DNA of 64,000 nt from Acidobacteriota bacterium. GTDB lineage: Bacteria > Acidobacteriota > Vicinamibacteria > Vicinamibacterales > UBA2999. Every line of letters begins with the position of its first letter. Positions within the stretch are counted from its first letter, which is position 1. The stretch lies in NCBI GenBank assembly GCA_040754955.1, contig JBFMCA010000007.1, positions 6,123-70,122 of the forward strand. Reading direction: 5' to 3'. Below are positions 1 to 64,000 of the stretch, one piece after another. The translations under genes and the position numbers were made by a program. The notes under the pieces were generated by a model. The model was given only the letters and a program-made list of their open reading frames with translations, was not told where the DNA came from and made no database searches.

Positions 1-505
1 ACACGCCGGTCCACGACGCGAAGTGCGGCGCAAACGGCGGCCGCCGCATGACCGTCTCGGCCAGCGCGTGCGCGCGATCCAGGTTCGGCCCGCCGCCGCA
101 CTGCGCGAACAGGCGCCCGCCGGGCCGAAGCGCGCCGAAGAGGCCCGCGAAGAGCGCCGGGTGGTCGAGCACCCAGTGGAACGTCGCCGTGCTGAAGACG
201 AGGTCGGCCCACTCGCGGAACGGCAGGTCGGGCAGGTGCGCCTGGACGAACGCCACGCGAGCCCCGAAGCGCGGCTCGAGGTGCGCGCGGGCCTCGTCCA
301 GCATGTTCCGCGACCGATCGAGGCCGACGACGCGGCCGTCCGGCACCCGCTCCACGAGCTCGGCCGTCAGGCGACCCGTGCCGCACCCCGCGTCGATGGC
401 GCGCTCGTCGCCTCGCACCTCGAGCCGGGAGAGCACCTTCCGGCCCCAGTTCACTTGCGGCGCCGACACCTTGTGGTACGCCGCCGCGTTCCACTCGCGC
501 GCCAT
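1..505 (-). CDS. Class I SAM-dependent methyltransferase (trans-aconitate methyltransferase-like), truncated by the window edge
   Basis: Manual reverse-strand translation from ATG 505: MAREWNAAAYHKVSAPQ...AIDAGCGTGRLT (SAM motif I)...FSTATFHWV. Open to position 1 and absent from the ORF track. Confidence 0.8.
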   Translation of the reverse strand, partial: MAREWNAAAYHKVSAPQVNWGRKVLSRLEVRGDERAIDAGCGTGRLTAELVERVPDGRVVGLDRSRNMLDEARAHLEPRFGARVAFVQAHLPDLPFREWADLVFSTATFHWVLDHPALFAGLFGALRPGGRLFAQCGGGPNLDRAHALAETVMRRPPFAPHFASWTGV

Positions 506-508
506 CGG

Positions 509-2407
509 TCAGTACGTCCAGGCGCGAAGGCCGAGCACGCCCCACGACCACAGGAACGCCGATATCGCCGCGCCGGCCAACGCGCAGACCAGCGCGTAGG
601 TGACGAGCGCGCGGCTCGCGCCCTGCGCTGCGGCGCCGATTGCCAGCACGGCAGAGGTCGCGGACGCCACCGGCACCGCCAGCGTGGCCAGGAACCACGT
701 CGCGGTCGCCGCATTGAGCGTGCCCCACTCCGACACCGGGGTCGACCGTGCCGCGGCCGCCACGGCCGCCGCCGACAGCGGGAGCGTGAGCAGCACTGTC
801 TTGAGACCCCAGAAGCCGCGCGGCCGCGCCCGGCCCGCGTGGACCACCCAGCCCGCGAGCGCCAGGATGGGCGTCAGCAGGACGGCCGCCGAGAGCAGCA
901 CCGGCACGCGTACCAGCTCGACGCGCCACCTGGACACGCGCTCCGCGTAGACGCCCGTCGCGCCGCTGCCCGTGACGCCCGTCAGCACGCGCCGGCCGTC
1001 GTCATCGTCTGCGAACACGAGCGTCGGCAGGATCTGCGATTCGGTGCGGAACAGCCGATCGGACACCGGCAGCAGTGTCGTGGGATCGCCGCGGAGCGGC
1101 TCGACGCGCAGCGTGCCGTCGACGACGCGGATGGTGCGGCCGGAGCCGAGCCAGTCGAGGAACGCGAAGGCCTGGTTTCTCGGATTGGCGTCGTGGTAGT
1201 AGCCCTCGTGCGCTGCCAGCGCGGCGTGAGGCAGTTCGACCGGGGCGGCGACCGACGGCTCGACGTCGCGCTTCAGGTACCGGATACCGAGCGTCAGGAG
1301 TCGATGGAGCGCCGTGCGCGCGCCGGACTGATTGAGCAGCACCACGACCCCGGCGTCCCGTGCAGGCGAGTAGGCGTAGGCGGCGGTGAACCCGGCGATG
1401 TTGCCGCCATGTCCCAGCATGGCGTACGGCGTGTCGGTGAACCAGTAGATACCCGATCCGTATCCGTAGCGCAGCCCTGCGCGGAAGGCCAGCGACGTCC
1501 GCGGGTGTTCCATGTTGCTCTGGTACTCCGGGTCCACCACGAACGACGGGCCGATCTCGCCCCACTGGAGCAGCATCCAGATGAAGCGCCCCAGGTCGTG
1601 GGCCGTCGTGTGAAAACCGCCGGCGGGGCGCAGGTGGACGCGCGGCAGCGGCAGCGCGGTCGTGGAGCCCGCGCGATAGCCGCGGGCCATGTCGGCCTCG
1701 TCTTCCCCGGAGCGGCGGAACCCGGAGCGGTGCATGCCCACCGGCACGAGAATGCGTTCCTCGATGAAGTCCTCGAAGGTCTGCCCGCTGATCTTCTCGA
1801 TGACCGCGCCGGCCACCGCGTAGCCGTGGTTGGAGTACGACATCCGCGTGCCCGGCCGCCATCGGACGCGTCGCGAGTCCGGACTTCGCGCCAGGACCTC
1901 GAGCAGCGGCAGGTCGGGGCTGCCGTCCGTGATGTACGTGTCGCGAAAGCGCATGTCGTCGAAGCCCGCGGTGTGCTGCAGGAGGTGGATGACCTCCACC
2001 GGGTCGCTCGCGTCCCACGGATTGTCGATGGCGACCTCCGGCAGCACCTCGCCGACCGGCTGCGTGAGATCGATCAGCCCTTCCTCGGCGAGCTGCACCA
2101 GCGCCAGGCCCACGAAGGACTTGCTGATCGACCCGGCCATGAAACGGGTGTCGGCGGTGACGGGGATGCGGCGTTCGAGATCGGCGACGCCGACGCCGCC
2201 CTCCCACAGGATACCGTCGGCGCCGACGAGCGCGAGGCCGGCGCCGGGCACCCCCGACTCCTCCACGATGCGCGCGGCTGCCGTCTCGAACTCCTCGAGC
2301 GACGCGGGCATGGGATCGATCGGGGCCGGCGCCTGCGAGCGCGCCGTGGCGCCGCCGAGCGCCGCTGCCACGGCGAAGAGCAGGGCGCAGGTCGGTGGCG
2401 GCCGCAT
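509..2407 (-). CDS. Serine hydrolase (beta-lactamase/AmpC family) with signal peptide and C-terminal transmembrane helices
   Basis: C-terminal part of ORF 509..3850. Start MRPPPTCALLFAVAAALGG; SxxK (GSISKS), YSN and HGG motifs; hydrophobic C-terminus. Confidence 0.85.
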   Translation of the reverse strand: MRPPPTCALLFAVAAALGGATARSQAPAPIDPMPASLEEFETAAARIVEESGVPGAGLALVGADGILWEGGVGVADLERRIPVTADTRFMAGSISKSFVGLALVQLAEEGLIDLTQPVGEVLPEVAIDNPWDASDPVEVIHLLQHTAGFDDMRFRDTYITDGSPDLPLLEVLARSPDSRRVRWRPGTRMSYSNHGYAVAGAVIEKISGQTFEDFIEERILVPVGMHRSGFRRSGEDEADMARGYRAGSTTALPLPRVHLRPAGGFHTTAHDLGRFIWMLLQWGEIGPSFVVDPEYQSNMEHPRTSLAFRAGLRYGYGSGIYWFTDTPYAMLGHGGNIAGFTAAYAYSPARDAGVVVLLNQSGARTALHRLLTLGIRYLKRDVEPSVAAPVELPHAALAAHEGYYHDANPRNQAFAFLDWLGSGRTIRVVDGTLRVEPLRGDPTTLLPVSDRLFRTESQILPTLVFADDDDGRRVLTGVTGSGATGVYAERVSRWRVELVRVPVLLSAAVLLTPILALAGWVVHAGRARPRGFWGLKTVLLTLPLSAAAVAAAARSTPVSEWGTLNAATATWFLATLAVPVASATSAVLAIGAAAQGASRALVTYALVCALAGAAISAFLWSWGVLGLRAWTY

Positions 2408-2452
2408 GGCGCGACTATACTTTGGTTCGTGCGGTCCCCGGAGAAACTCGTG

Positions 2453-3184
2453 GTGTCGGGATCCGAGGTCGGCTCCGACGCCCTGCACGTCGAGCTCGAC
2501 TCCCACCGTCGGCTGCGTACCCGCAACAAGCTCTATTACCGCTTCAACCACTGGCCCATCTGGATCTTCGTGTTCTTCATCGCGCCCGGGCCGCTGACCT
2601 TCGACCTGTTCGAGCGCGGGTTCGACGCGCGCATGGCCGCGTGGCTGGGCGTCGTGCTGGTCGGAACCGGCATCGCGGGCCTGCGCGGGCGGCTGCCGGG
2701 CTGTGAAGCCGCGCCGTACATCATCCGCTTCACCGAGGACCGGCCGAACCCGCTGTACCGGCGCGTGTGCTACACCGCCGCCTGGGGCGAGGTCGTGGCG
2801 TTCGCCCTCCTGAACATCGCCGGGCTGGTCGTGGCGCTCGCGACAGGGCAGTGGATGCTCAAGGAGATCTACCGCTACGCGTATTTCCCGCTCGCCGGGA
2901 GCGTGTGGCTGCTCGGCGCGCTGGGCAGACTCCCGCGCGTGAAGGCGTCCACCGCCGGCGAAGGGCACGAGCGGCGCTACTTCTACGGGGCCGTGTGGGC
3001 CGTGACGATTGCCCAACCCGTGCTGTGGCTCATGTGGAAGGCGCTGCCGCGCGGGTTCGAATCGGATCTCTTCAAGCTGGTCGTCTTTGTCGGCCTGCTG
3101 GCCTTCATCGGCAACCTCGCGCGCCTCGGCCTCCTCCCGCGCACGCGCCCCATCGTCCCCGGCGAGTGGGCTGTGTCGGATTGA
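2453..3184 (+). CDS. Hypothetical integral membrane protein
   Basis: C-terminal part of ORF 23..3184. Several hydrophobic helices (HWPIWIFVFFIAPG, AWGEVVAFALLNIAG) and typical codon usage. GTG start uncertain (2450 or 2453). Confidence 0.7.
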   Translation: MSGSEVGSDALHVELDSHRRLRTRNKLYYRFNHWPIWIFVFFIAPGPLTFDLFERGFDARMAAWLGVVLVGTGIAGLRGRLPGCEAAPYIIRFTEDRPNPLYRRVCYTAAWGEVVAFALLNIAGLVVALATGQWMLKEIYRYAYFPLAGSVWLLGALGRLPRVKASTAGEGHERRYFYGAVWAVTIAQPVLWLMWKALPRGFESDLFKLVVFVGLLAFIGNLARLGLLPRTRPIVPGEWAVSD

Positions 3185-3204
3185 GCGCGGACCCGGCTCT
3201 CCCG

Positions 3205-3666
3205 CTACACCCACGGGACCTCTACCTCGCCCCGTGCCTGCGCCGCCATGACGTCGGGCAGGCCGGCCACCATGTCGAGAACCTCGCGGGGAAAGTCGCG
3301 CGGCGTGAAGGTGGCGAGATCGATCGACGCGACGCGGACGAACCCCTCGGCGCGGAGGGCGCCCGTGGGCTCGTCGCGGACCTCGAAGTCGTGGCGCAGG
3401 CGGCGCGGGTTCTCGAGCGTGCTGCGGAGGCCGAGCCGGACGATGTCGCCCGGACGCGTCGGCGAGCGGTACGTGATGGACGCCTCCACGCGGGGCATCC
3501 CGAAGCGGTTTGCGTCGAGAATCGACTGGCGCGTGCGCCCGAGCACGGCCGCGTAGAGCTCCTCTTCGGCGTCTTCGAACCACCCGAGGACGTTCGGGAA
3601 CCACACCACGCCGGCCGCGTCGGAATCGGACCAGTGGACCTTCTTGCGCACCTGAAGCCAGGACAT
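3205..3666 (-). CDS. Acyl-CoA thioesterase (4HBT/YbgC hotdog family)
   Basis: VHWSDSDAAGVVWFPN motif typical of the family; 153 aa. Confidence 0.85.
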   Translation of the reverse strand: MSWLQVRKKVHWSDSDAAGVVWFPNVLGWFEDAEEELYAAVLGRTRQSILDANRFGMPRVEASITYRSPTRPGDIVRLGLRSTLENPRRLRHDFEVRDEPTGALRAEGFVRVASIDLATFTPRDFPREVLDMVAGLPDVMAAQARGEVEVPWV

Positions 3667-3744
3667 GGCGGGACGATAGCAAAGGTTCCGGCCGGTTCCG
3701 AAGGGTTCCGAGGGGCTGGGGAGGTTCGGCTATGCTGTCGGACC

Positions 3745-4515
3745 GTGCAGGGCTGGCAGGGCTGGGATGAGTATGCGCCGTTCTACGACTGGGAGAACGC
3801 GCAGACCGTTGGACGGCGGGACGTGCCGTTCTGGCGCCGCGTGGCGGCACCGGTGGCGGGGCCCGTGCTGGAGCTGGGCTGCGGCACCGGCCGGGTCCTG
3901 TTCCCGCTCGCGAAGGACGGCGTCCGCATCGTCGGTATCGATCGCTCCGAGCCGATGCTGCGGCGTGCCCGGATGCGCGTGCGGCGCGTGAAGGTCGGCG
4001 GCCGCGTCCACCTCATCCGCGGCGACATCCGCCACCTCCCGTTTTCGGATCGGCAGTTCCCGCTCGCGATCGCGCCGTACGGCATCCTGCAGTCGCTCCT
4101 TCGCGAGCGCGACCTGCAGGCCACGCTGGCGGCGGTGCGTCGCGTCCTCGAGCCTGGCGGCACGTTCGGGATGGAGCTGGTTGCCGACCTGCCGGCGTGG
4201 GAGGAGTACGAGCGCCGCGTCTCCTTCCGCGGCCGCCGCGGCGCCAGCCGCATCGCGCTGGTCGAGTCGGTCCGGCAGGACCGGGCACGGCGCCTGACGT
4301 GCTTCGACCAGGAGTACACCGAGCGGCGCGGACGGGTCGTCCGCCGCCACACCTTCACGCTCACGTTCCGCACGCTGTCGGTGCCCCAGATGACGCGCCG
4401 CCTCGACAAGGCCGGCTTCGAGGTGCTCTCGCTCCTCGGCGACTACCAGGGCGGCCCCTGGGACCGCCGGGCCGAGACCTGGATCGTTCTGGCACGCCGG
4501 CCGCTCCGCGGGTAA
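3745..4515 (+). CDS. Class I SAM-dependent methyltransferase
   Basis: GTG start; VLELGCGTGR motif I, GIDRS, GDIRHLPF. Confidence 0.85.
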   Translation: MQGWQGWDEYAPFYDWENAQTVGRRDVPFWRRVAAPVAGPVLELGCGTGRVLFPLAKDGVRIVGIDRSEPMLRRARMRVRRVKVGGRVHLIRGDIRHLPFSDRQFPLAIAPYGILQSLLRERDLQATLAAVRRVLEPGGTFGMELVADLPAWEEYERRVSFRGRRGASRIALVESVRQDRARRLTCFDQEYTERRGRVVRRHTFTLTFRTLSVPQMTRRLDKAGFEVLSLLGDYQGGPWDRRAETWIVLARRPLRG

Positions 4516-4557
4516 AATATAGAGTCCTTTACCTTTCCCGAGTTTTCTGGAGCACCC

Positions 4558-5307
4558 ATGTCCGGCCATTCCAAGTGGCACACCATCAAGCACAAGAAGG
4601 GCGCGGCCGACGCCAAGCGCGGCAAGATCTTCACGCGCATCATCAAGGAGCTGACCATCGCCGCCCGGAACGGCGGCGGCGATCCGGCGACGAACCCGCG
4701 GCTCCGGACCATCATCGCCGAGGCCAAGTCGGTGAACATGCCGGCCGACAACATCAAGAAGGCGATTCAGCGCGGCACGGGCGAGCTGCCGGGCGTCTCC
4801 TACGAGGAAGTCACCTACGAGGGCTACGGTCCCGGCGGCGCGGCGCTCATCATCGAGACGATGACCGACAACAAGAACCGCACGGTGGGCGAGGTGCGGC
4901 ACCTGCTGGAGAAGCACAACGGCAACCTCGGCGCGGCGAACTCGGTGGCCTGGATGTTCCAGAAGAAGGGCTACATCGTCGTCGACAAGGCGGCCGTTGC
5001 CGAGGAGACGCTGCTCAACGCGGCCCTCGAAGCCGGCGCGGAGGACATGCGCGACGACGGCGACTCGTGGGAAGTGCTGTGCGACCCGTCGGCATTCGAG
5101 GCCGTGCGCGACGCAGTGAAGGCGCTCGGCGTGGTGCCGGCGTCGGCGGAAGTCGCGATGCTGCCACAGAACTACGTGAAGCTCGAAGGCAAGGACGCGA
5201 CCGCGATGGTGAAGCTGATGGGCGCGCTCGACGACCACGACGATGTGAAGCACGTGTGGTCGAACTTCGACATCGAGGAGAAGGAGATCGAGGCCTCCCT
5301 GGCGTGA
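4558..5307 (+). CDS. yebC: YebC/PmpR family protein
   Basis: [16 protein letters not shown]-terminus and YEGYGPGG; canonical position upstream of ruvC. Confidence 0.97.
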
Positions 5308-5855
5308 GGGTGTTCGGCATCGACCCCGGCTCCGACCGCACCGGGTACGGGTGCATCGAGAGCGACGGCCGGCGGCACCGCCTCGTGGTGTGCGGCGCCG
5401 TGCGGACCGGGGCGTCCACGTTTGCCGACCGGCTTGCCGTCATCCACCACGAGTTGACGGCGCTCCTGGGGGACACGCGTCCCGCCTTCGTGGCCATCGA
5501 AAGCGTCTTTCACGCCGCGAACGCGCGGAGCGCGCTCAAGCTGGGGCACGCGCGCGGCGTGGCGATGCTGGCGGCGGTGCAGGCGGGCGTGCCGGTCGTG
5601 GAGTACTCGCCGGCCGAGATCAAGCGGGCGGTGGTCGGGTATGGGCGCGCCGAGAAACCGCAGGTGGGCCAGATGGTGAAGCTGCTGCTCGGGCTCGAGC
5701 GCGTGCCGTCGCCGCACGACGCGGCGGACGCGCTGGCCGTGGCGATCTGCCACCTGCACCACGGGGGTCGGGCCTCTTCTTACGGACACCGTAGGAAGAG
5801 GCCCGACCCCGGTAGCAGCCGGCCGCGCACCTGGCGGCAGTACCGGCCCGCATGA
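5304..5855 (+). CDS. ruvC: Holliday junction resolvase RuvC
   Basis: GTG overlaps the yebC stop; [28 protein letters not shown] motifs. Confidence 0.95.
5764..5810. repeat. 22-bp-arm palindrome (REP-like) inside the ruvC 3' end
   Basis: ggggtcgggcctcttcttacgg-aca-ccgtaggaagaggcccgacccc, with one G:T mismatch. Confidence 0.85.
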
Positions 5856-6454
5856 TCGCGTTCCTTCGGGGGCGCGTGCACGAGAAGCACCCCAACCGGA
5901 TCGTCGTCGACGTGAACGGCGTGGGCTACGACGTGGCCGTGCCGCTCTCCACGTTCTACGCGGCCGGCGAGGTCGGCGCCGGCATCGAGCTCCGCATTCA
6001 CACGCACGTGCGCGAGGACCAGCTCGCGCTCTACGGGTTCGGCACCGCGCTGGAGCTCGCCGTGTTCGAGCGGCTCATCGGCGTGAGCGGCATCGGCCCG
6101 CGGCTGGCGCTGGCGGTGCTGTCGGGCATCGAGCCGGCGGAGCTCGTGGCGGCGGTCGGACGTGGCGATGTGGCACGGTTGACGGCCATCCCGGGGGTCG
6201 GCAAGAAGACCGCCGAGCGCATCGTGGTGGAGCTCCGCGACCGGCTGCCGCAGGCGGCTGGCGCGGCGGGCGGACGGGTTCCGGCCGCGGCGCCCCTCGA
6301 CGCGCTGCGCGACGACCTCGTGTCGGCGCTGGCCAATCTCGGGTACCATCGGCAGGCCATCGACAAGGCGCTCGATCGGCTGCTCCGCGACGGGGAGCCG
6401 CCGCCGTTCGAGCAGGCCCTGCGCGCGGCGCTCAAGGATCTCTCCCGTGTCTAG
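5852..6454 (+). CDS. ruvA: Holliday junction branch migration protein RuvA
   Basis: MIAFLRG...[39 protein letters not shown]. Confidence 0.97.
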
Positions 6455-7463
6455 CGACAGCCGGCTCACGTCGGGCACGCCCCTCGCGGAGGAGGCGCAG
6501 TTCGAGCAGGGGCTCCGCCCGCGCCGGCTCGACGACTACATCGGCCAGGACCGCGTGCGTGAGAACCTGCAGGTGGCCATCGAGGCGGCCAACCAGCGCG
6601 GGGACGCGCTCGATCACGTGCTGGTCTACGGTCCGCCGGGGCTGGGCAAGACGACGCTCGCCTACGTCATCGCGACCGAGCTGGGCGTGCCGATTCGCAC
6701 GACGGCCGGCCCGGTCATCGAGAAGCCCGGCGATCTCGCGGGCATCCTCTCGAACCTGCAGGCGCGCGAGGTGCTCTTCATCGACGAGATCCACCGCCTG
6801 CCGCCGGCCATCGAGGAAATCCTCTATCCGGCGATGGAGGACTTCGAGCTCGACATCGTCATCGGGCAGGGGCCGGGCGCGCGGTCGGTGAAGGTGCCGG
6901 TGGAGCGGTTCACGCTCGTGGGGGCGACCACACGGGCGGGGCTGCTGACCTCGCCGCTCCGGGCGCGGTTCGGCATCGTGCACCGGCTGGACTTCTACAC
7001 CGAGCGCGACATCGAGGAGATCGTCCGGCGGTCGGCCCGCATTCTGGGCGTGGAGGCCGTGGGCGGGGCCGCAGGCGAGATCGCGCGGCGCTCGCGCGGC
7101 ACCCCCCGGATCGCGAACCGGCTGCTGCGGCGCGTGCGCGACTACGCGCAGGTGCGCGCGGACGGCCGGGTGACGGTCGAGGTCGCGCAGGCAGCCATGC
7201 GGATGCTCGACGTGGACGAGCGCGGCTTCGACGAGCACGATCGGCGCCTGCTCGGCACGATCATCGACAAGTTCGGGGGCGGCCCGGTGGGCCTCGGCAG
7301 CCTCGCCGCCGCGCTCGGCGAGGAAGAGGACGCCATCGAGGACATTCACGAGCCGTTCCTCATCCAGCTGGGACTCATCGAGCGCACGCCGCGCGGCCGG
7401 ATGGCCACGGCGCGCGCCTTCGAGTACTTCGGGCGCAAGGCGCCCGGAAAGGGACTCTTTTGA
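6447..7463 (+). CDS. ruvB: Holliday junction branch migration ATPase RuvB
   Basis: [21 protein letters not shown] Walker A, FIDEIHR, GATTRAG. Confidence 0.98.
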
Positions 7464-8491
7464 CGGACCTTCTTCGCGCCAACCTGGCGGGCCGGGCTCC
7501 GATCCGCCGCGCCGAGATCAAGAGCCTCGCGACGTTCGTGCCGCCGCGCGTGCTGACCAACGCCGACCTCGAGAAGCTGGTCGACACGACCGACGAGTGG
7601 ATCATGCAGCGGACCGGCATCCGCGAGCGGCACATCGTCGATCCGGGCGTGGCGACCTCCGACCTGGCGGCAGAGGCCGCGCGCGAGGCCATCCGGCGAG
7701 CCGGCCTGACGCCGGACGACATCGACGTCATCATCGTCGGGACGGTCACGCCCGACATGCTGTTCCCGGCCACGGCGTGCCTCGTGCAGCACAAGATCGG
7801 GGCGTCCCGGGCGTGGGGGTTCGACCTGTCCGCGGCATGCTCGGCGTTTGCGTACGCGCTCACGGTGGGCAGCCAGCTGGTGGCGGCGGGCGGCGCGCGG
7901 CACGCGCTCGTGATCGGCGCCGACGTGATGTCGAGCATCATCGACTACACGGACCGCGCCACGTGCGTGCTCTTCGGCGACGGCGCGGGCGCCGTCGTGC
8001 TCGGCGAGGCCGCCGACCCGGCGTTCGGCGTCCTCGATTTCGAGCACGAGATCGACGGAAGCGGCGGCACCGCGCTCTGCATGCCGGCCGGCGGCAGCAA
8101 GCTGCCCTCGTCGCGCGAGACGGTCGAGCAGCGGCTGCACTACGTGAAGCAGGACGGCCAGACGGTCTTCAAGTTCGCGGTGCGGCGGACCGGCGACGTC
8201 TGCCTGCGGCTGCTCGAGCGCAACGGCCTGACCGGCCAGGACATCGACCTGTTCGTGTCGCACCAGGCCAACCGCCGCATCATCATGGCGGCGGCGGATC
8301 GCCTCGGCCTGCCCGAAGAGAAGGTCATCATCAACATCGAGCGATTCGGCAACACCACGGCCGGCACCATTCCGCTGGCGCTGAACGACGCGGTGAACGA
8401 GGGGCGGCTGAAGAAGGGCCACCTGGCGCTGCTCGCGTCGGTCGGCGCCGGCTTCACGGTCGGCGCCGTGCTGGTGCGGTGGGGGTTCTAG
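7460..8491 (+). CDS. fabH: 3-oxoacyl-ACP synthase III
   Basis: [22 protein letters not shown] (catalytic Cys), HQAN, GNT. Confidence 0.95.
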
Positions 8492-8897
8492 CAGCTCGTG
8501 GCGGAACGTCTCGCCGGGCCTGTCGCCACGGGCTGGCGAGGCCCGCTGCGGCATCTGTCAATTGATGTCAAGAACGCCCACCATAGACGATTGTTTCACA
8601 ACGAGGCATTGATGCCGATGCCTGCCCGGGTGAAATAGCCATCAAATATCAGAAAACAAAGAGTTAATAGGTTGTGGTCCGTTGCGACGCACGCCATCGT
8701 ATGTGTGTCGATTCGGATCATGCCTGTTAAACTACGTCCATTCATATATTTGTAGTCACCATGTGGCCAAGCTCCGGCGCGTGTCTGTCTTGAAACGGAT
8801 CAATGTGTCGCCCCTGGCACCCTCACGCAGGTGATCTATGTGTCCTATAAAGTGCTTTCAGTGAACACGATCGCGCATTCTCGCGTCGGGCCGTCCG
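8492..8897 (+). promoter_or_regulatory. AT-rich intergenic region of about 400 bp, probable regulatory region of the protease-GNAT cassette
   Basis: Marked drop in GC relative to the flanks, no convincing ORF, TGTGTC at 8704, 8804 and 8839. Confidence 0.55.
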
Positions 8898-11123
8898 ATG
8901 TGGCCGACGGATTGCTGTGCCTGCGGCGTGCGACCGAGTCCGCTCCCCGTCATCGCAGTCGTGCTGGTCCTCGTCGGGCTGGTGGCGGCCCCGGTAGCGG
9001 CTGGGTCCAACCACAGGATCGACAAAGCCCTCCGCGACGCGCTCCGGAACCAGAACACCGAGCAGAAGGTCATCGTTCGCGCAAAGGCCGGCTACCGGAA
9101 CTGGCTGCGGCAGGAGCTTCGCAAGCAGGGCAAGACAATTGAGTCCGAGCTCCCGAGCGTCGAGGCCCTCACGCTGAGCCTCGACTCGCGCAGCATTCTC
9201 GCCCTGTGCGCGAGCGCTGCCGTCGAGGGCTGCCATTCCGACGCCGAGGTGATGCCCACCGGGGCGGCCCCGCGCGTGTCCGCGCGGACGTCGGCGGACA
9301 AATCGTCGTCGCCCGCGAGGTCCGCCAGGACGCCGGCGAGGCTGCCGGCTGCCAAGGCGCCGGCGGTGAAGGAGGCGGCCGCCGGGAAGACCGCCAAGGC
9401 CCCGGCGTCGAAGACCGCGGCCGGTTCGCCGGCGCGGCTGAAGCGCCTGGCGCGTCGGACGGACGCCTACGCGAGCCACTACGTCAACACCATGCTGGGC
9501 TCCATCGGCGTCGAACCGAGCTTCGGCAACGGCGCCGGCGTGACGGTGGCGGTCATCGATTCCGGCATCGAGCCGAGCAACGCCTTCGTCGACGACAGCG
9601 GCCGCAGCCGCATCGTGGCGTTCTACGACTTCACCAAGGGCGGGGGGCGCACGCGGGCGTACGACGACTACGGGCACGGCACGCACGTCGCCGGCCTCAT
9701 CGGCGGCCGTCAGTACCTCGGCGACGTGCAGTTCGAGGGCGTGGCGCCGTCGGTGAACTTCGTCGTCGCCAAGGTGCTCGACCAGAACGGCCGCGGGAAG
9801 ACCAGCACGGTCATCCGCGCCATCGAGTTCCTCGTGGCCAACCACGTCAACGGCACGCGCCGGATTGACGTGATGAACCTCTCGCTCGGCCATCCCATCT
9901 TCGAGCCGGCAGCCACCGACCCGCTGGTGCAGGCCGTGGAGATGGCCGCGCGCGCCGGCATCGTCGTGGTCACGTCGGCCGGGAACTTCGGCCAGAACCC
10001 GGAGACCGGCGAGACCGGCTACGCCGGCATCACGTCGCCGGGCAACGCGCCGTCGGCGATCACGGTCGGCGCGTTCGATCACAAGGGCACCGTCGACAGG
10101 ATGGACGACCGCGTCGCGCCGTACAGCTCGCGCGGCCCGACGTGGTTCGACGGCTATGCGAAGCCCGACCTGGTCGCGCCCGGCCACTTCCTCGCGTCCG
10201 AGGCCGCGACGTCGAGCGCGCTGTACGCGGCGTACCCACAGCTTCGCAGGAAGGGGCCGACGGGCAAGACGTTCCTGCAGCTGAGCGGCACGAGCATGGC
10301 GGCCGGCGTCGCTACGGGCGTGGTGGCGCTCGTCAAGCAGGCCCAGCCGCGCGTGACGCCGAACCTGGCGAAGGGCATCCTGCAGTTCACGGCCATACCG
10401 CTCGCGACGGGCGAGGTCGACGCGCACGGCGTGCCCGTGTCGTACGACCTGCTGACGCAGGGCACGGGCGGTGTCAACGCCGAAGGCGCGGTGCGCCTGG
10501 CGATGAGCATCGACCCGTACCAGGGCGCCGGCCGGATCCCGGGTCCGTGGGTGACCGACCTCTGCCGCCGCGACGGGCTCGCGCCGACGGCCCAGGGCGC
10601 CTGCTCGACGGTCTATGCGGGCGTGCGGCACGCCTGGGCCGGCAACATCGTCTGGGGCGCGAACATCGTCTGGGGCGACTCGGTGTTCTACAACCTCCCG
10701 ATCTGGGGCCTCAACATCGTCTGGGGCGCCAACATCGTGTGGGGCATGGACGTGTTCGACGGCGCCAACATCGTCTGGGGCGCCACGCTCGACGAAGGCG
10801 ACAACATCGTCTGGGGCAACAACATCGTCTGGGGCAACAACATCGTCTGGGGGAACTCCTTCGACGACAACATCGTGTGGGGCAGCAACGTCGTCTGGGG
10901 GAACACCTTCCTCCGCTCGAAGGACCCCGCGCGCCCGCTGTTCTTCGACGACAACATCGTCTGGGGCAACTTCACGGACGACAACATCGTCTGGGGCAAC
11001 GTCTTCGACGACAACATCGTGTGGGGCAATCGCTCGCCGCGCGCCGACGGCGACGACAACCGCGGCCAGAGCTTCGACGACAACATCGTGTGGGGCATGC
11101 GCCTGAACGGAGGGCGCGAGTAA
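8898..11123 (+). CDS. Secreted S8 subtilisin-like serine protease with C-terminal NIVWG repeat tail (unit 1)
   Basis: Signal-like hydrophobic N-terminus; triad motifs VAVIDSG / HGTHVAG / GTSMA; oxyanion SAGN; 14 N[IV]VWG repeats. The start could instead be GTG 8928. Confidence 0.92.
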   Translation: MWPTDCCACGVRPSPLPVIAVVLVLVGLVAAPVAAGSNHRIDKALRDALRNQNTEQKVIVRAKAGYRNWLRQELRKQGKTIESELPSVEALTLSLDSRSILALCASAAVEGCHSDAEVMPTGAAPRVSARTSADKSSSPARSARTPARLPAAKAPAVKEAAAGKTAKAPASKTAAGSPARLKRLARRTDAYASHYVNTMLGSIGVEPSFGNGAGVTVAVIDSGIEPSNAFVDDSGRSRIVAFYDFTKGGGRTRAYDDYGHGTHVAGLIGGRQYLGDVQFEGVAPSVNFVVAKVLDQNGRGKTSTVIRAIEFLVANHVNGTRRIDVMNLSLGHPIFEPAATDPLVQAVEMAARAGIVVVTSAGNFGQNPETGETGYAGITSPGNAPSAITVGAFDHKGTVDRMDDRVAPYSSRGPTWFDGYAKPDLVAPGHFLASEAATSSALYAAYPQLRRKGPTGKTFLQLSGTSMAAGVATGVVALVKQAQPRVTPNLAKGILQFTAIPLATGEVDAHGVPVSYDLLTQGTGGVNAEGAVRLAMSIDPYQGAGRIPGPWVTDLCRRDGLAPTAQGACSTVYAGVRHAWAGNIVWGANIVWGDSVFYNLPIWGLNIVWGANIVWGMDVFDGANIVWGATLDEGDNIVWGNNIVWGNNIVWGNSFDDNIVWGSNVVWGNTFLRSKDPARPLFFDDNIVWGNFTDDNIVWGNVFDDNIVWGNRSPRADGDDNRGQSFDDNIVWGMRLNGGRE
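10644..11096 (+). repeat. Coding repeat array, 14x N(I/V)VWG (aac atc gts tgg ggs)
   Basis: Counted in the translation. In frame, with spacer lengths multiples of 3. Confidence 0.95.
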
Positions 11124-11785
11124 TGGAGAAGATGCCCTTCCGCGAGGCGCTCGAGACCACTCCGATCGCGACGACGGCAGAGGTGCCGTCGGTCGTCACG
11201 ACCGACTGGAAGACGGGCCTGCCCCTGCTGGCCGGCGCGGGATTCACGTTGCGTGAGTTGGAGCTCCGGGACGCGCCGTCGCTGCTCGCCATGCTCACCA
11301 CCGACGAAGTGGCTCGGTTCATCTCGCCGCCGCCGACCACCGTCGAGGGGTTCGAGCGGTTCATCCACTGGACCCGCCAGCAGCGCGAGGCGGGCCAGTA
11401 CGTCTGCTTCGGGGTCGTGCCGGCCGGCATGAGCGTGGCTATTGGGATCTTTCAGGTCCGGGCGCTCGAACCCGGGTTTGCCACGGCCGAATGGGGTTTC
11501 GCTTTAGGTTCGGCTTTCTGGGGGACCGGGCTGTTCGTAGAGGGTGCCCGCCTCGTCGTGGATTTCGCCATCGAGACGCTTGGCGTGCACCGGCTGGAGG
11601 CCAGGGCGGCCATCAGCAACGGTCGAGGTAACGGCGCACTGCGCAAAATTGGGGCGATTCAGGAAGGTGTTCTCCGGCGGTCATTTCTGCGAAAAGGGAG
11701 TTTTCAGGACCAGGCACTCTGGTCTATCCTTGACGAGGAATGGCGACTGGCGAAGGCCGTCTGGGGCCCGCGCGTCGTTCACTAA
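11123..11785 (+). CDS. GNAT N-acetyltransferase, RimJ/RimL-like (unit 1)
   Basis: ATG overlaps the protease stop (TAATG). MEKMPF...LRELELRDA, AEWGFALGSAFWGTG, NGRGNGALRKIGAIQEG. Confidence 0.9.
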   Translation: MEKMPFREALETTPIATTAEVPSVVTTDWKTGLPLLAGAGFTLRELELRDAPSLLAMLTTDEVARFISPPPTTVEGFERFIHWTRQQREAGQYVCFGVVPAGMSVAIGIFQVRALEPGFATAEWGFALGSAFWGTGLFVEGARLVVDFAIETLGVHRLEARAAISNGRGNGALRKIGAIQEGVLRRSFLRKGSFQDQALWSILDEEWRLAKAVWGPRVVH

Positions 11786-11805
11786 CCCCCCGTGTCGGTA
11801 GTCGT

Positions 11806-11852
11806 ACGGCTCGCAGCCTCCGGCTGACGGAGGCGGGGCCGTTGTGTTTTTT
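11806..11852 (+). terminator. Putative intrinsic terminator after unit 1
   Basis: gcctccg/cggaggc stem extended by acggc/gccgt, then a T6 run at 11847-11852. Confidence 0.55.
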
Positions 11853-11906
11853 CTCGCGGGCCGTGCGACCGGTCGCGAGTGTGGTCGTCAACCCTGGAGA
11901 CGCTGC

Positions 11907-13961
11907 ATGAATCCCACGCGGGCGGTGCGCCCCGCGGTCTTCGGGCTCGTACTCGGCTTGTGGCTCATTGCCCCGCCGGTCGCGGCCCAGACTGCCGATC
12001 ACGCACCACCAGGTACTGAGAAGCTCGACGCCGCGGTCCGTGAGGCGGTCGCCAGCGGACGCTCGTTCCGCGCCATCGTGCGACTGCGGTCTTCGGACGC
12101 CTCGTCGCGCGAGGAAGCCCGGCGCGCGGTGCGCGCCTTCGGTGGCAGGGTCGATCGCGAGCACGCGGTGATCCCCGCCCTCAACGCGGAGATCGACGCG
12201 GCAACGGCGATGGCCCTCGCCGCCAGTGACCGGGTTGCCGGCGTCTCGATCGACGCGGAGATCCGCGCGGGCAGCGTCGTGGGGTCCGCGCTGACGTCGG
12301 AGGCGAACTCGACCCGGTACCGCCAGGCAAGCGGACAGTCGGGGCAGGGCCGGCGGGGCATCACGGTCGCGATTGTCGACTCCGGCATTCAGCCCCACGC
12401 CGACCTGCCTGCGGAGCGGGTCCGGGCGTTCATCGATTTCGTCAACGGCCGGAGCGAACCCTACGACGACTTCGGGCACGGCACGCACGTGGCCGGCAGC
12501 GTGGCCGGGGCCGGCGGCATGGCGCCCGGCGTGGACATCGTCTCGCTGAAGGTGCTCAGTGGCACGGGCTCGGGCCGCACGAGCGACGTCATCGCCGCGC
12601 TCGAGTGGGTCGCCGCCAACCATCGCGCCTACAACATCCGCGTCGTCAACCTCTCGCTGGGCCACCCGGTGTACGAGCCGGCGGCGACCGATCCCCTCGT
12701 GCAGGCGGTCGAGGCGCTCTCGCGGCGCGGCATCGTCGTGGTGGCGTCGGCCGGCAACATGGGCATCGACCCGCGCACCAACCGCGTCGGCTACGGCGGC
12801 ATCACGGTGCCGGCCAACGCGCCGTCGGCGATTGCCGTCGGCGCCGTCGAGGACGCCGGCGGTCGGCGGTCGCAGGCGCGCGTGACGGACTACAGCTCGC
12901 GCGGGCCGACGCGGTTCGACCTGCTGGCCAAGCCCGAGGTCGTCGCCCGCGGCCACAACGTGGTGTCGCTCGGCGCCCCGGGCAGCTATCTCTACGAGAT
13001 GTACCCGGCGCTGCGCGCCGACGACGGCGGCAACCCGTACCTCAGGCTCTCCGGCACGAGCATGGCCGCGGCCATGGTGTCGGGAGCCGCGGCTCTGGTG
13101 CTCGAGAGCGACCAGCGGCTGTCGGCTGCCGCCGTCAAGGCCGTGGTGCAGTTCACGGCTCAGCGGCTGCCTCGGTACGACGTCCTGACGCAGGGCGCGG
13201 GCTACCTGAACGTCGCGGGCGCGCTGCGGGTTGCGCAGCTCATCGACCCGACCGTGCGGGTGCCCTTCTACTGGCTGAGCACGCGTCAGCTGCCGCTGCC
13301 ATACGACCTGTACGGGCGCGAGCGCGTCGCGTGGAGCAAGACCGTGCTCTGGGGCGATCGGCCGCTGCTCGGCGACTCCGTCTACTTCCACTTCGCCGCC
13401 TGGGACGACAACGTGGTGTGGGGCAATAACGTTGTCTGGGGGAACAACGTCGTCTGGGGCAACAACGTGGTGTGGGGGAACAACGTCGTCTGGGGCAACA
13501 ACGTCGTCTGGGGCAACTGCGTCGGCCGCGGCTGCGACAACGTCGTGTGGGGCAACGACGACGACAACGTGGTGTGGGGCAACCGCCGCGGCGACAACGT
13601 CGTGTGGGGCAACTTCGACAACGTCGTCTGGGGCAACAACGTCGTGTGGGGCAACAACGACGTGGTGCTCGGCACCTGGGCGGCCAACGTCGTCTGGGGC
13701 TTCTGGGACGACAACGTCGTGTGGGGCAACGTCACGCGCGACGCGGTCCGGACCGGCAACGTCGTCTGGGGCAACGATTGGCTCGACAACGTGGTCTGGG
13801 GGAACTGCGACAACGTGGTCTGGGGCAACGACGACAACGTGGTGTGGGGGAACAACGTCGTCTGGGGCAACTGCGACGGCGTGAACGGCGACAACGTGGT
13901 CTGGGGGAACAACGTCGTGTGGGGCAACAGCCTCGCCGTTCTCACAGGGGAGGTGCAGTGA
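11907..13961 (+). CDS. Secreted S8 subtilisin-like serine protease with C-terminal NVVWG repeat tail (unit 2)
   Basis: GGAGA RBS then MNPTRAVRPAVFGLVLGLWLIAPPVAA signal peptide; VAIVDSG / HGTHVAG / GTSMA; 20 NVVWG repeats. Confidence 0.92.
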   Translation: MNPTRAVRPAVFGLVLGLWLIAPPVAAQTADHAPPGTEKLDAAVREAVASGRSFRAIVRLRSSDASSREEARRAVRAFGGRVDREHAVIPALNAEIDAATAMALAASDRVAGVSIDAEIRAGSVVGSALTSEANSTRYRQASGQSGQGRRGITVAIVDSGIQPHADLPAERVRAFIDFVNGRSEPYDDFGHGTHVAGSVAGAGGMAPGVDIVSLKVLSGTGSGRTSDVIAALEWVAANHRAYNIRVVNLSLGHPVYEPAATDPLVQAVEALSRRGIVVVASAGNMGIDPRTNRVGYGGITVPANAPSAIAVGAVEDAGGRRSQARVTDYSSRGPTRFDLLAKPEVVARGHNVVSLGAPGSYLYEMYPALRADDGGNPYLRLSGTSMAAAMVSGAAALVLESDQRLSAAAVKAVVQFTAQRLPRYDVLTQGAGYLNVAGALRVAQLIDPTVRVPFYWLSTRQLPLPYDLYGRERVAWSKTVLWGDRPLLGDSVYFHFAAWDDNVVWGNNVVWGNNVVWGNNVVWGNNVVWGNNVVWGNCVGRGCDNVVWGNDDDNVVWGNRRGDNVVWGNFDNVVWGNNVVWGNNDVVLGTWAANVVWGFWDDNVVWGNVTRDAVRTGNVVWGNDWLDNVVWGNCDNVVWGNDDNVVWGNNVVWGNCDGVNGDNVVWGNNVVWGNSLAVLTGEVQ
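13410..13925 (+). repeat. Coding repeat array, 20x NVVWG, the first six as back-to-back 18-bp units
   Basis: Counted in the translation; synonymous codon variation between copies. Confidence 0.95.
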
Positions 13962-14677
13962 TGAGGAAGATGCACTCCCAGACCGAGTTGATGCGAGCCA
14001 CCACCATGGCGACCCCGACAACGGCCACGACGACCACGACGCCCGCGACGACGCCGGCTGTCGCCGCGCCTTCCGCGCCCGCCGCTCCGACCGCGCCCGA
14101 CTGGCGGCAGCGCCTGCCGATCCTCCGCGGCGAGGGCTTCACGCTCCGTGAGCTCCGCGTCGAGGACGCGCCCGCGCTGATGACCATGCTAACGACGCCC
14201 GAGGTGGCGCGGTTCATCTCGCCGCCGCCGACGAGCATCGAGGGCTTCGAGCGGTTCATCGAGTGGGTCGATCGCGAGCGCGAAGCCGGCAACTACGTGT
14301 GCTTCGCCGTCGTGCCCGACGGCGCGGAGGTGGCCATCGGCCTGTTCCAGGTCCGCACCCTCGAGCCGGGCTTCGGCACGGCCGAGTGGGGCTTCGCCCT
14401 CGGCTCGCCGTACTGGGGCCGGGGCGTTTTCACCGACGCCGCGCGCCTCGTGCTCGACTTCGCCTTCGAGGTCCTCGGCGTGCACCGGATGGAGGCCCGC
14501 GCCGCCGTCGCCAACGGGCGCGGCAACGGCGCGCTCCGCAAGCTCGGCGCCGTCCAGGAGGGCGTGCTGCGGCGCGCGTTCCTGCGACACGGCCAGTATC
14601 ACGACCAGGTCCTGTGGTCGATCCTCGCGGAAGACTGGCGCTTCCTGCGGCTCGATCGCCGGGTCCGGGTGCACTGA
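13961..14677 (+). CDS. GNAT N-acetyltransferase, RimJ/RimL-like (unit 2)
   Basis: ATG overlaps the protease stop (TGATG). Thr/Pro/Ala-rich N-terminus, then a clear paralog of the unit-1 GNAT (ARFISPPPT, AEWGFALGS, NGRGNGALRK). Confidence 0.9.
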   Translation: MRKMHSQTELMRATTMATPTTATTTTTPATTPAVAAPSAPAAPTAPDWRQRLPILRGEGFTLRELRVEDAPALMTMLTTPEVARFISPPPTSIEGFERFIEWVDREREAGNYVCFAVVPDGAEVAIGLFQVRTLEPGFGTAEWGFALGSPYWGRGVFTDAARLVLDFAFEVLGVHRMEARAAVANGRGNGALRKLGAVQEGVLRRAFLRHGQYHDQVLWSILAEDWRFLRLDRRVRVH

Positions 14678-14701
14678 GAGCGTCGTTAGTCACAGCACGT
14701 G

Positions 14702-14735
14702 GCCCGGGCACTCCCCAGGGTGCCCGGGCTTTTTT
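14702..14735 (+). terminator. Rho-independent terminator closing the protease-GNAT cassette
   Basis: gcccgggcac-N8-gtgcccgggc perfect 10-bp stem followed by TTTTTT. Confidence 0.88.
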
Positions 14736-14742
14736 GTGCCCG

Positions 14743-15792
14743 ATGCGCGTCTCCGAGTTCGACTTCGACCTTCCCGCCGAGCTCATCGCGCAGGATCCCC
14801 CGGCCGACCGCGGCTCCTCCCGGCTCCTCCACCTCGATCGCCACTCCGGCGCCGTACGGCACCTCCGGTTCGCCGACCTCGGCGACGTGCTCGCGCCGGG
14901 CGACGTCCTTGTCGTGAACGACACGCGGGTGTTTCCGGCGCGCCTCCTCGGGCGTCGGCTCCCCGGCGGCGGCGCGGTCGAGTGTCTGCTCGTGCGCGAG
15001 CACCAGCCGGGCGTCTGGGAGGCGCTCGTGCACCCCGGGCAACGGCTGCGATCGGGGTCGCGCATGGAGTTCCCGGAGAGCGGCCCCGTACGGCTGGAGG
15101 GCGAGGTCCTGGAGCGGCACTTCCACGGACGCCGCACCGTGCGGCTCTGGTCGACCGCCGGCGACCCGCTCGAGGCGGTTCTCGACGAGATCGGGCATGT
15201 GCCGCTCCCGCCGTACATCCACCGCGGCGATCGGCCGGCGGATCGCGACCGCTACCAGACGGTGTTCGCGCGCGCGCGCGGCTCCATTGCGGCGCCCACG
15301 GCGGGGCTCCACTTCACCCCCGCGCTGATCGAGGCGCTCGCGTCCCGGGGCATCGATCACGTCACGGTGACCCTGCACGTCGGGTACGGCACCTTTCAGC
15401 CGGTCCGCGTCGACGAGGTGGAGGCGCACCGGATGGAGGCCGAGCACTTCGAGGTGGTGCCCGAGGCCGCCGAGCGCATCTCGCGCGCCATGGCCGAGGG
15501 CCGTCGCGTGGTGGCGGTTGGCACGACCACCACGCGGACCCTGGAGTCGCTCGATCCAGCCCCTGGCGGGGGCGTGCTCCCCGGCCGCGGCGAGACGGCG
15601 CTCTTCATTCGCCCTGGCCACCGGTTTCGTGTGGTCTCGGGCCTTGTGACGAACTTCCACCTGCCTCGCTCGTCGCTCCTCATGCTGGTGGCGGCGTTTG
15701 CGGGCCGGGAGCCCGTGCTGGCCGCGTATCGCGAAGCCATCGCCGCGCGATACCGGTTCTATAGTTATGGCGACGCGATGGTGGTGGTGTAG
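14743..15792 (+). CDS. queA: S-adenosylmethionine:tRNA ribosyltransferase-isomerase
   Basis: FDFDLPAELIAQ, VVNDTRV, PLPPYI, AAPTAGLHF, YRFYSYGDAM. Confidence 0.97.
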   Translation: MRVSEFDFDLPAELIAQDPPADRGSSRLLHLDRHSGAVRHLRFADLGDVLAPGDVLVVNDTRVFPARLLGRRLPGGGAVECLLVREHQPGVWEALVHPGQRLRSGSRMEFPESGPVRLEGEVLERHFHGRRTVRLWSTAGDPLEAVLDEIGHVPLPPYIHRGDRPADRDRYQTVFARARGSIAAPTAGLHFTPALIEALASRGIDHVTVTLHVGYGTFQPVRVDEVEAHRMEAEHFEVVPEAAERISRAMAEGRRVVAVGTTTTRTLESLDPAPGGGVLPGRGETALFIRPGHRFRVVSGLVTNFHLPRSSLLMLVAAFAGREPVLAAYREAIAARYRFYSYGDAMVVV

Positions 15793-15851
15793 AGCAGGCG
15801 CTGCGCTAGAGGCTCTGTAGGCGCTGCCCCAGCGCCCTTCCCGAGGCGACC

Positions 15852-16796
15852 ATGAAGCTCCCGTACGAAGAGTTCGATCTGGCGGGCGTGCGGACGTATC
15901 CGCTGGCGTCCCGTTCGAGCAAGGTGCAGGTGGACGCGTTTGCGAAGCCGCACGCGGCGGGCGGGTCGTTCCGTGGGTGGCTCGACGCGCTGCCTGACGT
16001 GCTCGCCGCGGGCGACCTGCGCGCGGTGGTCGATGCCATGGCGGCGGCACACCGTGCGGGGGCGGGCATCGTCTGGGGCCTTGGCGCTCACGTGCTGAAG
16101 ACCGGCCTCTCGCCAATCGTGATCGACCTGATGGAGCGGGGGCTCGTGTCGGCGCTCGCCCTCAACGGCGCGGGCGTCATCCACGACTTCGAGATTGCGC
16201 TCGCCGGGGCGACCTCCGAGGACGTCGACGAGGCGCTTGGCCCGGGGCGGTTCGGCATGGCCGAGGAGACGGGCACGCTGCTCAACACCGCCATCAACGA
16301 CGGCGTCGCGGCGGGGCTGGGGCTCGGCCAGGCCGTCGGCCGGTTCCTGCTCGCGCGCGGCGCTCCACATGCGCGGTACAGCCTGCTCGCGGCCGCCGCG
16401 CGGCTCGAGATCCCCGTCACGGTGCATGTGGCGATCGGCACCGACATCATCCACATGCACCCGCTGGCCTCGGGCGCGGCGCTCGGCGAGGGGAGCCTGC
16501 GCGACTTCCGCTATTTCGTGTCGTCGGTCGCCCGGCTCGGCGGGGGCGTGTACGTCAACTGCGGGTCGGCGGTGGTGCTGCCCGAGGTGTTTCTGAAGGC
16601 GGTCGCGCTGGCCCGGAACCAGGGTCACTCGCTCGACGGCCTGACGACGGTGAACATCGACTTCCTGCGGATGTACCGGCCGCAGACCAACGTCGTGTCG
16701 CGTCCGACCAGGGGCATCGGCCGGGGGTACGCGCTGACCGGCCACCACGAGATCCTGATTCCCCTGCTGGCTGCGGCGCTCATCGAGGCGGTATAA
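15852..16796 (+). CDS. Conserved hypothetical protein, possibly deoxyhypusine-synthase-like fold
   Basis: Well-formed 314-aa ORF. GAHVLKTG, NGAGVIHD and GSAVVLPEVFLK resemble a DHS-like NAD-binding family (recognition from memory). Confidence 0.55.
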   Translation: MKLPYEEFDLAGVRTYPLASRSSKVQVDAFAKPHAAGGSFRGWLDALPDVLAAGDLRAVVDAMAAAHRAGAGIVWGLGAHVLKTGLSPIVIDLMERGLVSALALNGAGVIHDFEIALAGATSEDVDEALGPGRFGMAEETGTLLNTAINDGVAAGLGLGQAVGRFLLARGAPHARYSLLAAAARLEIPVTVHVAIGTDIIHMHPLASGAALGEGSLRDFRYFVSSVARLGGGVYVNCGSAVVLPEVFLKAVALARNQGHSLDGLTTVNIDFLRMYRPQTNVVSRPTRGIGRGYALTGHHEILIPLLAAALIEAV

Positions 16797-16808
16797 TCAC
16801 AGGTTCGT

Positions 16809-16885
16809 GCCGGAGTAGCTCAGCCGGTTAGAGCGAGCGTCTCATAAGCGCTAGGTCGGCGGTTCGAGTCCGCCCTCCGGCACCA
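16809..16885 (+). tRNA. tRNA with CAT anticodon (elongator Met favoured; Ile2 not excluded)
   Basis: GCCGGAG/CTCCGGC acceptor stem, AGCGT-CTCATAA-GCGCT anticodon arm, GGTTCGAGTCC T-arm, encoded CCA; TATAAT at 16792-16797. Confidence 0.95.
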
Positions 16886-16891
16886 GTCCTC

Positions 16892-18283
16892 TTGCCTTCG
16901 CTTCATCAGCGCGTCCGGCGCTCGGTGTCCCGTCACGGCCTGTGGGCCCGCGGCACGCGTGTGCTTGCGGCCGTTTCGGGGGGATCCGATTCGGTGGCCC
17001 TCGCGTGGCTGCTCTGGGACCTGGCGCGCGACGGGGACCTGGTCCTGGCGGGCCTCGCGCACCTCAACCACGGCATCCGCGGCGCCGACGCCGACGGCGA
17101 CGAGGCGTTCACCGCCGATCTGGCGCGACGGCTCGGCGTCGAGTTTGCCAGGGCCGCCGTCGACGTGCCCGCGCTGGCGGCAGCCCGGCGCGTGTCGCTC
17201 GAAGTAGCAGGCCGCGACGAGCGCCGGCGTTTTCTCGCGGGCGCGGCGGCGCGCCTCGGCGCGAGCCGGGTGGCCACCGCACACACCCGCGACGATCAGG
17301 CGGAGACGGTGATGCTGCGCGTCCTGCGCGGGGCGGGCCTCCGCGGCCTGGCCGGGATTCCGCCCGTCCGCGGCGTGTTCGTCCGCCCGCTTCTCGACTG
17401 CACGCGCGACGCCCTGCAGGGGTGGCTGAGGGCGCGCGGCGAATCCTGGCGCGAGGACGTCACCAATCGCGAACCGGGCACGCCCCGCAATCGGCTGCGG
17501 CTCGAGGTCCTCCCGTCGCTGCGCGGGGCCTTCAACCCGGCGCTCGACGCCGCGCTCGCCCGCCTCGCGGACATCGTCGGGGTGGAGGATCAGTACCTGG
17601 AGGAGCAGACAGCGCGGCTGCTGCCGGATGTCGTCGAGGTGGCGGACAGCGGCGTGCGCGTGGACCTGGCGGCACTGGCGCAGCTGCCCGAGGCGCTGGC
17701 CCGGCGCGTTGCCCGCCGGGCGCTCGAAACCGCTGACCCCGGGCGGACGTATGGCATTGAAGAGGCCGACGCGCTTCGTGCGGCGGCAGCCGGCCCCGGC
17801 CGGATCGGCTCGGTTGGCCGGCTGCGAATGGAACGAAACGGGTCCGTCGTGGTCTTAACAGACAGGGCCAGCGCCGCGCGGCCGGCGGAGGCGTTCAGCT
17901 ACCCCTTGACGGTGCCCGGCGTCTGTCCGGTCCCCGAGGCGGGGGTGACTGTCGAGGCCTGCACGCCACGGCCCGCCGGGCCTCGCCTGGACCCACCAGG
18001 GGCCGACGAGGTCCAGGTCGACGCGTCGGCGGTCGGCACGCGGCTCGTGGTGCGCAGCCGCCGGCCGGGCGACCGCATCCGGCCGCTCGGGCTCGGCGGC
18101 CGCAAGAAGCTGCAGGACCTGTTCGTGGACCGGAAAGTGCCGTGCATCGAACGGGATCGGGTGCCGATTCTGGTGGATGCGCGAGGCCGGATCGTGTGGG
18201 TGGCGGGGCACGTCCTCGGCGAGGAGTTTCGGGTCACCCGTGACACCAATGCCGTGGTAGCCTTGAAGTTACGGCGGTTCTGA
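16892..18283 (+). CDS. tilS: tRNA(Ile)-lysidine synthetase
   Basis: [10 protein letters not shown]-loop, [23 protein letters not shown]-terminal KKLQDLF domain. Confidence 0.95.
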
Positions 18284-18296
18284 CCGCCGGGAGGCA

Positions 18297-20204
18297 GTGG
18301 TGAATTCGACTCTGAAGAGCCTCGTGTTCTGGATGGTCCTCGTCCTTGTCGGGGCCCTCGTGTGGAATTTCTCCTCCCGGTTGCAGCGCAGCCAGAACGA
18401 TATCAACTTCAGCGAGTTCATCGCCTGGGTCGACTCCGGCCAGGTGGCCCGGGTGGACATTGTCGGCAGCGAGATCACCGGCGTCACCAAGGCCAACGAG
18501 AACTTCCGCACCTACGCGCCCACCCAGTACGAAGGGCTGGCGAACCGGCTGCTCGACCGCAACGTCATCGTGAAGGCGCGGCAGGAGACCGCCTCGCCGT
18601 GGACGGCGCTGCTCTACTCGTGGGCGCCGATCCTGCTGATGATCGGGTTCTGGATCTTCTTCATGCGGCAGGTCCAGACCGGCGGCAACAAGGCGCTGTC
18701 GTTCGGCAAGAGCAAGGCGAAGCTGTCCTCGTCGGCGCAGAAGAAGGTGACGTTCCGCGACGTCGCCGGGGCGGATGAGGCGAAGGAAGAACTGCAGGAG
18801 ATCATCGACTTCCTCAAGGAGCCGCAGAAGTTCCAGAAGCTCGGCGGCCGCATCCCGAAGGGCGTGCTGCTGATGGGGCCGCCGGGGACGGGGAAGACGC
18901 TGCTCGCGCGCGCGGTGGCTGGCGAGGCGAACGTGCCGTTCTTCTCGATCAGCGGGTCGGACTTCGTGGAGATGTTCGTCGGCGTCGGCGCCTCCCGCGT
19001 TCGGGATCTCTTCGAGCAGGGCAAGAAGAACGCGCCCTGCATCATCTTCATCGACGAGATCGACGCGGTGGGCCGGCACCGGGGCGCGGGGCTGGGCGGC
19101 GGCCACGACGAGCGCGAGCAGACGCTCAACCAGCTGCTCGTCGAGATGGACGGCTTCGAGTCGAACGAGGGCGTCATCCTGATGGCCGCAACCAACCGGC
19201 CCGACGTGCTGGATCCGGCGCTGCTCAGGCCGGGGCGTTTCGACCGGCGCGTGGTGGTGAACCGGCCCGACGTGAAGGGCCGCGAGGGCATCCTCTCGGT
19301 GCACTCGCGCAAGATCCCGCTGGCCGACGACGTGGACATCCGCGTCCTGGCGCGGGGCACGGCCGGGTTCACGGGCGCGGACCTGGCGAACCTGGTGAAC
19401 GAAGCGGCGCTCAACGCCGCGCGCCACAACAAGAAGGTCGTGACGATGGCGGACCTCGAGTTCGCCAAGGACAAGGTGCTCATGGGCGCCGAGCGGCGCT
19501 CGATGATCGTCACCGACGAGGAGAAGCGGGTCACGGCGATTCACGAGGCCGGCCACGCGCTGCTGGGCGTGCTGCTGCCGCACGCCGATCCGCTGCACAA
19601 GGTCACCATCATCCCGCGCGGCATGGCGCTCGGGCTGACGCAGCAGCTGCCGCTCGAGGAGAAGCACAACTACTCGCGCAGCTATCTCAACGACCAGATT
19701 GCGATCCTGCTCGGCGGCCGCATCGCCGAGGAGATCACCACCGGCAACATCACGACCGGCGCCGGCAACGATCTCGAGCGCGCCACCGACCTCGCGCGCC
19801 GCATGGTGTGCGAGTGGGGTATGAGCGACGCGATGGGGCCGCTCACCTTCGGCAAGAAGGAGGAGCAGATCTTCCTCGGCCGCGAGATTGCCCAGCACAT
19901 GGACTACAGCGAGGACACGGCGCTCAAGATCGATGCCGAGGTCAAGCGCATCGTCACCGAGGCCTACACGCGGGCCACCGACCTGCTGCGCGAGCACAAG
20001 CAGCCCCTGCTGGCGATTGCCGATGCGCTGCTCGCCCGCGAGGTGCTGGACGCCGAACAGGTGAAGCGCATCGCGCAGGGCCTGCCGCTCGAGGACGCGC
20101 CCGCCGCCGACGCGCCGGCCGCCGGCGACGCCCGCGATCGCGCGCGCGACAAGGACCGCCCGTCGCTCGTGCCGCCGCTGCAGAAGCCGCTGACCCAGGA
20201 ATAG
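18297..20204 (+). CDS. ftsH: ATP-dependent zinc metalloprotease FtsH
   Basis: Two TM helices, [20 protein letters not shown]. Confidence 0.98.
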
Positions 20205-20266
20205 CCACGTACTCCGTCCCTCTCGCCGGCCGGCCGCCGCTCGTCCTCGGGCGGCGCACGCTCGTG

Positions 20267-21055
20267 ATGGGCGTGCTCAACGTGACGCCCGACTCCTTCT
20301 CGGACGGCGGGCTTGCGTTCGCGCCGGACGCCGCCATCGCCCGGGCGCTCCAGATGGAGGAGGACGGCGCGGATCTCATCGACATCGGCGCGGAATCGAC
20401 CCGCCCGGGTGCCGAGGCGCTGGACGCCGCCGAGGAGTGGTCCCGGCTCCAGCACGTGCTGCGAGGGCTCCTCGGCCGGCTTCGGGTCCCGGTGTCGGTG
20501 GACACCTACAAGGCCGAGATTGCCAGGCGCGCCATCGACGAGGGCGTGGCGATCGTCAACGACGTGAGCGGGCTGACCTACGATCCCGCGCTGGGCCGCG
20601 TCGTGGCCGAGCGCGGCGTCCCGCTCATTCTCATGCACACTCGCGGGCGGTCGCGGCACATGTATCAGGAGGCGCACTACGACGATGTCGTCGGCGACGT
20701 GGCGCGCGAGCTGCTGCTCGCGGTCGGGCGCGCCGTGGGCGCCGGCGTGCCGTGGGACGCGCTGCTGCTGGATCCCGGCCTGGGCTTCGCGAAGCTGGCC
20801 AAGCACAGCTTGACGTTGACCGCGCGCACGGCGCAGCTCGCCGGACTCGGCCGCCCCCTCGTGGTGGGGCCGTCCCGGAAGTCGTTCCTGGCGGCCGCGG
20901 TCGGCCCGCTGCCGGCCGAGGACCGGGACTGGGCCACGGCCGCCGCCGTGACGGCGGCGGTGCTCGGCGGGGCCGCCGTCGTGCGCGTGCATCGCGTGAA
21001 GGAGATGATGCAGGTCGTGCGCGTGGCCGACGCGCTCCGCGACGCGCGGACGTAG
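20267..21055 (+). CDS. folP: Dihydropteroate synthase
   Basis: MGVLNVTPDSFSDGG, DIGAESTRPG, DPGLGF, SRKSF. The true start may lie further upstream (see findings). Confidence 0.93.
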   Translation: MGVLNVTPDSFSDGGLAFAPDAAIARALQMEEDGADLIDIGAESTRPGAEALDAAEEWSRLQHVLRGLLGRLRVPVSVDTYKAEIARRAIDEGVAIVNDVSGLTYDPALGRVVAERGVPLILMHTRGRSRHMYQEAHYDDVVGDVARELLLAVGRAVGAGVPWDALLLDPGLGFAKLAKHSLTLTARTAQLAGLGRPLVVGPSRKSFLAAAVGPLPAEDRDWATAAAVTAAVLGGAAVVRVHRVKEMMQVVRVADALRDART

Positions 21056-21091
21056 GCCCGCGGCGGTCCTTACGGTAGGATCGGCCGAGCG

Positions 21092-21907
21092 ATGACCTGG
21101 CTCACCGAGCTGCTCCAGCGCCCGCCCGTCACCGGGTGGGACCTGCTCGATATCACGATCGTCGCCGTCGTGATCTACGAGCTGCTGAAGCTGATCCGCG
21201 GCACGCACGCGGTGCAGATGGCCATCGGCATCGCGAGCGTGGTCAGCCTCTTCTACGTCTCGCAGGGCTTCCAGCTGGAGACGCTCAACTGGCTGATCCG
21301 CAACGTGGTCGGCTACGTCGTCTTCGCCGCGATCGTGCTGCTGCAGGCCGACATCCGGCGGGCCCTCGTGCACATCGGGCAGGCCCCGCTCTTCCGTCGC
21401 TTCGCGCGGTCGGAGAGCGACGAGGACACCATCGAGGAGCTGGTCGTGGCCGCGAGCCTGCTGGCGGCCAGGCGCACCGGCGCCCTCATCGTCGTCGAGC
21501 GCGGCATCGGGCTGCGCAACTACATCGAGAGCGGGATCCCGCTGGACGCGCAGCTGACCTACGACCTGCTCGTCAGCATCTTCCAGCCCTCGTCGCCTCT
21601 CCATGACGGCGCGGTCATCGTGCAGGGCGATCGGGTGGCGGCGGCGGCGTGCTTCCTGCCCCTCACGGTGAACCCGCGGCTCAGCCGGGACCTGGGATCG
21701 CGGCACCGGGCCGCCATCGGGCTCACCGAGGAGAACGACGCCGTCGCGATCGTGGTGTCGGAGGAGACCGGGGCGATTTCGCTCGCGCGGGATGGCGACA
21801 TCGAGCGGCGGCTGCAGCCCGAGCAGCTCCGCGCGCGGCTTCGGGGGCTCATCATGCGGCGCCGCGGCGCCGCCGAGGCCCGCCAGGGCGGATACTCCTT
21901 CAGCTGA
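21092..21907 (+). CDS. cdaA: Diadenylate cyclase CdaA
   Basis: N-terminal TM helices; LHDGAV (DGA) and GSRHRAA (RHR) DAC motifs. Confidence 0.95.
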   Translation: MTWLTELLQRPPVTGWDLLDITIVAVVIYELLKLIRGTHAVQMAIGIASVVSLFYVSQGFQLETLNWLIRNVVGYVVFAAIVLLQADIRRALVHIGQAPLFRRFARSESDEDTIEELVVAASLLAARRTGALIVVERGIGLRNYIESGIPLDAQLTYDLLVSIFQPSSPLHDGAVIVQGDRVAAAACFLPLTVNPRLSRDLGSRHRAAIGLTEENDAVAIVVSEETGAISLARDGDIERRLQPEQLRARLRGLIMRRRGAAEARQGGYSFS

Positions 21908-22824
21908 TGGCGTACGCCCCCTTCCGCAACCTCGGGCTCAAGTTCCTGTCGATCTCCATCGCGCTGCTGCTGTGGATGGTGACGGCCAGCGACCGGACTG
22001 CGGAGCGTTCGCTCAGGGTGCCGCTGGAGTTCCAGAACCTGCCGCAGGGGATCGAGATTGTCGGCGACACGCCCGACACCATCGAGGCGCGGATTCGGGG
22101 TCGGTCCGGCGTGCTGAGCCGGATCGGCGCCAGCGACCTGTCGGCCGTGATCGACCTGCGCACCGCACGGCCCGGGCAGCGGCTCTTCCACATCACGCCG
22201 GCGCACGTCAGCGTGCCGTATGGCCTCGAAGTGGTCCAGGTCTCGCCGTCGACGCTGCCGGTATCGTTCGAGACCTCCGGGGTCCGCGTGGTGCCGATCC
22301 AGCCCGCGGTGGACGGCCAGCCTGCGCCCGGGTTCGAGGTGGTGCAGGTCACGGTCGAACCCGCGACCGTCGCCGTCGTCGGGCCCGAGAGCGCGCTCCG
22401 GCGGCTGCGCGAGGCCATCACCGAGCCGGTGTCGGTCGAGAATGCGTCCCGCGTCATCCGCGAGACGGTCACGGTGGGTGTGGCCGATCCGAGCCTGCGC
22501 CTCCGCAGTCCGCAGTCGGCCGTGGTGACGGTGGCCATCGCCGCGGCGTCGTTCGAGCGGACCATCCGGGGAGTCGGCGTGCGGGCCCGGAACCTCGGCG
22601 CGGGGCTGCGGGCCGAGGCCCGCCCGTCCCAGGTGGCGGTGACGCTGCGGGGCGGCGAAGGCCGGCTCGCGGCGGTGACGGCGGCCGACGTCGACCTCTT
22701 CGTCGACCTCGCCGGGCTCAGGCCCGGGGAGTACACTCTGCCGGTGCGGACCGCGCCGCTCGACCACTTCGCGGTCTCGGCCGTCACGCCGGCGACCGTT
22801 ATCGTGAGGATCACCGGTTCATGA
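21907..22824 (+). CDS. cdaR: CdaR/YbbR-domain regulator
   Basis: TM anchor NLGLKFLSISIALLLW plus beta-rich YbbR-like repeats; lies between cdaA and glmM. Confidence 0.88.
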   Translation: MAYAPFRNLGLKFLSISIALLLWMVTASDRTAERSLRVPLEFQNLPQGIEIVGDTPDTIEARIRGRSGVLSRIGASDLSAVIDLRTARPGQRLFHITPAHVSVPYGLEVVQVSPSTLPVSFETSGVRVVPIQPAVDGQPAPGFEVVQVTVEPATVAVVGPESALRRLREAITEPVSVENASRVIRETVTVGVADPSLRLRSPQSAVVTVAIAAASFERTIRGVGVRARNLGAGLRAEARPSQVAVTLRGGEGRLAAVTAADVDLFVDLAGLRPGEYTLPVRTAPLDHFAVSAVTPATVIVRITGS

Positions 22825-24158
22825 AGCTGTTTGGCACTGACGGCATACGCGGGCGGGCCGGGTCGCCCCCGCTCGAGCCGGAGACGGTGGCCCGGGTGGG
22901 CGCGGCGCTGGCGCGTGCCGCCGCCGCCCGCGGCGCGGCCCTGTCGCGCGTGCTCGTGGGCCGGGACACCCGCGAGTCGGGCCCGTGGATCGAAGCGGAG
23001 CTGGCGCGGGGGCTGGCGAGCCACGGCGCGCGCGTCACGAGCGCGGGGGTCATTCCGACGCCTGCGGTCGCGTACCTGACGAGGGCGCTGGGCTTCGACG
23101 CCGGCATCGTGATCTCCGCGTCCCACAACCCCTACGAAGACAACGGCATCAAGGTCTTCTCCGGCGCCGGCGAGAAGCTCTCCGAAGCGCTCGAGGCCTC
23201 CGTCGAGGCGGCGGTCGCGGACCCGGCGTGGTCGATTCCGCCGGGCGCGCACGCGGACATCGAGCCCGCGGATCTGCGCCGCCCGTACGAGGATCACCTC
23301 GAGCGCATCCTCGCCGACGCGGGTCCGCTCACCGGATCGCGAATCGTCATCGACTGCGCCAACGGCGCGACGACGACGATCGCGCCGGAGCTGTTCGCCG
23401 AGCTGGGCTTCGACGTCGTTCCCGTCGCCGTCGAGCCCAACGGCCGGAACATCAACCTCGACTGCGGGTCCACGCACCTGGGCGGGCTCCGGGACGCCGT
23501 GCGGGTCCGGAACGCCCGTCTGGGCGTGGCCTTCGACGGCGACGGCGATCGGGCGCTCCTCGTGGATCATCGCGGCGAGGTGGTGGACGGCGATGCGCTG
23601 CTCTTCATCACGGGGCTCCAGCTCAAGGCGGAGGGCCGCCTGCCCGGCGATGCGATCGTGGCCACGGTGATGAGCAACATCGGCCTCGAGCTGGCGCTCA
23701 AGGCGCGGGGCATCGCGCTCGTGCGGTGCCCGGTCGGCGACAAGTACGTGATGGAGGAGATGCAGCGGCGCGGCCTGGCTCTCGGCGGCGAGCAGTCGGG
23801 CCACGTGATCTTCGCCGACCATCTGTCCACCGGCGACGGCATCGGCACGGCCCTGCAGGCGCTGCGCGTGATGGCGGTGACGGGTCGCGAACTGGCGGAC
23901 CTGTCGGCGGAGCTGGTGACGTACCCGCAGGTGCTGGTCAACGTGCGCGTCAAGGCGCGGACGGACTTCCGCGCGAACCCCGCCATTGCCGACGCCATCG
24001 CCCGGCTCGAGTCGCGGCTCGACGGGCACGGGAGGCTGCTGGTGCGCTACTCCGGCACCGAGCCCCTGCTGCGCATCATGCTGGAGGGGCGCGACCAGCA
24101 GGAGATCCAGGCGTGGGCCCGCGAGCTCGCGGACACGGTGAAGGCGCACCTTGGTTGA
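22821..24158 (+). CDS. glmM: Phosphoglucosamine mutase
   Basis: LFGTDGIRG, ISASHNP, FDGDGDR, RYSGTEP. Confidence 0.96.
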   Translation: MKLFGTDGIRGRAGSPPLEPETVARVGAALARAAAARGAALSRVLVGRDTRESGPWIEAELARGLASHGARVTSAGVIPTPAVAYLTRALGFDAGIVISASHNPYEDNGIKVFSGAGEKLSEALEASVEAAVADPAWSIPPGAHADIEPADLRRPYEDHLERILADAGPLTGSRIVIDCANGATTTIAPELFAELGFDVVPVAVEPNGRNINLDCGSTHLGGLRDAVRVRNARLGVAFDGDGDRALLVDHRGEVVDGDALLFITGLQLKAEGRLPGDAIVATVMSNIGLELALKARGIALVRCPVGDKYVMEEMQRRGLALGGEQSGHVIFADHLSTGDGIGTALQALRVMAVTGRELADLSAELVTYPQVLVNVRVKARTDFRANPAIADAIARLESRLDGHGRLLVRYSGTEPLLRIMLEGRDQQEIQAWARELADTVKAHLG

Positions 24159-24897
24159 GCTGAGCGTCAACATCAACAAGGTGGCGACGCTGCGCAACTC
24201 GCGCGGCGGAGCTGTCCCGTCGGTCGTCGACGCCGCTCGGGTGGTGATCGACGCCGGCGCTCCGGGCCTCACCGTCCATCCCCGCGCCGATGGCCGGCAC
24301 ATCACGGCAGGCGACGTGCGCGACCTGGCGGCGGAGCTCGCGCCGCTCCGCGGGCGCGTCGAGTTCAACATCGAGGGCGACCCGCGGCCCGACCTGGTGG
24401 AGCTCGTGCTGGACGTCGTCCCCGATCAGTGCACGCTCGTGCCGGTGCGGCCGGGCGAGATCACGAGCCAGGCCGGGTGGCCCGCCGACACGCCGCGCGC
24501 GGCGCTCGCGGACGTCATCGACCGGCTCAAGCGGGCCGGCATTCGCGTCAGCCTCTTCGTCGACCCGCACCCGGGTCCCATCCGCTGGGCCCGGGAGATG
24601 GGCGCGGATCGCGTGGAGCTCTACACCGAGCCCTTTGCGCGCGCGTTCGAGCGGGGCGCCGAGGCCGCCGAGGCGAGCTTCGGCACCTACGTGGACGCGG
24701 CCCACCTGGCGCACGAGCTGGGGCTGGGCGTCAACGCGGGACACGATCTCGACCTCCGCAACCTCCGGCTGTTCCATCGCCTGCCGCATCTCGACGAGGT
24801 CTCCATCGGGCATGCGCTCATCAGCCACGCCTTGTTCGTCGGCCTGCGCCGCGCCGTGCTCGACTACCTCGCGGCCGTGCGGGGCGATCGCCCGTGA
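24151..24897 (+). CDS. pdxJ: Pyridoxine 5'-phosphate synthase
   Basis: LSVNINKVATLRNSR, TVHPR, NAGHDL, EVSIGHA. Confidence 0.95.
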   Translation: MVELSVNINKVATLRNSRGGAVPSVVDAARVVIDAGAPGLTVHPRADGRHITAGDVRDLAAELAPLRGRVEFNIEGDPRPDLVELVLDVVPDQCTLVPVRPGEITSQAGWPADTPRAALADVIDRLKRAGIRVSLFVDPHPGPIRWAREMGADRVELYTEPFARAFERGAEAAEASFGTYVDAAHLAHELGLGVNAGHDLDLRNLRLFHRLPHLDEVSIGHALISHALFVGLRRAVLDYLAAVRGDRP

Positions 24898-25607
24898 GCG
24901 CGCGGGTCCGCGCCGCGGTGGCACTTGCGGCAGCGGTCCTCGTCGTCGCGGCGCCGACGGCGCGCGCCGGGCGGCCCGTCACGCTGGCGTCGGAGGACGG
25001 CACGCCGCTGGCGGGCCAGCTGTACGAAGCGGCGAGCCGGCCGGCGCCTGGCGTCGTCCTGATCCACATGCTGGGCCGCTCCAGGGCCGATTTCGACGGG
25101 CTCGCCGGCGATTTGCAGCGCGCGGGGCTGACGGCGCTGGCGCTCGATCTCCGGGGCCACGGCAGTTCGGGCGGGGCGGCCACGCCTTCTGCCGCCATGG
25201 TGGCCGACGTCCGCGCGGCCATCGACTGGCTGGCCGCGCGGCCGGGCGTGCGGCCTGACGCGCTCGCGCTCGTCGGCGCCTCGCTCGGCGCCAACCTCGC
25301 GCTGCTCGCGGGCGCCGAGCATCCCGCCGTGCGCGGCATGGCGCTGCTCTCGCCGTCGCTGGACTACCGGGGCATCCGGCTCGACCCGGCGCTCATGAAG
25401 AAGGCGGGCGCCCGGGCGATCCTGCTCGTGGCCAGCACGGAGGATCCGTACGCGCTCCGCACCATCAGGGACCTGACCGCCGCCAGTCCGATCGCGCGCC
25501 AGCAATGGCTGTCCGGGGCCGAGGCGCACGGTACGAGGCTGCTTGCGGCGGATCCCGCGCTCGGACCGGAGTTGGTGGACTGGGCCAGACGGACGTTGAT
25601 ATTCTGA
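24894..25607 (+). CDS. Exported alpha/beta hydrolase
   Basis: Signal-like N-terminus; DLRGHG and GASLG nucleophile elbow. Confidence 0.8.
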   Translation: MSARVRAAVALAAAVLVVAAPTARAGRPVTLASEDGTPLAGQLYEAASRPAPGVVLIHMLGRSRADFDGLAGDLQRAGLTALALDLRGHGSSGGAATPSAAMVADVRAAIDWLAARPGVRPDALALVGASLGANLALLAGAEHPAVRGMALLSPSLDYRGIRLDPALMKKAGARAILLVASTEDPYALRTIRDLTAASPIARQQWLSGAEAHGTRLLAADPALGPELVDWARRTLIF

Positions 25608-25613
25608 TCGTCT

Positions 25614-26228
25614 ATGCGCGCGGACTCTCTCGTGCTCGGCGTGGCGGGCGTGTTTTTCGGCCTGATTCTCGGCTGGGTGATCGGCAGCCAGCAGGTGGCC
25701 GGCTCCCGTCCGCCAGCGGCCGCCGCGCCCCAGGCGCAGGCGACGCCTCCCCCGCAGGGCGGCTCGCAGCCCGCCGTTCTCGATCAGGGCCGCGTGCAGG
25801 CGCTCCGGGCCGTCGCCGAGCAGAACCCACGGGACGCCGAACCCCGCGTCGCCCTCGGGAACCTCTACTTCGACGCCGAGCAGTTCCAGGACGCGATTAC
25901 GTGGTACGAAGCGGCGCTCGCGATCAACCCGAACGATCCGAACGTGTCGACCGACCTCGGCGTGGCCTACTACTACACGAACCAGCCCGCGCGCGGCGTG
26001 AAGCAGTTCGAGCACTCGCTGTCTGTCGATCCGAAGCACACCAAGACGCTCCTCAACATGGGTATCGTCAAGGCCTTCGGCCTGCAGGACCTGGAGGGCG
26101 CGTCGGCGGCGTGGAAGCAGGTGGTGGCGCTGGCGCCGTCGAGCCCCGAAGGCCAGCAGGCCCAGAAGCTGCTCGACGGGCTGGCCAAGGCGCACCCCGG
26201 AGGCGGCGGCGCCAGCGGAGGACCTTAG
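25614..26228 (+). CDS. Membrane-anchored tetratricopeptide repeat protein
   Basis: N-terminal TM helix, then TPR-like helices (ALGNLYFD...A...Y..AL.INP). Confidence 0.85.
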   Translation: MRADSLVLGVAGVFFGLILGWVIGSQQVAGSRPPAAAAPQAQATPPPQGGSQPAVLDQGRVQALRAVAEQNPRDAEPRVALGNLYFDAEQFQDAITWYEAALAINPNDPNVSTDLGVAYYYTNQPARGVKQFEHSLSVDPKHTKTLLNMGIVKAFGLQDLEGASAAWKQVVALAPSSPEGQQAQKLLDGLAKAHPGGGGASGGP

Positions 26229-26231
26229 ATC

Positions 26232-26501
26232 GTGCTGCGGCCGCTGCTGCTGTTCCTGCTGGTCCTGCTCGTCCTCAGGGCCGCGTGGCGGCTGCTCGAA
26301 GGCGTGGTTCGCGGGGCCTCGGGCATGCCGGCCGGGGCGGCCCGACGGCCGCCGGAGCCGGTGAAGATGGTCCAGGATCCGGTGTGCGGCACCTTCGTCG
26401 TGCCCTCCCGCGCCGTGAGCCTCGCCCGCGCGGGCCAGACGCTCTACTTCTGCAGCGACACGTGCCGCGACCAGTACGCGAAGAGAGGCAGTAACCAGTA
26501 G
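26232..26501 (+). CDS. Small YHS/TRASH-domain membrane protein
   Basis: TM helix, then DPVCGTFV...YFCSDTC. Confidence 0.8.
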   Translation: MLRPLLLFLLVLLVLRAAWRLLEGVVRGASGMPAGAARRPPEPVKMVQDPVCGTFVVPSRAVSLARAGQTLYFCSDTCRDQYAKRGSNQ

Positions 26502-26550
26502 CCCAGAGCCCAGAGCTCAGAGCCCAAAGCCCCGAGCCCCGAGCGCCGCC

Positions 26551-27426
26551 ATGCCGACCTACGAAGATCAGATTCGCGCGGACATCGTCGAGGTCGGCCG
26601 GCGTCTGTGGGCGCGGGGGTTCGTCGCCTCCAACGACGGCAACATCTCGGTGCGCCTCGACGAGGGGCGGGTGGTGACGACGCCCACCGGGGTCTCCAAG
26701 GGGTTCATGACGCCGGACATGATGGTCGTCACGGATCTGTCCGGCCGCAAGCTGGCGGGCGAGCGGAACGCGTCGTCCGAGCTGAAGATGCACCTCGAGG
26801 TCTATCGGCTGCGGTCCGACGCACGTGCCGTGGTGCACGCTCATCCGCCGACGGCCACGGGCTTTGCCGTCGCGGGCATTGCGCTCGACCGCGCGGTGCT
26901 GGCCGAGGTCATCACCACGCTCGGCAGCATCCCGATTGCGGAGTACGCGACGCCGTCGACCGACGAGCTGCCGGCGGTCTGCCGGAAGTATCTGAAGGCC
27001 CACGACGGGCTGCTGCTGGCCAACCACGGCGCCGTGGCGCTGGCGGGCGACGTCTTCACCGCGTACTACCGGATGGAGACCATCGAGCATTTCGCCCGCA
27101 TCAGCCTCACGGCGCGGCTGCTGGGCCGCGAGCACCTCATCTCGCGCGAGGAGGTGGAGCGGCTGCAGCAGCTGCGCGGGTCGTACGGCATTCAGTCGCC
27201 GGCGCCGGTGTGCACGGACGACACGGTGCGGGTGGGCGCGGAAGGCGAGCTCGAGTGCCAGGTCGTGCAGGCGCCCTTCTCGGGGGGGCCGCGCCTCGTG
27301 CCGGACACGCCGCTGCCGCGCCCGGCGCGCGAGCCCGCCGGCGTGGGCACGGACGGGGAAATTCGACTAACATACAGCGAGCTGACGGCCCTCATCGAGG
27401 ATGCCGTCCGGAGTCTGAAGACCTAG
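26551..27426 (+). CDS. Class II aldolase/adducin family protein (BMC cargo) with C-terminal extension
   Basis: GNIS, TPTG, SSE..MH, HAHP, LLANHG motifs; C-terminal amphipathic helix LTYSELTALIEDAVRSL. Confidence 0.9.
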   Translation: MPTYEDQIRADIVEVGRRLWARGFVASNDGNISVRLDEGRVVTTPTGVSKGFMTPDMMVVTDLSGRKLAGERNASSELKMHLEVYRLRSDARAVVHAHPPTATGFAVAGIALDRAVLAEVITTLGSIPIAEYATPSTDELPAVCRKYLKAHDGLLLANHGAVALAGDVFTAYYRMETIEHFARISLTARLLGREHLISREEVERLQQLRGSYGIQSPAPVCTDDTVRVGAEGELECQVVQAPFSGGPRLVPDTPLPRPAREPAGVGTDGEIRLTYSELTALIEDAVRSLKT

Positions 27427-27459
27427 GAGCGGGGGCGCAAAGCCCTCGTGGAGGCCGTG

Positions 27460-27750
27460 ATGGGTGAAGCGTTGGGGATGGTCGAGACCAAGGGGCTCGT
27501 CGCGATGATCGAGGCGGCCGATGCCATGGTCAAGGCCGCCAAGGTGACGCTTGTCGGATGGGAGAAGATCGGCGCCGGGTATGTCACTGCCGTGGTCCGC
27601 GGCGACGTGGCGGCCGTCAAGGCGGCCACCGACGCGGGCGCCGCGGCGGCCCGGCGGGTCGGTGAGCTGGTGTCCGTGCACGTCATCCCGCGCCCGCACG
27701 CCAACCTCGAGGACGTCCTGCCGATCGGCAAGGGCAACGCCAAGAGCTAG
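27460..27750 (+). CDS. BMC-H shell hexamer (EutM/PduA/CcmK-like)
   Basis: ALGMVETKG...AADAMVKAA...[10 protein letters not shown]...HVIPRPH; GGAGG RBS. Confidence 0.96.
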
Positions 27751-27765
27751 CGCGCACCCGGCGCC

Positions 27766-28041
27766 ATGCTGCTCGCGCGGATCGTCGGCACCGTCGTGGC
27801 GACGCGGAAGGACCCGCGGCTCGTCAGCAACAAGCTGCTGCTGGCGCGCCCGGTGGATCCGCGCGATCGGTCGAAGCTCGACGGCGGCTACCTGGTCGCC
27901 GTCGACACGGTCGACGCGGGCGTCGGCGAGACGGTGCTCATCGTGAGCGGCAGCTCGGCGCGCATGGCGTCGGGCATGAAGGACTGTCCGGTCGACGCGG
28001 CGGTGGTGGGCATCGTCGACGCCGTCGATCTGGCCGACTGA
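27766..28041 (+). CDS. BMC-P shell vertex pentamer (EutN/CcmL) 1
   Basis: MLLARIVGTVVATRK...VAVDTVDAGVGE...DAAVVGIVD. Confidence 0.95.
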   Translation: MLLARIVGTVVATRKDPRLVSNKLLLARPVDPRDRSKLDGGYLVAVDTVDAGVGETVLIVSGSSARMASGMKDCPVDAAVVGIVDAVDLAD

Positions 28042-28048
28042 CGAGGTC

Positions 28049-28321
28049 ATGCAGATTGCCCGCGTGATCGGCGACGTCGTCGCGACCCGCAAGGAGCCTG
28101 CCTTCGACGGCATCGCGCTGCTCGTGATTCAACCGCTCGCGCACGATCGCACGCCGGTCGGGCGCCCGATCGTGGCGGTCGACACGGTCGGCGCCGGCGT
28201 CGGCGAGGACGTGTTCTTCGTGCGGGGCAAGGAAGCCAGCTTCCCGTTCTATCCCCTCGAGGTCCCGGCCGACGCGGGCATCGTCGGCATCGTGGACCAC
28301 TGGACGACCACCGGCGCATGA
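28049..28321 (+). CDS. BMC-P shell vertex pentamer (EutN/CcmL) 2
   Basis: MQIARVIGDVVATRK...VAVDTVGAGVGE...DAGIVGIVD. Confidence 0.95.
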   Translation: MQIARVIGDVVATRKEPAFDGIALLVIQPLAHDRTPVGRPIVAVDTVGAGVGEDVFFVRGKEASFPFYPLEVPADAGIVGIVDHWTTTGA

Positions 28322-28590
28322 TCCTGGCGCGTGTCGTCGGCGAGCTCGTCTCGACGCAGAAGCGGCCGCAGTTCGAGGGCGCCACGCTGCTGGTGGTGCA
28401 GCCGGAAACGCCGGCGGGCGCGCCGACCGGGGCGACGCTGGTCGCGATCGACTCGGTGGGCGCCGGCCGCGGCGAGCGCGTGCTGGCGGTGCTCGAGGGC
28501 CGGGCCGCCGGCGAGGCGCTGGGGCGCCGGCTCGCGCCGGTGGACGCGGCCATCGTCGGCATCGTGGACCACGTCGAGGTGGCGGAATGA
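28318..28590 (+). CDS. BMC-P shell vertex pentamer (EutN/CcmL) 3
   Basis: MILARVVGELVSTQK...VAIDSVGAGRGE...DAAIVGIVD. Confidence 0.95.
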   Translation: MILARVVGELVSTQKRPQFEGATLLVVQPETPAGAPTGATLVAIDSVGAGRGERVLAVLEGRAAGEALGRRLAPVDAAIVGIVDHVEVAE

Positions 28591-28838
28591 CGGACGACGA
28601 GATCCGGACGCTCGTGCGCGGAGCCATCGCGCGGCATCTGGGCCCGGTCGGCGCGCCAGCCGGCGCAGCGACGGCGAACGCGCTGCATGGCGCAACGCCG
28701 GTCGAGCCGCCGGCGTGGCGGGCGCACCCGAGCTTCGGGCGGTTCCTGCTCCCGCGCGATGCCGGCGATGCGTCGTGCCTCATCGAGCCGTCGGTCCGGT
28801 GCACGCACTGCGGCTTCTGCCAGTCCTACGGCCACTGA
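28587..28838 (+). CDS. Small BMC-associated protein with N-terminal encapsulation-peptide-like helix and C-terminal 4-Cys motif
   Basis: MTDDEIRTLVRGAIARHL ... CLIEPSVRCTHCGFCQSYGH; ATGA overlap with BMC-P3. Confidence 0.75.
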   Translation: MTDDEIRTLVRGAIARHLGPVGAPAGAATANALHGATPVEPPAWRAHPSFGRFLLPRDAGDASCLIEPSVRCTHCGFCQSYGH

Positions 28839-28844
28839 GTCCTG

Positions 28845-29792
28845 GTGAAGCCGCCGGTCCTCCTCACCCGGAAGGTGCCGAGCGCCGTGGTGGCACGGCT
28901 CGAGGACGCCTGCCGTCTCGACCTCTACACGGGACGCGAGGCCATTCCGCGTGACGAGCTGCTCGCGCGGGTGCGGGGCGTCCACGCCCTCATCTGCCTG
29001 CTGACCGACCGGATTGACGAGGCCGTGCTCGAGGCGGCCGGGCCGGAGCTGAAGATCGTCGCGGACATCGCGGTCGGCTACAACAACATCGATGTGGCGG
29101 CGTGCCGCGCGCGGGGGGTCGTCGTCACCAACACGCCCGATGTGCTGACCAACGCGTGCGCCGATTTCACCTGGGCGCTGATCCTCGGCATCACGCGGCG
29201 GCTGGGCGAGGCCGAGCGCCAGCTCAGGCGCGGCGACTGGCAGGGTTGGGCGCTCGACCACATGCTGGGCACGGAGCTCGCCGGCAAGCAGCTCGGCGTG
29301 GTCGGGATGGGCCGCATCGGCCGCGCGGTGGCGGCGAAGGCGCCGGCCTTCGGCATGTCGGTGGCCTACACGGCACGGCGCGCCGTCGATCTGCCGGGCG
29401 CCGAGCGCATGCCGTTCGACCGTCTGCTGGCCACGTCGGACGTCGTGTCGCTGCACGTGCCGCTGGGGCCCGAGACGAGGCACCTCGTCGATCAGAAGGC
29501 GCTCCTCAAGATGAAGCGGACGGCGTTTCTGGTGAACACGGCCCGGGGACCCATCGTCGACGAGGCGGCCCTTGCCTGGGCGCTCGGCCAGGGCATCCTC
29601 GCGGGGGCCGCGCTGGACGTCTTCGAGCACGAGCCCGCCGTGCACCCGGCGCTGCTGGGCCTCGAGAACGTCATGCTCATCCCGCACATCGCGAGCGCGA
29701 CCACGGAAACGCGCACGGCGATGGCCGATCTGGCGGCGTCGAACGTGCTCAACGTGCTGGCGGGCCGCCCGCCGCTGACGCCGGTGCCATGA
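28845..29792 (+). CDS. D-isomer-specific 2-hydroxyacid dehydrogenase (glyoxylate/hydroxypyruvate reductase-like)
   Basis: VGYNNID, TNTPDVLT, GMGRIG, NTARG, LDVFEHEP, PHIAS. Confidence 0.92.
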   Translation: MKPPVLLTRKVPSAVVARLEDACRLDLYTGREAIPRDELLARVRGVHALICLLTDRIDEAVLEAAGPELKIVADIAVGYNNIDVAACRARGVVVTNTPDVLTNACADFTWALILGITRRLGEAERQLRRGDWQGWALDHMLGTELAGKQLGVVGMGRIGRAVAAKAPAFGMSVAYTARRAVDLPGAERMPFDRLLATSDVVSLHVPLGPETRHLVDQKALLKMKRTAFLVNTARGPIVDEAALAWALGQGILAGAALDVFEHEPAVHPALLGLENVMLIPHIASATTETRTAMADLAASNVLNVLAGRPPLTPVP

Positions 29793-30475
29793 GGAAGCCC
29801 CGCCCCGCGGTCGTCGAGCGCGTCATGCGCACGCTGGCCCGCGAGATCGACGGCATGGAGCTGCCGGCCATCGAGAAGATCTCCGAGAGCCAGAAGGAAG
29901 ATCCGTTCCAGGTGCTCATCGGCACGCTGCTGTCGGCGCGCACGCAGGACGCCACGACGCTGGCCGCTTCGCGGCGCCTGTTCCGGCGCGCCCGCACGCC
30001 GCGGTCGATGGCGCGGCTGCCGGTGGGCGAGATCGAGCGGCTCATCTACCCGGTGAGCTTCTACCGGAACAAGGCGCGGTTCGTGAAGGCCACCTGCGAG
30101 GCGATCGTCACGCGGTTTGGCGGGGTCGTGCCCGGCCGGCTCGAAGACCTGGTCACGCTGCCCGGCGTCGGCCGCAAGACCGCGACGCTGGTGCTCATCC
30201 TGGCCTTCCAGAGCCACCAGCACATCTGCGTCGATACGCACGTGCACCGCATCTCGAACCGGCTCCGGTGGGTGCGCACGCGGCTGCCCGAGGAGACCGA
30301 GCACGCGCTGTACCGGGCCGTGGAGGCGCGGTGGTGGCCCTACCTCAACCTCTACCTTGTGACCTGGGGGCAGAACGTCTGCCGGCCGGTGTATCCTCGA
30401 TGCGGCGAGTGCGCGCTGGCGGCCGACTGCCCCAGACACGGCGTCACGGCCGAGGGGCGGTCACGGAGCGCGTAG
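29789..30475 (+). CDS. nth: Endonuclease III
   Basis: LLSARTQD, LPGVGRKTA HhH motif, VDTHVHR, C-x6-C-x2-C-x5-C Fe-S motif. Confidence 0.92.
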   Translation: MRKPRPAVVERVMRTLAREIDGMELPAIEKISESQKEDPFQVLIGTLLSARTQDATTLAASRRLFRRARTPRSMARLPVGEIERLIYPVSFYRNKARFVKATCEAIVTRFGGVVPGRLEDLVTLPGVGRKTATLVLILAFQSHQHICVDTHVHRISNRLRWVRTRLPEETEHALYRAVEARWWPYLNLYLVTWGQNVCRPVYPRCGECALAADCPRHGVTAEGRSRSA

Positions 30476-30501
30476 GCGAAGTGGATTCGTTGGAGGTGAA
30501 C

Positions 30502-31065
30502 ATGTTCGCGCGTGTGCTGGGATCGACCGCGGCGATGGCGCTGGCGGCCCTGCTCGTCCTTCCCGTGTCGGCGTGGGCCCAGGCCCAGACGTCGCCCGGA
30601 GCCGGCGACGTCATCGTCCTCGAGACCGAGAAGGGCACGATCGAGATCGAGACCTACCCGAACGAGGCGCCCAGGACCGTGGCGCACATCCTGGGGCTCG
30701 TGAAGAAGCGCTTCTACAACGGCCAGCGCGTCCACCGCGTGGTGGCGAACTTCGTCGTGCAGCTCGGCGACCCGCAGACGCGGGACATGACGAAGCAGAA
30801 GCAGTGGGGCACCGGCGGCAGCGGCGGCTCGGTTGGCGTGGCGGAATTCTCGAAGACCCGCAAGCACGCGCCCGGCATCGTCTCGATGGCGCATGCCGGC
30901 GATCCGACCAAGGCCGACAGCCAGTTCTTCATCTGCCTGGGCACGCCGAGCCATCTCGACGGCAAGCATCAGATCTTCGGCCAGGTCATCAGCGGCATGG
31001 ACGTCGTGCGCAAGATCGCCGTCGGCGACCGCATCGTCAGAGCAACCGTGCGGGAGGCAAAGTAG
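30502..31065 (+). CDS. Exported cyclophilin-type peptidyl-prolyl isomerase
   Basis: GGAGG RBS, signal peptide, FYNGQRVHRVV, SMAH, SQFFI, HLDGKHQIFGQV. Confidence 0.9.
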   Translation: MFARVLGSTAAMALAALLVLPVSAWAQAQTSPGAGDVIVLETEKGTIEIETYPNEAPRTVAHILGLVKKRFYNGQRVHRVVANFVVQLGDPQTRDMTKQKQWGTGGSGGSVGVAEFSKTRKHAPGIVSMAHAGDPTKADSQFFICLGTPSHLDGKHQIFGQVISGMDVVRKIAVGDRIVRATVREAK

Positions 31066-31945
31066 CCACCAGCCCCTCGAGCGAGGGATAGCGCGCCACC
31101 AGCTCGGCGGGCATCGGCGCCCGGACCGGGTCGTCGAGCAGGTGGCGCAGCATCGTCGCGTTGGCCACGGCCTGTGCGGCGAAGTGGTTGTTCAGGTACA
31201 GATAGGCCTTCTTCACCAGCGCGTTCGCGCGCCGCATCGCGTCGGCGAACGGTTTCAGCTCGGCCTCCGAATACAGGTAGTCGTAGCGGTCCTCGGCCTC
31301 GGCGTGATCCCACCACGCGGCGGCATTCCGGCCGTGGAAGCGCACGTACAGCAGGCCGCCGGAGCGCGGCTCGAAGTCCTGGACGATGGACGAGGAGAAC
31401 TTCGGCTCGTCGATGTGGGCCAGCGACACGCCGCGGGCCGCGAGGCGCGCGAGCGCGCGAACGTCGTCGCTCCACGTGCGGTGGCGCAGCTCGACCACCA
31501 GCGGGTAGGCCGCGAAGGTCGCCGCCAGCCAGTCGAGATACTCCTGCGCCTCGGGCGTGTTGTGGAAGCTCGGCGGGAACTGGGCCAGCACCGCCCCGAG
31601 GCGGCCCGCGGCGGCAAGCGGCTCGATGCCGCCCTCGAACGCCGCGATGTCGTCCCGCGAGATGGGTGCCCGGTCCACCGCCATGCGGGGGTGCGTGAAC
31701 TTCTGGTACAGCTTCACCGAGAACGAGAACCCGGCGGGTGTGCGGCGCACCCACGACAGCGAGACGTTCGCGCGCGGCTGCCCGTAGAACGTGGAGTTGA
31801 CCTCGACCGTGTCGAAGCGAGCCGCGTAGAATGCCAGCTCGTCGAAGCCGCGCGGCCGGTCCTCGGGGCGCGGGTAGAAGAGGCCGTCCCACGTCCCGCG
31901 CCCGGCGGGGTAGTGCCAGCCCGACGTGCCGATGTGCAGCTCCAT
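31037..31945 (-). CDS. DUF72 family protein
   Basis: IGTSGW, VEVNSTFY, QFPPSF, YVRFHGRN, YDYLYS, YLNNH. Confidence 0.9.
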   Translation of the reverse strand: MELHIGTSGWHYPAGRGTWDGLFYPRPEDRPRGFDELAFYAARFDTVEVNSTFYGQPRANVSLSWVRRTPAGFSFSVKLYQKFTHPRMAVDRAPISRDDIAAFEGGIEPLAAAGRLGAVLAQFPPSFHNTPEAQEYLDWLAATFAAYPLVVELRHRTWSDDVRALARLAARGVSLAHIDEPKFSSSIVQDFEPRSGGLLYVRFHGRNAAAWWDHAEAEDRYDYLYSEAELKPFADAMRRANALVKKAYLYLNNHFAAQAVANATMLRHLLDDPVRAPMPAELVARYPSLEGLVATLPPARLL

Positions 31946-31978
31946 GAGAAAATGAGGGTCGGGCCTATTTTCTCCCCG

Positions 31979-32620
31979 ATGCTGACGGTCAACGAAATCT
32001 TCCACTCCATCCAGGGCGAGTCCACCCACACGGGCCGCCCGTGCGTCTTCGTGCGGCTGACGGCCTGCGACCTCCGGTGCTCGTGGTGCGATACGCCGTA
32101 CGCGTTTCACGAAGGGCGCAGGATGTCCGTGGACGAGGTGCTGGCCGAGGTGGCGCGCTACGGCTGCGACCTCGTCGAGGTGACCGGCGGCGAGCCGCTG
32201 CTGCAGAGCGACGTGTACCCGCTGATGGAGCGGCTGCTGGCAGAAGGACGCACGGTGCTGCTCGAAACCGGCGGGCACCGCAGCGTCGCCCAGGTGCCGG
32301 CCGGCGTCGTGAAGATCGTGGACGTGAAGTGCCCCGGTTCCGGCGAAGCCGACAAGAACGACTGGTCCAACCTGGCCCGCCTGGCGACCCGGGACCAGGT
32401 GAAGTTCGTCATCAGGGACCGCGCCGACTACGAGTTCGCCCGCCGCGTCGTGGAGCGGGAGGGGCTGACGGCCCGGACGGCCGCGGTGCTGTTCTCGCCG
32501 GTGCACGGCGTGCTCGAGCCGCGCGAGCTGGCTGCCTGGATCCTGCACGATGGCCTGCGCGTGCGACTGCAGCTCCAGGCGCACAAGTACATCTGGGGCG
32601 CGGAGGTCCGGGGCGTCTGA
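31979..32620 (+). CDS. queE: 7-carboxy-7-deazaguanine synthase (radical SAM)
   Basis: [32 protein letters not shown]. Confidence 0.95.
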
Positions 32621-33291
32621 TGCAGGCGGCGGTCGTGCTCCTGAGCGGCGGTCTCGATTCGGCGACCGCGGCGGCGGTGGCCCGACGCGAGGGTTTCGCC
32701 CTGCATGCCCTGACCGTCCGCTACGGGCAGCGGCACGCCCAGGAGCTGGCTGCCGCGCGCGCCGTCGCGCGCGCGCTCGGCGCGGCGCGCCATCTCGAGG
32801 TCGATGTCGACCTCCGGAGCATCGGCGGGTCGGCGCTCACCGCCGGCATCGACGTCCCGAAGGACCGCCCGCTCGATCACGCGGACATCCCCGTCACCTA
32901 CGTCCCCGCCCGCAACACCGTGTTCCTGTCGCTGGCGCTCGGGTGGGCCGAGGTGCTCGGTGCGGCCGACATCTTCATCGGCGTGAACGCACTCGACTAC
33001 TCGGGCTATCCCGACTGCCGGCCGGCGTTTATCCAGGCCTTCGAGCGCCTGGCTGCGGTGGGGACCCGGGCCGGCGTCGAGGGCCGGCGCCTGCGGGTCC
33101 ACACGCCCCTGATCTCGATGACGAAGGCGGAGATCATCCGGCTGGGGCTGTCGCTCGGCGTCGATTACGGCCTGACGCACAGCTGTTACGATCCGCCGTC
33201 CGACGGCCGACCCTGCGGCCGCTGCGACAGCTGCCGTCTCCGAGCCGCGGGGTTTGCGCAGGTCGGTGTTCCTGACCCGCTCGTCGTCTGA
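32620..33291 (+). CDS. queC: 7-cyano-7-deazaguanine synthase
   Basis: [27 protein letters not shown]. Confidence 0.96.
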
Positions 33292-33317
33292 CGCCTGCTG
33301 CTAGGATCGAGGATCCC

Positions 33318-35135
33318 TTGGCCCCGCCACTCCGCCGCCGATTCGCTGTCGCCGCCACCGCGGTGTCCATCCCGCTGCTGGCGCTGACGATGCTCTCGGG
33401 ACGGTTGACCTACCTGCAGGAGCGGGAGGAGCTCGCGCAGGAGACGCGGACGACGGCCGTGACCGTCGTGGCGTACCTGAACCGGATGCTGACCTCCGCC
33501 GACAGCGTGGCGGTCGCGCTGGCCGAGCACCCAGCCGTGCGCCAGCTCGACGAGGCCGCGCTTGCCGTCGTGCTGCCCCGACTGACCACGGCCCTGGTCG
33601 AGAACATCGTCGTGGCCACGCCCGCGGGGCGGCCCGTGTCGTGGGCGCGGGCGCCGGAGCCTTCGGTCGAGGGCGCGCTCGATCCGTCGTTCCTGGCCCG
33701 TGTCGCGGCGGTGGGCCGCATGCAGGTGAGCCGGGTCATGGGTCAGCCGGGCGCGGCGCGCCACGCGGTGGTCATTGCGTACCCGGTCAGGGACGAAGGC
33801 CGCACGGTGGCGGCGCTCGGCTTCGTGGTGCGCACGGAGGCAGCCGAGGACGTGCTCCGCAACATCCCGCTGCCGCCGGGGTCGGTCGTGACGCTTTCCG
33901 ACGATCGGAGCGTGGTGGTCGCGCGCAGCCGCGAGTCCGCGGCGTACGTCGGCCGGGCCATCGAAGCGCCGGGGCAATCGCGGAGCGTCGAGGACGTGCC
34001 CTCGAGCGTGATTCGCGTGGGCGTCGACGGCGTGGAGCGCGTGTTCGCCAACGACGTCGTTGAACGGGGCGGCTGGCTGGTGAGCGTCGGCATCCCGACC
34101 GCGGTGGCCTGGGAGCGGTCGTGGCCGATCATGCAGCGGAATCTCGCCATACTCGTCGGGGGCGCCGTGCTGATCTCGGCCCTGATGGTCTCACTCGGCC
34201 GCCGGTACCTGAAAGCGTTCGACTACTTCGAGGCCGCCGCCGCCCGCGTCGCGGCCGGAGACTTCAGGCCACCGCCTCGCCAGGCGATGCCGGTCCAGGA
34301 ACTCGAGCGGCTGCAGGCGGCGTTCACCGACATGGCGGTCAAGCTCCAGCGGGCGCACGATGCCATCGAGCACCAGATTGCCGACGAGCGGCGCATGCGG
34401 GGCGAACTGCAGTCGCTGCAGCAGCAGGTGATCCGCCAGGAGCGGCTGGCGGCCATCGGCGTGCTGGTGTCCGGCGTGGCGCACGAGCTGAACAACCCGC
34501 TGCAGGCGATCCTGGGATTCGCGGAGCTGCTGCAGATCAGGCACGAGCTGCCCCAGAGTGTGAGGGACGACCTCGGCCTCATTCAACGCGAGAGCGCGAG
34601 GGCCAGCGCGATCATTCGCAACCTGTCGCGCTTCGGCCGGCAGCAGGCGCCCGACCCGACGGCCGTGCTGACGCGCGACCTCCTCGAGGCGGTCGTCGAG
34701 CTGCGGCAGCGCAAGTGCGAGGAGCAGGGCATCCTGCTCGAGATCGAGGATCGAGCCCGGACGCCGATGCTGGCCGTGTTCACCGAGCTCCAGCAGGTGC
34801 TGCTCAACTTCGTCATCAACGCGGAGCAGGCCGTGATGTCCCGGCCGGACGGTCAGCGCCGCATCACCATCCGGACCCTGGACGCGGACGGGCGCGTGCG
34901 CGTGGAGGTCGAGGACAGCGGCGCCGGCGTGCCGCCCGAGCACGAGGCGAAGCTGTTCCAACCGTTCTTCACCACCAAGCCGGTGGGTGAAGGCACCGGG
35001 CTTGGCCTGTCGGTCAGCTACGGCATCGTGGAGTCGTACGGCGGCACGATCGGATACCGCAAGGCGTCCACCGGCGGCGCGCTCTTCTTCTTCGAGCTGC
35101 CGGCCCTCACCGAAGAGGATCTCCTGGCCGAATGA
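33318..35135 (+). CDS. Membrane sensor histidine kinase (Cache-like sensor, HAMP, HisKA, HATPase)
   Basis: Two TM segments; AHELNNPL H-box, NFVINA N-box, DSGAG, PFFTTK, GTGLGL. Confidence 0.92.
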   Translation: MAPPLRRRFAVAATAVSIPLLALTMLSGRLTYLQEREELAQETRTTAVTVVAYLNRMLTSADSVAVALAEHPAVRQLDEAALAVVLPRLTTALVENIVVATPAGRPVSWARAPEPSVEGALDPSFLARVAAVGRMQVSRVMGQPGAARHAVVIAYPVRDEGRTVAALGFVVRTEAAEDVLRNIPLPPGSVVTLSDDRSVVVARSRESAAYVGRAIEAPGQSRSVEDVPSSVIRVGVDGVERVFANDVVERGGWLVSVGIPTAVAWERSWPIMQRNLAILVGGAVLISALMVSLGRRYLKAFDYFEAAAARVAAGDFRPPPRQAMPVQELERLQAAFTDMAVKLQRAHDAIEHQIADERRMRGELQSLQQQVIRQERLAAIGVLVSGVAHELNNPLQAILGFAELLQIRHELPQSVRDDLGLIQRESARASAIIRNLSRFGRQQAPDPTAVLTRDLLEAVVELRQRKCEEQGILLEIEDRARTPMLAVFTELQQVLLNFVINAEQAVMSRPDGQRRITIRTLDADGRVRVEVEDSGAGVPPEHEAKLFQPFFTTKPVGEGTGLGLSVSYGIVESYGGTIGYRKASTGGALFFFELPALTEEDLLAE

Positions 35136-36331
35136 CGACCCGCCTCTACTACACGGAGCCGTACCGCGCGGACTTCGAGGCCACCGTCGTGTCCTGCACG
35201 CGCCAGGGCGACCGCATCGAAGCGCGGCTGGACCGGACCGCTTTCTACCCGACCTCCGGCGGGCAGCCGTTCGACACCGGCCGCCTCGGCGGCGCGCGCG
35301 TGGTGAACGTCGAGGAGGACGACGCCGGCGACGTCGTCCACGTGCTCGACGCGCCGCTCGACCCGGGAGCGCGGGTCCAGGGAGCGATCGACTGGACGCG
35401 CCGCTTCGACCACATGCAGCAGCACTCCGGGCAGCACGTGCTGTCCGCGGCGTTCGACGCCGTCGCGAAGGCGCGGACGGAGAGCTTTCACCTGGGCGCG
35501 GCGTCGTCGACGATCGACCTCGGCCGCGACGTCGGTCCGCCGGAGATCGCGGCCGCGGAGGACGAAGCCAACCGCATCGTCTGGGAAGACCGGCCGGTCG
35601 CGATCCGGTTCGTCACCGCCGAGGACGCCGCGGCCCTGCCGCTCCGGAAGGAGACGCTTCGGACCGGCCGTGTGCGGCTGATTGACGTCGAGGGATTCGA
35701 CCTGTCGGCCTGCGGCGGCACCCACGTGGCGCGCACCGGGGCCATCGGCGTCATCGCCGTCGCCGGCTGGGAGAAGTTCCGCGGCGGGACGCGCGTGGAG
35801 TTCGTGTGCGGGGGGCGCGCGCTGGCCGGCTTCCGGCGCTGGCGGGATGCCTTCGCGGCTTCCGCGCGGGTGCTGTCGGTCGCGCCCGAGGAGCTGGCGG
35901 CCGGCATCGAGCGCCTGCAGGCCGAGAACAAGGCGCTGCAGCGGCGGCTGCGGGGCCTCCAGGAGCAGCTCGCCGCGCACGAGGCCCGGGCGCTCGTGGC
36001 GCGGGCCGCGCCCGCCGGACGCCACCTGGCTGTCGTCGAGGCGCTCGAGGGGTGGGACGCCCAGGGACTCAAAGCGCTCGCCGTTGCCGCGGCGGCAGCC
36101 GAGCCCGCGGCCGCGGTCGTGCTGTTCACCATTGCCGATCCGGCGCTGGCTGTGGTGGCGAGCGGCACGGGGTCGCGCGTCGACGCGGCCGCCATCCTCA
36201 CGGCGCTCGTTGCCGCGTTCGGCGGGAAGGGCGGCGGCAAGCGAGACCTGGCGCAGGGCGGCGGTCTGCGGGCCGCCGGCGGCCCGGGCGAGCTGGTGGC
36301 GGCGGCCCGCGCGCTCGTCGCGTCGGCCTGA
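35132..36331 (+). CDS. Free-standing alanyl-tRNA editing protein (AlaX-like) with DHHA1 domain
   Basis: TAFYPTSGGQ, HMQQHSGQH, CGGTH, C-terminal GGKGGG...AQGG. Confidence 0.9.
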   Translation: MTTRLYYTEPYRADFEATVVSCTRQGDRIEARLDRTAFYPTSGGQPFDTGRLGGARVVNVEEDDAGDVVHVLDAPLDPGARVQGAIDWTRRFDHMQQHSGQHVLSAAFDAVAKARTESFHLGAASSTIDLGRDVGPPEIAAAEDEANRIVWEDRPVAIRFVTAEDAAALPLRKETLRTGRVRLIDVEGFDLSACGGTHVARTGAIGVIAVAGWEKFRGGTRVEFVCGGRALAGFRRWRDAFAASARVLSVAPEELAAGIERLQAENKALQRRLRGLQEQLAAHEARALVARAAPAGRHLAVVEALEGWDAQGLKALAVAAAAAEPAAAVVLFTIADPALAVVASGTGSRVDAAAILTALVAAFGGKGGGKRDLAQGGGLRAAGGPGELVAAARALVASA

Positions 36332-36386
36332 CGCGCGGCCTCCGCGCGGCCGCGGCCGGCCCAGCCGCCCGTGGTGGAACGGGCGG

Positions 36387-37406
<1,020 letters not shown>

Positions 37407-37422
37407 GCGCTCCTCTCCTGGC

Positions 37423-37947
37423 TCACTGCCCGACGACCGCCGCGGCGGGGGCCGCGTCGGCCTTGATGGTCCGGTCTCCGCGCGCCATGGCGGTGGCCCC
37501 GGTGCGCACGAGCTCGACGATGCCGAGCGCGCGGAGGCGGTCGATGGCGTGATCGATCCGCGGCGGCTCGCCCGTGATCTCGACGGTGACCGTCGACGTA
37601 CCGGAGTCGACCACGTGGCCGCCGACTTCGTCGATGGTGCGATGCAGGCGGGCGCGCGACAGCGGGCTCGCCGACAGCTTGACGAGCGCGAGGTCGCGGC
37701 TCACCGCCGGCGTGCCCGTCAGGTCGTCCACCTGGAGCACGTTCACCAGCTTGTAGAGATTGGCGACGACGCGGTCGATGCCGGTCTGGGTGCCGTCGAT
37801 GACGAACGTCATGCGGGAGACGCCAGGCTCGTCGGTCCGTCCGACGGTGAGCGACTCGATGTTGAAGGCCCGGCGCCGCATGAGCGACGCCACGCGGTTC
37901 AGGACGCCGGGCTTGTCCTCGACGAGGGCGACGAGCGTGTGATGCAT
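37423..37947 (-). CDS. ilvN: Acetolactate synthase small subunit
   Basis: [19 protein letters not shown]...FNIESLTVG...ELVRTG. Confidence 0.95.
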
Positions 37948-37961
37948 CGGGCAGCCTCCTG

Positions 37962-39674
37962 TCAGTCGTCGGCGGTCTCGGCGATCGGCGACCGGAGCGG
38001 CCGCCGAATCATCGCATCGAGATCGGCGCCCGCGGGCACCATCGGGTACACGCTGTCCTCCTGCTCGACGCGGAAGTCGAGGACCACGGTGCCGTCCGCC
38101 TCCTGTGCGCGCCTGATCGCCGGCACGACGTCGGCCCGGGTCTGCACCCGGATGCCCGTCAGCCCGTGCGCGTCGGCGATCTTCACGAAGTCGGGGCTTC
38201 GCATCGGCGTGGCGGCGTAGCGGCGCTCGTAGAAGAACTCCTGCCACTGGCGCACCATGCCGAGGTAGCCGTTGTTGATGATGGCGACGTTGACCTTCAC
38301 GCCTTCCTGCGCCGCCGTCGACAGCTCCGCCTGCGTCATCTGGAAGCCGCCGTCGCCGACCACCGCCCAGACCTCCGCCTCCGGGCGCGCGATCTTGGCG
38401 CCGATGGCCGCCGGCAGGCCGAAGCCCATGGTGCCCAGCCCGCCGGAGGTGATGAGCGAGTGCGGCGCGTCGTGGTGGTAGTACTGCGCCTCCCACATCT
38501 GGTGCTGGCCCACGTCGGTGACGACCAGCGCGCTGCCGCCGGTGGCGCGCCACAGATCGTGGATGACGTGCGCCGCGTACAGGTGGCCCGTGTCGGGCAG
38601 GTTCCTGATGTCGCGCACGGCCGAGTCGCCCTTGAGCGTCTCGATGTGCGTGAGCCAGTCGCCGTGCGCCCGCTCGTCGAGAGACTCCAGCAGCGTGCGC
38701 AGCGTGTCCCGGAGATCGCCGACGAGCGACACGTCCACGCGGACGTTCTTGTTGATCTCCGACGGATCGATGTCCACGTGGATCTTCCGCGCGTGCGGCG
38801 CGTAGGTGCGCACGTTGCCGGTGACCCGATCGTCGAAGCGCATGCCGAAGGCGAGCAGCAGGTCGGCCTGCTGGATGGCATGGTTGACCCACGCCTCGCC
38901 GTGCATGCCCATCATGCCGAGGTTCAGGGGGTGGCTGGCCGGGAACGCGCCGAGGCCGAGCAGCGTGAGCGCCACCGGCGCGTCGATGCGCTCGGCGAAG
39001 TCGCGCAGCTCGTCCACCGCCCCGCTCAGCAGCACGCCGCGGCCGGCGAGGATGATGGGCCGCCGCGCCTGGCGGATGAGATCCCGGGCCCGCTCCAGCT
39101 CCGCGCTGACCGGCGCATACGACGGCCGGTACCCCCGCAGCCGCACGGGCGCGTCGTCCCACGTCCAGTCGACCCGCGCCTGCTGCGCGTCCTTGGTGAT
39201 GTCCACGAGCACCGGCCCGGGCCGGCCGGAGCGCGCGAGGTAGAACGCCTCGCGCATCGACGGCACGATCTCGCGCACGTCGCTGACCAGGTAGTTGTGC
39301 TTCGTGATGGGCAGCGTGATGCCCGTGACGTCGGTTTCCTGGAACGCGTCGTAGCCGATGAGCGGGGACGGCACCTGGCCCGTGATGCACACCATCGGCA
39401 CCGAGTCCATCATCGCGGTGGCAATGCCCGTGACGAGGTTGGTGGCCCCGGGGCCCGACGTCGCCATCGCCACGCCCACGCCGCCGCCGGCCCGCGCGTA
39501 GCCGTCGGCCATGTGCGTGGCGCCCTGCTCGTGCCGGGTCAGGACGTGATGCACCGGGTAGTCGAGCATCGCGTCGTACGCGGGCAGGATGGCGCCGCCG
39601 GGGTAGCCAAAGACGTGGCGAACCCCCTCGCGGACCAGACACTCCCAGATCAGCTGCGCGCCGGTGAGCTCCAT
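37962..39674 (-). CDS. ilvB: Acetolactate synthase large subunit
   Basis: FGYPGG, RHEQGA, DVGQHQMW, GDGGFQM...NN TPP motif. Confidence 0.97.
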   Translation of the reverse strand: MELTGAQLIWECLVREGVRHVFGYPGGAILPAYDAMLDYPVHHVLTRHEQGATHMADGYARAGGGVGVAMATSGPGATNLVTGIATAMMDSVPMVCITGQVPSPLIGYDAFQETDVTGITLPITKHNYLVSDVREIVPSMREAFYLARSGRPGPVLVDITKDAQQARVDWTWDDAPVRLRGYRPSYAPVSAELERARDLIRQARRPIILAGRGVLLSGAVDELRDFAERIDAPVALTLLGLGAFPASHPLNLGMMGMHGEAWVNHAIQQADLLLAFGMRFDDRVTGNVRTYAPHARKIHVDIDPSEINKNVRVDVSLVGDLRDTLRTLLESLDERAHGDWLTHIETLKGDSAVRDIRNLPDTGHLYAAHVIHDLWRATGGSALVVTDVGQHQMWEAQYYHHDAPHSLITSGGLGTMGFGLPAAIGAKIARPEAEVWAVVGDGGFQMTQAELSTAAQEGVKVNVAIINNGYLGMVRQWQEFFYERRYAATPMRSPDFVKIADAHGLTGIRVQTRADVVPAIRRAQEADGTVVLDFRVEQEDSVYPMVPAGADLDAMIRRPLRSPIAETADD

Positions 39675-39760
39675 ATGTGTGGTCGAGCTTCACGGTGTCC
39701 CGGCGGAAGGCTAGAAGTCAAAATTATAGTATTTATGGAGAGTAGTTGTGGTTTTTATAA

Positions 39761-39882
39761 TGGCTTGGAGGCTTGGAGGCTTGGAGGGGTGGAGGCTTGG
39801 AGGGATGGAGGCTTGGGCTGTGTGTGGAGGGCCTGCGGCTCCCGCCCCTCCATCCCTCCACCCCTCCGTCCCTCCTACCTCT
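39761..39882. repeat. 8-bp-period tandem repeat with inverted arm (6x TGGAGG ... 4x CCTCC)
   Basis: TGGAGG at 39766/74/82/90/98/39806; CCTCC at 39847/55/63/71. Confidence 0.8.
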
Positions 39883-39885
39883 CGA

Positions 39886-40656
39886 CTACTTCGGCGCCAT
39901 CCGCAGCGCGCCGTCGAGCCGGATGACCTCGCCGTTGAGCATCTCGTTCTCGACGATATGGCGGACCAGGGCGGCGTACTCGTCGGGGCGGCCGAGCCGC
40001 GAGGGAAACGGCACCTGCTGGCCGAGCGAGGCGCGCGCGGCCTCGGGCAGCGCGGCCAGGAGCGGGGTGTCGAAGATGCCCGGCGCGATGGTGACGCAGC
40101 GGATGCCCGACGCGGCCAGCTCGCGCGCCACGGGCAGCGTCAGCCCGACGATGCCGCCCTTGGAGGCTGCGTAGGCCGGCTGGCCGATCTGCCCGTCGTA
40201 GGCCGCAATCGACGCGGTGTTGACGATCACGCCGCGCTCGCCGCTCGGTTCCGGCGTGTTCTGCACCATGCGCGCGGCCGCCAGGCGCAGCACGTTGAAG
40301 GTGCCCACCAGGTTGATGCGGACGGTCTTCTCGAACAGGTCCAGCGGGTGCGGGCCGTTTCTGCCGAGCACCTTGGCCGCGGGCCCGATGCCGGCGGCGT
40401 TGACGACGCCGTGCAGCCCGCCGAAGGCCGACACGGCCAGCTCGACCGCCGCCTGCACGTCGCGCTCGCTCGTCACGTCGGCCTGCGCGAAGCGCGCCTG
40501 CGCCTGGCCGATGGCCTGCTCGGTCGCGCGTCCCGTCTCGGCGTTGACGTCGAGCAGCACGACGCGTCCGCCGGCGCCGACGAGCGCCTCGGCCGCGGCG
40601 CGTCCCAGTCCCGAGGCGCCGCCGGTCACGATGAAGGTCTTGCCTGCGATATGCAT
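39886..40656 (-). CDS. SDR family 3-hydroxyacyl-CoA dehydrogenase (HSD10-like)
   Basis: [40 protein letters not shown]. Confidence 0.9.
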
Positions 40657-40704
40657 GACGCCACTCCTCCCGGTGAACATCACAGCATAACGTAGAATTG
40701 AAGG

Positions 40705-42123
<1,419 letters not shown>

Positions 42124-42154
42124 CGCGGGCACGGAAGGTGCATAGGGGGTCCTG

Positions 42155-42841
42155 ATGTTCGCCGGAATTGCCGGACTGGCGGCGGGACTCGTGCACGTGC
42201 TGGCGGGACCCGACCATCTGGCGGCCGTGGCGCCGCTCGCGGCCGGCGGCGACCGCACGCAGTGGAAGGCCGGCTTCCAGTGGGGCGTGGGGCACACGGC
42301 GGGCGTCCTGGCCATCGGCGCCCTGCTCGTCACCTTTCGCGATCTGCTGCCCATTGAGGCCATCTCCGGCGTGAGCGAGCGCCTGGTCGGCATCGCCCTC
42401 GTCGGCGTGGGGGTGTGGGGCCTCGGCCGGGCCCGGCGGCTCGAAGTGCACCGCCATGCCGACGGTCACGCGCACGCTCACGTCAAGCCCGCGCCCGGCG
42501 CGGCGATCGACCGGCGCGAGCACGACGCCCAGCACCGCCAGAGGTCGCTGCACGGCCACGTTCGCACGCGCGCCTCGCTGCTCATGGGTCTGCTCCACGG
42601 CGTGGCCGGCAGCTCGCACCTCTTCGGCGTCCTCCCCGCGCTGGCCTTGCCTACCGAGGCCGCCGCAGTGGCCTACCTCGCCGGCTTCGGCGTCGGCGCG
42701 GTCGTGGCCATGACCACCTTCGCGGCGCTCGTCGGCCTGGTCTCGGCGCGCGCGAACCGCCGTGGTGCGCCCACCCACAGCCGCGTCCTCTATGCCTGCT
42801 CCGGCGCCGCCTGCTTCGTGGGGGCGGTCTGGATGTTCTAG
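42155..42841 (+). CDS. High-affinity nickel/cobalt transporter-like membrane protein (NicO/UreH type)
   Basis: [17 protein letters not shown], His-rich loop, GLLHGVAG. Confidence 0.8.
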
Positions 42842-42901
42842 ACGGGGTGCCAGACGGGTTCCGAAGGGCCCCGAAGGGTTCCGAAAGGTAAGATCGGGTT
42901 C

Positions 42902-44014
42902 GTGTCAGCGCGTCTCGTCGTCGTACCGGGTGTGGCTGCGGCCGTGGCGGTCATGCTCGTCGGGTTCTGGATCGCCGATGTAGCCGGGCAGTGGGTGCTC
43001 GCGGCGCGGGGGCTGGGGGGCGGGAGTCCCATCTCCGGGGTGCCGGTGGCCATCATCCTGGGCCTGCTCGTTCGCAACCTCGCGGGCCTGCCCGCCTGGC
43101 TCGCACCGGGGTTGAAGTTCTCGGTGAGCACGGTGCTCCGCGCGGGCATCGTGCTCGTCGGCATCAAGCTGAGCGCGCTCGAGATGCTCCGGCTCGGGCT
43201 GGCGGGCGTCCCCGTGGTGCTGGCGGCCATTGCCACCGGTCTGCTCTTCGTCACCTGGTTCAACCGGAGGCTGGGGTTGCCGCCGCGCCTGGGCACCCTG
43301 GTCGCGGCGGGCACGAGCATCTGCGGCGTCACGGCCATCGTGTCGACGGCGCCGGCCATCGAGGCCGACGAGCGCGAGGTCGCGTACGCCGTCGCCAACG
43401 TCGTGGCCTTCGGCCTCTTCGGGATGCTGACGTATCCCTACCTGGCGCACGCGCTCCTCGGGCATTCCGAGACCATCGGCCTCTTCCTGGGCACGGCGGT
43501 TCACGACACGTCGCAGGTCGTGGGCGCCGCGCTCACCTACCAGCAGCTGTACGCCGACGACGTCGTCCTGCGCGTGGCGACGGTGACCAAGCTGACGCGC
43601 AACCTGTTTCTCGCGGCGGTCATCCCGCTGCTGACGTGGATGCACGTGCGCGCCACGCGCACCGGCTCGAGCGCGGTTCGCGCGGCCTCGTGGACGAGCT
43701 ACGTTCCCGCCTTCGTCCTCGGGTTCGTCGCCATGGCGCTGGCGCGATCCATCGGCGACGCGATGCTTGCCGGCGGCGGCGCGGCCTACGGGGTGTGGGA
43801 CGACTCCGGCTGGAAGGCCGTGACCGCGCTGCTCGGCGACGCGATGGGTTCCAGATGGCTGCTCGGCACGGCGATGGCGGCCGTGGGCCTCAACACCAGC
43901 GTAGCCGTGTTCCGCGGCGTCGGCCTGCGGCCGTTTGCCGTGGGCTTCGCCGGCGCGCTCACCGTGGGTGCCGTGGGGATGGCGATGGCCATCCTGCTGG
44001 GACGTTTCATCTAG
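42902..44014 (+). CDS. YeiH family putative sulfate exporter
   Basis: GTSICGVTAI, GTAVHDTSQV, VTKLTRN, AMAAVGL. Confidence 0.88.
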   Translation: MSARLVVVPGVAAAVAVMLVGFWIADVAGQWVLAARGLGGGSPISGVPVAIILGLLVRNLAGLPAWLAPGLKFSVSTVLRAGIVLVGIKLSALEMLRLGLAGVPVVLAAIATGLLFVTWFNRRLGLPPRLGTLVAAGTSICGVTAIVSTAPAIEADEREVAYAVANVVAFGLFGMLTYPYLAHALLGHSETIGLFLGTAVHDTSQVVGAALTYQQLYADDVVLRVATVTKLTRNLFLAAVIPLLTWMHVRATRTGSSAVRAASWTSYVPAFVLGFVAMALARSIGDAMLAGGGAAYGVWDDSGWKAVTALLGDAMGSRWLLGTAMAAVGLNTSVAVFRGVGLRPFAVGFAGALTVGAVGMAMAILLGRFI

Positions 44015-44183
44015 AGGCGCCGCACGGCGTTTCCAACGAAAGCTCCTGCCTCCTACGGAAGGGCCGTCACGGAAATGCGGAGGCCCGGAGCCGGTTGGGG
44101 CGGAGTGTTCCGACAACCGCGATCCGTGGTTCCGGATCTGCGTGACCGTGTCCGTGTCTCCGTGACCTCGTCCGGAGGTCCCG

Positions 44184-45707
44184 TCACGGGGTTCGGCGGT
44201 AGCGCACCAGCACGTCGAGCGCCTTGTCCATGACGGCCTCGATCTCGCTGGCGGGCACGCGGTAGCCGTTCACCAGGAACGAGAAGACGACCGGCTCGCC
44301 GTCGAGCGTGGTGAGGTAGCCGGACAGGCTCCGGACGCTCGTCATCGATCCTGTCTTGGCGACGACGCGGCCCTCGGCGGCCGCCCCCTTCATCCGGCGC
44401 TCGAGCGAGCCGCTGACGCCCGCCACGGGCAGCGCGGCCCGAAACCGCTCGGCGTGCGTCGGGTCCGAGTACAGGTACATCAGCAGCCAGGAGAAGGCGT
44501 TCGCGCTCGCGTAGTCGTAGCGCGAGAGGCCCGACCCGTCTCGGGCGATGTACGACTCGGGCGTGACGCCCCAGCTGCGCAGGGTCTCGCGCATCACGTC
44601 GAGCCCCGCCTCGGCCGACGCCGGGCGGCCCTCCGGCGACAGCGCGTAGAGCAGCGTCTCGGCGTAGATGTTTCGGCTGTGCCTGAGCGCAACGTCGATG
44701 ATCTCGGCGAGGGGCGGCGACTCGTCGCGGACCAGGGTGATGCCCCGGCCGGTGTCCGGCGCCACCTTCAGCTCGTCGATGTCGAGGGCGCTCCCCGCGA
44801 CGAAGATGCCGTGCCGCGCCAGCGCCTCGCGCAGCGCGTTGACGTACATCCGCGTCGGGTTGTCAACCGCCGCGTACTCGGTGCGCGGCCGGGCGTCGGC
44901 GGCGATGACGCCCCGCACGGTCAGGAACATCGTCCCCGGCACGCGGCTGATCTCGAGGCGGGTCTCCCCGCCGCCGGGGCCCGTGACGACGTCGTGGTCG
45001 ATGATGAGGCCGCTGCCGAGCGGCGACGTGCTGATGACGGCGCGCGCGCCGGGCTCCATGCCGGGCCCGATGAGCAGCTCGACCTGGTTCTCGTGGTACT
45101 GCAGCGCGGAGGCCTGGGCGCCGTAGCCGTACTGCAGGTCGTCCCACGCCCAGCCGGCGCCCCAGCCCGGCTCCTCGAACGCGTTGTCGTCGCCGACGAG
45201 TTGGCCGCTGACGATGCGGATGCCGCGGGCGGCGAGCTGGGCTGCCCAGTCGTCAAAGGCCCGCCACCGCTCCGGATGGCGCGGGTTGATGGTCGGGTCG
45301 CCGTTGCCGATGACAACGAGGTCGCCGTCGAGCGTGCCGTCCGGTCCGATCGGGCCCGTGGCGACGATGCGGGTGCGGAAGCGGTGCTGCCAGCCGAGCC
45401 GCTCGGCGGCGACGGCCGCCGAGAAGAGCTTCTGGCTCGAGGCGGGTACGAGCAGCTTGAAGGCGTTGAAGCTGTAGAGCAGCTCGCCGCGCGACAGCGA
45501 GAAGGCGACGACGCCCCAGTTGGCGTGATCGACGTTCGCATCCTGGAAGAGCTGCCGGAGGTCCCGCCGGAGCTTCTCGGCGGGCGTCGGCTTCTCGAGG
45601 GCCTCGCGCAGGGTCGGCCGCTCGACGCGGGCCGCGCAGCCGTGTCCCGCCAGGGCGATTGCCAGGCACGCGGCCGCGCCGAGACCCAGCCGCCCTGGCC
45701 GCGTCAT
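44184..45707 (-). CDS. dacB: D-alanyl-D-alanine carboxypeptidase/endopeptidase (PBP4, peptidase S13)
   Basis: PASSQK (SxxK), HSRN (SxN), DGSGLS, AKTGS; N-terminal signal with a possible lipobox Cys. Confidence 0.9.
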   Translation of the reverse strand: MTRPGRLGLGAAACLAIALAGHGCAARVERPTLREALEKPTPAEKLRRDLRQLFQDANVDHANWGVVAFSLSRGELLYSFNAFKLLVPASSQKLFSAAVAAERLGWQHRFRTRIVATGPIGPDGTLDGDLVVIGNGDPTINPRHPERWRAFDDWAAQLAARGIRIVSGQLVGDDNAFEEPGWGAGWAWDDLQYGYGAQASALQYHENQVELLIGPGMEPGARAVISTSPLGSGLIIDHDVVTGPGGGETRLEISRVPGTMFLTVRGVIAADARPRTEYAAVDNPTRMYVNALREALARHGIFVAGSALDIDELKVAPDTGRGITLVRDESPPLAEIIDVALRHSRNIYAETLLYALSPEGRPASAEAGLDVMRETLRSWGVTPESYIARDGSGLSRYDYASANAFSWLLMYLYSDPTHAERFRAALPVAGVSGSLERRMKGAAAEGRVVAKTGSMTSVRSLSGYLTTLDGEPVVFSFLVNGYRVPASEIEAVMDKALDVLVRYRRTP

Positions 45708-47086
45708 GGCGTGGGCGGCGTGGCGTTGCCCGGCGTGGCGTTGCCGGCCGGCTCGGCGGCCACCTGCGACGCGTTGACGCGGTCGATCGCCTTGAGCGCC
45801 TCGCCGAGGGCCGTGGCATCGAGGCGCGCGGCGCCGGGTTCGCCGTCGCGCGCGGCGAACGCATCGTCGTTGCCCTGCAGCAGGCGGACGCGTTCGAACT
45901 TCCCGCCGTCGTAGCTGGCCTCGATCCGCACGGTCGAGGCGTCCGGCCGCGGCGCGGTCGCGGCGAACGACTGCGCGCGCAGGCCGCTCAGCTTCGAGAG
46001 CAGGTCGTCGACCGCGGCGAGCTCCACCGCAGCCGTGACGCCGCCGCGGGTGCGCTGCCAGGTCTCGCCCGCCCCGGCGGCGCCTCGGCTCTTGACGAGC
46101 TCGACGAGATCGCCGCCCTGCGCGATGTGCAGGCGGTCGATGTTGTAGGTTCGGAACTCGAAGATGTCCTTGTCGCGCAGGTCGTCGACCGTCTTGTCGA
46201 GGTCCTTGGCGAGCGTCGGATCGACGGCGAACACCAGGGGGCGCGATTCGTCGCGCGCGTAGCGCCGGCCGTCGATGTCGCGCGACACCGCCAGCGTGGC
46301 GCGGGTGCTGCCGGCGGCGAGCGTCAGCGTGAAGGCCGGGCGATCCAGGCCGTAGGTCTTCAGGTCGGCGTCGGCGCCGCCCACGATCTCGGTCATCGCC
46401 GCCGAGCTCGCGCGCGTGATGACGGCCTCGACGGCGGAGTAATCGGCGCGGGCGGCCACGGGCGAGGTGAGCGCCCATTCGCTGCCGTCGCGGCGGACGG
46501 TGACCTTCGCCGTGCCCGCGGCGATTTCGAGGCCGTCGATCTGGTCGCGCTCGAAGCGGAGCGCCCGCTTGTCGCGGAGGTCGAAGGTGCGGCGGGCAAA
46601 CGTGGTCTCGAGGTAGGCCGGCACCAGGAACACGCGCTTCTCGCCCGGCTTCACGGCGTAGAGGTCGCCGCCGGTGGGCGTGGTGTCGCCGAAGGCGATG
46701 GCGCCGCTCACGCCGCCCTCGGCGGTGAACGACACCTGCACGTCGGGCGTGGCCAGGCCGAAGAGCCCGAGGTCCGCCGCCTGCTCGTCGACGACGCGGT
46801 TCTCCTCGAGCGACGCGAGGTTCGACGTCAGGCTCGACATCTCCGTCTGGTCGGCGTCCGCCTCGATCGGCTCGGTGATGCGCCACGTGCCGTCCACCTT
46901 GCGCACGACCGTGGTCTCGCCGGACGAGGTGATCCGCATCTCCTGGATCTTGTCCGCTTCGAGGGCGAACACCTTGGTCCGCGGCTCGACGCCGGAGTCC
47001 GGACGCTCCGACTCGACGAAGTAGACGTAGCCGCCGAGCGCCGCGGCCACGACGACGAGCGCGAGGGTGGATTTCAGACCCCGCAT
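45704..47086 (-). CDS. DUF4340-like exported protein
   Basis: N-terminal anchor; repeated W...P...AD...L...(F/Y)GL..P units; follows Gld-like ABC genes. Confidence 0.75.
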   Translation of the reverse strand: MRGLKSTLALVVVAAALGGYVYFVESERPDSGVEPRTKVFALEADKIQEMRITSSGETTVVRKVDGTWRITEPIEADADQTEMSSLTSNLASLEENRVVDEQAADLGLFGLATPDVQVSFTAEGGVSGAIAFGDTTPTGGDLYAVKPGEKRVFLVPAYLETTFARRTFDLRDKRALRFERDQIDGLEIAAGTAKVTVRRDGSEWALTSPVAARADYSAVEAVITRASSAAMTEIVGGADADLKTYGLDRPAFTLTLAAGSTRATLAVSRDIDGRRYARDESRPLVFAVDPTLAKDLDKTVDDLRDKDIFEFRTYNIDRLHIAQGGDLVELVKSRGAAGAGETWQRTRGGVTAAVELAAVDDLLSKLSGLRAQSFAATAPRPDASTVRIEASYDGGKFERVRLLQGNDDAFAARDGEPGAARLDATALGEALKAIDRVNASQVAAEPAGNATPGNATPPTP

Positions 47087-47087
47087 G

Positions 47088-48680
47088 TCACCGCCTCCGC
47101 CACCACGTGTACGCCCCGGCCGCGAAGACCAGGCCGGGGATGACGAGCAGCGACAGCAGCATGATGCGCTGCGACTGATCGGCCGTCAGCGTGATGCGCC
47201 GGTCCTGCGGCTCGCGCGGGCGGATGGCGATGAGGTTCTCCTGCTGCGCGAGCCAGTTGACGGCGTTCATGAAGAAGTCGCGGTTGCCCTGGATGCCGAT
47301 GCCGTAGTTGGCGGCGAAGTCGGAATCGCCGATGGCGACGACCCGGGACTCGGGCTTGGGCGCGTCGGCGGGCGCTTCGGGCGTCTGGTTGCCGGCGGGC
47401 GCCGGGGGGTTGGCCGCGGACGCCGACACCGCGACGCCGAGTGTGATCGGGCCCTGGCGGTCTGCGCCCTCGTCGTAGCGAATCTCGCCTTTTCCGGCAA
47501 GGCTCGCCAGGTCCGTCTCCGCCCAGCTCTTGGGGCTCGTCTCGACGAGCGGCTGCGCGAAGCGGCCGCTGACGCCGCCCTCGACGGGCCGCACCGAGCG
47601 GGCCAGCGGGAAGGCGGTCATCAGGTTGAAGCCCTCGGAGATGGGGTGGCTCGGGTAGTTGGCCGCCACCGGCACGGACGCGTCGGTGCCCAGGAGCTGG
47701 CCGATGCCGCTTGCGTCGAGCACGACGTCGCCGCCCACGTCGATGGCCCAGGTCCGCAGGAAGCCCTCCAGGTTGGGCAGGGGCCGCGCGCCGGAGGGCT
47801 CGGGGGGATCGAGCAGCACGAGCACCTTGCCGCCCCGGTCGACGTAGCGCGAGAGCGCGTCGATTTCGGGCTGCAGGAAGTCGGTGCGCGGGCCGGCGAC
47901 GACCACCACGGTGGCGTTCTCCGGCACCTCGCCGACCTGCGCCAGCACGAGCTTCTCGACCTTGTAGTTGTCGCGACCGAGGGCCTGGGCGACGGTCGAG
48001 TACCCGTCGCGGTCCGAGGCGGCGGTGTCCTTCTCGCCGTGGCCCTGGGTGAAGTACACGGCGCGCTCGGCGCCGGTGACCGCCTTGATGAGCGCGTTGG
48101 TGATCTCCTGCTCGCCGAGCGTCGTGACGCGCTCGACGCGGTCCTTGTATTCGACCACGATGGTGCCGTAGCTCTGGACCTGGGCCTGACGGGCCCGCGT
48201 CGGCTGGCGATCGATGTCCACGTACTCGGCGGTCACGTTCGGCGAGTGGTAGACGTACTCGTCGAGCCGGTCGCGAAAGCGATCGAACTCCGCCTCCCGG
48301 TCGTACACGGTGAACTTCACGGGGGCGTCGAGGCTCTGGAGCACCTTGACGGTCTGCTCCGAGAGGCTGAACACCTGGTTGGCCGTGAGGTCCCACCGCT
48401 TGTTGTGCCGCGTCGCGAGGTAGTTCACCGCCACGAGGATGCCCAGGACGGTGAGGATGCCCACGATGGACAGCGTGCCGTAGCGCGCGCCGCGGCCCTG
48501 GTAGAACGCCGCGATGTCGCGCCACTGGCCGGCGATGTACACCAGCACGCAGGCCAGTCCGGCCCAGGCCGCCCACTGCGCGTACTGCAGCCACTCGGGC
48601 CGGAGGAAGCGCACGGCCACGGCCGCGAAGACCAGCCCCGTGCCGACCCATCCGATTGCGCCGAAGATTCTGTTCGCCAT
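47088..48680 (-). CDS. GldG-like ABC transporter auxiliary component
   Basis: RWDLTANQVFSLS, YFTQGHGEK, GDSDF..N, NAVNWL, C-terminal TM helix. Confidence 0.85.
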   Translation of the reverse strand: MANRIFGAIGWVGTGLVFAAVAVRFLRPEWLQYAQWAAWAGLACVLVYIAGQWRDIAAFYQGRGARYGTLSIVGILTVLGILVAVNYLATRHNKRWDLTANQVFSLSEQTVKVLQSLDAPVKFTVYDREAEFDRFRDRLDEYVYHSPNVTAEYVDIDRQPTRARQAQVQSYGTIVVEYKDRVERVTTLGEQEITNALIKAVTGAERAVYFTQGHGEKDTAASDRDGYSTVAQALGRDNYKVEKLVLAQVGEVPENATVVVVAGPRTDFLQPEIDALSRYVDRGGKVLVLLDPPEPSGARPLPNLEGFLRTWAIDVGGDVVLDASGIGQLLGTDASVPVAANYPSHPISEGFNLMTAFPLARSVRPVEGGVSGRFAQPLVETSPKSWAETDLASLAGKGEIRYDEGADRQGPITLGVAVSASAANPPAPAGNQTPEAPADAPKPESRVVAIGDSDFAANYGIGIQGNRDFFMNAVNWLAQQENLIAIRPREPQDRRITLTADQSQRIMLLSLLVIPGLVFAAGAYTWWRRR

Positions 48681-49447
48681 CAGCCCCGCCACCGTTCGCT
48701 GTCGACCGACTTCGCCGTCAGGTAGAGCCCGAAGGCGATGAAGCTCCCGTAGTACACGAGGTGCTTCGTGTCGAGCACCCCCTTGGCGAAGTCGTCGAGA
48801 TGATCCGTGATCGAGAGGTGATTGAGCACCGCCTGCGCCGTCGGACCCACGAAGCCGCCGATCCAGTTGATCACCCACAGCAGGAGGAAGACGGCGAAGG
48901 TCACCATGCCCGCCACGATCTGGTTCTTGGTGAGGCTCGAGATGAGGAGCCCCACCGAGATGAAGCAGCCGCCCATGAGGAGCAGGCCCAGGTAGCCCGT
49001 CGCCACCGGCTTCCACTCGGGGTTGCCGTAGAGGAACAGCAGGCTCATGTGGACGAGCGTCACCGCCAGCATGGCCGCGTAGAGCAGCATGGCCCCGGCG
49101 AACTTGCCGAGGATGATCTGCCAGTCGGTGATGGGCGAGGTGAGGAGCAGCTCGATGGTCCCGGAGCGCTTCTCCTCGGCGTAGGTCCGCATCGTGATCA
49201 TCGGGAGGACGAACAGCGTGATCACGCTCGCGTTCATGAAGAGCGGGCCGATGAGCATCTGGTTGACGTTCATCGTCATCGGACCCATGCCCATGCTCAT
49301 CTGCATGCTCTGCCGCTCGAAGAAGGCGAGCAGCGCGTAGAAGAAGTACCCGAAGAGCAGCGCGAAGAAGCCGATGACGATGTACGCGATGGGCGAGGCG
49401 AAGTACGCCTTCACCTCGCGCTCGGCAAGGGCGAGGATGTTACGCAT
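48680..49447 (-). CDS. ABC-2/GldF-like permease
   Basis: YFASPIAY, EEKRSGTIELLLTSP, multiple TM helices. Confidence 0.88.
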   Translation of the reverse strand: MRNILALAEREVKAYFASPIAYIVIGFFALLFGYFFYALLAFFERQSMQMSMGMGPMTMNVNQMLIGPLFMNASVITLFVLPMITMRTYAEEKRSGTIELLLTSPITDWQIILGKFAGAMLLYAAMLAVTLVHMSLLFLYGNPEWKPVATGYLGLLLMGGCFISVGLLISSLTKNQIVAGMVTFAVFLLLWVINWIGGFVGPTAQAVLNHLSITDHLDDFAKGVLDTKHLVYYGSFIAFGLYLTAKSVDSERWRG

Positions 49448-50420
49448 GGGCAGCCTCCGCGGCCGGGGCCGGCGCCTCGCCGGCGCCCGCGGTTTCCTCC
49501 GTCGTAAGGCTGAGGAAGATGTCCTCGAGGCTCATGCGCACCGGCCGCAGCTCGAGCAGCCGCCATCCGCGGCCCACGACCACCGCGGCCAGCTCCGCCC
49601 GCACGTCCAGGCCGCGTTCGCTGTCCACCTCGAACTCGGGAGCCTCCGGCCGCGCCGCGGACGTCACCCGCGTCACGCCCGGCACCGCGCGGAGAGCCTC
49701 CTCGACGTCCGGCGCGGGACCCGCCACCTGCACGTGGACCGTCGCCGCGCCGCGCAGCCGCGCCGTGAGGTTCTCGGGCGTGTCGACGGCGACGACCCGG
49801 CCCTTGTTGATGATGACCACCCGCTGGCAGGTCTGCGACACCTCGGGCAGGATGTGCGTGCTCAGGATGATCGTGTGCGAGCCCGCCAGCTCGCGGATGA
49901 GCTGACGCGTCTCGATGATCTGCTTGGGATCGAGACCCGCCGTGGGTTCGTCGAGCACGAGCACGTCCGGGTTGTGGATGATGGCCTGCGCCAGCCCGAC
50001 CCGCTGCTTGTAGCCCTTCGAGAGCTTGCTGCACTGGCGGCCCGCCATGTCGGCCACCCACGTCCGCTTCATGACCTCGTCCACCCGCGTCCGGAGATCG
50101 CGGCGCGCCACGCCCTTGATCTTGCCGACGAACGTCAGGTAGTCGCGCACCGTCATGTCCGGATAGAGCGGCGGGTTCTCCGGCAGGTAGCCGGTCCGGC
50201 GCTTCGCCTCGAGCGGCTGCTCGAAGACGTCGTAGCCGGCGACGACCACCTTGCCCGCCGTGGCCGGCATGAACCCCGTGATCACCCGCATCGTCGTGCT
50301 CTTGCCGGCGCCGTTCGGTCCGAGGAAGCCGAGAATCTCCCCCGGCTCGACACGGAACGTGACGTCGTCTACCGCGGTGACCGGGCCGTACCGCTTCGAG
50401 AGGTGGTGAACCTCAATCAC
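49440..50420 (-). CDS. ABC transporter ATP-binding protein (GldA-like)
   Basis: GPNGAGKS, LSKGYKQR, LDEPTAGLD. Confidence 0.93.
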   Translation of the reverse strand: MIEVHHLSKRYGPVTAVDDVTFRVEPGEILGFLGPNGAGKSTTMRVITGFMPATAGKVVVAGYDVFEQPLEAKRRTGYLPENPPLYPDMTVRDYLTFVGKIKGVARRDLRTRVDEVMKRTWVADMAGRQCSKLSKGYKQRVGLAQAIIHNPDVLVLDEPTAGLDPKQIIETRQLIRELAGSHTIILSTHILPEVSQTCQRVVIINKGRVVAVDTPENLTARLRGAATVHVQVAGPAPDVEEALRAVPGVTRVTSAARPEAPEFEVDSERGLDVRAELAAVVVGRGWRLLELRPVRMSLEDIFLSLTTEETAGAGEAPAPAAEAAHA

Positions 50421-50524
50421 GCCAATCTCCTGTAAGCTATAGGCGCGGCATCGACTGGGACACCGCAGCCCCCCATCCTATCGGAACCGCCGGGAATGCG
50501 GCAAGCGCGCCCGCGCCAGAACCG

Positions 50525-53053
50525 GTGAAACGACTCTTCCTCGTCCTGTCCCTGCTCGCCGTTCTTCTGTCCGGCGCCGCCTGGTGGTGGCTCCGGGGGT
50601 CTCTGCCCCCTTTGGACGGTGAAGTCCCGCTGGCCGGCCTGCGGGCGCCGGTTGAAGTGCTCTTCGACACCTACGGCGTGCCGCACGTCTACGCGCGGGA
50701 TCCCGAGGACGCCTGGTTCGCGGCCGGGGCCCTGCACGCCCGCGACCGGCTGTGGCAGATGGAGCTCTACCGCCGCGCCGCGGACGGCCGGCTGTCGGAG
50801 ATGCTCGGGGAATCCGCGCTCCCGGCCGACCGCCGCCTGCTGACCCTCGGGCTTCGGGACGCGGCCGAGCGGGAGTGGCGCACGACGGGTCCGGCGGCGC
50901 GCCGCATGCTGCAGCGCTACGCCGCGGGCGTCAATGCGGTGGCGGGGGCGCAGCGCGGGCGCCAGCGGCCCATCGAGCTGCAGCTGCTCGGCGTGATGCC
51001 GCAGCCGTGGACGCCGTCCGACTCGCTGGCGGTGGGCCGTCTGCTGGCGTGGCGGCTGGCGGAGAACCACCAGGCCGAGCTCGTGCGCGCCGCGCTCACC
51101 GCGCGTGTGGGCGAAGGCGAGGCCCTGCGTTTGACGGGCGGCTACCCCCGGGAGGCGCCCGAGACCGTGGCGCGCCATGAGGGCCCGGCGCCGGGGCTGC
51201 CCACGCCCGGGGCGGGCGCCGCCCGGCCGGCGCGGTGGCCGAGGGGCCTCGAGTGGCTCGACCCGACCGCGAAGCGCGGCAACTCGAACGCGTGGGTCCT
51301 GGCGCCGTCGCGAACCGCGACGGGCCGGCCGATCCTGGCCAACGATCCGCATCTGCTCATCGAGTTCCCGTCGGTGTGGTACGAGCTGCACCTGGTGGCG
51401 CGCGACCTGGATGTGACCGGCGTGACGGTGCCGGGCGCTCCGGTGATCCCGATCGGCCACAACGCGCGCATCGCGTGGGGGATGACCAACACGGGCGCCG
51501 ACGTGCAGGACCTCTTCCTGGAGCGCCTCGACGTGGCGCGCCGTCGGGTGTGGCGACCGGGAGGCTGGCAGCCGGTGGAGGTGCAGGCCGCCGACATCCC
51601 GGTCCGCGGCCGGGCGCCGGAGCCCTTCGAGGTGTGGCGGACGTCGAACGGGCCGGTCTTCGCGGACACCAGCCTCGACTGGCGGGAGCCGCCGCGCTGG
51701 TTGTCGCCGGCCGCGCCGCGGGAGGGCGAGGCGCGCGCGTATGCCCTCCGGTGGGCGGGGCTCGACGGGGAGATTGCCGGCGCCTTCGAGGCGCTGCACC
51801 GGGCGTCGACGTGGCGCGAGTTCACCGCGGCCGTCGAGCGCTTCGCGACGCCGTCGCAGAACGCGTTCTTCGCGGATGTGGACGGGAACATCGGCTATGC
51901 CATGTCCGGCGTGCTGCCGGTGCGCGCGAGCGGCGACGGCCGCCTGCCGCGCGCGGGCGGGGCGGGCGACGGCCGGTGGGCGGGGCGCGTGGACCCGGCG
52001 ACCCTGCCGCGCGCGTTCAACCCGCCGGCTGGCTGGATCGCGTCGTCGAACAACGAGATCGATCGCGACTGGCCGGGGCTCATCACGCGCGACTGGATGG
52101 CGCCGTTCCGCATCACGCGGCTCGCGGCGCTCCTTGGCGAGCACGACCGCCTCGACCTCGACGGGGTCGCCGCGATCCAGAACGACACGCGCAACGAGGC
52201 GGCGGCGCTCATCGTGGCCGCGCTCCCGCGGGCCGCTGCCGCCGCCGGCCGCCGGGGCGCGCCGGCGGAGGTGGTGCGCGGGCTCGAGCGGCTGGCGGCG
52301 TGGACGCGCGTCGTCGATGGCGGACCGGACGCGGCGCTGTTCGAGGTGTTCGAGGATGCGCTGTGGCGCCGGACGTTTGCCGACGAGCTCGGCGCCGATC
52401 TCTTCGACGTGTTCTACGATTGGGCGGGCGCCGAACGGATGGCCGGCCTCTACGTCGTCGTCGGCACGCCGGAGTCGCGGTGGTTCGACGACATCGGGAC
52501 GCTCGAACGGCGGGAGACCTGGGACGATGTCGCGGCGCTTGCGATGGCCGACGCGCTCGAGCGGCTCCGCTCCGAGCAGGGGGGCGAGTGGTCGTGGGCG
52601 CGGCTGCACGCGGCGCGGTTCGATCACCCGCTGGCGGCTGCCGCGGCGCCGCTCGGCTGGCTGCTGAGCCGCGGGCCGGTCCCGGTGGCCGGGGACATCT
52701 ACACCGTCATGCGCGTCAGTTATCGGAGGACGGGCGGCTTCGCGGCGTGGGAGCACCCGTCATGGCGCCAGGTGCTCGATGTCGGGCAGTGGGACGCGTC
52801 GCGCGTGGTGCTGCCGGCCGGGCAGTCGGGGCACCCGCTGAGCGCGCACTACTTCGACCAGAACGCGCTCTGGCGCGCGGGGCAGTATCGTCCCCATTCG
52901 TTCAGCCGCGAGGCCGTGGAGCGGGCGCGGGCTGGACGGGTGGTGATGGTGCCTGCGGGAATGGCGAATGGCGAATGGCGAATGGCGAAGGAAGAAGGCG
53001 TCGTCAATCCCTTTCGCCATTCGCCATTCGTCATTCGTCATTCGTCATTTTGA
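50525..53053 (+). CDS. Penicillin acylase family (S45 Ntn-hydrolase)
   Basis: DTYGVPHVYA, DRLWQM, GNSNAW nucleophile, ANDPHL, PAGQSGH..S.HY.DQ. The last ~30 aa are encoded by a repeat hairpin. Confidence 0.92.
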   Translation: MKRLFLVLSLLAVLLSGAAWWWLRGSLPPLDGEVPLAGLRAPVEVLFDTYGVPHVYARDPEDAWFAAGALHARDRLWQMELYRRAADGRLSEMLGESALPADRRLLTLGLRDAAEREWRTTGPAARRMLQRYAAGVNAVAGAQRGRQRPIELQLLGVMPQPWTPSDSLAVGRLLAWRLAENHQAELVRAALTARVGEGEALRLTGGYPREAPETVARHEGPAPGLPTPGAGAARPARWPRGLEWLDPTAKRGNSNAWVLAPSRTATGRPILANDPHLLIEFPSVWYELHLVARDLDVTGVTVPGAPVIPIGHNARIAWGMTNTGADVQDLFLERLDVARRRVWRPGGWQPVEVQAADIPVRGRAPEPFEVWRTSNGPVFADTSLDWREPPRWLSPAAPREGEARAYALRWAGLDGEIAGAFEALHRASTWREFTAAVERFATPSQNAFFADVDGNIGYAMSGVLPVRASGDGRLPRAGGAGDGRWAGRVDPATLPRAFNPPAGWIASSNNEIDRDWPGLITRDWMAPFRITRLAALLGEHDRLDLDGVAAIQNDTRNEAAALIVAALPRAAAAAGRRGAPAEVVRGLERLAAWTRVVDGGPDAALFEVFEDALWRRTFADELGADLFDVFYDWAGAERMAGLYVVVGTPESRWFDDIGTLERRETWDDVAALAMADALERLRSEQGGEWSWARLHAARFDHPLAAAAAPLGWLLSRGPVPVAGDIYTVMRVSYRRTGGFAAWEHPSWRQVLDVGQWDASRVVLPAGQSGHPLSAHYFDQNALWRAGQYRPHSFSREAVERARAGRVVMVPAGMANGEWRMAKEEGVVNPFRHSPFVIRHSSF
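52959..53050. repeat. Heptamer tandem-repeat hairpin (GAATGGC x4 ... TCGYCAT x5)
   Basis: Read directly from the sequence; the arms are reverse complements allowing G:T pairs. Confidence 0.85.
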
Positions 53054-53069
53054 TACCAAAGGAGCCGTC

Positions 53070-53540
53070 ATGTCGGTTGAGGTTGGCGCGCGGGCGCCGG
53101 AGTTCACGCTGATGAACGAGGATCGGCAGCCGGTGTCGCTGAGCGGGCTGCTGGCGAACGGGCCGGTGGTGCTGGCGTTCGTGCCGGCGGCGTTCAGCGG
53201 GACGTGCGAGAAGGAGCTGTGCACGTTCCGGGACTCGCTGGCGGAGTTCGCGGGCCTGGGGGCGCAGGTGGCGGCCATCAGCGTGGACAGCTTCTTCGCG
53301 CTCAAGGCGTGGGCGGCGGCGCAGCGGTTTGGCTTCCCGCTGTTGAGCGACTTCAACAAGGAAGTCATCCACCTCTACGGGGTGTACAACCCCGACATGA
53401 TCGGGCTGAAGGGCCTGGCCAAGCGCGCGGTGTTCGTGGTGGATCGGACGGGCATCGTGCGGCACCGGGAGGTGCTCGAGGACGCCCGGCTCGAGCCCGA
53501 TTACGGGGCGGTGCGGGCGGCGGTTGCCTCGCTCGGGTGA
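53070..53540 (+). CDS. Peroxiredoxin (AhpC/TSA family)
   Basis: AGGAG RBS; APEFTL, PAAFSGTCEKELC, LLSDFN, RAVFVVD. Confidence 0.9.
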   Translation: MSVEVGARAPEFTLMNEDRQPVSLSGLLANGPVVLAFVPAAFSGTCEKELCTFRDSLAEFAGLGAQVAAISVDSFFALKAWAAAQRFGFPLLSDFNKEVIHLYGVYNPDMIGLKGLAKRAVFVVDRTGIVRHREVLEDARLEPDYGAVRAAVASLG

Positions 53541-53561
53541 GGGGCGGTATACAATGAACGT

Positions 53562-53969
53562 ATGAGCAAACGCTCAGGCGTTCCGGCCGCCGCCGACACC
53601 TGCGACGTCGTCCACCTCCACCCGGCCCGGGTCGCGGCGCTCCGCCGCGCGCTCATCGGCGCCGACGCCGTCGTCGACCTGGCCGAGACCTTCCGCGCGC
53701 TCGGCGACCCCACGCGGGTCCGCATCCTCGACGCGCTCTCGCACGGCGAGCTCTGCGTCTGCGACCTGGCGGCGCTCGTCGGCCTGTCGGAGTCGGCGGT
53801 GTCCCACCAGCTACGGCTGCTGCGGGCGCTCCGGCTCGTGCGCCCCCGCCGCGAGGGCCGCATGGTGTTCTACGCGCTCGACGACCGGCACATCATGGTG
53901 CTCTTCCGGCAGGGGCTGCGGCACGTCGAGGAGGCGGGCGCGCGGCCGATGGCGCGACAGGCGCGATGA
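53562..53969 (+). CDS. ArsR/SmtB family metal-responsive repressor
   Basis: [32 protein letters not shown]. Confidence 0.93.
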
Positions 53970-56104
53970 TGCCGCCCGCGGCCCCGGCCGCGTGCACGCG
54001 CTGCGCCGTGCACGCCGAGTCGGTCTTCACCGTCAGCGGCCTGTGCTGCAGCGAGGAGGCCACGCTTCTCGACCGCCGGCTTCGGCCGCTGCCGGGCGTC
54101 GAGGACGTCTCCGTCGACGTCGTGGGCCAGAAGCTCCGCATCACCTACGACGCGGCGGTCGTGTCGACCACCGGCATCTCCGACGCCGTCGCGGAGACGG
54201 GCATGCGCGCCTGGCTGGAGCACGACGCGCCGCTGGCGCCGCCCACCTCGCGGCTGCTGAGCGGGCTCGTCGCCGCGTCGGGCGCCGGGCTGGCGGCGGG
54301 GCTGACGGCGTCGGTGGCCGGCTGGCCCGACGTGTGGCGCACGGCGCCGCTCGTCGCCGCGGCGGCGGCGGGCGCGGTGCTGCCGGCGCGGAAGGCGCTC
54401 AGGTCGCTCCGGTCCGGCGCGGTGGACATCAACGTGCTGATGCTCATCGCCGTGGCGGGCGCGCTCGCGCTGGAGGAATGGGGCGAGGCGGCGACCGTCG
54501 TGTTCCTCTTTGCCGTGGCCCAGTGGCTGGAGGTGCGCAGCCTGGACCGCGCGCGGCACGCCATCCGGGCGCTGATGGACCTGGCGCCCGTCGAGGTGCG
54601 CCTCAAGCACGACGCGCACGAGCATCGCGTGCCCGTCGATCAAGTCGAGCCCGGCGTGCTGATGGTGGTCCGGCCTGGCGAGAAGATCCCGCTCGACGGC
54701 ATCGTCGTCGACGGCCAGTCCGCGGTGAACCAGTCGCCCATCACGGGCGAGTCGCTGCCCGTCGAGAAGGCTCCGGGCGACGAGGTGTTCGCCGGTACGA
54801 TCAACGGCCACGGCGCGCTCGAGGTGCGGGTCACGCGGCGGCAGCGCGACACGACGCTGGCGCGCATCATCCATCTCGTGGAGGAGGCGCAGGCGCAGCG
54901 CGCGCCGGCGCAGCAGTTCATCGACCGCTTCGCGCGGCGGTACACGCCCGCGGTGGTCGCCGGCGCGGTGCTCGTCGCGCTGGTGCCCTGGCTGCTGCTC
55001 GGCCAGCCGTTCGACACGTGGTTCTACCGCGCGCTCGTGCTGCTCGTCATCGCGTGCCCCTGCGCGCTCGTGATCTCGACGCCCGTGTCGATCGTGTCGG
55101 CGCTCGCCGGCGCGGCCCGGCACGGCGTGCTGGTCAAGGGCGGGCGCCACCTCGAGCGGCTGGCCGCGGTGACGGCGCTGGCCTTCGACAAGACGGGCAC
55201 GCTCACCCGCGGCATCGTGCGCATTCGCGACGTGCGGCCGGCGCCCGGCGTCAGCGCCCCGGAGCTGCTGGCCGTCGCGGCCGCGGTCGAGGCGCGTTCG
55301 GAGCACCCCGTGGCCGCGGCTGTCGTGCACGAGGCCCGGCGTCGCGGCGTCCCGGTGCCGCCGGCGTCGGGCGTGCGGGCGCTGCCCGGCCTCGGCGCGG
55401 AGGGGCAGGTGGACGGCGCGGCGGTGATCGTCGGCAGCCCGCGCCTCTTCGCGGACCGGGGGATCCCTGCCGACGAGTGGACGGCGATGGCCGATGCGAT
55501 CACGTCCGCCGGCGCCTCGCCGGTGCTGGTCGCCCGGGATGGGCGGGTCCTCGGCGCGCTGGGCGCGGCCGACGAGGCGCGCCCGGAGGCCCGCGCCGTC
55601 GTCGAGCGCCTGCACGCCCTGGGGGTGTCGCCGGTGGTGATGGTGACGGGCGATCACGAGCGCGCCGCGCGCGCCACTGCGGCGGCGCTCGGGATTGACG
55701 ACGTGCGCGCGGGGCTGCTGCCGCACGACAAGGTGACGGCCGTGCGCGCGCTCGGCGTCGACCGGGTCGTCGCCATGGTGGGCGACGGCGTCAACGACGC
55801 GCCCGCGCTGGCGGCCGCCGACGTCGGCATCGCGATGGGCGCCATCGGCAGCGCCGCGGCGCTCGAAACGGCGGACGTGGCGCTCATGACCGACGAGCTG
55901 GACCGGCTGCCCTACGCGGTGCGGCTCAGCCGCGCCACCGTGGCGAACATCCGCGCGAACGTGGCGATCTCGCTGGCGCTGAAGGCGGTGTTCCTGGTCG
56001 CGGCCCTCGCCGGCGTGGCGACCCTGTGGATGGCGGTGCTGGCCGACACCGGCACGTCGCTCATCGTGGTGGGCAACGCGCTGCGCCTGCTGAAGACGCG
56101 GTAG
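53966..56104 (+). CDS. cadA: Heavy-metal P1B-type ATPase (Cd/Zn/Pb type)
   Basis: N-terminal CxxC and GLCC metal-binding motifs; [24 protein letters not shown]. Confidence 0.88.
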
Positions 56105-56110
56105 CGGCGG

Positions 56111-56827
56111 CTACGCGCCGGTGCGGAAGAAGTGCGCGTCGACGAACTCGTCGATCTCCGCCTGCGCCGCGGCGGCCACGCGCAGGAACTGCAGGCCCAT
56201 GCCGGCCTGCGGGCTGCTCCAGCACACCCTGGCCTCCGCATCGATGTCGCGCTTCGATCCGGGCAGGCGGAATCGCAGGCGCACGCGCGCGTCGGATGCT
56301 GGCGGGCCGGTGGTGCGGATGGCGACGCCGCCGTGGCTCAGGTTGAGCGTGAGGGCCGCGGCGGTGGTGTTGCCGACGCGGTACGAGATCGGGATGCCGA
56401 GGACGACGCGCGGGCTTCCACGCCGGTTGTAGTCGGACGGGTACAGGTGCGGCGCGAGCGTGGGCAGGATGTGCTGCACCGCGCTGTACTCGTTCACGTA
56501 GCCGCCCACGCCAAGCGCGGCGAGCGCCTTCACCTCGTCGGCGCTCGCCACCGAGCCGCTGAACACGAGCACCGGCAGCTTTCCGGCGTCGATCTTCCGC
56601 AGGGTCTTCACGATCTCGACGCCCGCGCCGTGCGGAAGGCGGAGGTCGAGCACGAGCAGGTCGAGGCGCGCGAGATCGGCGCGCACGCGCCCGAGCACTT
56701 CGGCCGCGCTGCGCGCGACGAGCACGTGGTGCCCCGCGTCTTCGAGCGCGCTCTTGAAGCGATCGCGGACCGACGGGGTTTCGGCTGCGATCAGAATGGT
56801 CTTCGCCGTGGCCTGGGCGGGCGTCAT
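56111..56827 (-). CDS. Receiver-like domain fused to PilZ domain
   Basis: N-terminal REC-like fold (LLVLDLRLP); PilZ motifs RRGSPR and NLSHGG. Confidence 0.8.
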   Translation of the reverse strand: MTPAQATAKTILIAAETPSVRDRFKSALEDAGHHVLVARSAAEVLGRVRADLARLDLLVLDLRLPHGAGVEIVKTLRKIDAGKLPVLVFSGSVASADEVKALAALGVGGYVNEYSAVQHILPTLAPHLYPSDYNRRGSPRVVLGIPISYRVGNTTAAALTLNLSHGGVAIRTTGPPASDARVRLRFRLPGSKRDIDAEARVCWSSPQAGMGLQFLRVAAAAQAEIDEFVDAHFFRTGA

Positions 56828-56919
56828 GGTGGCCGGTTCGAGGGCGGTGTCGTTGCAGACTGTATCAGGTTCCCGATATAATTCCGACTACCCGTGACCG
56901 TTCCGATCAGGAGCATCTG

Positions 56920-57168
56920 ATGGCCGCCACCTGCCCCGAGTGTGACATGGAGGTCGAGATCGACGAGGCCGACGTCGAGATCGGGGACGAGCTGTCCTGC
57001 TCCGAGTGCGGCGCCCTGCTTCGCGTCGCCAGCGACTCTCCGCTGGAATTCGAGTCCATCGACGACGAGGACGACGACCTCGACGATGACGACGAGGACG
57101 ATGACGACGAGTTCGGCGACGACGACGAGGACTGGGACGACGACGACGAGACCGACGACGACGACTGA
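56920..57168 (+). CDS. Small Zn-ribbon protein (LysW-like) with poly-Asp/Glu tail
   Basis: AGGAG RBS; CPEC...CSEC, then a tail of about 35 residues that is almost entirely acidic. Confidence 0.8.
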   Translation: MAATCPECDMEVEIDEADVEIGDELSCSECGALLRVASDSPLEFESIDDEDDDLDDDDEDDDDEFGDDDEDWDDDDETDDDD

Positions 57169-57184
57169 GTCGCCGGCACCTCCC

Positions 57185-58012
57185 GTGTCCGAGGCGCTCC
57201 GATCCCGGGAACGCGCCCTCCACGCCATCCTGCGCGACCTCGGTTCGACCCTCGTCGCCTTCAGCGGCGGCGTCGACAGCGCATACCTCGCCTGGGCGGC
57301 CCACGCGGTGCTCGGCCCGCGCGCGCTGGCGGTCACCGGCGACAGCCCGAGCTACCCCGATCGGCACCGGCAGATGGCCCTCCGCCTCGCGCGCGACTTC
57401 GGCTTCGCGCACGAGATGGTCCCGACCGCGGAGCTCGCGCGCGCCGAGTACCGCGCCAACGGCGCCGCGCGCTGCTATCACTGCAAGACCGAGCTGTACG
57501 GCCGGCTGACCGCCCTGGCCCGCGCGCGGGGCTTCGCCTCGGTCGTCGACGGCAGCAACGCCGACGATCGCGGCGACTATCGCCCGGGCCGCCAGGCCGC
57601 GCGGGAGCACGGCGTGCGCAGCCCGCTCGACGAGGCCGGGCTTTCGAAGGACGACATCCGCGCCCTCTCGCAGGCCGCGGGCCTGCCCACGTGGGACGAG
57701 CCGGCGTCGGCCTGCCTGTCGTCGCGCATTCCGTACGGGAGCGAGGTGACCGACGAGAAGCTCCGGCAGATTGAGCGCGCCGAGGAGCTCGTCCGCGATC
57801 TCGGCTTCCGCGTCTTTCGCGTCCGCCACCACGACCACGTCGCCCGGCTGGAGATCGCGCGGGACGAGATGGGGCGCGCGCTGGACGCCGACGTCAGTCG
57901 GCGGCTGGTCGACGGGCTCAAGGCGCTCGGCTACCAGTACGTGAGCCTCGATCTTCAGGGTTACCGCCTCGGCAGCCTGAACGAGGCGCTGCGCCTCCGC
58001 CCCGTCCCGTGA
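57185..58012 (+). CDS. larE: ATP-dependent sulfur transferase LarE family (PP-loop)
   Basis: VAFSGGVDS, RCYHCK, DYRPG, CLSSRIPYG, RVRHH, GYRLGSLN. Confidence 0.88.
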   Translation: MSEALRSRERALHAILRDLGSTLVAFSGGVDSAYLAWAAHAVLGPRALAVTGDSPSYPDRHRQMALRLARDFGFAHEMVPTAELARAEYRANGAARCYHCKTELYGRLTALARARGFASVVDGSNADDRGDYRPGRQAAREHGVRSPLDEAGLSKDDIRALSQAAGLPTWDEPASACLSSRIPYGSEVTDEKLRQIERAEELVRDLGFRVFRVRHHDHVARLEIARDEMGRALDADVSRRLVDGLKALGYQYVSLDLQGYRLGSLNEALRLRPVP

Positions 58013-60333
58013 GAGGTGCCGCCGTCGCGCTGGTGGCGGTGCTCGTCGGGGCGGCCCACGCGCCCTTTCTGCCGTCGTCGCTCGAAGACATCGACTCGGT
58101 GAACTTCGCGCTGGGGGTCCGCGAGTTCGACGTCGCCGCACACCGGCCCCACCCGCCCGGGTATCCCGTCTACATCGCGCTCGGCAAGGCGACCGTGCCG
58201 GCCGTGGCGGCGCTCGCGGATCCCGGCACGCGGGCCGCCCTCGACGCACGCGCGCTCGCGGCCGTGTCGCTCGTGTTCGCCGTCATTGCCGTGCCGCTGC
58301 TCTACCGCCTCTTCGCGTGCCTGTCGCCGCCCCCCGGCGAGGGCCTCGCGCCGCCGTGGCGGACGTTCCACGCGCCGGCGTTTGCGGCGGCGGCGGTCAC
58401 CACGGCGTCGCCGCTCGCCTGGTACATGAGCGTGCGGCCGATGAGCGACGTACCCGGCCTCGCCGCGGCCCTCGCGTCCCAGGTCTGCCTGGCGCTCGCG
58501 TGGTGGCGCCAGCGCCCCGACGCGAGCGGCGATCGGCGGCTCTCGCCGGAGGCGACGGCCGCGTCGGGCCGGATGATCGTGCTCGGCGCCTTCCTGGCTG
58601 CCATCGCGATCGGCGTCCGCTCGCAGCCGATGTGGCTGACGCTGCCGCTGCTGGCGCTGGTGCTCGTCGATCGCATCGGACGCGGCGTCGCCGGCGCGCT
58701 CCTCGGCAGCGGCCTGACGTTCGGCCTCGGCGCCCTCGCGTGGGCGGTGCCGCTCATCGCCGCGAGCGGCGGCTGGAACGCCTACCTGGCCGCGCTCGGC
58801 AGTCAGGCCGGCGAGGACTTCGCCGGCGTCGAGATGCTGTACCTGCAGCCGTCGCCGCGGCTGGCCGCCTTCGCGCTGGTGCGCACCTTCATCCATCCGT
58901 GGGACTCGGTGTGGCTGGGCGGCGTGATGATCGGACTCGCGGCCATCGGCGCGGCGGCGCTCCTGTGGCGCGACCGGCGGACGGCGGTGTTCGTCGTCGC
59001 GATGGCGGCGCCGTACCTCCTGTTCCACCTCTTGTTCCAGGACACGACCTTCACCCGCTACGCGTTGCCGCTCGTGCCGGTGGTGGCGTGGCTGGCCGTG
59101 TCCGCGCTCGCGCTGGCCGGGCCACGCGTCATGGCAGCCGGCGCCGCGGCCGTCGTCGTGTGGAGCCTCGCGCTGGCGTGGCCGGCGAGCGTGGCCTACG
59201 CGGCGCGCCCGAGTCCCGTGGTCCGCGCGCTGGCCGAGATGCACGAGGCCGCCACGGCCGGCGCGCCCGGCGCGCTCGCCATGCACCAGACGTTCCGCCG
59301 ACCGCTCGACGCGCAGGACGTCCGGATCGAGCCGCGGCTGCCCTCGCCCCCGCGACGCGAGTGGCTCGAGCTGGCGGCGTACTGGAAGAGCGGCGCCACC
59401 GCGCCGCTGTGGATGCTGGCCGATCCGCACCGGAGCGATCTCGCGCTGGTCGATCCGCGAAGCCGCGAGGATCGGACGCGCTACGCGTGGGATGTCGACA
59501 GCCTGTCGGCGCTCGGCGGCATGCGGCCGGCCGACGTCGTCTGGTACCGCATGCCGCCGCCTGGATGGTTCGCCGAGGAGGGGTGGGCGCTGACCCCCGA
59601 GACGGCCGGCATGGCGCGCCTGATGGGCCGTGGCCCGCATCTCGGCCCGATCACCGCCTGGATCCGCCGGCGCGCGACCGCGGCGCACCTCGTGATCGGC
59701 GGCCGTCACCTCGGCGCGCCGTCGGAATCGCCCGCCGCGTTCAGCCTCGACCTCGACGGGCAGACCGTCGACACGTGGACGGCGGCGCCCGGATTCTTCC
59801 TGCGCCACGTCGATCTCCCCGCTGGCGCGCTGGCTGGCGACGGGCCGCTGGCCCGGCTCGAGGTGCGGTCGCGCGCCGAGAGGCCGGCGCCCACCTCCGT
59901 GGAGCAGTTTGACCTCCAGGATGCCGGCCGGCTCATCTGGGGCTACGGCGAGGGCTGGCACGAAGCCGAGTACTCGCCCGCGCTGGGGGTCTGGCGCTGG
60001 GCGAGCCGCGAGGCCACGCTTCGCGTCTTCGGCGCGCCCGGTCCGGTCGTGCTCCGCCTGACCGCGGAATCGTCGCGCCGGTATTTCGACACGGCTGCCC
60101 GGGTGCGCGTGCTCGTCGGGGGACGCGAGCTGGCGGCCTACGATGCCGACGGCGGCGACGGTCCGGACGTGCGCATTCCGGCAGAGGCCCTCGCGGCAGC
60201 CGGCGGCCGGATTGTGATCGCGACCGACCGTGCCTTCGTGCCCGCCGAGCGCGGCGGCCCCCCCGACCAACGGGCCCTGGCGCTGCGAGTGTTTGCGGTC
60301 GCGCTGGCGCCGGAGTCGTCCGGTTTGCGTTGA
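58009..60333 (+). CDS. Large polytopic membrane protein, GT-C/DUF2723-like glycosyltransferase candidate
   Basis: EDIDSVNFALG...HPPGYPVY N-terminal motif, many TM helices, soluble C-terminal domain. Confidence 0.65.
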   Translation: MRGAAVALVAVLVGAAHAPFLPSSLEDIDSVNFALGVREFDVAAHRPHPPGYPVYIALGKATVPAVAALADPGTRAALDARALAAVSLVFAVIAVPLLYRLFACLSPPPGEGLAPPWRTFHAPAFAAAAVTTASPLAWYMSVRPMSDVPGLAAALASQVCLALAWWRQRPDASGDRRLSPEATAASGRMIVLGAFLAAIAIGVRSQPMWLTLPLLALVLVDRIGRGVAGALLGSGLTFGLGALAWAVPLIAASGGWNAYLAALGSQAGEDFAGVEMLYLQPSPRLAAFALVRTFIHPWDSVWLGGVMIGLAAIGAAALLWRDRRTAVFVVAMAAPYLLFHLLFQDTTFTRYALPLVPVVAWLAVSALALAGPRVMAAGAAAVVVWSLALAWPASVAYAARPSPVVRALAEMHEAATAGAPGALAMHQTFRRPLDAQDVRIEPRLPSPPRREWLELAAYWKSGATAPLWMLADPHRSDLALVDPRSREDRTRYAWDVDSLSALGGMRPADVVWYRMPPPGWFAEEGWALTPETAGMARLMGRGPHLGPITAWIRRRATAAHLVIGGRHLGAPSESPAAFSLDLDGQTVDTWTAAPGFFLRHVDLPAGALAGDGPLARLEVRSRAERPAPTSVEQFDLQDAGRLIWGYGEGWHEAEYSPALGVWRWASREATLRVFGAPGPVVLRLTAESSRRYFDTAARVRVLVGGRELAAYDADGGDGPDVRIPAEALAAAGGRIVIATDRAFVPAERGGPPDQRALALRVFAVALAPESSGLR

Positions 60334-60426
60334 CAATGCACAAATCGCGCCTGTAATCTCGGAGCGCGAAGTGACCGAGGAGGCTCGACCGGATCCAGGG
60401 GATCCCTTGCCAGGAGAGGGCAGACA

Positions 60427-60998
60427 ATGATGGATTTGCGACGGACAGCAGGGCTCACGATCGTAGTCCTGGTGCTGAGCATCGGTGCCACGGCGTGCGC
60501 CAAGAAGGCGCCCGCGCCGGCTCCGCCTCCACCGCCGCCTCCGGCGCCCGCGGCTCCGCCCCCGCCGCCCCCCCGCCGCCGCCGCCCCCACCGCCGGCGC
60601 CGAAGCCGCTGACCGAGGAGGAGATCTTCGCGCGCAAGTCGCTCGAGGAGCTGAACGCCGAGCGGCCGCTGGGCAACGTCTTCTTCGACTACGACAAGTC
60701 CGACATCCGCGACGACGCGCGGCCGGTGCTGCAGAAGAACGCCGACTGGATGAAGCGCTGGAGCTCCACGCGCATCACCGTCGAGGGCCACTGCGACGAG
60801 CGCGGCACGGCCGAGTACAACCTGGCGCTCGGCGAGCGTCGCGCGAACTCGGTGAAGGACTACCTGGTGAGCCTGGGCGTGCCCGCCGATCGCATCGCGG
60901 TCGTGACCAAGGGCAAGGAGTCACCGGTCTGCACCGAGTCGAACGAAGCCTGCTGGCAGCAGAACCGCCGCGGCCACTTCATCATCACGGCGAAGTAA
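60427..60998 (+). CDS. pal: Peptidoglycan-associated lipoprotein Pal (OmpA family), frameshifted in the C7 tract at 60568-60574
   Basis: Lipoprotein signal (GATAC) and Pro linker in one frame; VFFDYDKS, EGHCDERGTAEYNLALGERRA and NRR in another. Adding one C restores a single ORF. Confidence 0.85.
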
Positions 60999-61006
60999 GC
61001 GACGAC

Positions 61007-61089
61007 GGAATGACGAAGAGCGAATGACGAATGACGAAGCGCTTTCGCCCTTCGTCATTCGTCATTCGTCATTCGTCCTTCGTCATTCC
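61007..61089. repeat. Heptamer tandem-repeat hairpin (GAATGAC / GTCATTC) between convergent genes
   Basis: Same motif family as 52959-53050; overlaps the stop of the glutaredoxin-like gene. Confidence 0.85.
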
Positions 61090-61329
61090 CCGTAGCACCC
61101 CCACCAGCTCCGCTTCGCTGATCCGTCCCCGCAGCCGTTCCCGGCCGTCGAGCCAGACCACCGGGATCTCGTGGCGGTAGCGCTCGTCGAGCGCCGGATC
61201 GCGCGTGATGTCGATTTCCTCGACCACGTAGCCGTATGACGGCTGGAGCTCATCGACGAGCAGGCGAAGCTCCTCGCAGAGGTGGCATCCGGGCTTGCCG
61301 TACAACGTGAGCCGATGCGGCGCGCTCAC
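61069..61329 (-). CDS. Glutaredoxin-like protein (DUF836 type)
   Basis: LTLYGKPGCHLCE, EEIDI, RY...IPVV; GTG overlaps the pyrF stop. Confidence 0.85.
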   Translation of the reverse strand: MSAPHRLTLYGKPGCHLCEELRLLVDELQPSYGYVVEEIDITRDPALDERYRHEIPVVWLDGRERLRGRISEAELVGVLRGMTKDE

Positions 61330-62030
61330 CGGGCCTCTGCGGCGATTCGTTCGGCGGCGGCCCTGGGGTCGGCCGCGCCCGTGATTGGGCGCCCGACGAC
61401 CAGATAGGTGGCTCCCGCGGCCACCGCTTCGCGCGGCGCCATGGTGCGCGCCTGGTCGTCGGTGCCGGCCTGGCCGGCCGCGCGGATGCCGGGGGTGACG
61501 ATGGCGAAGTCCGGGCCGCACGCGGCGCGAATCGCCGCGGTCTCGAGGGGCGAGGCGACAACGCCGTCGAGCCCGGCGGCCTGCGCCAGCCGGGCGAGAT
61601 GCACGACGTGCTCGAGCACGGGACGCGTCACGCCGGTCTCGGCGAGCGCCGGCTGATCGAGGCTGGTCAGGACGGTGACGCCGATCACGAGCGGGCGCGC
61701 GACGCCGGCGGCCGCGGCGGCCTGTCGGGCGGACTCGACGGCGGCGGCCATCATGGCGCGGCCGCCGGAGGCGTGCACGTTGACCATCCACGCGCCGGTC
61801 GCCACGGCCGCCCGGACGGCGCCGGCGACGGTGTTCGGGATGTCGTGGAACTTCAGATCGAGGAAGACGCGGTCGCCGCGCTCGGCGAGCGCCCGGACGA
61901 CGGCGGGGCCTTCGGCGGTGAACAGCTGCTTGCCGATCTTGAAGCCGGCCACGCTCCCGCGCAGTCGATCGGCGAGCGCGAGGGCGCCGGCGGCGGTGTC
62001 CACGTCGAGCGCGACGAGCACGCGGTTCAC
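61326..62030 (-). CDS. pyrF: Orotidine-5'-phosphate decarboxylase
   Basis: VALDV, FLDLKFHDIPNTV, VTPGIR, VVGRPIT. Confidence 0.96.
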   Translation of the reverse strand: MNRVLVALDVDTAAGALALADRLRGSVAGFKIGKQLFTAEGPAVVRALAERGDRVFLDLKFHDIPNTVAGAVRAAVATGAWMVNVHASGGRAMMAAAVESARQAAAAAGVARPLVIGVTVLTSLDQPALAETGVTRPVLEHVVHLARLAQAAGLDGVVASPLETAAIRAACGPDFAIVTPGIRAAGQAGTDDQARTMAPREAVAAGATYLVVGRPITGAADPRAAAERIAAEAR

Positions 62031-62959
62031 GCGTGCACGGCCTTTCGCGGCGTCGTGTCGAGCGCGCCCACGAGATCGGCGATGCGCGCGATGCCGTGGC
62101 GGTCGAGATACGCGACCAGCCCGTCGCGGATCTTGCCCCACACGAACGGATCGACGAAGTTGGCGGTGCCGATCTGCACGGCGGTTGCGCCCGCGAGGAT
62201 GAACTCCAGCGCGTCGCGGGCATCCATGATGCCGCCCATGCCGATGACGGGGATCTTCACGGCCTGGCGGCACTCCCACACCATGCGGACCGCGATGGGG
62301 CGGATGGCCGGACCGCTCAGGCCGCCCAGGACGTTCGACAGCTTCGGCCGCCGCGTCTCGACGTCGATGGCCATCGCGAGGAAGGTGTTGACGAGGGAGA
62401 CGGCGTCGGCGCCGGCGTCCTCGGCGGCGCGCGCGAACGACGCGACGTCGGTCACGTTCGGCGTCAGCTTGGGAATGACCGGCAGGTGCGTGGCCTTCCG
62501 CACGGCGCTCGTCACGTCGTGGGTGCCCGTCAGGCTGCAGCCGAACTGGATGCCGCCCTCCTTGATGTTGGGGCACGAGATGTTGAGCTCGAGCGCGCTC
62601 ACGCCGTCGGCGTCGGTGAGCACCTTCGCGACCTCCACGTACTCGTCGAGGGTGGAGCCGCAGATGTTGACGATGGTGCGGGCGCCGCGCGCCCTGAGCG
62701 CCGGGAGCTTCTCGCGCACGAACCGGTGCACGCCGATGCCCTGCAGGCCGATGGCGTTGAGCATGCCCGAGGGAGTTTCGACGATGCGCTCGGGCGGGTG
62801 GCCCTCGCGCTCCGCGAGGAAGAGCCCTTTGACGGCCACGCCGCCCAGGGAGGCGAGGTCGACGACCTCGTCGTACTCGAGGCCGTACCCGAAGCAGCCG
62901 CTGGCCGCGATGAGCGGCGTGGGCAGCTCGAGCGTGCCGATCCGGACGGACAGATCCAT
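62027..62959 (-). CDS. pyrD: Dihydroorotate dehydrogenase (class 1B catalytic subunit)
   Basis: ASGCFGYG, NAIGLQ, ELNISCPN, KLTPNV, GGLSGPAIRP. Confidence 0.95.
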   Translation of the reverse strand: MDLSVRIGTLELPTPLIAASGCFGYGLEYDEVVDLASLGGVAVKGLFLAEREGHPPERIVETPSGMLNAIGLQGIGVHRFVREKLPALRARGARTIVNICGSTLDEYVEVAKVLTDADGVSALELNISCPNIKEGGIQFGCSLTGTHDVTSAVRKATHLPVIPKLTPNVTDVASFARAAEDAGADAVSLVNTFLAMAIDVETRRPKLSNVLGGLSGPAIRPIAVRMVWECRQAVKIPVIGMGGIMDARDALEFILAGATAVQIGTANFVDPFVWGKIRDGLVAYLDRHGIARIADLVGALDTTPRKAVHA

Positions 62960-62961
62960 CG

Positions 62962-63789
62962 TCAGTCCCACACGAGGCCGGCGCCGTCGAAGACGGGCCC
63001 GGCGATGCACGAGCGGACGAAGTGGGGTGGCTCGGCACCCTGCTTCACGGGCACCACACAGCTGTAGCAGCCGCCGAGGCCGCATCCCATGGTCCGCTCG
63101 ACGGACACCTCCGACGGCTGGCCGTGTCTCGCGGCCAGCCTGGCGACGGCCTCGAGCATCGGTTCCGGGCCGCACGCCTGTACCATCGCCATGCCCGGTC
63201 CGCCGAGCCTCGCGAGCGCGGCCTCGAGCGGCGTGGTCACGCGCCCGCGCGCGCCGCGGCTGCCGTCCTCGGTGGCGAGCGCCAGGGTGACGCCGAGCCG
63301 CTCGAAGTAGTCGAGGTAGAACAGCTCGCCCCCGGTTCGCGCGCCGTAGAAGAGCGTCGCCGGCGTCCCCGCGCGCGCCAGGGCTTCGGCGAGCGTGGCG
63401 AAGGGCGCGAGCCCCACGCCGCCCGCCACCATCCACGCCTGCTGCGGCGCTCCGACGACGGTGAAGCTGCGCCCGAGCGGACCGAGACACTGGACGCGGT
63501 CGCCAGGCTCGAGGTCGTAGAGGAGGCGCGTGGAGCGTCCGGCAATCTTGTTCAGGATGCTGATGGCGGTGACGGCGCCGGACGCGTCGCGCAGGACCTC
63601 GAAGACCGAGAACGGCCGCCGGAGCAGCGGGTCGGTGCCCGGCGTGGCCTTGATCATCACGAACTGCCCGGGCGCCGTCTGCTCGCCCACCGCCGGCGCC
63701 TCGAGCGCGAGCACGCTGTAGCCGTGCCCGAGGCGCACGTTGGCGATCACGCGCGCGTCGACGTCGATCGGGGGCATCGCGTCGATCAT
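62962..63789 (-). CDS. pyrK: Dihydroorotate dehydrogenase electron transfer subunit
   Basis: PGQFVM, LRRPFS, GGVGLAP, CGPEPM, MGCGLGGCYSC...C 2Fe-2S motif. Confidence 0.93.
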   Translation of the reverse strand: MIDAMPPIDVDARVIANVRLGHGYSVLALEAPAVGEQTAPGQFVMIKATPGTDPLLRRPFSVFEVLRDASGAVTAISILNKIAGRSTRLLYDLEPGDRVQCLGPLGRSFTVVGAPQQAWMVAGGVGLAPFATLAEALARAGTPATLFYGARTGGELFYLDYFERLGVTLALATEDGSRGARGRVTTPLEAALARLGGPGMAMVQACGPEPMLEAVARLAARHGQPSEVSVERTMGCGLGGCYSCVVPVKQGAEPPHFVRSCIAGPVFDGAGLVWD

Positions 63790-63813
63790 ACCTTAGCGGC
63801 GTACAATCGGCGC

Positions 63814-64000
63814 GTGCGGTACCTGCGCATGCTGACGAACGCGGCCATCGCCGGCGCGCTCGCGTCCGCGTACCTGACGACGCTCGTGCTGCAGCTCAAC
63901 CCCGCGTATCCCCTGGCGCCTGCCGCGCTCCTGCCGCTGGCCTTCACGCTGGGGCTTGCCTACGGCGCGAACCTCGCCGTCCTCTTCTACGCCGCCATCG
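63814..64000 (+). CDS. Membrane protein, N-terminal fragment (runs off the window)
   Basis: GTG 6 nt after TACAAT; RYLRMLTNAAIAGALASAYLTTLVLQLNP..., open to the window end. Confidence 0.6.
   Translation, partial: MRYLRMLTNAAIAGALASAYLTTLVLQLNPAYPLAPAALLPLAFTLGLAYGANLAVLFYAAI

Follow-up and report, generated by a model that had tools for sequence, protein, structure and literature searches.

In Vicinamibacterales, which are abundant and mostly uncultured bacteria of soils and sediments, S8 proteases carry a tail of N[IV]VWG repeats, a GNAT acetyltransferase gene follows this tail in a conserved gene order, and the tail motif is reused as single copies elsewhere. That the protease releases motif peptides which act on MASE9 sensors and, once imported, on the GNAT strikes us as an evenly balanced proposition. 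We infer its components, namely secretion, self-cleavage, a receptor role for MASE9, import and a role of the GNAT as a reader or quencher. No description of such an S8-tail/GNAT system was found in the main texts of the open-access literature.

The window, that is, the whole 64-kb stretch of DNA analysed here, holds two adjacent S8–GNAT cassettes, both with intact triads and with overlapping stop and start codons (Table 1). The preliminary description had recognised two units of the same architecture, with 14 and 20 repeats and overlapping GNAT genes. Re-reading of the sequence agrees with this, as do contigs from four runs in four studies that bridge tail 1 and GNAT 1, GNAT 1 and the second S8 gene, and tail 2 and GNAT 2, each contig covering a part and none the whole of the two-unit stretch. 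The duplication is old, the S8 cores being 50% and the GNATs 71% identical between the units. Each unit had also been assigned a terminator-like hairpin, but only that after unit 2 stands clearly above chance, whereas that after unit 1 does not, and a terminator scan returned 2 sites against 3.3 expected. Neither a sigma-70 nor an Rfam match was found in the region 8492..8897.

Table 1. Features of the two S8–GNAT cassettes, in window coordinates.
Feature	Position	Strand	Remark
Low-GC (0.54) intergenic region, likely promoter region of unit 1	8492..8897	.	position ahead of unit 1
S8 protease 1: signal-like N-terminus, prodomain, catalytic domain, repeat tail	8898..11123	+	D221/H260/S466
Repeat tail 1: 14 N[IV]VWG cores; spacers variable, mostly acidic	10644..11096	+	
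GNAT 1 (Acetyltransf_3), without signal peptide	11123..11785	+	start overlaps S8 stop in TAATG
Single KAVWG copy of the tail motif near the GNAT 1 C-terminus	11753..11767	+	
Inter-unit terminator-like hairpin, weak	11806..11852	+	z -1.4, not above shuffles
S8 protease 2: signal-like N-terminus, prodomain, catalytic domain, short folded beta extension, repeat tail	11907..13961	+	D158/H191/S385
Repeat tail 2: 20 NVVWG cores	13410..13925	+	
GNAT 2 (Acetyltransf_3), without C-terminal motif	13961..14677	+	start overlaps S8 stop in TGATG
Array-closing intrinsic terminator-like hairpin and U-run	14701..14737	+	z -4.2

By triad and profile, both tailed proteins (741 and 684 aa) are subtilases with predicted proteolytic activity: the Asp-His-Ser triad and the oxyanion Asn are present, PF00082 is matched above cut-off and the catalytic core is modelled by AlphaFold with pLDDT >90. 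Protease 1 (Peptidase_S8, E 2e-49; oxyanion motif SAGN) begins with a hydrophobic, signal-like stretch (Kyte-Doolittle maximum 3.1). The best solved relative, a Tk-SP-like subtilase (PDB 3afg, E 2e-42), shares the catalytic domain and prodomain, but the match stops at residue 436 and the repeat tail is without a solved relative. The genome encodes eight such repeat-tailed proteases; chance alone would give about 0.5 matches to N[IV]VWG over all six of its reading frames. The codons of the cores vary only synonymously within each unit, save for one I/V change in unit 1. Across the tails of the family the core is fixed, while the repeat number ranges from 4 to 24 and the spacing mostly from 6 to about 16, and 71% of 1380 tail cores are acid-flanked. 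The tailed proteins share with multicore precursors a fixed core repeated behind a predicted export signal. In the tail alignments, the only enriched flanking residues are Asp at the position preceding the core (61%) and Asn or Thr following it, and no conserved cleavage motif was found besides the core itself.

The preliminary description had made its case depend on GNAT adjacency among homologues, and this adjacency is conserved: 99 of 104 GNAT matches, from 76 loci that are the best-scoring of at least 605 and that are related and thus not independent, come after a Trp-Gly tail, with one at a contig edge and four without a tail. In the order, 29 of the 30 best loci have the tail directly upstream of the GNAT, and the remaining one is at a contig edge. 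The gene after a tailed S8 is this GNAT in 16 of 30 loci, a MASE9-type sensor in 6 and another gene in 5, with 3 loci cut. In a hand-picked set of 40 weaker GNAT matches, some, such as L164 and L165, are placed between a tail and a sensor, and tandem sensor genes precede double-GNAT proteins. The S8 and GNAT trees agree modestly (Spearman 0.31), as is expected because the genes are linked. The GNAT family was found in 94 of 151 sampled Vicinamibacterales genomes and in 0 of 203 genomes beyond this order. In family f53, from another acidobacterial lineage, a GNAT of an unrelated family (BLAST E 0.76 against the cassette GNAT) follows a hexapeptide-tailed S8 in 21 of 29 loci, with a MASE9-like match in 18; all counts exclude locus L352 (genome G714), which leaves f53 with a tally of 46 of 60 genomes. 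Judged from the sequences, a GNAT has been recruited to repeat-tailed S8s a second time, independently, in the f53 lineage.

The two-gene system that had been proposed belongs to a larger module, which also includes MASE9 sensors and an Opp-type importer. Of 76 cassette loci, 32 have an SBP_bac_5 (Opp-type) importer at their side, as do 29 of 30 loci of the sister S8; the loci showed no ATPase gene for this importer. In the window, no MASE9 or importer gene was seen beside the cassette; those found are on other contigs of the genome, among them a MASE9-HD-GYP gene with its 9-codon gene on contig C63. The partner sensors carry MASE9 above cut-off, the domain of the MASE9-HD-GYP and MASE9-GGDEF-EAL sensors described before (Pfam PF20972). 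The main text of that description gives no ligand for MASE9, for which none is known, predicts ligand binding within the membrane and does not contain the word 'peptidase', although its supplements might mention gene neighbours (bioRxiv 10.1101/2021.11.05.467447).

Single motif copies outside the tails are found in several settings. A micro-gene of 8-9 codons, equipped with a ribosome site and encoding M-x(0-2)-[LI]-I-[IV]-W-[GS], precedes MASE9 in 13 of the 15 loci that have MASE9-HD-GYP and was seen in 0 of 9 loci without MASE9; its motif tracks that of the neighbouring tail inexactly. Leader ORFs that end in or near KAVWG precede S8 in 8 loci, again with synonymous codon variation. The motif stands at the C-terminus of 59 of 146 GNATs, and 98% of 58 such copies are base-flanked. 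In the signal n-region of the S8 proteins it is matched in 18 of 116 cases in frame versus 11 of 232 in other frames, with 14 n-region copies counted, two matches being ordinary signal c-regions and the copies coming partly from one clade. The motif also ends lasso peptides. Three of three related lasso precursors share one leader and have unrelated cores with the same DN[IV]VWGN end (chance in the genome 2e-4), in a sample of three, the third of which was retrieved by a profile that itself includes the motif. The putative lasso cluster on contig C168, outside the window, has a B2 peptidase (68.8 bits versus a cut-off of 33), a cyclase-like match of E 1e-46 that is yet below cut-off, and a precursor that, read from its sequence, has a leader with Thr at -2 and a core with an acidic ring residue. 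The cluster was found in only 2 of 194 genomes of the family. Distant lasso precursors lack the motif, and a metagenome scan of lasso relatives (80 loci) returned none with it, one close match having 33 bases upstream only.

The recurrence of the motif in tiny genes and lasso precursors makes it likely that the tail stores peptide signals, and the earlier multicore-peptide idea gains comparative support from these single copies, from the adjacent importer and from the MASE9 sensors. The S8 protease, predicted to be secreted by its signal-like N-terminus, would likely process its tail into a large number of short peptides, each with N[IV]VWG at its C-terminus, by cutting probably directly after Trp-Gly because the single copies sit at or near C-termini. 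The released peptides would signal to MASE9 membrane sensors, which as receptors would control c-di-GMP or kinase output, and an Opp-type importer would likely take them up, whereupon the cytoplasmic GNAT, as an internal reader or quencher, would bind them and might acetylate them. The single copies with basic flanks in GNAT tails, signal n-regions and micro-genes could serve this same binding site from the cytoplasm, as ligands or as docking motifs. Phr/PapR/SHP signalling in Bacillota likewise joins an exported precursor, subtilisin-type processing, a short hydrophobic peptide and Opp import. The linked importer typical of Phr/RRNPP systems is present in the loci counted above, not in the window's own locus. 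The present system differs in that the protease and its presumed precursor, in 4-24 copies, form one protein, in that it belongs to a Gram-negative acidobacterium, and in that MASE9 sensors and a GNAT take the place of an RRNPP regulator; no gene for a cytoplasmic TPR (RRNPP) receptor was recognised among the neighbour clusters.

A broader and more tentative proposal, which we find conceivable while leaning against it, is that these elements constitute an undescribed peptide language of Acidobacteriota. In it the protease would carry the multicopy signal, MASE9 would be the receptor, the GNAT an internal reader without the canonical catalytic pair but with its own ligand copy, the micro-genes an inside source of ligand, and the lasso peptides protease-proof mimics or jammers. 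If true, it would provide a first ligand, and a ligand class, for the orphan MASE9, a target for these lasso peptides, and a case of peptide signalling with enzyme and precursor in one protein.

In the main rival reading, the intact tail would fold as a hexapeptide-type beta-helix or an amyloid-like polymer that anchors or presents the protease. The single copies would then be capping or seeding strands, and MASE9 or the GNAT would recognise a folded or nascent strand. Left-handed beta-helices of the Hexapep type have a sequence pattern of six-residue repeats, and the tails share the six-residue register with loops at one position, but place Trp at the inward position and gave no Pfam match, Hexapep included. 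Of the Trp-Gly units, 11 of 15 and 13 of 21 follow a W-G-x-x-[STAVI] register, parts of the tail show position-specific conservation within S8 clades, and f53 has Trp-free GV[LI][LIV][SG]D tails, which we take to fit the hexapeptide pattern; together these argue for a fold. The tail model in the ESM Atlas can be aligned to a SufBD beta-helix (TM 0.61, under the naming bar), and Hexapep is found in 19% of the members of its nearest structural cluster. The beta-solenoid that had been offered as an alternative thus has register, model and Trp-free tails on its side, whereas AlphaFold gives no confident fold: the repeats reach pLDDT <50 in AlphaFold2 with an alignment and 33 for the tail alone, which is weak evidence, since repeats align poorly and a single sequence went into the second prediction. 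However, a folded tail leaves the peptide importer, the 9-residue gene and the motif-ending lasso peptides unexplained, and we consider it rather unlikely. SecM and TnaC are nascent chains that control translation of the following gene, and the motif could similarly be a ribosome-pausing signal for the next gene, given that single copies lie directly upstream of S8 or MASE9 coding regions, that the tail precedes a translationally coupled GNAT and that in one clade the S8 n-region carries the motif when the preceding GNAT is without it. Yet the motif occurs in 21 of 39 GNATs that precede S8 and also in 27 of 67 that precede unrelated genes, and pausing needs neither up to 24 copies nor lasso tails, so that we regard this account as improbable.

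Lasso peptides are often antimicrobial, and the tail could be a multicore antimicrobial precursor with the GNAT as an MccE-like immunity acetyltransferase. The two genes are strictly coupled, the motif ends lasso peptides, and the GNAT belongs to the RimL/MccE clan (MccE structure 3r95, E 2.6e-8). However, many tailed S8s are accompanied by a sensor instead of this GNAT, which is incompatible with immunity, and the loci contain no recognisable tailoring enzymes, separate precursor or cyclodehydratase gene. The parallel drawn earlier to the peptide-maturing S8 proteases PatA/PatG (cyanobactins) and LanP (lanthipeptides) fails for PatA/PatG at the profile level, the cassette S8s scoring 26 and 43 bits versus a TIGR03895 cut-off of 421. 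The MccE/RimL analogy, for immunity or for tailoring, is weakened by the active site: among 264 GNATs, the Ser position is Gly in 249, Ala in 13 and Ser in 2, and the Glu position is Phe in 250, Leu in 13 and His in 1, on the assumption that NF007539 positions equal RimL numbering (gap-free range). These positions correspond to the catalytic S141/S553 and E160/E572 of RimL/MccE (PMC8072286). MccE-type immunity is unlikely because this pair is absent, and we give the antimicrobial reading as a whole only a slim chance. A passenger GNAT acting on some unrelated substrate, next to repeats that slippage maintains as a low-information linker, would fit the four GNAT matches without an upstream tail and the third GNAT paralogue of the genome, which has no tail in the preceding 127 bases. 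This appears very improbable in view of the 99/104 adjacency and the second, independent GNAT recruitment, and also of core variation that is synonymous only and of single copies in separate genes.

The cassette GNATs otherwise have the Acetyltransf_3 fold (GNAT 1, E 3e-22; PF13302 above cut-off) and keep the CoA-site GxG loop, Asn and Lys, as in RimL, MccE and YdaF/TTHA1799/PacT (PMC8072286; PMC9561280). The GNAT model in the ESM Atlas (pTM 0.81) has ordinary GNATs as its structural matches, and all NCBIfam cut-offs are missed, including those of the RimL/RimJ equivalogs (21-27 bits versus 184-190). PA3270/PacT is also without the Ser, yet reportedly acetylates aminoacyl-tRNA (PMC8072286; PMC9561280), so a missing Ser does not by itself establish that the GNAT is inactive. 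Two simpler views of KAVWG were discarded. It does not mark only GNATs that precede another S8, as shown by the counts above and by 7 of 27 GNATs before queA, and it is not a DNA or RNA element, because its codons vary synonymously. Since KA occurs also in distant GNATs such as TTHA1799, only the VWG of KAVWG is special.

The anatomy that the preliminary description gave to the two tandem S8 protease-GNAT units, with their triads, repeat tails and gene overlaps, is present in the sequence; of the terminator-like hairpins it placed behind each unit, the last one (unit 2) rises above chance and that of unit 1 does not.

Genes of the two S8-GNAT units in the window
Feature	Position	Details
Unit 1 S8 gene	8898-11123	triad D221/H260/S466; 14 N[IV]VWG cores
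Unit 1 GNAT	11123-11785	joined to S8 by TAATG overlap
Unit 2 S8 gene	11907-13961	triad D158/H191/S385; 20 NVVWG cores
Unit 2 GNAT	13961-14677	joined to S8 by TGATG overlap

With identities of 50% (S8) and 71% (GNAT), the two units are, judged by sequence comparison, an old duplication, and three junctions of the array are bridged by contigs from four studies. Since a hydrophobic signal-like stretch is present in both proteases and absent from both GNATs, the membrane is predicted to separate protease from GNAT. Judged from their sequences and not from a family assignment, the genes flanking the cassettes resemble fabH and queA. Relatives with names are nearly all Acidobacteriota, many of them Vicinamibacterales, which makes this order the most likely source of the window. 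At window 11123-11140, and at the start of many related GNATs, a conserved MEKMP[FY] comes before a variable Thr/Ala linker, and the Gly-Gly end of many tails doubles as the GNAT ribosome site.

The proposed coupling of GNAT and protease is borne out among relatives: a tail lies just upstream of the GNAT in 29/30 best loci, the remaining one being cut by a contig edge, and precedes 99/104 GNAT matches in a second set of 76 loci, those with the top scores among at least 605; these counts, and those given below for S8-GNAT pairs, are taken over kin and hence over non-independent events. Among the five exceptions, two head a GNAT-S8-GNAT operon, two stand behind a small secreted protein and one is at an edge; at L074:4000-4760 and L121:7600-8380, what precedes a GNAT paralogue is not an S8 but a small, beta-rich protein that is secreted. 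The GNAT family is present in 94/151 genomes of Vicinamibacterales; a search of 203 genomes from outside this order found no member, and 45 of these encode relatives of the tailed S8. In the 76 loci, the cassette sits between fabH and queA in 22 (one or two copies) and behind an Opp-type importer in 32, never with both. The gene after the S8, scored in 30 loci, is this GNAT in 16, a MASE9-type membrane sensor in 6, another gene in 5 and cut in 3. Among 40 hand-picked weaker GNAT matches, some loci run S8-GNAT-sensor, and others have a double-GNAT protein after sensor genes in tandem. These double-GNAT proteins (L137-L145, L156, L159) have about 400 residues, one being frameshifted, and mostly lie directly behind MASE9-HD-GYP genes. 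The S8 clade of unit 2 goes with one GNAT clade in 17/18 cases, and overall agreement between the S8 and GNAT trees is modest (0.31), as linkage predicts.

The acidobacterial family f53 lies outside the class and has another type of GNAT, of 303 residues (Acetyltransf_1/7, FR47) and with no BLAST similarity to the window type. It follows S8s with GV[LI][LIV][SG]D tails in 21/29 loci (22 were flagged, one falsely), with a MASE9-like match in 18. As two unrelated GNAT families thus stand behind tailed S8s, GNATs were recruited to the module at least twice. The combination of Trp-free hexapeptide-tailed S8, FR47-like GNAT and MASE9 is seen at L324, L326, L328 and L332-L361, and several f53 S8s are apparently fused behind an AAA-like domain.

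The motif also occurs in single copies. Where an S8 and MASE9-HD-GYP occur together, 13/15 loci have between the two a gene of 8-9 codons that possesses a ribosome site; it is seen in 0/9 loci lacking MASE9, one of which is truncated directly behind the tail, and in 0/1 with MASE9 alone, five more loci being cut by contig ends. Leader ORFs with KAVWG at or near their end, whose codons vary synonymously, precede the S8 in 8 loci; a VWG-type copy ends GNAT 1 and 59/146 GNATs (30/44 in another count), the KA before VWG being ancestral; and K[AF][VIT]W[GA] immediately precedes the signal h-region in 14/116 S8s, similar words being found outside Vicinamibacterales as well. Tail copies have acidic flanks and GNAT copies basic ones. 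At L045, L046 and L059, a short ORF that begins with MFLWT and has a ribosome site separates an H[IL]VWG-tailed S8 from its MASE9 sensor; small ORFs with KAVWG or RLVWG follow the S8 stop at L039 and L050, and at L039 the next secreted protein bears KFVWG ahead of its signal h-region. On another contig of the genome (C168; L177:1200-6464), a lasso-type cluster behind a LuxR-like regulator, with B2 above cut-off, a cyclase-like gene and a permease, encodes a precursor that closes with DNVVWGN, a heptamer whose chance of occurring anywhere in this genome is 2e-4, and one further residue. The precursors of a related cluster in another genus (L194) and of a third database protein (P0126) carry DNIVWGN just before their last two or three residues, the three sharing a common leader with differing cores. 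As neither a peptide of nine residues nor the tail of a lasso precursor can form a solenoid by itself, the simplest reading of the motif is that it serves as a recognised ligand.

From the observed gene content, gene order and motif distribution, we infer a signalling mechanism in which the protease would be exported, lose its prodomain and cleave its own tail into motif peptides; these would be sensed by MASE9 and taken up by the importer, and the coupled GNAT would bind or acetylate them as an internal reader or quencher. We take this mechanism as a whole to be the most likely reading and give it about an even chance. It would work like Phr/PapR-type peptide signalling, but the module is not a member of that group, nor does it belong to the cyanobactin, RimL or MccE families. 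For MASE9, the published account names no ligand and predicts intramembrane sensing (bioRxiv 10.1101/2021.11.05.467447). Our search of the main texts of open-access papers found no description of such a system.

It is possible that the tail instead stays intact as a beta-helix or polymer, which we consider rather unlikely. The hexapeptide register fits the N[IV]VWG cores with Trp at an inward position, f53 tails fit it without Trp, and an ESM Atlas model of the tail is beta-helix-like (TM 0.61 to SufBD, below the threshold for naming). AlphaFold2 gives a good model of the catalytic domain, with a short packed beta extension in which the first Trp-Gly unit takes part, and leaves the repeats at pLDDT below 50 (33 for the tail alone). 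Folding of the tail and its use as a peptide store are mutually compatible. Nascent-chain control by the motif, for which its copies upstream of S8 and MASE9 genes could be cited, is a reading of low probability; the lasso-type tails would not be needed for it. An antimicrobial with the GNAT as immunity factor, for which the lasso-type clusters and the clan that the GNAT shares with MccE could be cited, seems similarly improbable. That the GNAT is a passenger, finally, would sit with the few GNATs that lack a tail upstream and has to face the tail before 99/104 GNAT matches; we regard it as very improbable.

Among solved structures, those closest to the GNAT are TTHA1799, YdaF and members of the PA3270/PacT group, with MccE and RimL further off. 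One article proposes S141/E160 as the catalytic pair in RimL and S553/E572 in MccE, and places Ala at the Ser position in PA3270 (PMC8072286). At these positions our GNATs have Gly (249/264) and Phe (250/264), the GxG loop being retained. With this replacement the GNAT is neither a RimL nor an MccE; PA3270, likewise without the Ser, is reported to acetylate aminoacyl-tRNA (PMC9561280). The GNAT may thus be an enzyme of another mechanism, or a binding protein. With one lysine per tail region, the tail as a GNAT substrate would need a free N-terminus and hence cleavage.

The same genome encodes eight tailed S8s, two of them with a GNAT next; its third GNAT has no tail within 127 bases upstream, and one tailed S8 stops near a contig end. 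On C63 a tailed S8 is followed by a 9-codon gene (MSKLIIWGE; L178:6798-6827) and then by a sensor of MASE9-HD-GYP-GAF type; an SBP_bac_5 importer is encoded divergently. On C22, stand-alone membrane domains, one MASE9-like below cut-off, follow two tailed S8s, and another S8 follows one further. One C22 locus (L179, C22:8134-18692) contains three S8s in tandem, whose tails are of the TIVWG/SIVWG type, together with a membrane-sensor histidine kinase; its two stand-alone membrane domains lack an output domain and are possibly decoy or partner receptors. On C6 (L182, C6:22345-27302), an S8 whose short tail has four NVVWG copies precedes a ClpC-like gene, with a Ser/Thr kinase gene divergent. A short ORF on C49 (L183, near 16050, minus strand) ends in KAVWGC; no S8 is known in its vicinity, and it may be a chance occurrence, as about one KAVWG is expected per genome.

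Follow-up and report, generated by a model that had tools for sequence, protein, structure and literature searches.

Whole-array switching of a short tryptophan motif in the repeat tails of two neighbouring S8 subtilases from Acidobacteriota and their relatives

Introduction

Two neighbouring genes within the 64,000-nucleotide stretch of Acidobacteriota DNA analysed here (the window) encode predicted secreted proteases that end in arrays of a short tryptophan motif, NIVWG in all but one copy of the first array and NVVWG throughout the second. This raises the question of what a one-letter difference carried through a whole array means. The initial annotation read it as a sign of a specificity code, each paralog keeping its own homogenised dialect, conserved at the protein level, and suggested co-variation with the protease pocket and with the cognate acetyltransferase as a check.

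Organisation of the two units

In each unit an S8 subtilase that ends in a repeat tail is coupled to a RimJ-type GNAT, in a genome that is Vicinamibacterales-like. The subtilase of unit 1 (8898..11123, plus strand; PF00082, E 1.8e-49; start codon unconfirmed) comprises an N-terminus that by inspection resembles a signal peptide, a propeptide, the catalytic D/H/S motifs and tail 1 (10644..11096, plus strand), in which the motifs are separated by variable, often acidic spacers. The ATG of GNAT 1 (11123..11785, plus strand; RimJ/RimL type; PF13302, E 3e-22) overlaps the stop codon of the subtilase gene; by inspection the protein lacks a signal peptide, and its C-terminus carries a single KAVWG (11753..11767, plus strand) that has no counterpart in GNAT 2. 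In unit 2 the subtilase (11907..13961, plus strand; PF00082, E 7.7e-46) is 48% identical to that of unit 1, and its stop codon is again overlapped by the ATG of the acetyltransferase gene, GNAT 2 (13961..14677, plus strand; PF13302, E 7e-26), whose product is 65% identical to GNAT 1. The PF00082 matches of both subtilases are above cut-off with the Asp, His and Ser motifs intact, which places them in family S8, and the PF13302 matches, also above cut-off, place the partners in the GNAT family.

A subtilisin fold with propeptide was predicted with confidence for unit 2 (AlphaFold, Foldseek), the top Foldseek match being pro-Tk-SP (PDB 3afg, E 5e-31). Between the catalytic domain and tail 2 (13410..13925, plus strand) lies a beta-rich folded segment (13284..13409, plus strand; residues ~460-500, pLDDT ~90) that contains a degenerate motif, TVLWG. 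Terminator-like hairpins follow unit 1 (11825..11844, plus strand) and unit 2 (14701..14730, plus strand), but they are consensus matches only, and two were observed in the region against 2.6 expected by chance. A consensus search of the region found no sigma-70-like promoter at the units, nothing in Rfam matched between 8300 and 15000, and a scan of all six frames found the tail motif nowhere else in the window.

Motif counts and codon usage

The motif counts first reported proved correct: tail 1 has 13 NIVWG and one NVVWG (at 10887), and tail 2 has 20 NVVWG and no NIVWG. Synonymous variation between copies, also reported, holds for Val and Gly. At position 2 of the unit 2 motif the codons are GTC 12, GTG 7 and GTT 1, at position 3 GTC 11 and GTG 9, and for Gly GGC 15 and GGG 5; in unit 1 they are GTC 10 and GTG 4 for Val and GGC 12 and GGG 2 for Gly. 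It does not hold for Asn, which is AAC in 34 of 34 motif copies (the AAT cited earlier encodes an Asn in a spacer), and ATC is the only codon used for the motif Ile.

Two remarks on the spacers were likewise correct. An acidic residue precedes 924 of 1194 motifs, and of the two tails only tail 2 has Cys in its spacers (four residues). Cys is not tied to V, however, because elsewhere 68 of 95 I arrays contain it, as do 4 of 7 V arrays. An assembly artefact can be set aside for the arrays, since contigs from public runs of three studies, one of them possibly the source, agree with most of both tails apart from 0-1 differences; C171 and C216 did not join by overlap.

Is the tail a structural element?

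One reading of the tail is that it stays on the enzyme as a structural element or anchor (homotypic beta-stacking, an amyloid-like assembly, a beta-roll, or surface binding through Trp and acidic residues), and that arrays are uniform because like stacks on like. No Pfam or NCBIfam family matched the repeat tails above cut-off, although tail 2 scored 24.3 of the 30 bits needed for LbR_Ice_bind, the NxVxG beta-roll family of Pfam. The minimal motif period is always 6 (204 cases) and never 5, Hexapep is annotated on 16% of the members of the top Atlas cluster (with a low recognition score), and the spacers have conserved landmarks and Cys pairs, all of which would suit a repetitive fold. Against this, the spacing between motifs is irregular (6 to 44 residues), and AlphaFold gave no confident fold with or without an alignment: tail 2 alone reached a pLDDT of 33, and modelling unit 2 from a 118-row alignment left residues 507-601 and 613-684 below 50. 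Such low-confidence models do not exclude a fold. In addition, homotypic stacking would penalise the first copies to change, yet partly switched arrays exist (see below), and a structural role leaves unexplained both the single KAVWG in cytoplasmic positions and the coupling to GNAT or MASE9 genes. We regard a structural module as rather unlikely, though it is the strongest of the competing explanations.

Motif switching across whole arrays

In 102 arrays, the choice between I and V clusters strongly by array, with an intraclass correlation (ICC) of 0.64 compared with 0.05-0.10 at silent sites, a contrast to be read with the caveat that the ICC of slowly changing amino-acid sites would be raised under conversion as well. 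The share of V is at most 10% in 82 of the 102 arrays, at least 75% in six and near even in one. The six V arrays contain no Ile among 83 N[IV]VWG motifs, yet their Val codons are mixed. In 243 of 393 comparisons orthologous copies agree in the silent base of Val, against 202.6 with positions shuffled (36 disjoint pairs), which indicates that each copy passes on its own silent codons. The proposal of uniformity within arrays at the protein level is supported by these two results and by lineage L178 (below), which also make selection on the peptide likely.

How a switch proceeds can be followed in a few lineages. In L178, whose catalytic domain is 93% identical to that of L060, the residue after the motif has changed from N to H in 12 of 17 copies, and the next codon in the changed copies is GTG in six and GTC in six (p ~0.01 for a single conversion donor); this DNA-level test of change in place covers one lineage and the +1 position, not I/V. 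The same pattern is seen in P0096. For I/V itself, P0080 has 14 V and 5 I on the spacer scaffold of P0084 (89% identical), with no change at the S8 columns that are invariant among its sisters. Switched copies retain their own unique spacers and mixed silent codons, and the spacer landmarks of tail 2 are those of orthologs that use NIVWG. Arrays that mix I and V freely also exist (L015, with 5 V and 4 I, L022, L037 and L135).

These data bear on a second alternative, namely that slippage, gene conversion or GC drift gave rise to the dialects neutrally, with selection on xxWG only. It draws on the conservative nature of the I/V exchange, on the many origins of V without any co-varying residue, on the wide variation in tail copy number among relatives, and on a degree of array-level homogenisation, the silent-site ICC being 0.10 in arrays and 0.003 in the catalytic domain. 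However, it does not account for silent codons inherited by position or for switched copies with unique spacers and mixed codons, and similarity between copies does not depend on adjacency (0.376 for neighbouring versus 0.377 for distant copies). GC pressure as the cause of V was rejected, with no surplus of I-to-V changes in catalytic domains (42 versus 40), equal GC3, and switches against the GC direction (NIIWG). We consider a neutral origin improbable. A DNA or G-quadruplex motif was also rejected, given the variation in silent codons and the existence of Trp-Ser arrays.

Does the I/V difference keep paralogs apart?

If each dialect were fitted to the protease pocket and the GNAT of its own unit, the two units would form insulated channels, and neighbouring paralogs should differ. 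The two units do differ cleanly, but in the syntenic orthologous tandem pairs both tails use I (5 of 5), as they do in six further tandem pairs from metagenomes, and the residue at position 2 is common to 25 of 27 other multi-copy loci. Other paralogs in the genome of the window reuse both dialects; that genome, which also encodes MASE9 sensors, has four dialects in all. Since neighbouring paralogs normally share it, the dialect is unlikely to be an insulating device between them. NIVWG is the default motif in GNAT-linked genes and V arrays are scattered terminal switches; V needs seven changes on the GNAT tree and eight on the S8 tree against 7.8 with labels shuffled, i.e. neither tree carries a signal for V arrays.

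The expected co-variation with the protease pocket failed to appear: pocket segments are identical in several V/I sister pairs, the largest column asymmetry has a p value of 0.12, and no column of the whole S8 domain tracks I/V (p 0.18). No GNAT column tracks I/V either. Two candidate diagnostics were rejected, column 133, where the I-linked GNATs of the full set have I in 48 cases and V in 40, and a column changed in L178 and L069, which proved variable among I-linked GNATs (20 of 90). Some link to the cognate GNAT was seen in overall similarity. In a partial Mantel analysis of 89 pairs (nine long-branch GNATs dropped; low power, with only 6-7 V arrays that have a GNAT), GNAT identity gave 0.18 for position 2 (p 0.008) and 0.36 for the +1 residue, whereas S8 identity gave -0.11 and 0.09; dialect similarity thus follows GNAT more than protease similarity, in values not corrected for the tree, kinship or linkage. 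GNATs that are 89-90% identical also pair with S8 proteins that are only 46-47% identical. Insulated channels are the least probable of the explanations considered. On the sequences compared, the idea that the one-letter difference is a conserved code separating the two genes is not supported, and the I/V contrast between these neighbours appears as an exception among paralogs that, side by side, normally share a dialect.

Genes coupled to the tailed subtilases

The gene downstream of the S8 gene encodes a GNAT in 27 of 83 family members and a MASE9 protein in 22 of 83, although MASE9 is absent from the two units of the window. The other neighbours seen were an ABC importer and housekeeping genes; one conserved S8 site sits directly behind a peptide ABC importer. 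No RRNPP-type TPR receptor with a separate small precursor gene was adjacent in the 23 neighbour representatives scanned. The window GNATs, whose nearest solved relative is TTHA1799 (PDB 2z0z, E 9e-18), differ from other RimJ/RimL GNATs (PF13302) in forming a distinct, S8-coupled subfamily that often ends in KAVWG (33 of 98 pairs) and is confined to the order of the window (3 of 150 in a phylum sample). Position 1 of the motif is Asn in 24 of 27 arrays with a GNAT compared with 6 of 22 with MASE9, a trend that has the same direction in all informative independent pairs but is not significant (p 0.25-1). As a predictor of dialect, MASE9 similarity did not improve on S8 similarity (partial r 0.04, p 0.35, n 22), and co-variation with MASE9 did not reproduce. 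The GNAT looks cytoplasmic and the tail is predicted to be exported, so the two could meet only before export or after re-import.

Discussion

We propose, with about even confidence, that the tail is a multi-copy peptide ligand read by a partner protein, and that the optimum of this ligand shifts for the array as a whole. The predicted secreted subtilase would carry 14-20 copies of a short Trp motif as ligand, the protease itself would probably cut them out of the tail, and selection would be likely to hold all copies within one tail alike. When the preference of the partner shifts, the tail would take up the new letter copy by copy; unit 2 would have switched every copy to V in its own lineage only, keeping its ancestral spacers. 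Candidate partners are the coupled GNAT, often with its own KAVWG, and the MASE9 membrane sensor. A more specific and speculative version, which we think doubtful as a whole, is a signalling system in which the secreted protease carries a hexapeptide pheromone in many copies and sets them free, to be read by MASE9 at the membrane. In Vicinamibacterales the Asn-type peptide would be bound or acetylated by a dedicated GNAT, which its own terminal KAVWG mimic gates. The dialects would then be pherotypes, each spreading through a whole tail by parallel point mutations, with unit 2 on a private channel.

Several known systems have parts of this arrangement. Subtilases of the pro-Tk-SP type resemble the proteins described here in S8 fold, propeptide and C-terminal extension (homologs are automatically labelled AprX or S8), but here the extension is a motif array. 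Bacillus Phr/CSF and PapR are exported pentapeptide signals, and the likeness predicted here extends to an exported precursor, short peptides, subtilisin-type processing, an ABC importer near one site and lineage variants. In contrast to those signals, protease and many peptide copies share one chain, and the neighbours are GNAT or MASE9 rather than an RRNPP regulator. Multi-copy precursors are known from the cyanobactin PatE with PatA/PatG, from fungal Kex2-processed repeat proteins and from alpha-factor; like these, the tails repeat a short unit, separated by spacers and uniform in each gene, but they lack a leader or dibasic sites. No RiPP maturase other than the GNAT was seen at the units, and a cyanobactin-type RiPP was rejected, the PatA model scoring 26-43 of 421 bits, far below cut-off.

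For MASE9 (PF20972), ligand binding within the membrane has been suggested in a preprint whose relevant passages name no ligand and whose main text does not contain the words 'protease' or 'peptidase' (bioRxiv 10.1101/2021.11.05.467447). Our literature searches found no paper on the S8-tail/GNAT module. The S8 tail coupled to GNAT or MASE9 is an abundant and so far uncharacterised module, and a ligand that tracks its partner would be expected to leave just this pattern, an amino-acid switch that occurs in place across the array while silent sites stay untouched. If the tail is indeed a released signal, it would provide a ligand for MASE9 and a self-contained form of peptide communication in a largely uncultured order of Acidobacteriota.

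Architecture and distribution of the protease-GNAT units

Each of the two tandem units consists of an S8 subtilase (PF00082) with a C-terminal tail of pentapeptide motif copies and, downstream, a RimJ/RimL-type GNAT (PF13302); the GNAT start codon, an ATG, overlaps the stop of the protease gene. The proteases of the two units are 48% identical and the GNATs 65%; signal peptides, called by eye without a predictor, are present on the proteases and absent from the GNATs. In the unit 2 protease model, to which pro-Tk-SP is the closest solved fold, the folded part reaches about residue 500, comprising the propeptide, the catalytic domain and a short segment rich in beta structure; the tail does not fold. 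At the GNAT N-termini (window 11123 and 13961) a conserved M[ER]K[MI]P-like sequence leads into a variable linker of low complexity, as in 79 of 169 GNAT frames. We take the genes flanking the units to be fabH-like and queA-like. The intergenic region before unit 1 (8540-8880) is AT-richer and contained no sigma-70-like site and no Rfam match. At about 26550-28590 there is presumably an aldolase-like gene, then a gene for a microcompartment shell protein and three that are EutN/CcmL-like.

By record title, GNAT relatives come mainly from Vicinamibacterales or Acidobacteriota. The GNAT subfamily was present in 37 of 60 relatives and related S8s in 48 of the 60; in a phylum sample the subfamily occurred in 3 of 150 genomes, all three of the window's order.

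Uniformity of motifs within arrays

The motif counts and coordinates of the initial annotation were correct: the unit 1 tail contains 13 NIVWG and one NVVWG, and the unit 2 tail 20 NVVWG. Its synonymous variation was found at Val and Gly codons in both tails but not as aat/aac, the motif Asn being AAC in every copy. Contigs in the public data of three studies cover the larger part of both tails with 0-1 differences; one of these studies may be the source.

We surveyed motif position 2 (Ile or Val) in S8s of this genome and of GNAT-selected loci; of 114 distinct proteins, 102 have at least six N[IV]VWG copies. The Val share was at most 10% in 82 arrays, 10-25% in 13, at least 75% in six and near even in one, and clustering by array (ICC) was 0.64 (shuffles at most 0.04). 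Array-wide switches were seen at other positions too (NIIWG, DIIWG, WGQ, WGH, WS). GC pressure was rejected as a cause of Val, because catalytic domains of 14 pairs gave 42 I-to-V and 40 V-to-I differences with near-equal GC3 (0.88 against 0.89).

The reading that we favour over three rivals, at roughly even probability, is that the tail supplies a ligand in many copies and that the preferred letter of this ligand changes array-wide; Phr, PapR, cyanobactin and fungal precursors were considered as analogies. A homotypic structural tail is possible but clearly less probable. Neutral homogenisation of arrays is unlikely. Silent sites did cluster somewhat (ICC 0.10 for Val and 0.05 for Gly, compared with 0.003 for catalytic-domain Val), so some homogenisation at the DNA level exists, and the gap to the I/V value has a second reading, as amino-acid sites that evolve more slowly would have a higher ICC even with conversion. 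However, of 393 comparisons of orthologous copies in 36 disjoint close pairs, 243 had the silent Val base in common, where shuffled positions would give 202.6. Furthermore, in L178, a locus whose catalytic domain is 93% identical to that of L060, the residue directly after the motif (+1) has changed from N to H in 12 of 17 copies, and the adjacent Val codons of the switched copies are still six GTG and six GTC, mostly matching the sister position by position; a single donor for this switch has p about 0.01 (one lineage, and the +1 site rather than I/V). The pattern recurs in P0096, an independent protein, and in P0080 the scaffold shared with its sister P0084, in which all copies are I, carries 14 V and five I copies. 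Silent-base inheritance by position and the L178 switch favour the protein-level selection on the exact peptide proposed initially, acting alongside some DNA-level homogenisation.

Tests of a paralog-specific code

Least probable is the insulated code of the initial annotation, in which each paralog keeps its own dialect (the prevalent letters of its array). Among homologs of unit 2, which were found with a V array as query, 117 of the 120 listed were aligned and gave 97 I, eight V, two mixed and 10 unscored arrays, with spacer landmarks of tail 2 retained. Five loci at the same chromosomal site carry orthologs of both units and all five are I/I, as are six further metagenome pairs (duplicates dropped). 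Position 2 was common to all arrays in 25 of 27 other loci with at least two arrays; of the exceptions, one involves a gene on the opposite strand and the other an array that is truncated. This genome has eight S8 tail arrays but just three GNATs of the subfamily; NIVWG is found in unit 1 and on contig C171, NVVWG in unit 2 and on C6, T/SIVWG in three arrays on C22, and IIVWG on C63, so both window dialects are reused by other paralogs. Over 98 S8-GNAT pairs with seven V arrays, the GNAT tree required seven V changes and the S8 tree eight, compared with 7.8 for shuffled labels; V arrays are thus separate terminal switches, on scattered tips.

The proposed co-variation of motif and protease pocket was not borne out, although the few V arrays give the I/V tests low power: no S8 column rose above the null in 15 V/I nearest pairs (p 0.12; one I partner fragmentary), and pocket segments, at positions that we assigned by presumed subtilisin numbering, were identical in several of them. 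Likewise, no column in the first 500 S8 residues tracked I/V (p 0.18), and no conserved GNAT column was altered in more than two of six V-linked GNATs. In favour of the code, partial Mantel correlations of dialect with GNAT identity given S8 identity, ignoring kinship, were 0.18 (position 2) and 0.36 (+1) over 89 pairs, excluding nine with long-branch GNATs, and 0.30 and 0.49 over all 98; S8 identity, on the same basis, contributed little. This correlation could be explained by linkage, since the tail-coding sequence adjoins the GNAT gene. At L052, L107 and L046 tandem GNATs are up to 89-90% identical beside S8s just 46-47% identical, which suggests that GNATs may have been replaced or converted between units.

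Lone motif copies and candidate partners of the tail

D or E precedes the motif in 924 of 1194 copies, in line with the acidic residues first remarked on, and the shortest period is six, so the true repeat unit is a hexapeptide. Lone copies, mostly KAVWG, lie at the C-terminus of the GNAT in 33 of 98 pairs, and in 15 of the 98 a lone copy lies just before the S8 signal peptide; the two were never found together (few independent events), and both sites are predicted to be cytoplasmic. The C-terminal copy in GNAT 1 lies at 11753-11767. The consensus, K-x-[VT]-W-G, recurs at L046, L052, L073, L085, L097, L098, L100, L104, L107 and L110 and on C171, where two copies precede the signal peptide. Most GNATs with a lone copy end in a conserved His.

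The gene following 83 S8s (relatives and this genome, GNAT loci being over-represented) was a GNAT in 27 cases, a protein with the membrane sensor domain MASE9 in 22 and neither in 34. Outputs on the MASE9 partners are HD-GYP, GGDEF or kinase. N occupies position 1 in 24 of the 27 arrays linked to a GNAT and in 6 of the 22 linked to MASE9, a difference that is not significant with tree correction. The preprint describing MASE9 proposes ligand binding within the membrane and, in its main text, makes no mention of proteases (10.1101/2021.11.05.467447). In this genome MASE9 domains adjoin the array genes of C22 and C63. On C22 (11320-18692) a MASE9 histidine kinase precedes the three tandem subtilases, and two of these precede short MASE9-like membrane genes that stand alone and lack an output domain. 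C6 encodes, at 27369-33356 and some 3 kb away from its subtilase, a protein of 1995 aa that is predicted to be exported and contains many DIENP pentapeptides in tandem. Double-domain GNATs (frames of about 420-490 aa) lie beside paired MASE9-HD-GYP genes at L028 and L033-L036, some without an adjacent S8. A peptide ABC importer directly precedes one conserved site, which may be plain synteny.

A literature search, in which subscription literature was thinly covered, found no description of a protease-GNAT/MASE9 module. New here are the evidence on how arrays change dialect, the test that went against the paralog code, and the KAVWG copies.
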